Assembly (NCBI GenBank): GCA_036172245.1
Contig: JAYWIR010000007.1
Coordinates: 2,480,001 to 2,544,000 of the forward strand
DNA from: Raillietiella orientalis
Lineage: Eukaryota
DNA: 64,000 nt
Direction: 5' to 3'
Shown: positions 1 through 64,000 of the stretch, in pieces
Numbering within the stretch: the first letter of the stretch is position 1
How the letters are laid out: the number at the start of each line of letters is the position of its first letter
The notes under the pieces: generated by a model
What the model saw: only the letters and a program-made list of their open reading frames with translations
Databases searched by the model: none
What the model was told of the DNA's origin: nothing
Translations under genes and position numbers: made by a program

Positions 1-1803
1 AGACCTGCAGCGGAGGAAACTCGAGTTTGGTCTAGCAGGGAGCTGCGTTTGCGTGGAGGGCCTCGCGTGCTTCCTTGAGTGGCTGCAACGGCGGCGAGAG
101 CACAATCGTAGTAGACTCCTAAGCGCACAGTGGTGCCACCCCGGGTGCCAAGCCATCAGCGGTCTTTGCTTGCGCTCTTGGCCGGTTGACCGTCACCGAG
201 CCTTAGTAGCGGCTGTGGCAGGGCTTGTAGCGGTAAAAGCGCCTTCCATCTCGATTACAGAGCTGAAAACTCACTGGAGGCACACCTCGGAGGCAACGCG
301 GGGTGACGACCGAACTGGTGGTCCGCGTTGGGTATACGCACTTGACGGAAGAGAAGTTTCCGGATTCTGAAGGCCGCAGACAAGAAGAACGGACTTCTTG
401 CAGCAACCTCGCCGGACGATCCGTCCATCAGCGCCCCTGCAGATAAATCGCGACGTTTCCCAAACTAAAGAGCGGATCGCGAGGTTGGACCCCTGCCCTC
501 GACAGAAGATCCGACAAACACTGACCGAGGCTCGTGTTTCCTCGGAAGCCACGGGTCCTGGAGAGAGCGCTTCTGTAGGCGTTCGGCTTTTTTTTGCCAG
601 CGAGGTTAGCGAGAGGTCAGTTGCAGCAGGATTCCTGGTCGCATTCCTGCATTTTCGCCGGCATTCTTTGCTGCGCGCTGTTCGTTAGAGAACGCAAGGC
701 GAGACCGAGAGTACCTTCCGCGCACGGCTGCTGCTGCTGTGCCGCTCGCAAGAAGGTGCTCGCAAGCACCTTCTTCTTCCGCGTCTGCAACGGTCGTTGC
801 GTGCAATCAGGCAAATTCAAACTGGTTGTTTTTTCGTGTTTGCTTCCGCTGCACTGCCGGATGGTCGCATTCCTGCCGGATGGCATCGCTCATTTCTATA
901 AGTTCTCTGACGGAATCTTCCCTTTCAGTTCTTCCAGGTACTCACAAAAGGCTCTCTTCCGTGCTTTTCGGCCTCATCTACGCATGCAATAATATTCAAT
1001 CATGAAGGGAAGGGGGAAGGGGGGAACAAAAAAACGATATAAACACGGAATGATCCAGATCTTTGTAGAGACCGCGGCTTCATCTCAACGCACGGATGCA
1101 TTCCTGGATCCGTACGAAAGTGCACGGAACGGATACCAGGGAGAACTTAGCACGCAATAGGCAAGGCAGAGTTCGATGTTCTTGGGCGGCCAGGGACGTC
1201 TGATTGAGGCCGCTGCGTTTTTCCGCCTTCTGCCGGGGTGTCTTCGCCGAGGAAGGGAGCGCGCGCCGTTTCCAAGAGGACTCTCGTCGGGTACGCGGGT
1301 TGTGTGGACCCGATGGCGGCCGGCACGCGGCGCCGCCGTTCGCCTTAAGCGGGAGTCCTCGGTTCGCGCTGGACAAGGATTGGGATGGAGAGAGGGAGGG
1401 CGGGGGGGGGGGGTCGGCAGAGAGGGATTCCGGATTCCCGCCACAGTGAATCCGGCAAGCCGCCCTAGGTTCAAAACGACCGAAGCGGAGGCGGGCCTCC
1501 TAGAACGCAGAGTTCCTGCTATAACGGAAGCGCGACGTGCTGCCCGCACGAGAACACGCACAGATGCGCGTCATTCGGCTCTCAGGGTGGCCAGCTTCGA
1601 TTTCCGTTTTTTCCTTTTCCTTTCCCCCCCTCTCGATTCCGAGCTGGCAGACGGCAGCCAAAGCTCCCGTGTGAATGACTGACAAGCAAGCAGTTTTTTC
1701 ATTTTATTTTTTATTTCGTGCAAAAAACACACACAAAAAAAAAAAACACTTTGCAATGAACTCCTTGATCAGCTCCATTCGTCGGCTTGCGAGTTGTGTT
1801 GTT

Positions 1804-26855
<25,052 letters not shown>

Positions 26856-29800
26856 CACGCAGGCTTGATCAGAAAAAAGCGATGCTTTGCGGAAACCTGA
26901 TTAGAGTAAACCACAATTTCATGGATGTCGGAATCTCATCATTCAAACGAACACGAATAAATAGAGGCTACGAAAGCTACCAGAGACGCGGTACACCCGA
27001 GTTCTGAGATCGTGAGGGCAGGTGGAAACCTGCTGATCCAGGGTAGCCTGAATGAACGATGAGGATTTGGGAATGTGTTCCAGGAACCGGTACACTTTTT
27101 GAATTTGCAAAAAAATTGACTCCCCTGAGATTCCGCAAGAGAGCAAATACGAACCGGTTCACAGATAATTTCCCTTACAGAAGATGTGAGCAGCCGCAAA
27201 AGGCTCATACAGCTCTACCGAAAGGGTTGGTAGGAACTGACAATGAGAAAGACCGGAGATAGGGGATGCACCTTAGGAGCAAAACGAAATTTGCAGTAAA
27301 AAAGGAAAGAAAAATAGAAAAAAAAAAAAAAAAGGAAGCAAATATCAAGTTTGCACAATGCTAGCAAGCGAAGAATTCACCCATATATGTGAGCGTGGGT
27401 AGAAAAATGGTCGCAGTTGCTTTTAAATTTTCCATATGGGGAGAGGGTTTTACCATTCCAACACAATTGCAACACTTCGCACCCTCGTCCTGTCAATTTC
27501 TGACAAGTCGAAGGTCCGAAGTTATTGCTTCAAATCTGCATGAAGTATGATACTAAATTCCGTCACGGTTAATGGCATTCCATGTCTTCCTAATGGAACA
27601 AAGAAACACTTCCAAGTGAAGAACCGCCTCGCTCTACTTGCGAAAGCCAGGAATCTACCGCCAGGAATTCTTAAATGGATACGAGATGAAGACCACTCCT
27701 TGAAACACGTGCGGATTCGATAAAGAAAGAATTCGCAAGGATGGGATAAGGTGCTGAGAAGCAAGAGAGGTCGTAGTGCGAACCTATTATGGAATGGAAG
27801 AAGAGCAGGGACACCAGCAATCCATAGGAAACGATTCCCAAGATTCTGAAGCTCATCAAGAAGTACAAAACTTATGTAACAGCACTCTCTTTCACTTCGA
27901 ATCTGCAAATGTCGATCCAGGAATTCATGGTTCTGTCTAGAAACCAGAGAGAATGGTTCGAAGGGTAAAGTAAAAGCAAGAAGAATCAGATAATACGGAT
28001 AATAATCAATCAAAGAGCTCATCACCGACATGAACGTGAAATGGTAAACAGTCGAGAGATCACAGGTGAAATGGATTCCAGAAGTTGGCGAACGCAGCTG
28101 CACGGAAGAAACCAGTACGACCGATGATGACCGAGAAATATCAAATTTTTTCAGCATTATTATTTTCAGGCTAAAAACAGCACAGAATGGTATCCGTTTC
28201 TTAGTAACAAAACTGCTTAGAAGCCAGTGTGTACCACATCAAACGAGCTTCGCTTTCACTGGAGCACTCTTACGCGAGTGTGTGCCGTTGCAGCTGCAGA
28301 ACGTATGCGCTGACGATTTCGGAGAGGACGCTGTAATCCCAATGCTTACGACATAAGATGGTACGAAGACCGGAGCGAACATACGAATCCTCCGACTGTG
28401 CATCACAGGACATCCTCAGCTTCGAACCGACGTCCCGGAAGGACGATCCGCGAACACTGCACAAGGCAAGTGGCAACTCGTACGCTTCTTATGGGTACAC
28501 TATTGCAAAAGTTTTCTTCTGACAGGATGAAAGTCTTCACTAAGCTCGTCAAGCAATGCGTGCTTTCTCGAATGGCATAAGAAAAGTGTACAAAGAAATG
28601 GGAAATTCTATAGTAGTTGCGCACCCTCAACAAAAGGAAAAGCAAACGTCACGGTGGTTTGGGAACAGTTCGGTCAGGATGTGGTCATAGCTTCGTGGAT
28701 TTCTGCCCAGAACACTCACTGGAAATGCGGTAACTGAGTTTCTATTTTCGAGCATGCACCTGGTTTCTGTGGCATACTCTGCTTCTCTGCTCGGGAAGAC
28801 TTTCTGAACCCATATGCGTTTCAGAATATGCCAGCGCGTTATCTTGAGTCAAAATGGCTCGTGGTGGTGGTTCTCCTAACTCGAAACTGTCGCCCGTGGC
28901 TCTTGGTATCCACGCATTTTCTGATGGGTACTAACTCACTGCATGGTTTTCTAGCCGCCTTATTCTTGTAATCCCATATCCGTTTTTTTTTTTTTTGCTA
29001 TTTTTCCGTTAAAAAACAGCACTATACAGTTCACAAATGAATAAACCAAGGAATCTGGTACACAGTGCTGTTATACTTCCTGTTCACCAAAATGGCAGTA
29101 GCGTTTGCCATGGGATATTTCTTAACTATAATCGACTCTTGGATGAAGCTCCAGAAACCGACCAATTTTATCCTGTTCTACTCCAAAACTATGCCCACTA
29201 TGCTGCTCAAAAGTAAACTAAGTCCAGAGCGTGAACTAAACGAGCGATGTCTTCTGATTCTAAATGTTGCACCGCATCCGCATGAAAGGAAACAGTCGAA
29301 AAATAGAAGAAAAAATCAAAAAGCTAACAGACAGGAATGGAGGGTGAGCACATCAGACGATTTTCATTAACGAGGAGCCTTTGACCCTTTTAAAACACTT
29401 TAATACAGGAAGACGAATCACATATCTTTACAATATACGTTACGGTTTGGATGCTTTTATTTTACGATTAAAATGAGAAACATGAGAAAAACCGATGGAT
29501 TAGTTGTACACCCTTTAAGAGTACAATATGGCCGAGAATTAAACTACGGTACACTAAATGTGATGTCGATTCGCAACCGTGGAAATAGAACATATCAGTC
29601 ACTTCGATTCAACCGAGTGTGACTTGCAGGTAAGTTTGCAACTAAGCATCCAAATTTTTCACCCGTCGTGTGTCCCCTTCCTCTTATCACATCGAGGCAA
29701 AGCAAACCCTGGTCTTGTTCGAATGCTATAAGCATAAACCTTAACATGATGTGAGTGAAAAGTCACTGGATAAATAAAGGCTGCAGAAATGACAACTTCA

Positions 29801-30036
29801 TCAAAGAATTCTCGTGGGAATGGTAAATCATTCTTCAACCCAACTACAGCCCAAAGTAATGGCAAACTACCACGCTAGAGTATTAAACTTATATCCGCTC
29901 AAGGCAAAAGATTAACACATTAAAAAAGTTAGGAAATGAATGATGTAAGTAACGTTTATTGATGTGCTTCCACTTTCGTAATCACAAAATCAACACATCA
30001 CACATTAATGAATAGATCTTTAGCTAGTTATCCGAT

Positions 30037-33000
30037 CTATTTCGTACATTTGTAAGTTTGCATGAACTCCTGCAAACTCCAACGCCCTAAAATACCCTTT
30101 ACCACAACATCCTGTGATCAATAACATTAATCGAAAATATTCGGTCTCCAATGGGTTAGCATTCTTACTTCGGAATAAAGTCCATTTGTTTAACAATTAT
30201 GGATTGATCTCTGAATGTTTGTAAATTGAAACATCAAGATTTGTGCCCTGATGTTTTGATGGTTTTTTTGCTGACAAAAACAAGCAGCTCCAAGCAAATT
30301 ATGCCGAAAAAATATCAAAGCATCTCTTCTTCAAATGTAAAAAATTTCGACCACCATGTTGCACATAACCTTCACAACAGAGAACCATCTGTGAAAAGTA
30401 CATCCTGCTTCTCAAATATTACTGCCTTTGTTTTAGTAATCCTTTGACAAAAATCAAACGTAAGATCTGCGCTTTACAGAACGTAACTCTTTTTTGGAGC
30501 CATGATCAATCAATAGCATCCATTGTTCTTCAGTCTCTGTAATGCCATGTGCAATGCCTAAACAGCAAACCACTCAAAAGGCTGATTTTAAGTTTGCTTT
30601 CTCACCATTTTTACATATTCTATTAACAGTGTGTATATGGCCAGAAAAAATATTTATGTTACATTCGTTTAACTTCACAAATTCTATAGCATATGCGCAA
30701 TCAACTGGGCATATGATTTGAATTTACAAGTACAGAAAGGAACACTTAGTTGCCACTATGATGTACAAACAGTTGCATCATTTGGGGCAGCATCCTTAAG
30801 GAACCACGAATGTACCCAACTGAACAGAATACTTCTGCTTTCAATTAGATGATCATTAAGACTGCATGGCTGTTGTCCACGACTGTTTTAATAAAGTTGC
30901 AATTTGTTTTTGTCTCTTTGATGACTTTTATTAAAATTCTTTTTGCGTTTCCAAGCATGTATGATATGCAAATAAATGACAACTTTTAGATCAACTTCTT
31001 TATGATATGTATAAGTAAGTTGAATAAATATTTGCTTGACTCGATCAGTATTGAAATTTTGGTGTTCTGGGGCATACTAGTCAAGTTTGCTGTTTCTTCC
31101 ATACAACTACATGCAAACTTGGATCTTTTTACTCTTTTTTGGTACACTGTGAGATGAATCCATCACGAACATTGTTTCCTTGTTCCTTCTGTCTCTCATT
31201 CTGCCCAACTATAAGGCAATACTTGCTTACATACAATAAAAACATCACGAGGGGATATATTGCTTAAAGTTAAGAACTATCAAATAGTCCTCTTTTTTTA
31301 AAAGGAAATATTACAATGTGTGCACGGAATAGAAGTCACCAAAATTTGAGTACCATTTCACATTTCCAAATGTATTATGGAACAGTATATTTTCAAATTC
31401 GAATATATTTTCAATTTGACAGTTGGAGTGGGACTCATGGTGAATGAAAATTAATGAATCTTGAATAGATGAAAAGTGAAGCCATAATCTTGAAGTCAAT
31501 TGTCAGAACATATAAGCTCTGCCATTTGTTGTTTCTCATTAGCCAGAAATTCTGATGCCATTTTCTCCAGTGCATTCTTCAAAATATTAACTTCAGCCAT
31601 ATAAAATCCAGGACTCTCAGAAACTTTATGATGTATTTTGATGTAACTATACGGATATGTAATCCACGATATGAGATCGATAACAGAAGCACCAATTAGC
31701 ACACTGTTATTTTCGAAATTTGATAAGTCCGGCCTAAAACTTGCTTGTATCAAAAAACCACATCATAAAACAAATTATGCACTTATGAAAAAAAAAATTA
31801 ATCTAACAAAAAAATTAATCCAACGATCACAAAAGTATAGAAAATACGTACCTATATATTTTCGGAGGGTTTTGTTTACATTGGTGATTGGACAGTTCTT
31901 CATAGATTAATGCTCTATGCAGATAGTAAGAATCCAAAACATGTTGTGCAATGTACCATAAATGTGCAACTTGTTTTTCTGATAATACCGACTCATGAAA
32001 TAGTTTCATCAACAGAGAATGCACATAAGTCAAGGGTAACACCTGTGGCTCCTAAAAAGAATCACAATTTTAAATTTCCTAGAAATAAACACTTTTGCCC
32101 TTGATTTACAAATCTGCATTTCTTGGCAATGATTAAGAATTTTTGTTCGATCAAAATTTAGCAAATAATTTATCAAACAGTAATTTAAGGTCCTTCATAT
32201 GGTTAGCCACATTATCAAATGTGAAAACAGCAAATTCAACAAGATTCAATCGTAGATTTCGTTGTGAGACAATGCTGCATAATCACATTGTTATATTTAT
32301 CTTACAGAATGTTATTTTTTTTTGAAAAACGAAATCAAAACTTAATCAGATGGATGAATACTTGCAAACTTAAAATTTATGAAAAAACACAACAGTTTTA
32401 CCATAAGCAAAAAATTATTAAACATATACATCTTTTTTAAAAAGCACCCCTATAATTTGTTAAGGTCATTACTTGTTTGATTAGGAATTTTGATGCATTC
32501 CTATCCAGTGATTATTTTTCTCACAAACTCACAACAATGGTAATAGCAATAATTTTAAGAAAACAAAAACGTTGAAGTTAATTTAAATGATTTCATGTTG
32601 CACATTTTAATCAAAAATCATTATAAATCGATTCTTTAAACATTATTCTGCTCATCACTGAATGTACATCAGTTCTCCAAGTCAGTGAAAATAAGGAAAT
32701 AATTTCACTCAGTTTACTGATAAATGTCTCACAAGAATTAGTCGAATGCTTCATCAAGCAAACTTTATCTATGTGCCTACTCGATTTAATGACATCATGA
32801 AAAATAATTACAAATTCATACAAATTGATATTTGCTTGAATTGCAATGACTGAAATATATTCTCACAAAAAGTAGACACATGTTTCTATGCAGTTGCAAA
32901 ATAACTTCATTCCAGAAAGTAAAAAATATCTTACAAAGGACTGGGAAACAATCAGCATTACATCTCTGAAATTCTCCAATTCACATGCTGATAATTTCTT

Positions 33001-34150
33001 CCCAATTCTTCGGGCAAAATATAAGAACTGCTTTGTTTCCTTGAGCAAAGATAATGTAATTTGCATACAGAATCCAAAAATTAATGTTTTGAACACATTG
33101 TAATTCAACAATACTGTTTTAGGGATTTAAGTATCACATTTCTTTTTAATATGAACTGAAAACAATTCAATTGAAAAATCAAATATCCTACTAATGTTTT
33201 ATCTTCCTGTGTAATTGTAAAATATATGCAGATAAGAATAATCAGAATTCTGTTTTTTGAAAAAACTTGCTCAGTAGACTTCCATGCACTGGACCAGTCA
33301 GAGTCTCTTCTGAAGAATGTTTGTGCAAAATACTTCAGGAAACTAAAGAAAAATACACAATGTATTCTGCAATTCCTTGAATAATTTAAGCACATGTAAA
33401 TAAATTGCATGCATTACATTTGCATGAAAAGAAGCACAATTTCGATTTACATAATTCCAAATTCTTCCAACCTCAAGTATATACTTTAAACCTTTCTTCA
33501 ATAATGAATACAGCAACAGACTATTTTAGGATGTCTCTTTAGCAATTTTTATTGATGAAAACTTATGTTTAATGGAAAAAAGAAAAGCAGTCTTTACCAA
33601 TGAAACAACTAAATCTGTCAACTAAAGATGCAAGTACTCTTTTGATTAATATCATGTAAATGAAATTAAACTCATTTTAAAACTTTCAAACCAATTACTT
33701 AAAGCTACTTGCTAAAAAATATCAAAAACAATTTAAACAATACATGAAATACTCACTGATCTAAGTTGTGAATACACTTGTGCCTCAATTCTGTGGTACA
33801 TTCTAAAGACTTTTCCTTGCATATCCCTTCCAAAAGACACCACAGTTTGCTGACTACTAAGTAAGAAGGTTTGATACAATATGGAATTCTCTTTTTTAAG
33901 ATTTTTTGATTTTCATCTTTAATAGCATCCAAAGATCTCTTGACAGCCACTTCTGTAAAATACACATATATACATATACACACACATATATTATTTGCTT
34001 ATGAACAATCAACTAAGTTTAATTTTGCTTTGCCACAATAAAACCTATGACTTTTTGTTTCAAAACACATTAGATCAACCTTCGCTAATTACTCCACTTT
34101 CGCTTAATTTTGGAGTTTCACCATCTAAAGATGATTTTCTGTCAAAGAAC
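30037..34150 (-). CDS. Unidentified AT-rich multi-exon gene-like region (helical protein or decaying gene); boundaries approximate
   Basis: Several open minus-strand segments bounded by splice-like signals. Examples: ~33952-33757 (EVAVKRSLDAIKDENQKILKK..HNLD|gtgagt), and ~32051-31850 (EPQVLPLTYVHSLLMKLF..KIYR|gtacgt), which joins in phase to the segment starting ~31733 (PDLSNFENNSVLIGASVIDLISW). Minus-strand AATAAA near 29955. I could not build a full in-phase model or recognise a family. Confidence 0.4.
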
Positions 34151-37056
34151 TGCATTTTAATAAATGAGATACCATAAGACGAGGAAAGTATACGAATAAA
34201 TGAACAACAACGTTACTAGGATACTGGAAATACGGTCCAAAAAGCTTAAAATCCTTTCAAAGTGTCACTAGTCTTTAGAATGCTTGCAGTAAACAGTTTA
34301 CCGAGATGATCCAACTGCTAAGATATGAGAATTCGGTTTGAACACCATTTTTCTTTAAAAAATGTTCGTAACTTCAAACTCATACATCGATTTGCATATT
34401 CAGCACAAGACCGTCTCACCCTACACGTGTGTCACAACCAAAACTACGAATCTCAACACAGAATTCTAGCACGACCACATGACACGATGCTTTACGATCA
34501 CGGATTTCCATCTGATATTCCTCCGTGGCCGTATGGCTTGAGGTGACAGTGAGCCGGAAACCCACATTTTGCAAGTACCAGGAAGACAAGGCAAATCAGA
34601 ACAGAACGTAAAGAGAAAGGTCCAGCAGCTGATCCGATTGATGGAGCAACAAGGTTTTCCTCCAAAACTACTGTGTCGAACACGAAAAGCAGACTCAACT
34701 TGAAATGTCAATGGAAAATATGACACACAAACTGACAAATATCAAAACAGTGAACTGCTTTAAGCATGACGGTGCCGAACTTGCTTGAGCATTCCATCTG
34801 TGCAAGCCAAAAATCCTCAAACCTCAATCCACGTTTCTCAAAGGCACAATGTGTGTCAAATGTGTTTGCTTGCCAAATGTCAGATGATTTGCACTTTTCT
34901 TATGCAATCGCAGAAATGTAGCCGTGAACAAAAAGGTTTTCATCCTTTTCGTTAAAAAATTAGCGACGAAGATCGAATAACAATCATACTGCACATAAAA
35001 AAAAATCAGTTCATATGGATTAGTCCTTGATTTAAGCGTTTGAAACAATTCTGTGCGTTTAACACATTTTTTTTAAATCATCAAATTAACAACTCGGGCA
35101 TTGTGTGTCTTGTAATTTTTTTTAATCAAATAAATTCTGGAGAATGTAAAACCACCAGCTAATTTTTAAATCTTATTTTTCATCATCTATTCAACTATGG
35201 AACATCATTTACCGATATCATTAGATACATTACTCGGGCTGCACTTATTTCATCAAGAAAATGCATATTAAAGAATGCATTAGTGCCATCTTTAGAGCAT
35301 TTTTTTGTAATGCACTTCTAAAGCAATTTCATAAAATTTATCTAATATATTTGCAAATATTTGTATTCAGCAGAAAAGTTGACGTGGCTGCAAATTTCCT
35401 AGATGTCATTACTTTTCAATTCATTGAATGGTACAACCATTAGAGATTTGCAGTCTTAAATTTTCAATTCTTTAAATTCTTTTATGATTCAAATTTAATC
35501 GTTTGCTATATGTAATTCCTTATTTTGTCTAATTTCTATTCTTATCCTTTTCTACTAATGATTTCCATTCAAGCTTTATGCGGAACTATTAAGAAGCCTA
35601 CTGCTTGTGTAACGTGGAAAATCTTTGAATTCACTTTATTAATCAAAGCACTATTATTACATTGATAGACTATTTTATGCACTAAATTTCATGTTGAAAC
35701 AAAATCGGAAACTTCTGTTTGCCACTTAAATATCGCACAGCAAAATATTTGATTCGATGAATTTGAGAGGTAGTTGTTTCCTTGATTTTTTGTTTTCATG
35801 GTTTGAGTCACATTCATGTAAAGTTTTTCATCCCACATCGAGTTTCCATTTATGCATTTTTTTAATTCTGAAAGCTTTATGTTTCGCAGGAGAGCTAGTT
35901 TATTCCTTTGAATGCAACTGTTGAATCACATGTAATCAGTCGAACAGTTTTCCTTTAGAGTGTCCTTGAGCTTTTCGTGAAATAAGTTTTCCATGGTTAT
36001 TTTTTTTGGGGGGGAGGGGGGATTTGCGAAGATTTTTGGGAAGTAACTGGCATTTAAAATCACAAATGGTTGTGGTCAAAGGGGTAAAATAAACGAATTG
36101 GACAGAGAGTAATCAGAGGAGATTCCGTGGTTCTAAAACATAAACATGGTCCTCGATGAGTTTTTACTGGACAGTTTTCTGATCTGTAATGAATATCAAC
36201 ATTATGTTTGCAATACTTGATAACACAGTATAATGACTGTTCACAAGATCGCTACAAATTATTAAAGGACTGGTGTTCCAGTAGCAACTCAGTCTTAATA
36301 ATTTAAACTAAACCGAAACATAAAAATCAATACCAAATGAATTCACGTTTAAATACAAACCAAAAAACCGTAATTATTCCATCATTTTGACTAATGAATA
36401 CTATTTGAAAAAGAAAGTCTGTAAGTCATACACTCTCAGCTTACAAGGCAGGATTTTCCGTTAGAGGATGCTGTTCTCCAAAAATTCCGTGCAAACAGAT
36501 GCTGGTCTCGGTTCTCGAGAAGTCTTCATGGGAACTTTCAGAAAATGACCATTCGTTTCGCAAGCAGGTTGCCCATTGGGCAGCTTACGTGGTGCTGGAC
36601 GAACTTTCGAATCCACAATACAGTCAGCATTTTTCGGTTCGCTCGCTTTTTGCGTTCTCTTCAGTGACAGACTTGAAAGTAATTTTACGAATTTGGGTTA
36701 TTTTCTTGTGCAGGATATCCGTGGCTGAATGTAATCAGTAAGTAACTATATAAGGTGTACCCGTGTTACTTTGGGGGCTGGCGAACTGGGACCGGCACCT
36801 ACGCTAGAAACTGTATCTACAGGATGCACGGACCAATGATGATTCCAATGCAAAAGTACATGTGCACATGCAAAAGTTCGTGTGACAGATGTTGGAGCTG
36901 CCAAGTTTGCACAGCCGCTTATATTTTTTCCAAACGTTTACTCCAATTTTACGGAACTTTCAAAAATTTTATTTCCGTAACATCTTTAGGGCACTAAATT
37001 ATATGTATTACAGTTTTGTGTTGAAGAACTTGAGGGCCTTAGCATGCATACATAAC

Positions 37057-38831
37057 TCAATTCAATGTACGTTGAAGCTCTTTAATGATAAGTTCTATTA
37101 CTTTTGGGGTAGTCATGGCATTGGCTAAATGTTTTAGGAAAGACTCATATTCTAATGTATTCATATATGTATATCTAGAATCAGTGAGTGAGTCAAAAGT
37201 AAACTCTTTCAAAGAATAAGGAATTAAAAGCTTCCGATCCATTGGTGTGTGTACACCATTGCACTTAAGAAATGATTGCCACACAAATTGCAGAAATTGT
37301 TCAGTCTTGTAAGGTTCCAGAATCTATTGAAAAAAAACATTCCATTGAAACCATTAAAACTAATATTTTTAACAATTCATTTCATATATGCAAAACACCT
37401 AACCTGTCTATCATTTATCAAGCTTTGATGATGTTTAAATAATCCTCCCATCAATAATTGTACAATAGATTCCTCTAGGCGACTGCTGTCATCCTCATGC
37501 TGTTCAGAGCATCAAAATTTAATTCAGATTTGACATTGCATACAACCATTTCTATCCAAGTGTTCACACTAATGGATGTCTCCAGATTCTCAACAAAATG
37601 CCACCAATGATTTGGAACTAATAGCACTTCCCCTGGATTCAGGATGTAAATATATGGAGTAGTTGATTTCAGTGTCTCCTTTAGAACAAATATTGAAGAA
37701 GAAGTTAGATGAAATAGTTTTAATTCACTAAAAACACTTGACTCTTCATAGGGAACACGAGTTGGGTAAAGAAAATTGCTTTGTGATGGAGGAAATAAAA
37801 TCCAACGCTTCCTGAATTATCAAAAGCAATAAATAAACAGTTATTGAGATCATTTACCTGCCATACAACTGTGCAACCAAATTACAACCATATGTATCAT
37901 AATGACCTGGCGTAAATGCCCCTGGACTTCCGATCCAAATGGTTGTGCTTTTTCCTTTCCTATCATGCAGTCCTAACTCTCCCCATTCAAATATCTAGTG
38001 TACAATTTTTAGCTGATGTCACTAAATTGTTCCAACAGTTCCTCATACATCAAGTTTACCTGAATCCTTTTCAAATATCTGTTCCATATGCTGATAGGAG
38101 CTATAGCACCACTCACGCCTCTCACTCTGTTTAACCCACTTATGAAACTCTTTCATGGTCATGTGAATAGTCTTTCTTCCATTTTCCCAATCTTCTGGAC
38201 TCATCCTCAAATCTACCTACAACAAACATTGCATCACATTCTAAACTTAGTTATGTTTACCTACAATTAAAGTGCACTTCTGTTAATTTATAGTTCCAAA
38301 GCATTATTGTGCTTACATATAAGTTTAAGAGAACAAATTACATATGAATCAACTAATTAGGAGAAAAAAAGGCAGATCCTACAACTTGGCTAATATCACT
38401 CTTTGCAAATGGTGTGAAGTAGCTATCATGTGTTAAGGAATGCCGTCACTCATCATCGTTACCCTGAATAGTTGGAATCAAATTGTTAGAGCGGTCGAAA
38501 TATAACAAGCCTGAATGCTATATTCTGGTAATATCAGCAATGTAATAGTTTTCCAAAATAAATGACGCAATATTCAAATGTTTTTCAACAACATTTTTCT
38601 CAATACGGTACTAAGTGATGACTGGTACTATCTGATGACAGATTAAAAGTCATAAAATTGCATAAGGCTTACATTATCTGTAATTCTCCCAGTTTGAAAA
38701 GGTAATTTCTTGGCGCCAAAATAGTCAATCCACAATTCCATGGACCAGATCCGACATGTCCAATTATCTATTTGATTTTCAAAAACTATGGGTGTTTTGA
38801 TCGTTTCTGCTGCAAATCCTGCTACATTCAT
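37057..38831 (-). CDS. HSPBAP1: JmjC-domain protein, HSPB1-associated protein 1 homolog; 6 exons, ~363 aa
   Basis: Exons 38831-38673, 38216-38049, 37994-37858, 37811-37547 (or 37544), 37499-37404 and 37323-37057 are in phase. Peptides TIWIGSPGAFTPGHYDTYGCNLVAQLYGRKRWILFPP, LYPTRVPYEESSVFS and LNPGEVLLVPNHWWHFVE..SVNTWIE match HSPBAP1. The Fe(II) HxD...H triad is intact. Confidence 0.92.
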
Positions 38832-41800
38832 GTTGGAAGAATGAGGTATAATGGTTCACAGAATTCGTTTTTTAAATATTGTTAATGATTTTAGATCTTT
38901 TTCAAATTTGGTGTATAGTGGCTTCCCTTTCTTCCAAATAGTTTTTCTTGTGCGAGTTTTTCATGTGATTTTTTACTACAGAATAACACTCGATATCCTT
39001 CACTCCCTACAAGTGATAATCAGGATTGCACACATCTACTTAGCATCAAACTTCCATAGATTGAACATGAAGCAAATATTTCGAAATTTTAGTTTTACAT
39101 AGGGAAAAAAGGAAGTTTCTTCATTTTAAAAAATCAGTGTATGAAAAAAACGAGGGACTGTTATCTCAATAGTAATACTGTATAATCATTCAGCGGTTTT
39201 ATATGTTGAATATGTCATGTCCATGCAGAAAAGCAACTGGCAAAAATGATAGTTTCGTGAAGGAAACTAGCTAGTTTCTCGAATTATGTGGTTTCCTAAC
39301 TACACATTCACCTTATCACAAATAATGTGCTTATTTATTTTGAGTCTCATATTATCTATTTAATAGTTTTAAAGTCAATCCAAACAGAACTAAAAATGCC
39401 ATTCTTCAGGTTCATGTTGTTCCTTCAGTTTGTGTTTTTCACTTGAGGCATTTTTTCAGGGATATAGCGTTAAATTTTACTTAATATAGTTGTGCACTGC
39501 TTCTAAAGGCTTTCCACTGAAGATATCTCACACGCTACGAAAATTTATAGACATAGCAAAGATCATTCAATACAATTTCACGTGAATATATAAGTTTGCA
39601 TTGTGTTTTGTGGCATCAGCATCGTGAATTTGAAAATCAGTTTAATTTTTATTCCCAAAATTTCATTTCTTGAATACAAGATTCTGTATCATTTAGATGC
39701 TGTTTTCTTACTGACTTAGCCATTTCTGTCAAATATATCTCATTTCCAAGCCATTATCTCAAATATGATTACTCCTCCAAATGTCCAGGATTTCCATCAG
39801 CTGCATATGTCTTTAAAGTTCTAAACAAACATAATCGTTTCTAAAAATCTAGGGCATTTAGGTTTCCATGAACTGGTTTTTATGAACTTGAAAATGATGA
39901 TGGCTATATATTAAAAAAAAAAGGTTTGATTATTCTTTTAGAATGCCTCGTTATACCTACTGCTTCGAGTGAATTTTCTGACATCATCTATTGTTATAAA
40001 TTACTGGTTGTTTAATAGCAACTTTGTAGATAGCAAGTGGATTTCACGAAACACTTTATATTTCTAAAACAATTCCAATCTAATTTCACTAAATGTCTAA
40101 CAATCATTGAGATGCTTTTGCTTCTGTTATCTGTTATATAAGTTAGATGATTTGCATGTAAAGAAAAAGTGCTCATTTCTAAAATATGAGACAATCCCAT
40201 GTGATCTATAAGACAAGAATACATGAACTTTTAACTGTGCATTATTCGTTTATACTTGTATGACTTATAATTCGTTATCTTGGCAATACTTTCTAGTAAA
40301 CAATGTCTAGAAAGTTGTACTGTAAGCATTGCACTGAATGACCAATTTGTGCTTTGGCGGACCTCAATGGGTTCAAAAGCCCTCGCAGCATATATCATTA
40401 TTGAATTTGTTTGCTACGGTGAGAATGAAAGCTTCTAGTTAGATAATTACTATGAACGAAGCTTGTGCAAGCTCTATGCATAATGATCGCATGATTTACT
40501 CGTTTAGTTGTTGGAAATTTCAAGTGCTGCCTACCTCCAGTCTTTTGTGATTATTCTCTTTATTTAGAACACTAGCATACCTTTCTTAATTGAGTACATC
40601 AGCTGAATACATCGTAAGCCACACATTTGAAATTGCTCCTAATTGGGCCCTGCATGCAAAAGCAACTCAGTTGATTTTGTTATATTAGAAGAAAAAGATC
40701 CCGGTCATTCTGAATGTATTTTGCAGTTACGTATGACTGAAACGAAGCCATTATTAAACGGATACATAGTCTGCTGGTCCAGTGGTTACCAATTTCACCA
40801 ATTACTATTACCTAGAAATAATCTAACTGTCTGAACTAAATCTGCTTTTGACATATTTGTCAGAAAAATTTATGCATTTTGCCTTTGGTTTCGTTTTTGA
40901 GGTTTCTGTCAAAAATCATCTTTCCATTCCACTCAGCAGAGAGAAATTGCTTAGCAAATCGATTCCAGCACAACTAGATCTCTTTGATAATTGGTCTTTT
41001 TTTTGTGTTTCCAAAAATCCCACAATGAGGATAATGCAAACAAGTTGAAATCTTTTTTGTAACAAAGAATAACTCAATGACATTATTTCTCAAAGAATGT
41101 AATAAGATTGATTTTTCTCTTATTCTCTTTCTTCAGTTTTCTTTCAACCATATTAACTGGAAATGCTCTTTTTGCTCACATTTTGAAGAATATGCTTAAA
41201 GCACTGGGTTTTTTCTTATTCAAGTTTCAAAGAGCCGATACAAGGTTGTTTCCGGCAAATGTCCTATATTGGTAAATAAAGTCGGATTCTCTTCGATTTT
41301 GTCTTACTGTAACCTGAACTTTTACCCTCGTTTTAGTCATCATTCTTGGAAAGCTTGAGTATCTCCGAGAAAGGAAGAGCTTTTCCTTCTGGTAGTGTGT
41401 AGTCTTCTCCAATGCATGCATACATTTGTTTTCTCCGTCATTATACATTGAGATCGTTGACTGTTCACAGACATCACGTGCATCCTTCTTAGTTTATTTG
41501 TGGATGACCAAATGAAAACCAAGTACATATGCAATCTTTGCAACTTTGAAAGTTCCGTATTCAAGTGTACCATTTTGACGCACATGGCAGATTTTCAGAG
41601 GCACAGAAAATATTCTATTCCTTCGAAAACGTCTCCTATGCTTCTCGTTAAAATTGGCAGTTCTGGATTTCCATTTTCAATCCGATAAATAATTCAAACA
41701 CAACATAATCTTTATGGTTTGGACATTTTGAATTCTGGCCTCCGAGAACCTCGTCGCTGAGCTCGAACTGCGCTAATATACCCCTTTTGCATGAGTTTCC

Positions 41801-43999
41801 CCTTTTTTGATTTTCCACACAAGCATTTCGGTCTCCATTTTCTATTTTTATTTCATCTTTGGTCACTGAATTTCGCATTGGTTTCTGTCCTAAAGATTCA
41901 TGGACACCAAAGATTGCTTGGGTACCATGTCGCCTTCTAAAAAGCTCATCTTTGGCGAGGGATGTTGGAATCATGTTAGCATCGCCGTCAACACTTGCGA
42001 TCTGTTGATGAATTCTTTCCATAATATGTTGCGTTACTGTTACATCACATGTAGTTTGCCTTTGTTGAAGAACTCTGTGCACTTCACCACCGTCACTCAA
42101 TCATTTTGTGGTCACACGCTGTTTCTTTTATTTTTCGGTGATCATGTTTTCAAAGGGAACAACAGAAAAAATTGTCTTCATGCAAAGAATTTTTGTCGAT
42201 AGATGGCTACAAGTGCTGTATCTGTAATAAGCATGTGGTCCTTATCAGGATAGCAAAACTACTCTTTCATTCTTTCATCTCAGTGAAGTGCATTGTGATC
42301 AAGCAGCTTGCCTCCGACCAGAATGGAAGGAAAGGTTTTGTGAACACTTTGTTTCTTCTTTTAGCATTTTTTAAAAATGCCAAAAGAAGAAACATTTAGC
42401 ATTTTTGAAAAAATAAAATCTCCTCGTGCCTAATATCCTTATGGACTGCTCTATGAAACGAGTTTGGTAGGCGCAACCATCTTGATTTTAGGTCCATCCA
42501 CAAGGATGAATCCATGATTTATTTATCAACATAGTTGTTGAGAGTGCCTGTAAAGATAAGCATTTGAGAAATCACCTTTGGATTCCGCGATCGACCTATC
42601 GATTCGGAAGAGAAAATTGTTTTAGATTTCAGGAGGCTCCAGGAGTTCCTTAGTATGCTGGTGCAAGCTTGCAGAAGTCTAGAGTTGGTAGAGTTAGAAG
42701 AATATCAGGAATGAGGTGTCATCTCCATTTCAGGGTCGAAGAATGATGCAAGACTGAATGAAAGAAGGAAAGACTCTGTGCTTAATGACAGGCATTTAAG
42801 CGATGTCGGAGAAAGGATGACAGCCTGGAGCGCAGAGATATGTGAGATCTCTTACAATTAAATTAATTTTGCTTTTATATCAGGTTAACAAGATCCAAAA
42901 TATAGAATGTCATCGGAAAGCTAAGGTGGAATCTAATGCCATCTTTTCCCCGATTTCAGGAAACTAAAAGCGCTGCATTTCCATCGGTTTACCACCACAA
43001 TTGATTTGACTGATTTAATTCAAAGCTGTAAATTAATGGAGTGCAAAGTGATGGAGTGTTTTTCAGTTTCCATTTCACATAAAGAGAAAAAAAAAAGAGC
43101 AGAATGTTCTGTAAAAGCCCTCTTACTGAAGACACGGTTTGATCATTTTGGTCAAGAATAGAGGAGGATGCGGACGACCCACCAATTTGTCCCTCAGTTG
43201 TGTTGGACTATGCTTCCTTCGAGTAAAAACACTTTTTATGGGATGTATTTTTTAGTTGTGTAGGAAAATCCCACATTACCCTGATGCAACGGTGTCTGTT
43301 CTGACTGACATATTTCCTAAAGGAAGGCTGAGTGATTGCGAGAGCGCTGGTCACGCAGGTTTTTCGCTGAAAGTTCGATAAAAGGGTGCCTAGCTGACGC
43401 CCTATGCTTCCGGTAAACACAGGAAGCTGGGGATAACGGGGATGTGGTTTGTGCTGCCATTATTTGAAGTAGAATGCTAAATAACCGTGGCCAACGCAGT
43501 CTCGTCTCACCACCTACTCAGAAGCAGCAAATAAAGAGAAGGAATGCCAGATAGCCTTCGGTGCTCGGGAGGCCGAAAATGTGTGTGTGTGTCTTAAATA
43601 AAGAAACACACATTGTTATCTCAGATAACATTTTATTGTTCTCACGGAAACTGTAGACACCTGAAGTGCCATTATTCACCCTACTTTTGCTATAAGGAGG
43701 ATTCTGGCAGCAGGTCTTAAGGGGTGCACTGTCTGCATCTGCTTGATCAATTTTTCAGTAGGATGCGATAAGAAAAAAAGAGCGAATGTAGGAAAATTCC
43801 GGAGACGAGGTGAAAAGAGCATGCGGACACTGATTTCCATTTGGAATGGAGCTGATCTGCCGACAATCTCCTCCCTTCTGGACGCAACTTCAAAAGCCCA
43901 CCATGGCGTGGATAAACAAATGTAGGCGATGAGTCCGGCTGCTGGACACGGCAGGAAAGCGAAGCAGGAAGGAGGAAACGGAGGCGGCGAGCACCGTGC

Positions 44000-44040
44000 G
44001 CAGTCTGAAGGTGCATTCGGGAGATGCACCTTCAGACTGC
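44000..44040. repeat. Perfect 17-bp inverted repeat, 7-nt loop
   Basis: GCAGTCTGAAGGTGCAT tcgggag ATGCACCTTCAGACTGC. Confidence 0.9.
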
Positions 44041-44416
44041 ACGGCACAAACCCAGTTGCATCGGTGACCTGACCAACGACATAGTTCGTGTTTGTTTCGT
44101 TTTTTTTTTTTTTTTTTTTTCTTACGAGTGCTTCTTCAGACGAGGACGGCCGAAGGGGCCAGTTGTTCCTGTGCGAGCGCGCAAAGTGACCTTGCAAGCA
44201 CTTGTCACGAGCCCGTCAAGGTTTTCGTAAGCAGAGTTCTCCCTGGAGCTCGAGTCAGTCATGCAAGGAAAAATGGGACAAGTGGACATAAGTTGCTTGC
44301 TCGGGGAGTAGCCGGGAGTCGCCCGGCATTGGGGGCGCTCGCGGTTGGAGCGGGCCGCGACCAATTAATGGAAGACGCCGAATGGGGTCTTTTTCACTCG
44401 AAGAGGCCACGGTTAC

Positions 44417-44448
44417 CATGGGAACGCTCGGAGAGAGCGTTTCCCACA
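44417..44448. promoter_or_regulatory. Candidate Su(H)/CSL paired site (SPS)
   Basis: CATGGGAA (44417-44424) + 16 nt + TTCCCACA (44441-44448), head-to-head; about 4.2 kb upstream of the NRARP start. Confidence 0.6.
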
Positions 44449-46880
44449 AGAATAGTTTGTCGAAGCTCCCGAGTGGAATTTGAGAAGAATCTGACGCGAG
44501 AAGAACTCCCGTTGCCTTGTCGCATCCACGAACGCGGAGTGATCGCTTTGGGGAAACAGGGAGACAGAGAGAGTATCAGGCGATACGACGGGCCAGGTAA
44601 CGGATGCACGGCAGTCGCGATGGACTCCGCGTCCTCGAGTTTGCATTTTACGCTTCCTTTTAGAGACGGTTCGACGTCGTCGGCGGGGGGGTTCGGTCAA
44701 ACGCGTGCAGTCAACGCAACGAAAGAAACGGGGGGGGAACGCCAGCTACGTCGCCCGACCCGAGTCTTCGCCCCATTCTGCAAAGTTTCCCCCTCGCGGA
44801 GGTAACTTCGTCACAAGAGCATGCTCGCCCCATGCCTCTGCCCGCCCGCACAGCGAGCATGCGAACCGCGCCCTGCGGCGATTCGCTCGCATTCAGCCAG
44901 TGCGAAGCTTCGCTGCCGGCAGGGGGCTGGCCGAGCGCGCCGAAACGCTGCTGACCTTTTCGCGCATGCGGAGAACCGGTGCACCTCTGCCCTCCCGCAC
45001 ACGACGTGTTCCCCCAGGCTCTGTCTGCAGGAAGTTGAGCGTGCAGGAGCCAGGCAGCGTGCTCCAGTTGTGCTGATGACCAGTACCAGATTTCTGACGA
45101 GCGGGGAAATCTGGAAGCCGGTCTAAAGAATGCCTCTCTCCCGGGAGACGGACGGGAAGATCCCCCCTCTTTCCCCACGACATCGGGAACCTCACTCCCA
45201 TTTCTGCATGTCGTGAAACGATTTGTGGGAATCTGACGTACTCGATCCAGTGAACCGTATCCACCTTCCAAAATCACTCTGTCGGTAACTCTGCAGGCTA
45301 ATCACTCATACAGACTCCGTTGATCACGTTCACAAACGTATCATATGTTCGAACCTCATTTCTGATTTACGTGGTGAAACGAACCCGACTTGGATAGCGT
45401 CCCTGAATTCCGCGAGGTGTGCTTTTCGACGCAGTTTCCTGTGGATGGACCCTGGTTCATCGCGACAATTTCCGAAAATGGGCAGTACGAATGCAACTGT
45501 TCCTATCTGCGCAGTGGGCTCCACCGGAGTTTCCCTGCAAAGTCACTGACTGGCATCCGCATGATTTCTCGAGGGGTCCATGGAAACAGTTTAGGCGGCC
45601 CCAGCTGTAATCATCAGTTCCCACCTTAATTCAGGATACTTTCCTCGAAAACAGGCGTGGTGGTCAGCATAGGAAGCGTTCGGGATTTATTTTCAGGGGA
45701 AGCATCATCACAATCAAGTGGTCAATTTAAGCCTTGAGAAATTAATACTCACTTTATCACTGAAAAACACGGAGGAGCGTATACGATTACGAAGCAAAAT
45801 GCTCCCATTTCAAGAAAAAAACCATAAATTTCACCAGTGAGCGCATTATAATGCAATGCTTTCAGTAAAATTCTCTAGATCTGAATTTGCTTTCATGTGA
45901 AATTCATGACCAGCCATCCTTTTAGCAATTTCATCAGCTATTTACATTATTCTTGTTTACAGATTCAACACGCATGCGTTCTCCTCAAAGGACTCTGCAA
46001 GACAAAAACAAAAACAACGTTGTTTTACTTGCAATTAACACATATTTGGCTCACATTCCAGTAGCCACGTAAGGATTTGTTGACAAGGTTCAGACCAAGT
46101 GGGTGTTGACAACCGCTACACCCCCACGTAGAAAATGGGGCAAAGAGAGTGAGAACGACACATACGTGTGCGGTGCACGAGAGACGCACGACGTACACGC
46201 ATGTACACTCATGGCGGGTTGGTGGCAGCAGCTTTTCGCTCTGGACCCCACGAAGCACACCTTCCTCTCTTTTTGCACATGCATGCCAGAAGATCCCAAG
46301 AAAGGAAATGACCTCTTCCGTATACCAAAGCGTACGCACCACCGCCTGTTCGTACGCCTCGTACCACGCAAAGCAGGGCAAGCAAACAAAATATAGATGC
46401 GTTGAAAGAAATGCAGTCGCATCTTTCCCCGCTCGAGATGCCAAAAAACTTTCAGGACCCAGGGCGCGCAGATTTATGGAGCATCAATTTGTTGCACGTG
46501 ACGGAGGGGGGAAAAAAAAAAAAAAAAGAAAGGAAAGAAGGCAAGCAATCGCGTTGCACGGAAAAAAAAAAAATGGTTTGTTTGTTTTGATTCGGAAAGC
46601 ACGGAGATGAATCCTAGAGTGAAGAACACGTGGACAGCTTCCCGGTCAGGCTAGGCTAATCGTAAAGGAGCACCTTGCTGCCCGCTGCACTGTAAACACT
46701 TTGAAGCCGTCCCGATAAAAGCCAAGAGCAGCAGCACATTTCCTCTTCTTCTTTTCCTTCTTCCGGCTTCGCCCGTCTTTCTCTTTTTTCGTTTCCCGAT
46801 CTTCGTGGTAAGAGGAGAGAGGTTGGCCCCCCAAATGAAAAGCGTTCTGGGAATTTAATAAAAGCTGAATGAAGAGGGAT

Positions 46881-47245
46881 TGTGAGAAAACCTGGATTAT
46901 TCTCACGCTGGTAAGTAATAAAATACGTTGTCGTGAGATGGGGCAAGAAAATTTCAGCAATCGTTAATTTGCAGTCGGGTAAAATTGGAATCGTTGTCTC
47001 TCCTTTGAAATCTCTCGCACACGCTGCGGAAAGGGAGGGAACGAAATCAGAAGGGAAACTTGGCGCAAACATCGGGCATCTAACGAATGTGTCGTTAACA
47101 GTCAACTGTAATTTGATAAAGACTTGACTCCAGGTAGCACGTCCCACATCTTTGGGAACCAACGCTTCATTGCGGGATGGGTTAGGTGGAATCTCTTTGA
47201 AAAGCGGTTCCCACGGAAATGACTCCATGTCAATGAGTTCTCACG
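46881..47245. promoter_or_regulatory. Cluster of four Su(H)/CSL consensus sites (candidate Notch-responsive enhancer)
   Basis: TGTGAGAA at 46881, TTCTCACG at 46900, TTCCCACG at 47208 and TTCTCACG at 47238; all match YGTGRGAA within 365 bp. Confidence 0.6.
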
Positions 47246-48656
47246 CATCCTTAAGTTTGAATTCTTCCAGAACACGACAGGGTTGATGTCGGTCCACACG
47301 TAGCTGGAGGTTGTTTTCCGATTTTGTTCCAAGAACGTTTTGGTCGATGCAGATCTCAGGACGCTGTCCATCCGTGCTGCATGGACGACGCCGCTTTCCC
47401 CCCAAGTGTGGACTCCACTTCGTGCTGCGCACATGTAAGTAGCGTGCTGGTCCGCTCGCGCGGGAGCTTGCGGGCTTGGGTGTGATTCGCGTTTCGCGCT
47501 GAACGGTTTCCTTGGGGATTTTTTTTGCCTCTGCTGCGCGCTGTTCCCTGACCGTGTCGGCGTCGCGGCGGTGACCGCCGGGGTGTCGTCGCAGGCAGCT
47601 GATGCCGGAATCTGGCATCCTGCTGTCTGGAGCCGGTTTAGCTCGCGGTTCGGAGATCTGGCGCTGCGGCGGCGGGCGGGGAGGACTGGATGGAGGGACC
47701 CCGCTCGGACTGCCCGCGGTTGGTCACCTGGGCAACGGCAGGTGCGAACGGAGGTCTCGTCGCCGCGGGTAGTTCGGTCTTCGCTTTCGTGCTCTATCTT
47801 TTCGAGTTCACGTCGGCACGCCAAAAGGACACCTCCCCGGCAACCCTTCCCCCCCCTCTTCCCCCCTCCCCCACCGATTGCTTAGAGAACCGTCCGACTT
47901 TCTTTTTTTTTTTTCCTGAGCTGCGGGGATCGCGGGCGGAGGGCCGGGCCGAGCCTGGCCGCGCGCGGTGCGAACGGCGCTCCCTGGCACCCCGCTTGCG
48001 TCCCCGCAGAATCCCCGACGTCCGGCGGCGGTGAGCTTAGCGTTGGAAATCGCGTTCCTCTTCCTCCCGGCTCGCTCCGGCTGACAGCGTGCGAACCGCG
48101 CACGGGGCGCGCACCTCTCTTCCTGTTGCGGCGCGGGCTCGAAAGAGGAGAGAGGGGAAAGCAAAAATCCTCGGTACGCGACCCTGGCGCAACGCCTAGA
48201 GGTGCCTGGGTCGGATGGCTCGGATTTCGCGCCACGGAGGCGCGCCAACAGCGACTGGTTTCGCGGCTCGCCGTCTCATCTCTTCGCTCGCGTCTTCGTC
48301 TTTTTTTTTTTTTTGCTTTTTTCGTTTCTTTTCTTCGCGGTGGGATTCCCCCCCACTCCGTCGTCTCCCGAGCAATGACGGGATGGGCTCTGGTGACCCC
48401 GTCGCCCGTGGCTGCCCCGCGCGAGATCCCCCAGGGCAAACCAGCGGTTCACCACCCGCTCATCTTCCTTGTCCGCCTCTTCCTGCAGGAAAGGGGCGTT
48501 TCGTTAGCTGCACACGGCTGTCTCCCGGCCCGGCTGCTGCCGATTGACGAAGAGGCGGCGACGGCAAGAAGGCCGGCCGGGACGACAGCGCGTCTTCCTC
48601 CCCCTGCGTCCCGGAGTAAACCGCCCATGCGGCTCCTGTGCTTCCAGAACCGCGCC

Positions 48657-49043
48657 ATGGACGCCGACTACGCGGCCGCCCAGGAAGGTCGAAGCGCCGC
48701 GGGCAAGGGGCAGGACAGATCCCTCCAGGAAGTGTTCCACTTCGCCGTGCGCGCCGAGGACTGCGCGCAGCTGCGGTTCCTCCTGGAGAAGAGGCGCGGC
48801 CTGGTCAACCTGGACCAGTCGGACAGGCAGGGGCAGACGGCGCTCACGCGGAGCTGCATCAGCGGGAACCTGGAGCTGGTCCGCCTGCTCGTCGCCAACG
48901 GCGCCGACGTGCAGCTCGCCAATCGCGAGGGCTGGCTGCCGCTGCACCTGGCGGCGTTCTCCGGCAACGTGGAGATCACCGCCTGCCTGATGAAGGCGAT
49001 CCTGCCCCCCCGCGAGGCGGTCCTCCCGGAGGGCCCCTGCTGA
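48657..49043 (+). CDS. NRARP: Notch-regulated ankyrin repeat protein homolog; intronless CDS, 128 aa (138 aa if the in-frame ATG at 48627 is used)
   Basis: LQEVFHFAVRAEDCAQLRFLL..VNLDQSDRQGQTALTRSCISGNLELVRLLVANGADVQLANREGWLPLHLAAFSGNVEI aligns along its length with vertebrate NRARP as recalled (QRIFQEAVRKGN..GQTALHQSVIDGNLELVKLLVKFGADIRLANRDGWSALHIAAFGG). Strong Kozak context gccATGG at 48657. AATAAA at 49098-49103. Confidence 0.85.
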   Translation: MDADYAAAQEGRSAAGKGQDRSLQEVFHFAVRAEDCAQLRFLLEKRRGLVNLDQSDRQGQTALTRSCISGNLELVRLLVANGADVQLANREGWLPLHLAAFSGNVEITACLMKAILPPREAVLPEGPC

Positions 49044-49049
49044 CGTCCA

Positions 49050-49077
49050 CCGCCGCCGCCGCCGCCGCCGCCGCCGC
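49050..49077 (+). repeat. (CCG)n microsatellite in the NRARP 3' UTR
   Basis: ccgccgccg... about 9 units between the stop codon and AATAAA. Confidence 0.9.
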
Positions 49078-52000
49078 AGCTCTCACGGGCGCCGTGCAAT
49101 AAAGGAAACGAGCGGACCAAGGTCAAAGGGGACGACCGGTCGGGGCGGAGCTCGGGAGGGGAGCGGAGGACGGGGCGGCGGGGGAAGACGGCGGCGGCTG
49201 AGAGGCGGCCGCCGCTCGAGGGGGATGTGGGGGGGGGACAGCCAGAGAGAACAGGAGGCGCTGGGACGGGACGGGGCGGGAGAGGTTGCGGGGCGGCGGG
49301 CGAGAAAGGGGCGATGCGAACGAATCGAAGGGGACGAAGGGCCCGAGGCAGCGAGCGGACCCGGAGAGGCGCTCGAATGAAGAGCAGCGCGGCAATCGGT
49401 AGTAACGAGTGGATGGGGAAAGGGGGGGGGGGGTCTGGAGGAAGGGATTTCCCTACGGCGATCCCGGCTGTCCAGCTCACCTCGAGGGCCGGCATGGGAG
49501 GACGGGAGGAGTAAGGAGACCGTCCTCCTAGGAAGGAAGGGGGGAGGGAGGGGCCGGTAGTCAGTCTGCTTCCGGCGCTTCCGGAAGTTCGCCATCCGCG
49601 GCAGGATGTCCTCCCCTCTCGGCTCTCTCTCTCGACCGCTTCGGGAGGAAGGGAACCCGTGGGAAGGCGTCCCCGCCCGAAGCCCGCCCGCCCGAATTTT
49701 CACGAATCTCCGGTTTCGATTTTCCCATTTGATTAGGGGAGGAGGGGGGGAGGGGAAGGGGCGGGAGTCGGTAAGACCCTTCCCCGCTTCCGCCCCTGTG
49801 TTCGGGGGAGCAGCGGCCGAATCCCGGGATGACCCTGGGTAGAGTGTCAAGAAAGGGGAAGAGGCTGCAGGGATCAGACTTCGTTCGGCGGGTGGCACGG
49901 CTCCCTCTCTCCGAAGAGAGGAGCTCACGCCCGGCGCTTTCACTCCGGCTTGCCTCCCGGTGCCGTGGCCAGGGAGACTGCCGGGTGTGGTGGAGGCGTT
50001 TTCGGTGGCAGAAGGGGTCCGCGACGGGTGGGTTGCCTCGATACGCACACTCCTTCCGAAGTGAGAGTGAGGAGGGAGATAGGGGAGCTGTCGCCGCGCC
50101 TGCGTGGGAAAAAAAACGGGTGGAGGGGAGGGTGCGGATGGCGGTTCACTGAGCGGCGCGGGTGGTCAGCAGGGGTACAGGGAGGGGAGGATAACCGCAG
50201 TCTCTCTGGCGATCCCCCTCTTTCCTAGAACTCCTTCGGATGCCTTTCCAGATTCCTCGGGGGGCACTCATCTTTGGGCTGGGAGTGCGGGTGGTCCGCG
50301 CCCTGCGTCTCACAGCGGGCTCGGAGGGAACTGGTGAAGAGGAGGAGAGGGGGGGGCATTTTGGGTCTGGACGGCGCCCATCTCGCCGCTGTCCTCCCTG
50401 AATTCGTTGTGGTTGCTGGACCACGACCGGCCCCGGCGCCGCCAGCGGGTACCTGGAGAGTCTTCCGGAGGATTCCTGGTCGGTCCGGGGGGCGGTTTCC
50501 GCGTATCGGCACGGAGGATCCCCTTCCGTGCCGTGACGCGAAAGTGAGGCACTTGGTGACGGGGAGGCGCAAGGGAGAGCGGACCGCCGCTTACCACAGG
50601 GGGGTGGGGGGGTGGACCCTCTGCGAGCAGCCCGCCGCGGGTCCACCTTCCCCTATCTCTCTGCTACGCTCTGCTCTGGGGCATCCGGGTCTCCTCAGAA
50701 ACACGTCTGGATGGATGTCGCGGGGAACGCAGGCGGCATAGGCTGCCGCCCATTCGGGAACGCGCGCCAACCGGAACGAATAGCTGAGATATCGAAGCTC
50801 TAAGCGACACCGCTGCCGCCGCCGAGATCTGACGACGGAGGAGGGCAGAGGGTAGAAGTGTCTGGAGCGTGAACACCCTGCCCTCATTGCTGGGTGAGCG
50901 GCAGGCTCAGGGACGCCTTGCCCCGGGTGCGGTAAGTTTCTCGCGGGAGGTGAGTTCCCGTCCTCTAGAAGGCGTAACGAAAGGAGACTCTTTCGGTCAC
51001 GCGCGTAACGCAGGGGTTCGTGAAGACGAACAGGCGGCGCGCAGTGGGATCCTTCATTAACGTTTTGGTTGCCGGGTGGCCCGTGAGATCTTCCTCCATC
51101 TAGGTGGCTCCTGTCAGCTTACTGCTTTCCTGGTCAGCCTGCCTCCCGCGTGTCTTGCCGGCTACCCCTGGAAGTGTGGAAATGCAGCAGAGAAACGAAG
51201 GAGTGGTTCGTTCTCGAAAGTTCCCATCAGCACGTTCCTTGAGCTTGTAGGTGCCTGCAGCTCGATCCGCCAGCCCCATTCGGACGAACCAGAGGAGACA
51301 CATTGGTTGAAACATCACGCTGCTTACACCCGGCCTCAAACAGAGCTCTTCCTTAGACATAGGCACACCACGTTTTGTTTTGTTTTTCTTGTGTTGCTGT
51401 GTGTGACATTTCGAGTTTTTATCACGTCTTTCCACCGATTTTCTCTCCCTTTCTGAGGGAAAGGCTGTCCGTCACGAGTCGGTTCCAACAAATTTTACGT
51501 GTGTCAGCAAATGTGTGGGGTTTCGGAGGTCAGTCAGTTTTCGAGTCGAGTGATTATCGCAACTATCAAGAGAAGTCATTTGTGGACCGTTTCCTCGTAG
51601 ATTCCAACATTCCGCACAGGGTGGGATGTCTGTCGGGCTACTGTTTTCAGAAAACTCAGATTTTTAATCTGCGTTCATTAATTAGCTGCTGCTCGGAACT
51701 TACAGCGTCATTGGGATGCACTTTTTCGGACACATTTCAGAAATTCTTAGGTAAACAAAGGACCAGTTCTCGGACAAGAAAGATGTTTCTCGTTCTGTTA
51801 CGCAAGGTCCTCATTTGAGGACCACTTGTCAAGAAAAGCATCAGTTTTTCAGAAAAGGTTTTCAGACCATACAAATGAGTTACATATGTCTAATGGTCAC
51901 AATTAAGCAGATTTTTGACTCAAAGAAAAAAAATTGCAATCTGTTTATTTTTTTTTTAAGTTAAAGTGCATGTAAACCATCAGAATCGAGAGGTGATGAA

Positions 52001-52180
52001 GGTATTCTACTAAAGAACTCAAAAGAGGAAAAAATAATACGCAAACCCTTTATAAGATGAATGAAATTAAATGAAATTGGGAATGCAATCAACACAAAAA
52101 GGCATTAGCTGCATATACTGTAGTAAATTACCAAAAGAAAAAAGAGGAAAAAAAAACTGAGGACCTTTCACAAAAGCCAT

Positions 52181-53760
52181 GTTAAGAGTTTAGTGCATCG
52201 AACTAAATGCACATTTTCATGTTCCCATGGAAATGTGCACTCATTCTATGCAAAGGACGTCAACAAGAATACCTAATTGGAGAATACACAATTAATTTTT
52301 AAAAGAAAAAATAAATCAGAGCAGCTAGAAGTAGGAAACTCATTAATAAATAACTGGACAGGGTCAGTAGTTTCTCCGATATTATAATGCAAGGAATTAT
52401 GTAACTTTTCAGATACAGTTTTCTAAATAAAATTATATTTCATGGTCATAAAAAAAATACAAACATTAGAATTTTCTAGAGCGCAGTATCATTTCAAATG
52501 ATAACAAGTTATTAGCTCTAATGTATTGAAGGTTTACAAAAGAATGAAAATAACAACCGATCAGAATTCAGTTATTTTGAGTTTTGTGAGATATAACTGC
52601 AAGATTCACAAAGATTGCCAGGATTTTGTAATTAAAGGTGATGAAGAAGGAAAGATTTTCACAATGGAATGGAGCAGCACTCATGAATTCATGAGGAATT
52701 ATCCTTGGCTGATTCTATAAATGGTACTTTAATGAAGATCAAATATTCACATATGCACTAGAAAATAATATTTCATGGAACTTTGTGATAAAATTTTGAC
52801 TTTATCAAACTACTGTGCTTCTTTTATAAAGTAATTATTCGAATATTCATTCATTTTATTCTTGGATATCATAAGTAAACTGAGCTGCATTAGGTAGATA
52901 ATGATTGTCTTAATGCAAGAGTCGCTAGATATATTTGTATTGTTCCATTTAAGATGATTGCAACTGATATTATTTCCAAATCTATAACTGCACTAAAAAT
53001 TAAAGGAACGTAAATTTTAGTTTCTTGAGTATAAGCTCAAGGAGAGCATATTTGAAGTCGTTAACCTTTTTTCTACTGGCAGCCCTTCGTGAATTACATT
53101 AGAATTGTGTTTTGAGAAATTTGGTGTAGGAGCATTTTTAATGGCCGAGTACGAGATTGCATCAAAAGGAGCTTTACGCTTAAAAGGAGTTAATAACGTC
53201 GACTTCAAAAAGTTAGTTTTACAGTTGCAATCATATGGCTGTATTGAATGCAGTTTAGAATGTTATTTCCTTGTGTGCTGTGGGAAAAAATGGCAACGTG
53301 CTGAGACTGTAATTTGCTGAAATTCACAGCAGATTACTGCTCTCCTGGGTAACGTAGTAGTGTTATATAAAGTCTAACTACATCTTTAACAGATTTGTGC
53401 GTAAAGATTCAGGTATTCAGCTTACGTTTCGTGGGGGTTGTCTTAACCTTTTAACATTATTTGGTATCCATTTATGCAAAAACATTATGGTAAGATATGG
53501 GGGTTTTAATGTTTTAAAAGCTTCAGGCATTTTGAGAATTAGTATACCAAACTGAGTGCGTAGGGTCTTGTATTCATAGAAATATGCACTTAGTTAATGC
53601 ACAGGGCATCAACATGAATACCTAATTGGGGATTGCACAAGTAATTTTCAAAATAAAAGATAAATCAGTGTCACTGGAAGTGAAACACCCTTTATTGCAT
53701 TATAAGGTGATTTCAATTTTGAACTTAATTATTCGCCTTATTTCAGATAACAGTTCCTTC
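52181..53760 (+). repeat. Diverged direct repeat: copy 1 ~52181-52420, copy 2 ~53530-53760 (FAM32A intron 1)
   Basis: catggaaatgtgcactc..caacaagaatacctaattggagaatacacaattaatttttaaaagaaaaaataaatcag versus catagaaatatgcactt..caacatgaatacctaattggggattgcacaagtaattttcaaaataaaagataaatcag. Confidence 0.75.
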
Positions 53761-54347
53761 CCCAAATTGCACATTGTTTACTTTTAATAAGTATTTGTAA
53801 CACCTGAATTTGTACTTTTGAATTATAAATAGGAGATTGATTTGTATTTTTAAATGCATACACTACCTAAAGGCAGACAATTTTAAACTTTTTGGTTAAG
53901 CATGTTTTGATGAAATGAAAGGGAAATGGAATGGCAATGTAGGTTATACAGTTTTGTCGGTTTATATTAGAAAAGTCAATAAATGTATTCTTGCTGCATT
54001 CATTGATGTAAAGGTTTACCAACTTTGTTTATCTAGAAAGAAGAAAAAAAAGATAAAAATCTTGGATCGAGTTAGTCAAGTGCCTGTAATTGAGGAGAAT
54101 GCAAAACCAATGCCAGTTGTGAAAAAAACAAAAGCAGAACTGATGTTCGTTGAGATGCAGAAAAAAAGGGTGTGTAGAAATTATTCTCATATACAGAATT
54201 CAGACTCAATGACTGTCTTGATAGGAATTGGAACGCATTTTGAAAAAAGCATCTAAAACACATAAGGAAAGAGTAGAAGAGTTTAATAAACATCTGGATA
54301 CTCTGACAGAACATTTTGACATACCCAAGGTCAGCTGGACAAAATGA
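53141..54347 (+). CDS. FAM32A: Protein FAM32A; 3 exons, 108 aa
   Basis: Exons 53141-53211, 54037-54169 and 54225-54347 are in phase: MAEYEIASKGALRLKGV..KKKKKK..KTKAELMF..ERILKKASKTHKERVEEFNKHLDTLTEHFDIPKVSWTK*. The C-terminus is the FAM32A signature. Confidence 0.95.
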
Positions 54348-56633
54348 TACAGTTGCTTGTGGCTGATGTTTTTTAATCAAGATGAAGAATATTTTGGTCT
54401 CAGTGATTGCATTATCTTGGATGAGTGACTGGGTGATCCTTGGACTGTTAAGATGAGTAACAATTGTTAAGTGATGAACTGTTAAGTACACTTGCAGCTA
54501 TTCATTCAGAGCAAGGTATAAAGTGTAATGCCATCAGTCAAAAAATAAGTGTAAGATAAAATAAATATGATAAACAAGAATTGTTCTTTTATTGACAAGT
54601 GATGACATAGCAAGTGATAGTAAGATAAGTCTCTTGATTTGTGCAATATTTTGAACCAAGTATTGCATGTCAGTTAACATGCTAGACTCAGTAGTTTTCC
54701 TTAAGACACAATTCTGAGCCTGTACACAGTATTAGCAGACTCTGTTTGATAGTAATCCTTTCCATTTCTTTTGAATTCTTTCTAATTTTTTTCTGGTGTG
54801 AATGCATGTTTACAATTCATGTGTAAGGTCTGTGCATTAAAAAGCGAGGTGTTCAACAAGGTTAAAATCATGAACCTTAAAATACGGTGCTAGCTTTCAA
54901 CGTTTAGTGTTTGGAGTCGTTTTCTGTTTTTGCCCCATACCTGCATCCGTCAGCAACATGGTTAACAAACACATCTGATACTGCAAGAAAGTTTGTACAT
55001 CAATTTTGAAAACCTGTTTGGTGAAAATTTAGTTTCCTATGCTCTTATTTCATCACACAAGCAACTTGCGTTTGGACAAGCATTTCAAGCATATATAAGA
55101 AATCAAAAGCGTATTGCCAGGTTCACAAATCATTGTAAAAACTGCTGCAATAAGTACATTTCGGATGTTCCATCTTTGCAATACACAATTCATACGTACA
55201 TTATCATTACATTATTTGAAAAATTACTTTAAATGAGGATACCAATAATTCCCTAAACTTGCTGTTCGAAATTTGAATGTTAACCTCGTTTTGCTACCTC
55301 TGTACATAGAATCCGCGAACGCTTGTCTACTCCAAATTAATGCTAGAGACTCCAAACTTCTTGTTTAAAAAGAAACATCATGAGTTGCTTGGTAATTGTT
55401 CCATAACATGCTGGATTTATTATCATACCAGCTTTTTGTGCAAGTTCCTCTGAGAACCAAAAGTTTCCTGTAAAATTTGACTACTGATTTCTCGATTCCG
55501 TAACCCGTGTCCTGTCTGTCTCTCTGGATCTACGTTTATTTTGACGATGCCTTTAAATATATACGGAAGCTCATGCTGAGAAGTTTTTCATATTTTCTAT
55601 TCGTCACAACCATGAATCCAATAAGATGATTTTCTCTATTTTGTGTGTGCAAGCATTTCCGATACTGAGGGGGAAGTCCAAATGACGTGCCTCATTCATC
55701 TGCTTTCTGTTATTTCCGAAAGATGCAGTGAAATCACAGCGTGCAATCTGAAAAGGGAGAAGACCATTAGGTTTCAATGTCTTATCGTACAAAATATTGG
55801 TCATGATGTAGATTCTAGAAGCGATGTTTCTGACAGAAAACTGAATGAATTCTGAAAGGACTCTGAAACTTGCTGCAATATTCTCAATTATGATGTCATG
55901 TTTCATTTATGAAAGTGATATTTTAATTTGCAACTCATGAAAAACTTTGCCCTCATGTTTCTTCTTTCTTTGTCATTAATAAAAGTGAATGATAGAGAGA
56001 TTCCGGGATCTGGAGTCTGGAGGACTTCGCCGGTATTTTTATCATGCATTAGTTGACAGAACTTTTATGTGGAAGTTCTTTTTCGGATGATTTCTTAGTG
56101 AATTATGAATCTTGAAAAGGGCTTTGAAAAGTTAACTCTTTGTTAAGTAATTCCATAAAGTTTTGATATCCTTTGAATTCAAATTAATGTTGTGGTTCCG
56201 AATCTTAATGCAGAACTCTTTTCATTGTTCTTCTTCCAGGCTTGGAATTGAATCTATGTGCAATTCTTCGATAACTGTCGTTCAAATTATTACTGGAACT
56301 GTTCTGTAGAATAGTTAATCTTAAGTAATGTTTTCCACCTTAATAACTGATTATACATTATACATAGGCAGAGCAAAATTTAGAATTTTTTTCAAAAATA
56401 GGATAACTTTTCAAACTAAAAAAAAAAAGCAATTTTTATTTTGAATCAAGCAGGAAACTGGCAAAATTTCCGTGAAATAGAATTTAGAATCTAATGAATA
56501 AGTATTTTTTTTACAAAATGCCAAGCTGTCAGCTAGATAGTTATACGCATTCGCACTTTTGTGAGAAATGCTCCAAACTTTCCCGCGTATGTGCTCACGA
56601 ATGTCAGCGAACTTTTATCGAAACTGTTTGAAA

Positions 56634-56791
56634 AAAACTTTTATCTTTGTTCTCATAAGTTACTTAAACCTTCTCTCTTTTTCTCCTTCTAGGCATACAG
56701 AGTCGAGTTCATCATAAACATATGCCTAAAAGGAGAAAAAGAAAGAAGCTTTGAGTAACTTGTGAGATAGTAAGTGAGAGATAAAAGTTTT
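56634..56791. repeat. Long imperfect inverted repeat (47-bp core stem, 23-nt loop, extra 13-bp outer arm)
   Basis: 56651-56697 pairs with 56721-56767 (5 non-Watson-Crick positions). Outer arm AAAACTTTTATCT at 56634-56646 pairs with 56779-56791. Confidence 0.85.
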
Positions 56792-58594
56792 CCAAGATCT
56801 ACTACTAATACTTTTCATTAGACTGTAATTGTTCTCATATGTCCTTCACTTTTGTATCTTTTACTACATCATGTCGAAATTATAATAAAAAAACTTTATT
56901 ATGAGTTTTTGGTCTTTGCATTCAAGACGTTCTCATTGGTGAAAAGATTCTCCTTTAGAAAGTTCTCAGTTCTCCGTTTCTGGCTTTTACGTAAGCGTTG
57001 CCTTCTAATGAGATACCTTAAAACTCTGTCGTTTGTTGTGAAATTTCAACCAAATGAATCAACGAATGCACAGACTTCAATAAAGGGAAATCAAAATCAT
57101 AAAAAGACAGAATGATGATTGCAGCTGTCAGTGAATTCAGAGTGCGCCGAATTGAATCTGTAACACGGATTGACTACGTCCCCGAAGCGGTTTTAGGTTC
57201 GATCTGCAGGGTTTTGTTCACATCTCTGAGATCAGAATGTGAACGGAATCCGGATGTATGGAGACTGATTCCCCCTAAACTGTCCCTCGTCGCCATCACT
57301 AGACGCAAGAGAATGAGGAAACGAATTTGTTCCGGAAAGGTATTTCCTAGCTGAAAGCTACATGGCAGAATGAGACCAATTTCTGTGTTGGTACTTGTTA
57401 GGCACAACATCACTGAGGTATACATTTTAACATCATAGGTTTTTTTGCTCTGTGTTTATTTTTCAGACCGAATCGTAAATACGAATCCTAGGATTCAGAG
57501 TACGAATCAGGAATTCAGAGTGCATTCGCTGTGAATGAGCAAAGATGAGTGTGGGTCCACCCTCTTACGTCGAATGATTCTCACGGGCACCAGTAGAGAA
57601 TAGTTGACTCGGAGCTGGACTTTCTGTAGCTCTGTTGCTATGATCCTCTCCGTACAAACCTGAAGATTCCTGCAATCGAGTGACCTTCAGGAAACCAAAG
57701 GACAGCTTGAGATCTTCTTTCGATGGTGTTCTCGACTCCGGGGAGTTGAAAGACGATGGAGGCAATGCTCTGGAGACTTCAGCAATTGCTCAGTCTTCCT
57801 GTCTCCTGATGCAGCATCTGAAGCGTCGGACTGACCTCTCCAGCCGTTTCCATGTATGGAAACGAAATCATCGAGCTCTTCCGAGCGTGGGAGGTGAACT
57901 GGAAACCGCTAGCTGTTTTGCTTTTCGCGGTCAGGTTGCCAGAAATCTATGTCGAATAGAATTTCCGATGGATGCAGCCGAGACTGCTGGATCTGCTGGC
58001 CGGATAAAACCATCCCAACTCAAGAGTTCGTTTTCGAGACTGCATCATGGTCCAGAGCGCCTAGGCTGCAAGCTGTGGGTTTCTACATTTCTGCAGGCAA
58101 GAAGTGCTTAAAACTTTGGAGTTCTGCCTTGTGTCTCCTCCCGTTTTCCTTGCCTTAAAATCGTTCCTACCATTGGTCCGTTCTCATCCAAAAGCAGTGA
58201 AGGTCGGTAGCTGACGGCAGAGGAAACCGCATTTTCTAATATGATCAAGTTTTGCTCATTTCTGTTCCTGGTTTCTAAGGAATGAGAGCGGAGCCGGAGA
58301 ACTGAGAAGAGGAAGTTGCCACTCTCAGACCTTCGGAAACTGCCGTCGGCGGAGCCGATGGCAGAGAATTCGCTCCTCCGGAACTCGCATCTTTTCGACA
58401 CGAGGAGACGAGCGACCACAGGTACTCCCCTTTGATTTCCAAAACCAGTCTTCACAGATCCTAGTTTTGAACCTTCGCTGGTATCTCCCATTCAGAAATT
58501 CAGGAACTCAAGCGTTTTTTTTCTCATTTCTTTTTCCACCCCCCCTCCTCTTTCCTCCCTTATTTTCCCTTTTCTGCAGGTTGCTTTCCTCAGT

Positions 58595-61500
58595 TCACAC
58601 TCCAGAAAATTTTCTGAATGTCTTCAGTGGCGGCGCTGAGACCTTGGCGAACTTCTTGCGCCGCAAGCGGGAATGAGACAGCATCTCGATTTTCCCCTCG
58701 CCGAAGAGGATGCACAGGCTCTCCAAGCCTAGGAAAACCACCTCCATGATGGATATGATGCTCCCACCTAGGGTGAGTCCGAGGATCCCTCCGATCTCGC
58801 CTGGAAAACGAGAAGAAAGAGACGCTTTCGCTCTCGCTCGCTGGCGGCAACGATGGGGGAAACGGGTAGAACAGGGGTGCGGAGGTCAGCATCCAAGGAA
58901 GTCCGCAGTCCGCTCAGGCTGGAGCGGGGGTCCAGGTCTCAAGGGGCTGTGTGCTCCCTGTTCTTGTCGCTTGCAGGGAGAGGTCGCGGAAGAGTAGCAA
59001 CAGGTAGGCGGGAGCAAAGATGAGTAAGGGGAAAAAAGAAGGCGATAAGGAGCTAGAGAAGGTGTAGGGTAGAAGAGCGGATTGTCGGTTATCCGATCGC
59101 TGACTGGGTTGCTAGCTGAGATGTCCGGGACAGCCTTCCGCGGAACGCTCCTGACCTACTTCAAGGACCTACTATACACCTGGAGCCAACGAGCATCTTC
59201 TCTCGGGTTACATGACCAGCCCTTCTGCCCCCGAGAGAGAAGCCAAACGGATTGGAGGTTGGAGGGGAGGCACCAGAAGTTCTGTTCCTCTGAAAGGACC
59301 ACTCGAAGATTCCGGAAGGAAAATCAATCCCAGAAATGACGCGTGTGGTTGCCTTGACTTTTCAGAGACTCCTGGTCCACACAGTGCCGATGCAGTGGCG
59401 CTGCCTTCCCAAGAGCTCCATCCCAAGGAGGAACTGGTCTTCCAGCAGGAGAACCTACTTGCTCGGGAGACAGGGGGAGAGAAAGAATGTCTTTGAAGAG
59501 CACAAGGAAGAGAGAACGGGAAGCAGGATGGAGGAGGAGAGAGACATCTGCAGACGTGAGTGGTATTCGTGCTCCTCAACGAACATGTGATAGGTTGGCG
59601 GCGTCTCAGGTGATCAGCAGAGGGATAACGTGCGTTCGAGCTCTGGCTAAGGCTACGAGAACAGTCCGGAACTCTCTTTACCTTCCCTCCTTCCCTCCCC
59701 TCGCTCGGGAGAAAGAGGAGGATGAGAGGAAAGTGACTTTATGCGGAGAAATCGACTACCTGGAGCTCTGGTCGAGTCCTTCGTGCTTTCCTCGCCTCCT
59801 CCCCACACCTCCCCGAGGGTGATGGGACCCGCGCGAAGTCGTTGTCTGCCCAGCCCCGGAGTTCACCTCAACATACTCTTCCCCGTTTCAATGGGTCCCT
59901 GGTTTCGAACTGATGGAGGAGAAGGCCGCTCTCATCCGAAGCAGTGAGTCGAAAGGGCATCAACAAGGCGAGCTATCAAAATGACGATGCGTGCGGCCGG
60001 AAAACTATCGCTTTTCCCGAGCCCAAGAACTAGCGAAGACGGGAGATGCCGGCATGGAGCGTCGCCCTCGAAGGCATCTCGAGAGCACAGCGTGGGGGAA
60101 GGGAGGAAGGGTGAGAAGGTCGAAACTTACTGAAAAACTTGGACAGCCGGAAATCCTGGGAGATGAACCTGTTCACCTGCAGCGCCGGGTACTGGAGGAC
60201 CACATCTATGACCTCTTCTCTGGAAGGCATGAAACAAAAATGTCGGTTGCTGAGCTACAGCGGGAGGAGGCACGATAAGAGAGAAGAAGGGATTCTCTGC
60301 CGGGAATCCCGGCCAGGCACCCTCCGCCTTTCTGGCAGATCCGCGCAAGGGAGTCTCCACCTGGAGGCGTCGCTGCCTATCCAGCGCTCAGCCAGCTCGC
60401 GTTCCGACGTAGTTGGACTGCGTGGCTGGGAGCTGCGCGAGCAGACTCCGAGGACTCTGCGGCAGCTTCTCTCTGAACCGCGGGAGGAGAGGTGCGAGAG
60501 GCGGCGAATTCCCTCCTCCCACGCGCCGGATCCGCGTTCCTCGTTCCAAGAGCGTCGATCCAGGTGCAGAGGAACAGAGGACGCCTCTGTTCAGAAACGC
60601 TGCGGATCAACGAGAAGAGCGTTGGATTCCAGTCGATTCTGCCTCCCAGTGTCCCGAAAAGCGACCACCAAGGCCGGCCACGGTGCGTCTCGCACGCTCT
60701 GCATTCTTTTGCTTGAATCTCGGAAAGAGAAACAACAGAGGGTGCTGTGATGAGCCTTATGGTGATCGGATGGCAATTCCATGTATCGGGTCGGGTATGG
60801 ATCAGACAAGAAAAAAAAAGAAAAACCCTTCCTCAAGGGGAGGGGAATATCAAGGGTGCTCTGCCTATCCTGTGGACTCCGCTTAACGACGAAAAAACAG
60901 CCGGTCTGTAGAAGGTGAGGAAGATCAACTCGGTTCCGTCTTCCAGATCGGTCGGAGAAACCGGAAGTCCGATCATCAGCATACGTGCTCAGAAGAGTCT
61001 ACACTTCAGGTCACAAGGCGCACGCTTGTTCGTGGGCCGACATCAGATAGAAATCCTCCTGGATTCTTCTGTTTTCGCTGCTTCCTTCAAGCTTATTCCG
61101 TTTTCTCTTTTTTCTGGTTTTCCTTTTTCTGATTCCCAAAGTTCTGAAGAACCGTTAGCCTCCTCAGAGGGAGCTCACACTGCCCACGCTACTAGAGGGT
61201 GGGCATCGTCCCTTCCGCATGTCTTCCGCAGCGTTTCCAGCTGCTATCCTGCATCCTCTGGATGCTCGGTTTGAAGAAGGGGCGGTTCCTTTTCTTCGAG
61301 AAGCTGGAGCGTCGTTTCAGCTCCGAAGCATCGAGCTGCGGAGCTTCTCGCGTGTGGAGAACCTCGGCAAGAACTTCGACGTGAGCCTGAGCTTCGTCAA
61401 TTCAGACGAGGAGGAGTCTAGGACCCAGGGGAAGAATCAGGAAGGAGAAGAAAGAATTTTTCAGGGGGCCAATCGCTCCCACGCCATCGAAAACGGTGGA

Positions 61501-63885
61501 AGACCGCTTGGGGCAGTAGAAGTAGTGCGACGGAAATCTTTAGCTGAGCGGCGGAGCAGCCACGCAGCTTCCAGTCCCTCTAGAGCGCATGCAGGTGCGA
61601 AAGTGGATATCTTGGCTTCCCACCTGGCTGCGTGCCTACGGCATCTCAGGTCGGGAAACAGGGGAAGTTTCGCCCGTAACTAGGGGGAAAGAATTCGCGA
61701 TCGAGACTGCGTGGATGGGGTACGGGTGGAGGAAGAAATTGGAGAATAAGACGAGTCGTTCAGGACTGCTGTGGGGACTCTGTCCCCACAGCAGTCCTGA
61801 GCAGTCCTGAAGCAGAGAATTCGCTGCAGCCTATCACTGTCCTTGGGAATTCGGAGCGAGTAGAGAAAAAGAAGTGACGCGGGATGCCTATGGACATCCA
61901 CTGAGAGAGAGAAAGAAAAAATGTTCCACTTCACGGAAGAGAATGCGCACAGGGAAGGAAACGTCCGAATCTCCTCATCAGCTATATAGATCCTCAGGGC
62001 AGAGAGAATTGCAGGGAGGAGGGAAGAGGAGATGAGGAGAGCTTTGGAACCGGCGCGAAGCAGTGGATGTCCTACGAGAGGAAAATCAAGCTGTGTAGGA
62101 AGGATGGAATGGAGCACCTACAGCTAATGAGTCAGGAAATCAGTCCTCAGGACATTTCAGATGCCCTCACGAGAGCCTCAGCTCTTGGCCGAATGACCTT
62201 CTTTCCTTTACTTTCCCCAGGGAGAATGCGGTGGTAGTAGGGGCGCGCGAGGAGACGGGGAAATCGGATCCTACGATTACGCTGGCAAAGAAAGAATGAA
62301 GAAGGGAAACAGCCCACTGTATCCATTTTTCTCTCCTTCCTGAAGTAGCAGAGCAACAACTTTCCTCCCTAGTCCGACATCCCTTCACCGAGCACGCTCT
62401 GTAGCGTTCAAGCATCCGCACGCAAGTTGCTGAAGGATGCGTCGTTCTCAGTTCCCACCCTCGGACATCGTTTCTCACCTCCCTTCTCTCCCCAGCTGGG
62501 GTGAATTATGGACATCGTATTTGCAGTTTCCTCCTCCCTCCTCCCCCCTTCCCACTTCTTCGCTCCGTATGCTACGATTTGCACGGAGAGACTGACGTCG
62601 GCGCGGTAGCAACCCGAAGGTGAGAAGGTGCAGTTACCTCGGGTCGAGGTCGTATTTGCTTCCTAGGTAGGCGAGTTGGGCAGGCGTGTAGCGGAAGCTC
62701 CTAGTGTCCAGATCAAACTGGCTGAAGGAGCACGGCACTGAGTTGTTGTCTGCAGGAGGTTTCACAGTAAAAGACCGAAGGTGCAGACTCGTCGCAGCTC
62801 AAGACATTACCTGGAAGTTTCCAAAGCTGGTGCCCATCTCTTCCAAGGAGATGTAGAATTTCTTCCGGTCCGCAGGTGTTTGGGAACCTCGAAACTAAAG
62901 CAAGGGAGTTTCTGTCAGCCTGGTTCGCGATCAGTGCAATCGTGACCTGACCTGCCCCCCTTGGTATGATTTAGAACATTGAGAATTGCAGAAGACAACA
63001 AATAAACGGAAGAACGCGCTTTGAGCGAAAGAACAACAGCATCTACTCTTCCGCTCTGATCTTCATGGGTAAGTCTGTCGGCCAGATGTAACTTGGGACC
63101 TCAGCGTGAGAAGTGAGAGCGATTCGGAAGGGTCGGCCTACTCAATTTTGCCAACACGCACGCAACACGCCTCTTGGCCCAAGACACTGTCGTCCTAAAA
63201 TGCAGTTCCCGCTGCACCCCGTGCATTCCATCGTGATTGTTCATTCTCTATCCCGAACACTGTGTTTCCTTCATGTCTTAAGCAAGACCACTTTGGCAGT
63301 GATCCGCAGATCTTCTCTTTGCTGCACCTGAAGAAATGGCGGGGTGATCTCGGTTTCCACCTGCCCCGATTCTTGTCATTCTGATGGTTTAGCGGCTATT
63401 GCCAAATTCAAGGTACTCCCATGATCTCTAGCCATTCGCGGGGCGAGTGTTGACGTGCGACCTCATCACTAACGTTGCTTCCCGTTTTTTAAAGAAACTG
63501 AGTCCATGTTTGCCACCATCTTTGACTCAAGCCCGAACAAAGGAATACGGAAGATTTGCACCAGAAAAGAGGAATCAGTGACCAATCGGAATGCCTTCCT
63601 CGAAGGTCATCGAGTCCTCAAAGATGCGCAGACCACCTCTGGTGAATCCTTCCCTTTGATCCCCAGATCCTTTTCTCCATCGTTCTGTAGGAATCTCCAT
63701 CTGGAACGCGCTTCTTGGTCCCGTTCTTGAATGGCATTCAGTTTTGATTTCACCCTTGAGAAGCTGCTTTCGGTCTTTCTTCCAGGATGATTGGGGCTTG
63801 CATCTTGTGACCTGCGGAGAGCGTTCAAAGCCCAAATCTTAGCATCAGTAGGTGAGGAGGACATTTCTGAAACTTTCTTCAACAC
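58595..63885 (-). CDS. DEG/ENaC (pickpocket/ASIC-family) channel subunit, divergent, 3' part only; 5' end probably beyond the window; middle exons unresolved
   Basis: Last exon 58800-58595 encodes TM2 (S|EIGGILGLTLGGSIISIMEVVFLGL). It splices in phase to 60219-60131 (EEVIDVVLQYPALQVNRFISQDFRLSKFF), and probably to 60472-60361. Upstream in-phase pair 62894-62811 + 62749-62638 gives GHQLWKLPDNNSVPCSFSQFD..LGSKYDL. ALRIYIADEEIRTFP near 62000 resembles the GLRVYIH..PFP motif. The 63885 limit is only a tentative exon. Confidence 0.75.
61760..61810. repeat. Perfect 19-bp inverted repeat (3-nt loop) followed by a 10-bp tandem duplication
   Basis: TCAGGACTGCTGTGGGGAC tct GTCCCCACAGCAGTCCTGA, then GCAGTCCTGA again. 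Confidence 0.9.
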
Positions 63886-64000
63886 CTTAGGAGGACGAGA
63901 AAGAGGAAACAGAGAGTGAGCAAGAATTCACGAATAAGAATTTGTTAGGAACAGTGTGGTGCCTAAAGGGAATATTCATTTCCAGAATCTTCGGAGCTTC

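Follow-up and report, generated by a model that had tools for sequence, protein, structure and literature searches.

Work on NRARP comes almost entirely from vertebrates. The vertebrate gene is regarded as a direct or canonical Notch target (PMC7529455), and the human protein adds three ankyrin repeats to the ankyrin stack of NOTCH1, with mutation of W85/A92 abolishing its entry into the NICD-CSL complex (bioRxiv 10.1101/645937). A link from Notch to Nrarp in protostomes is already in print, because in Platynereis the expression of Nrarp is lost under gamma-secretase inhibitors (PMC5356439, PMC13172424), and the supplement of PMC5356439 also gives the sequence of a tick (Ixodes) NRARP. As for the DNA sites that CSL/Su(H) proteins recognize, the Su(H) paired site is described as two head-to-head sites separated by 16 bp (15-17 bp), and a spacer of 11 bp gave no cooperativity in reporter assays (PMC7685452). 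Here, a 64-kb stretch of DNA (hereafter the window) from a probable arthropod was analyzed, in which a small ankyrin gene lies within a cluster of Su(H)/CSL motifs (consensus YGTGRGAA, Table 1). The arthropod assignment is a lead from a neighbouring gene, whose nearest Atlas clusters consist mostly of arthropod sequences. The first-pass annotation had read the locus as a candidate NRARP-based negative feedback module, which would then be of ancient bilaterian origin.

Table 1. Positions of the ankyrin gene, the Su(H)/CSL motifs and other features in the window
Feature	Position	Strand	Remark
Cupin_8/JmjC exon	37478..37816	-	Pfam
Su(H)/CSL consensus motif CGTGAGAA	43639..43646	-	most distal, 5.0 kb upstream of ATG
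Candidate paired site CATGGGAA(+) / 16-bp spacer / TGTGGGAA(-)	44417..44448		head-to-head; motif at 44441 on minus strand
Su(H)/CSL consensus motif TGTGGGAA	45224..45231	+	exact match
Inverted pair TGTGAGAA(+) at 46881 and CGTGAGAA(-) at 46900	46881..46907		head-to-head, 11-bp spacer
Su(H)/CSL consensus motif CGTGGGAA, next base C	47208..47215	-	1.4 kb upstream of ATG
Su(H)/CSL consensus motif CGTGAGAA	47238..47245	-	30 bp from 47208 site, identical orientation
GC-rich block, presumed promoter and transcript region	47501..51000		63-73% GC per 500-bp bin, CpG obs/exp 0.8-1.2
NRARP-like 128-aa CDS, single ORF, stop included	48657..49043	+	translation
AATAAA, candidate polyadenylation signal	49098..49103	+	55 nt past stop; sole AATAAA from stop to 51 kb
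Su(H)/CSL consensus motif CGTGGGAA	49658..49665	+	0.6 kb 3' of stop codon
Su(H)/CSL consensus motif CGTGGGAA, then A-run	50103..50110	+	1.1 kb 3' of stop codon

The ankyrin gene and its relation to the NRARP family

The 128-aa reading frame was found where it had been annotated, with 71% GC over its length and a GC3 of 95%. In the Pfam scan of 144 + 82 + 91 ORFs it was the sole match at or above the Pfam cut-off between 37.8 and 58.6 kb, no HLH domain was found among the ORFs scanned, and the ankyrin ORF is the sole recognisable gene within the motif cluster. The GC-rich block around it contains the CDS and both downstream sites; if the AATAAA is indeed a polyadenylation signal, these two sites (49658 and 50103) would lie outside the transcript. 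The genome alternates between GC-rich and AT-rich blocks, and low-complexity runs resembling GGGAA lie at 49.2-49.8 kb.

Pfam assigned the predicted protein to ankyrin families only (Ank_2, E = 2.3e-24), and in the AF2 model (pLDDT 87.2), with helix pairs at residues 23-32/36-45, 62-69/72-80 and 95-101/105-115, it is a stack of three ankyrin repeats. It carries the signature motifs GQTAL at residue 59, GNLELV at 70 and LANREGW at 87. Matches in PDB and fold searches were dominated by designed ankyrin proteins, and designed and natural ankyrin proteins reached 27-38% identity at most in the Foldseek alignments.

For the comparison with the NRARP family, the sequences printed in the 2017 supplement of PMC5356439 were used and identities were counted by eye. 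In this printed alignment, residues 22-112 align by eye without gaps, the atypical N-terminal cap repeat included, to both Ixodes NRARP (43/91 identical) and human NRARP (42/91), and the same by-eye count gives 65/91 between tick and human, so the 128-aa protein (46-47% to either) is much more divergent than these two are from each other. The motifs GQTAL, GNLELV and LANR[DE]GW stand in register with the Homo, Saccoglossus and Ixodes entries of this alignment. The complete NRARPs printed there span 101-139 aa (PMC5356439), and a length of 128 residues together with an ankyrin-only build fits this size class (about 100-140 aa). By eye, W93 and A100 fall in the columns of human W85 and A92, although the first of these positions discriminates poorly, W being present in 275/1881 other ankyrin repeats, and alanine is the ankyrin consensus in the second.

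A small ankyrin protein of another kind might have converged on NRARP-like motifs, which would leave the NRARP feedback reading void, and several observations could be taken that way: the Pfam matches are to general ankyrin families only, the Atlas gives other ankyrin clusters only (ANKS3, ANKRD39 and an ANKRD11 fragment), no NRARP chain was found when the N-terminal 70 residues were compared with the PDB at E <= 1, and the identity to the printed NRARPs is just 46-47%. Convergence would, however, have to account for 91 gapless columns that include the N-terminal cap, with all three signature motifs in register, and for NR[DE]GW, which occurs in none of the 1881 repeats of 162 other fetched ankyrin proteins (LANR occurs five times). 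Size and three-repeat build also agree with NRARP, and the GC3 of 95% is a possible reason for rapid amino-acid divergence. We therefore regard convergence as improbable, and the by-eye alignment to printed sequences indicates that the protein encoded at 48657-49043 is probably a divergent NRARP orthologue. The identity given at first annotation is supported by size, repeat number, signature motifs and interface residues, and is weakened by the 46-47% identity and by Pfam matches that are general to ankyrin proteins.

Abundance and layout of the Su(H)/CSL motifs

When both strands were scanned, nine exact matches to YGTGRGAA were present in 43639..50110, at precisely the positions first annotated and on the strands given in Table 1, and the additional CATGGGAA at 44417 was also present, on the plus strand. 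The remaining 57.5 kb of the window hold 12 further matches, against an earlier estimate of roughly ten. The total of 21 compares with 10.68 +/- 3.02 in 100 dinucleotide shuffles of the 64-kb window, none of which reached at least 21. For the 6.5-kb region, the enrichment claimed at the outset held on composition-matched backgrounds: against the nine observed sites, whole-region dinucleotide shuffles gave a mean of 0.95 (at least nine in 0/2000) and 500-bp block shuffles a mean of 0.90 (at least nine in 0/1000). A scan statistic, defined as the highest number of YGTGRGAA matches that a 6472-bp span anywhere in the 64-kb window contains, had a mean of 3.1 and a maximum of 7 under 1-kb block shuffles, with at least nine in 0/300. 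Among 3360 letter-permuted patterns, only the true motif reached nine matches and thus ranked first; the five runner-up patterns had six, and three of these differed from YGTGRGAA by a single letter or were a shifted version of it.

The alternation of GC-rich and AT-rich blocks and the GGGAA-like runs could suggest that the cluster arose by chance or through base composition in a block rich in GC and purines. This explanation is very improbable, given that the observed count was never reached in any of the three sets of composition-preserving shuffles (0/2000, 0/1000 and 0/300) and that the true motif came first among the permuted patterns. A GC-matched control points the same way: beyond the region, 23 bins of 1 kb reach GC >= 0.48 and together contain five sites, from which 1.4 would be predicted in the region (Poisson P = 1.7e-5 for the excess; conditional binomial P = 8e-4), and the density of 0.22 sites/kb in these other GC-rich bins of the window contrasts with 1.4/kb in the cluster. 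Moreover, 7/9 strict sites fall in bins of 44-53% GC and not in the most GC-rich part. The flanking sequences of the nine sites differ from one another, and no repeat family membership was found for them. The Su(H)/CSL motifs are genuinely clustered, with a motif-specific density that greatly exceeds composition-matched background.

In Drosophila, the Su(H) sites of E(spl) enhancers are often joined by proneural E-boxes and Hes sites. Over 43-51 kb, none of the control motifs (E-box, N-box, class B/C and others) was enriched (density ratios 0.5-1.2). This speaks for the specificity of the Su(H) excess, whereas the missing enrichment of proneural E-boxes and Hes sites alongside the Su(H) motifs counts against the feedback reading.

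The ten motifs fall into three groups, with four distal ones 3.4-5.0 kb upstream, four proximal ones 1.4-1.8 kb upstream and two located 0.6-1.1 kb past the stop. The pair at 44417/44441, whose spacer sequence is palindromic, is the only head-to-head pair with a 16-bp spacer in the window; its layout is canonical, but its significance is weak, as at least one such pair arose in 35/1000 conditional shuffles (P ~0.035) and one half, CATGGGAA, is non-consensus. The 46881/46900 pair is spaced by 11 bp, a distance that gave no cooperativity in the reporter assays of PMC7685452. A donor-like GTAAGT lies just past this pair, at 46911.

A putative Notch feedback loop and its evolutionary context

An NRARP orthologue of a probable arthropod, placed inside a cluster of ten CSL/Su(H) motifs, may work as a Notch-induced negative feedback element, and we give this reading a somewhat better than even chance. 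Su(H) would occupy the cluster sites in the absence of a Notch signal. Upon cleavage of Notch, NICD, Su(H) and Mastermind would assemble on the sites and turn the ankyrin gene on, and the ankyrin protein would then stack on the ankyrin domain of NICD within the NICD-CSL complex and damp the signal. The net outcome would be a negative feedback loop with the vertebrate mode of working. We infer from sequence that Su(H) occupies the sites, that Notch induces the gene, which promoter is served and that the protein is inhibitory.

The same cluster, although real, could have a purpose other than feedback through the ankyrin gene, with some or all of its sites serving the upstream JmjC/Cupin_8 gene or one farther away, or acting mainly in silencing through Su(H) and co-repressors. 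The Cupin_8/JmjC exon is on the minus strand, so that the 5' end of its gene faces the cluster, and the distal sites (three or four, 43639-45231) occupy a GC-rich and CpG-rich block of their own (44.0-45.5 kb), separated by an AT-richer stretch from the block of the NRARP-like gene. We know of no report of JmjC/Cupin_8 hydroxylase genes as Notch targets. Against service to such another gene, 6/10 motifs lie at most 1.8 kb from the ankyrin CDS, on both of its sides, the cluster is centred on this CDS, and vertebrate NRARP is itself a canonical Notch target (PMC7529455). On balance we consider this alternative unlikely, if less so than convergence of the protein.

Under the feedback reading, the probable arthropod is likely to have the Notch self-damping loop that is known in vertebrates and has been suggested for an annelid. 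The sequence features on which the first-pass annotation built its circuit were all recovered wherever they could be checked; the evolutionary weight placed on them was overstated, as the tick NRARP and the annelid Notch-Nrarp link were already in print. To our knowledge, Drosophila, the principal invertebrate model, is without Nrarp. The eight Nrarp sequences printed in PMC5356439 include none from insects, with Tribolium present in other trees of the same figure, and this absence from the printed set fits a lack of the gene in Drosophila.

A broader proposal is that Notch-NRARP feedback, together with a dimer-type paired Su(H) site, goes back to the bilaterian ancestor, was kept here and disappeared with the gene in insects, perhaps being Notch-pulsed in the segment-addition zone; we regard it as speculative and doubtful. 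Nrarp cycles as a Notch target in the presomitic mesoderm of vertebrates, and if the arthropod gene were pulsed in the segment-addition zone, NRARP would be a component common to the segmentation oscillators of arthropods and vertebrates. No principle is altered by the locus, since the gene family, its tick member and protostome Notch dependence have all been published. An NRARP-like gene with a dense Su(H) motif cluster would nevertheless add cis-regulatory evidence for pre-vertebrate Notch self-damping, evidence that does not depend on the annelid inhibitor experiments, and the locus offers ten defined candidate sites, a residue (W93) and a lineage for the loop beside Notch-dependent segmentation.

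Comparison with described systems

Vertebrate NRARP, as in the human NRARP-NOTCH1-RBPJ-DNA complex (structure 6PY8), is likewise small, consists of three ankyrin repeats only and is encoded by a single ORF. Its gene is likewise associated with CSL motifs and, in vertebrates, counts as a direct or canonical Notch target; the protein acts there as a feedback inhibitor. The 128-aa protein has about 46% identity to human NRARP over the 91-column core (by eye) and differs by N-terminal and C-terminal extensions of 21 and 15 residues, which are unmatched in the printed NRARP alignment, and by an extremely GC-rich CDS (GC3 95%). The tick protein is an arthropod member of the family with the same signature motifs, but it is much nearer to human NRARP (65/91) than to the 128-aa protein (43/91, both by eye).

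Platynereis dumerilii Pdu-Nrarp is a protostome NRARP whose expression is gone under gamma-secretase inhibitors, which is the behaviour predicted for the 128-aa gene. The two cases differ in their evidence, which comes from expression for Pdu-Nrarp and from cis-regulatory motifs for the 128-aa gene. The E(spl)/Hes genes, with their Su(H) paired sites (SPS) and homotypic Su(H) clusters, resemble the present locus in having several YGTGRGAA per few kb, and one candidate head-to-head pair here has the canonical 16-bp spacing. Unlike in the E(spl)/Hes SPS, the half site CATGGGAA of the 44417/44441 pair is non-consensus, and unlike the E(spl)/Hes clusters, the 128-aa locus has no enrichment of proneural E-boxes or Hes sites, and its putative target is an ankyrin inhibitor instead of a bHLH repressor.

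Enrichment and layout of the Su(H) sites

The first-pass annotation had read this locus as an NRARP gene amid about ten sites for the Notch-pathway transcription factor Su(H)/CSL. An exact search for the consensus YGTGRGAA on either strand returned nine strict sites within 6472 bp (43639–50110) around the NRARP-like gene, and since the positions returned were the same, all coordinates of that annotation are correct, including the tenth motif of the cluster (CATGGGAA at 44417); for the remaining 57.5 kb of the window it had estimated ten sites, while 12 were found. Seven of the nine strict sites fall in bins of 44–53% GC.

The annotation had also proposed a comparison with shuffled backgrounds, and the strict-site enrichment holds against composition-preserving shuffles. 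Nine or more sites occurred in none of 2000 dinucleotide shuffles of the region (mean 0.95 sites), in none of 1000 shuffles inside 500-bp blocks, which preserve the local GC mosaic (mean 0.90), and in none of 300 1-kb block shuffles evaluated by a scan statistic, where the cluster was free to fall anywhere in the window (mean maximum 3.1, largest 7). Among the 3360 permutations of the motif's eight letters, the true motif alone gives 9 (mean 0.61), the next best count of 6 being reached by five permuted patterns, three of which are variants of the true motif. One-kb bins with GC ≥ 0.48 elsewhere in the window (n = 23) served as an empirical control and contained 5 sites, a density at which 1.4 would be expected in the region (Poisson P = 1.7e−5; conditional binomial P = 8e−4). 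The shuffles, the letter-permuted patterns and the GC-matched bins thus rule out a compositional artefact. Motif copies carried by a repeat are likewise rejected, because the flanks of the sites all differ from one another and the sites lie in no repeat family; the repeat finders reported homopolymer, low-complexity and CCG repeats only, none of them covering a site. E-box, N-box, class B/C, GAAAGT and Grainyhead-like control motifs were unenriched in 43–51 kb (density ratios 0.5–1.2). The excess of sites is genuine and specific for the CSL consensus.

The motifs form distal, proximal and downstream groups around the coding sequence (see table). In the distal group, 44417 and 44441 stand head-to-head (CATGGGAA on the plus strand, then 16 bp, then TGTGGGAA on the minus strand), the same layout as in the sequence-paired site, for which a spacing of 16 bp in a crystal-structure model and of 15–17 bp in vitro has been described (PMC7685452). 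It is the sole pair of that layout within the window; because 35 of 1000 shuffles with the strict sites held fixed also created a 16-bp head-to-head pair, its reading as a paired Su(H) site is suggestive only. The 46881/46900 inverted pair has a spacer of 11 bp, a length that gave no cooperativity in the reporter assays described in the same source (PMC7685452). Separately, a T run (~20 nt) and an A run (~16 nt) constitute an inverted pair flanking 2.4 kb of the upstream region, with a sub-threshold match to the retrotransposon-associated DUF4219 between them (21.9 bits vs. a cut-off of 27), and this stretch may be an old insertion.

Positions of the Su(H) motifs, the NRARP-like gene and other features of the window
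Feature	Position	Strand	Remarks
Distal group, four motifs	43639, 44417/44441 pair, 45224	−, +/−, +	3.4–5.0 kb upstream of ATG
Proximal group, four motifs	46881/46900 inverted pair, 47208, 47238	+/−, −, −	1.4–1.8 kb upstream of ATG
Downstream sites, two	49658, 50103	+, +	0.6–1.1 kb past stop codon
T run	44101–44121
DUF4219, sub-threshold	45407–45607
A run	46512–46528
GTAAGT donor-like motifs	46908–46916, 47435–47441
Polypyrimidine-CAG acceptor-like motif	~48480–48489
NRARP-like coding sequence	48657–49043	+	128 aa
(CCG)9 repeat	49050–49077		after stop codon
AATAAA	49098		55 nt past stop codon
WD-repeat and coiled-coil exons, ATG16-like candidate	7774–8532, 26168–26731	−	by eye
PAN/ZP (cuticlin-like) exon	19441–20961	+	506 open codons, between ATG16-like ORFs
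Cupin_8/JmjC hydroxylase domain, C-terminal part, exon	37478–37816	−	Pfam E = 9.7e−17
Amiloride-sensitive sodium channel (ASC/pickpocket), last exon	58598–58885	−	Pfam 24.0 vs. cut-off 23.6 bits

Fold and family of the NRARP-like protein

Pfam places the 128-aa protein in general ankyrin families and nothing else. A single-sequence structure model was poor (pLDDT 47) and was set aside, and AlphaFold with a 13-row alignment gave three helix-pair repeats (pLDDT 87). Human NRARP is reported to extend the NOTCH1 ankyrin stack by three repeats (10.1101/645937), a number equal to that of the 128-aa protein, where it is model-based.

For the full protein, a word-indexed protein search yielded no NRARP but 12 weak matches to metagenome ankyrin proteins, and for residues 22–113 it yielded no match; the 150 matches listed by an exhaustive representative search were giant multi-repeat ankyrin proteins only, and three alternative-start versions of the protein were absent from the collection on exact look-up. 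A metagenome locus scan found two generic ankyrin loci (29% and 42% identity) and no NRARP, and the Atlas neighbours were general ankyrin clusters. The matches listed from the PDB sequence search were dominated by designed ankyrin proteins, with no NRARP among them, and the N-terminal 70 aa had TRPA1 as their sole PDB match (E = 0.84). Foldseek with the alignment-based model returned designed ankyrin proteins, and in the wide structural search 6PY8 was among the matches listed through its NOTCH1 chain only, which is neutral as to the NRARP chain.

Gazave et al. 2017 (PMC5356439, supplement file 6) printed eight Nrarp sequences with their alignment (Homo, Saccoglossus, Ixodes, Platynereis, Capitella, Helobdella, Crassostrea, and Nematostella), and these were compared with the protein by eye. 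Residues 22–112 fit the 91 printed columns without gaps, with identities of 43/91 to the tick and 42/91 to the human sequence (all by eye), vs. 27–38% to other ankyrin proteins in the Foldseek alignments. GQTAL, GNLELV, and LANREGW are present at the expected positions, and NR[DE]GW was found in none of the 1881 repeats of 162 other ankyrin proteins fetched. The counterparts of human W85 and A92 are, by eye, W93 and A100; the human mutants W85E and W85E/A92W are reported not to enter the NOTCH1–RBPJ complex (10.1101/645937), and W at the W93-equivalent repeat position is not rare (275/1881 repeats). The protein is thus very likely orthologous to NRARP. The tick and human sequences are identical at 65 of 91 positions (by eye), and the 128-aa protein is therefore a fast-evolving member. 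Many positions where these two agree are altered in it (by eye). Its coding sequence has a GC3 of 95%, which may explain part of the fast divergence, with GC-biased evolution as a possible driver.

Gene structure and neighbouring genes

The NRARP-like coding sequence lies inside a block of 63–73% GC with CpG observed/expected near 1, and the AATAAA behind it is the only one from the stop codon to 51 kb. A (CCG)9 repeat is found after the stop. Because stop codons are scarce at this GC content, numerous long ORFs overlap one another in different frames on both strands of 47886–49699, e.g., a plus-strand ORF of 385 codons that shares the NRARP frame and a minus-strand ORF of 343 codons; among them, a Pfam match was obtained in the ankyrin part only. 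Upstream lie an acceptor-like motif and two GTAAGT donor-like motifs, of which the first immediately follows the Su(H) site at 46900, and the gene may possess an untranslated 5′ exon, with 46910 as its possible end, and an intron. Vertebrate NRARP is not known to contain introns. The Rfam scan of the window gave 0 matches.

Three ORF sets were scanned with Pfam: 144 ORFs of at least 75 aa from ~27.5 to 64 kb, 82 mostly short minus-strand ORFs from 28.5 to 44.3 kb, and 91 short ORFs in 42.5–47.7 and 49.1–52.5 kb. Together they yielded three features only, namely the ankyrin ORF, the Cupin_8/JmjC exon and the amiloride-sensitive channel exon. The alternative that the cluster in truth serves a concealed Hes/bHLH gene is unsupported, as ORFs of at least 36 aa in those last two intervals had no HLH match, and the ankyrin gene is therefore the sole recognisable gene within the cluster. 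The minus-strand JmjC gene has its 5′ side turned toward the NRARP upstream region; its promoter was not found, and no further exon of it was recovered among the 82 minus-strand ORFs. The channel match covers the last 26 positions of the ASC family and is barely over the cut-off. In the first half of the window, a cuticle-protein gene, represented by the PAN/ZP exon, may lie nested within an intron that belongs to the candidate ATG16-like autophagy gene. In the Atlas, the PAN/ZP ORF has arthropod-dominated PAN/CUT_N clusters as its closest neighbours (score 0.97), and the host lineage is probably arthropod.

Relation to the known Notch–NRARP circuit

The sequence-level observation, an NRARP-like ORF in a Su(H) cluster, is confirmed and statistically strong. 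In the most likely working, which follows the negative-feedback module of the first-pass annotation, NICD (the intracellular part of Notch) together with Su(H) would directly activate the NRARP-like gene through the cluster, and the NRARP protein would then damp the Notch signal. We infer Su(H) binding, Notch inducibility, the assignment of the sites to this promoter and their conservation.

At the title and abstract level, the literature searched contained nothing on an arthropod NRARP locus or the Su(H) sites of such a locus, and no paper mentioning Nrarp was listed for a set of individual invertebrate genera. The tick NRARP was already printed in the 2017 supplement, and insects are absent from its Nrarp set, though Tribolium occurs in other trees of the same figure (PMC5356439). 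Their absence agrees with the comment in the first-pass annotation that Drosophila is not known to have an Nrarp gene. In vertebrates, published work calls NRARP a feedback inhibitor and a direct or canonical target of Notch (PMC7529455; 10.1101/645937), for the presomitic mesoderm of the mouse Nrarp is described as a Notch target with cyclic expression (PMC10859470), and in the annelid Platynereis gamma-secretase inhibitors are reported to abolish its expression (PMC5356439; PMC13172424). The cluster described here would extend this known Notch–NRARP circuit to a further lineage, via cis-regulatory evidence.
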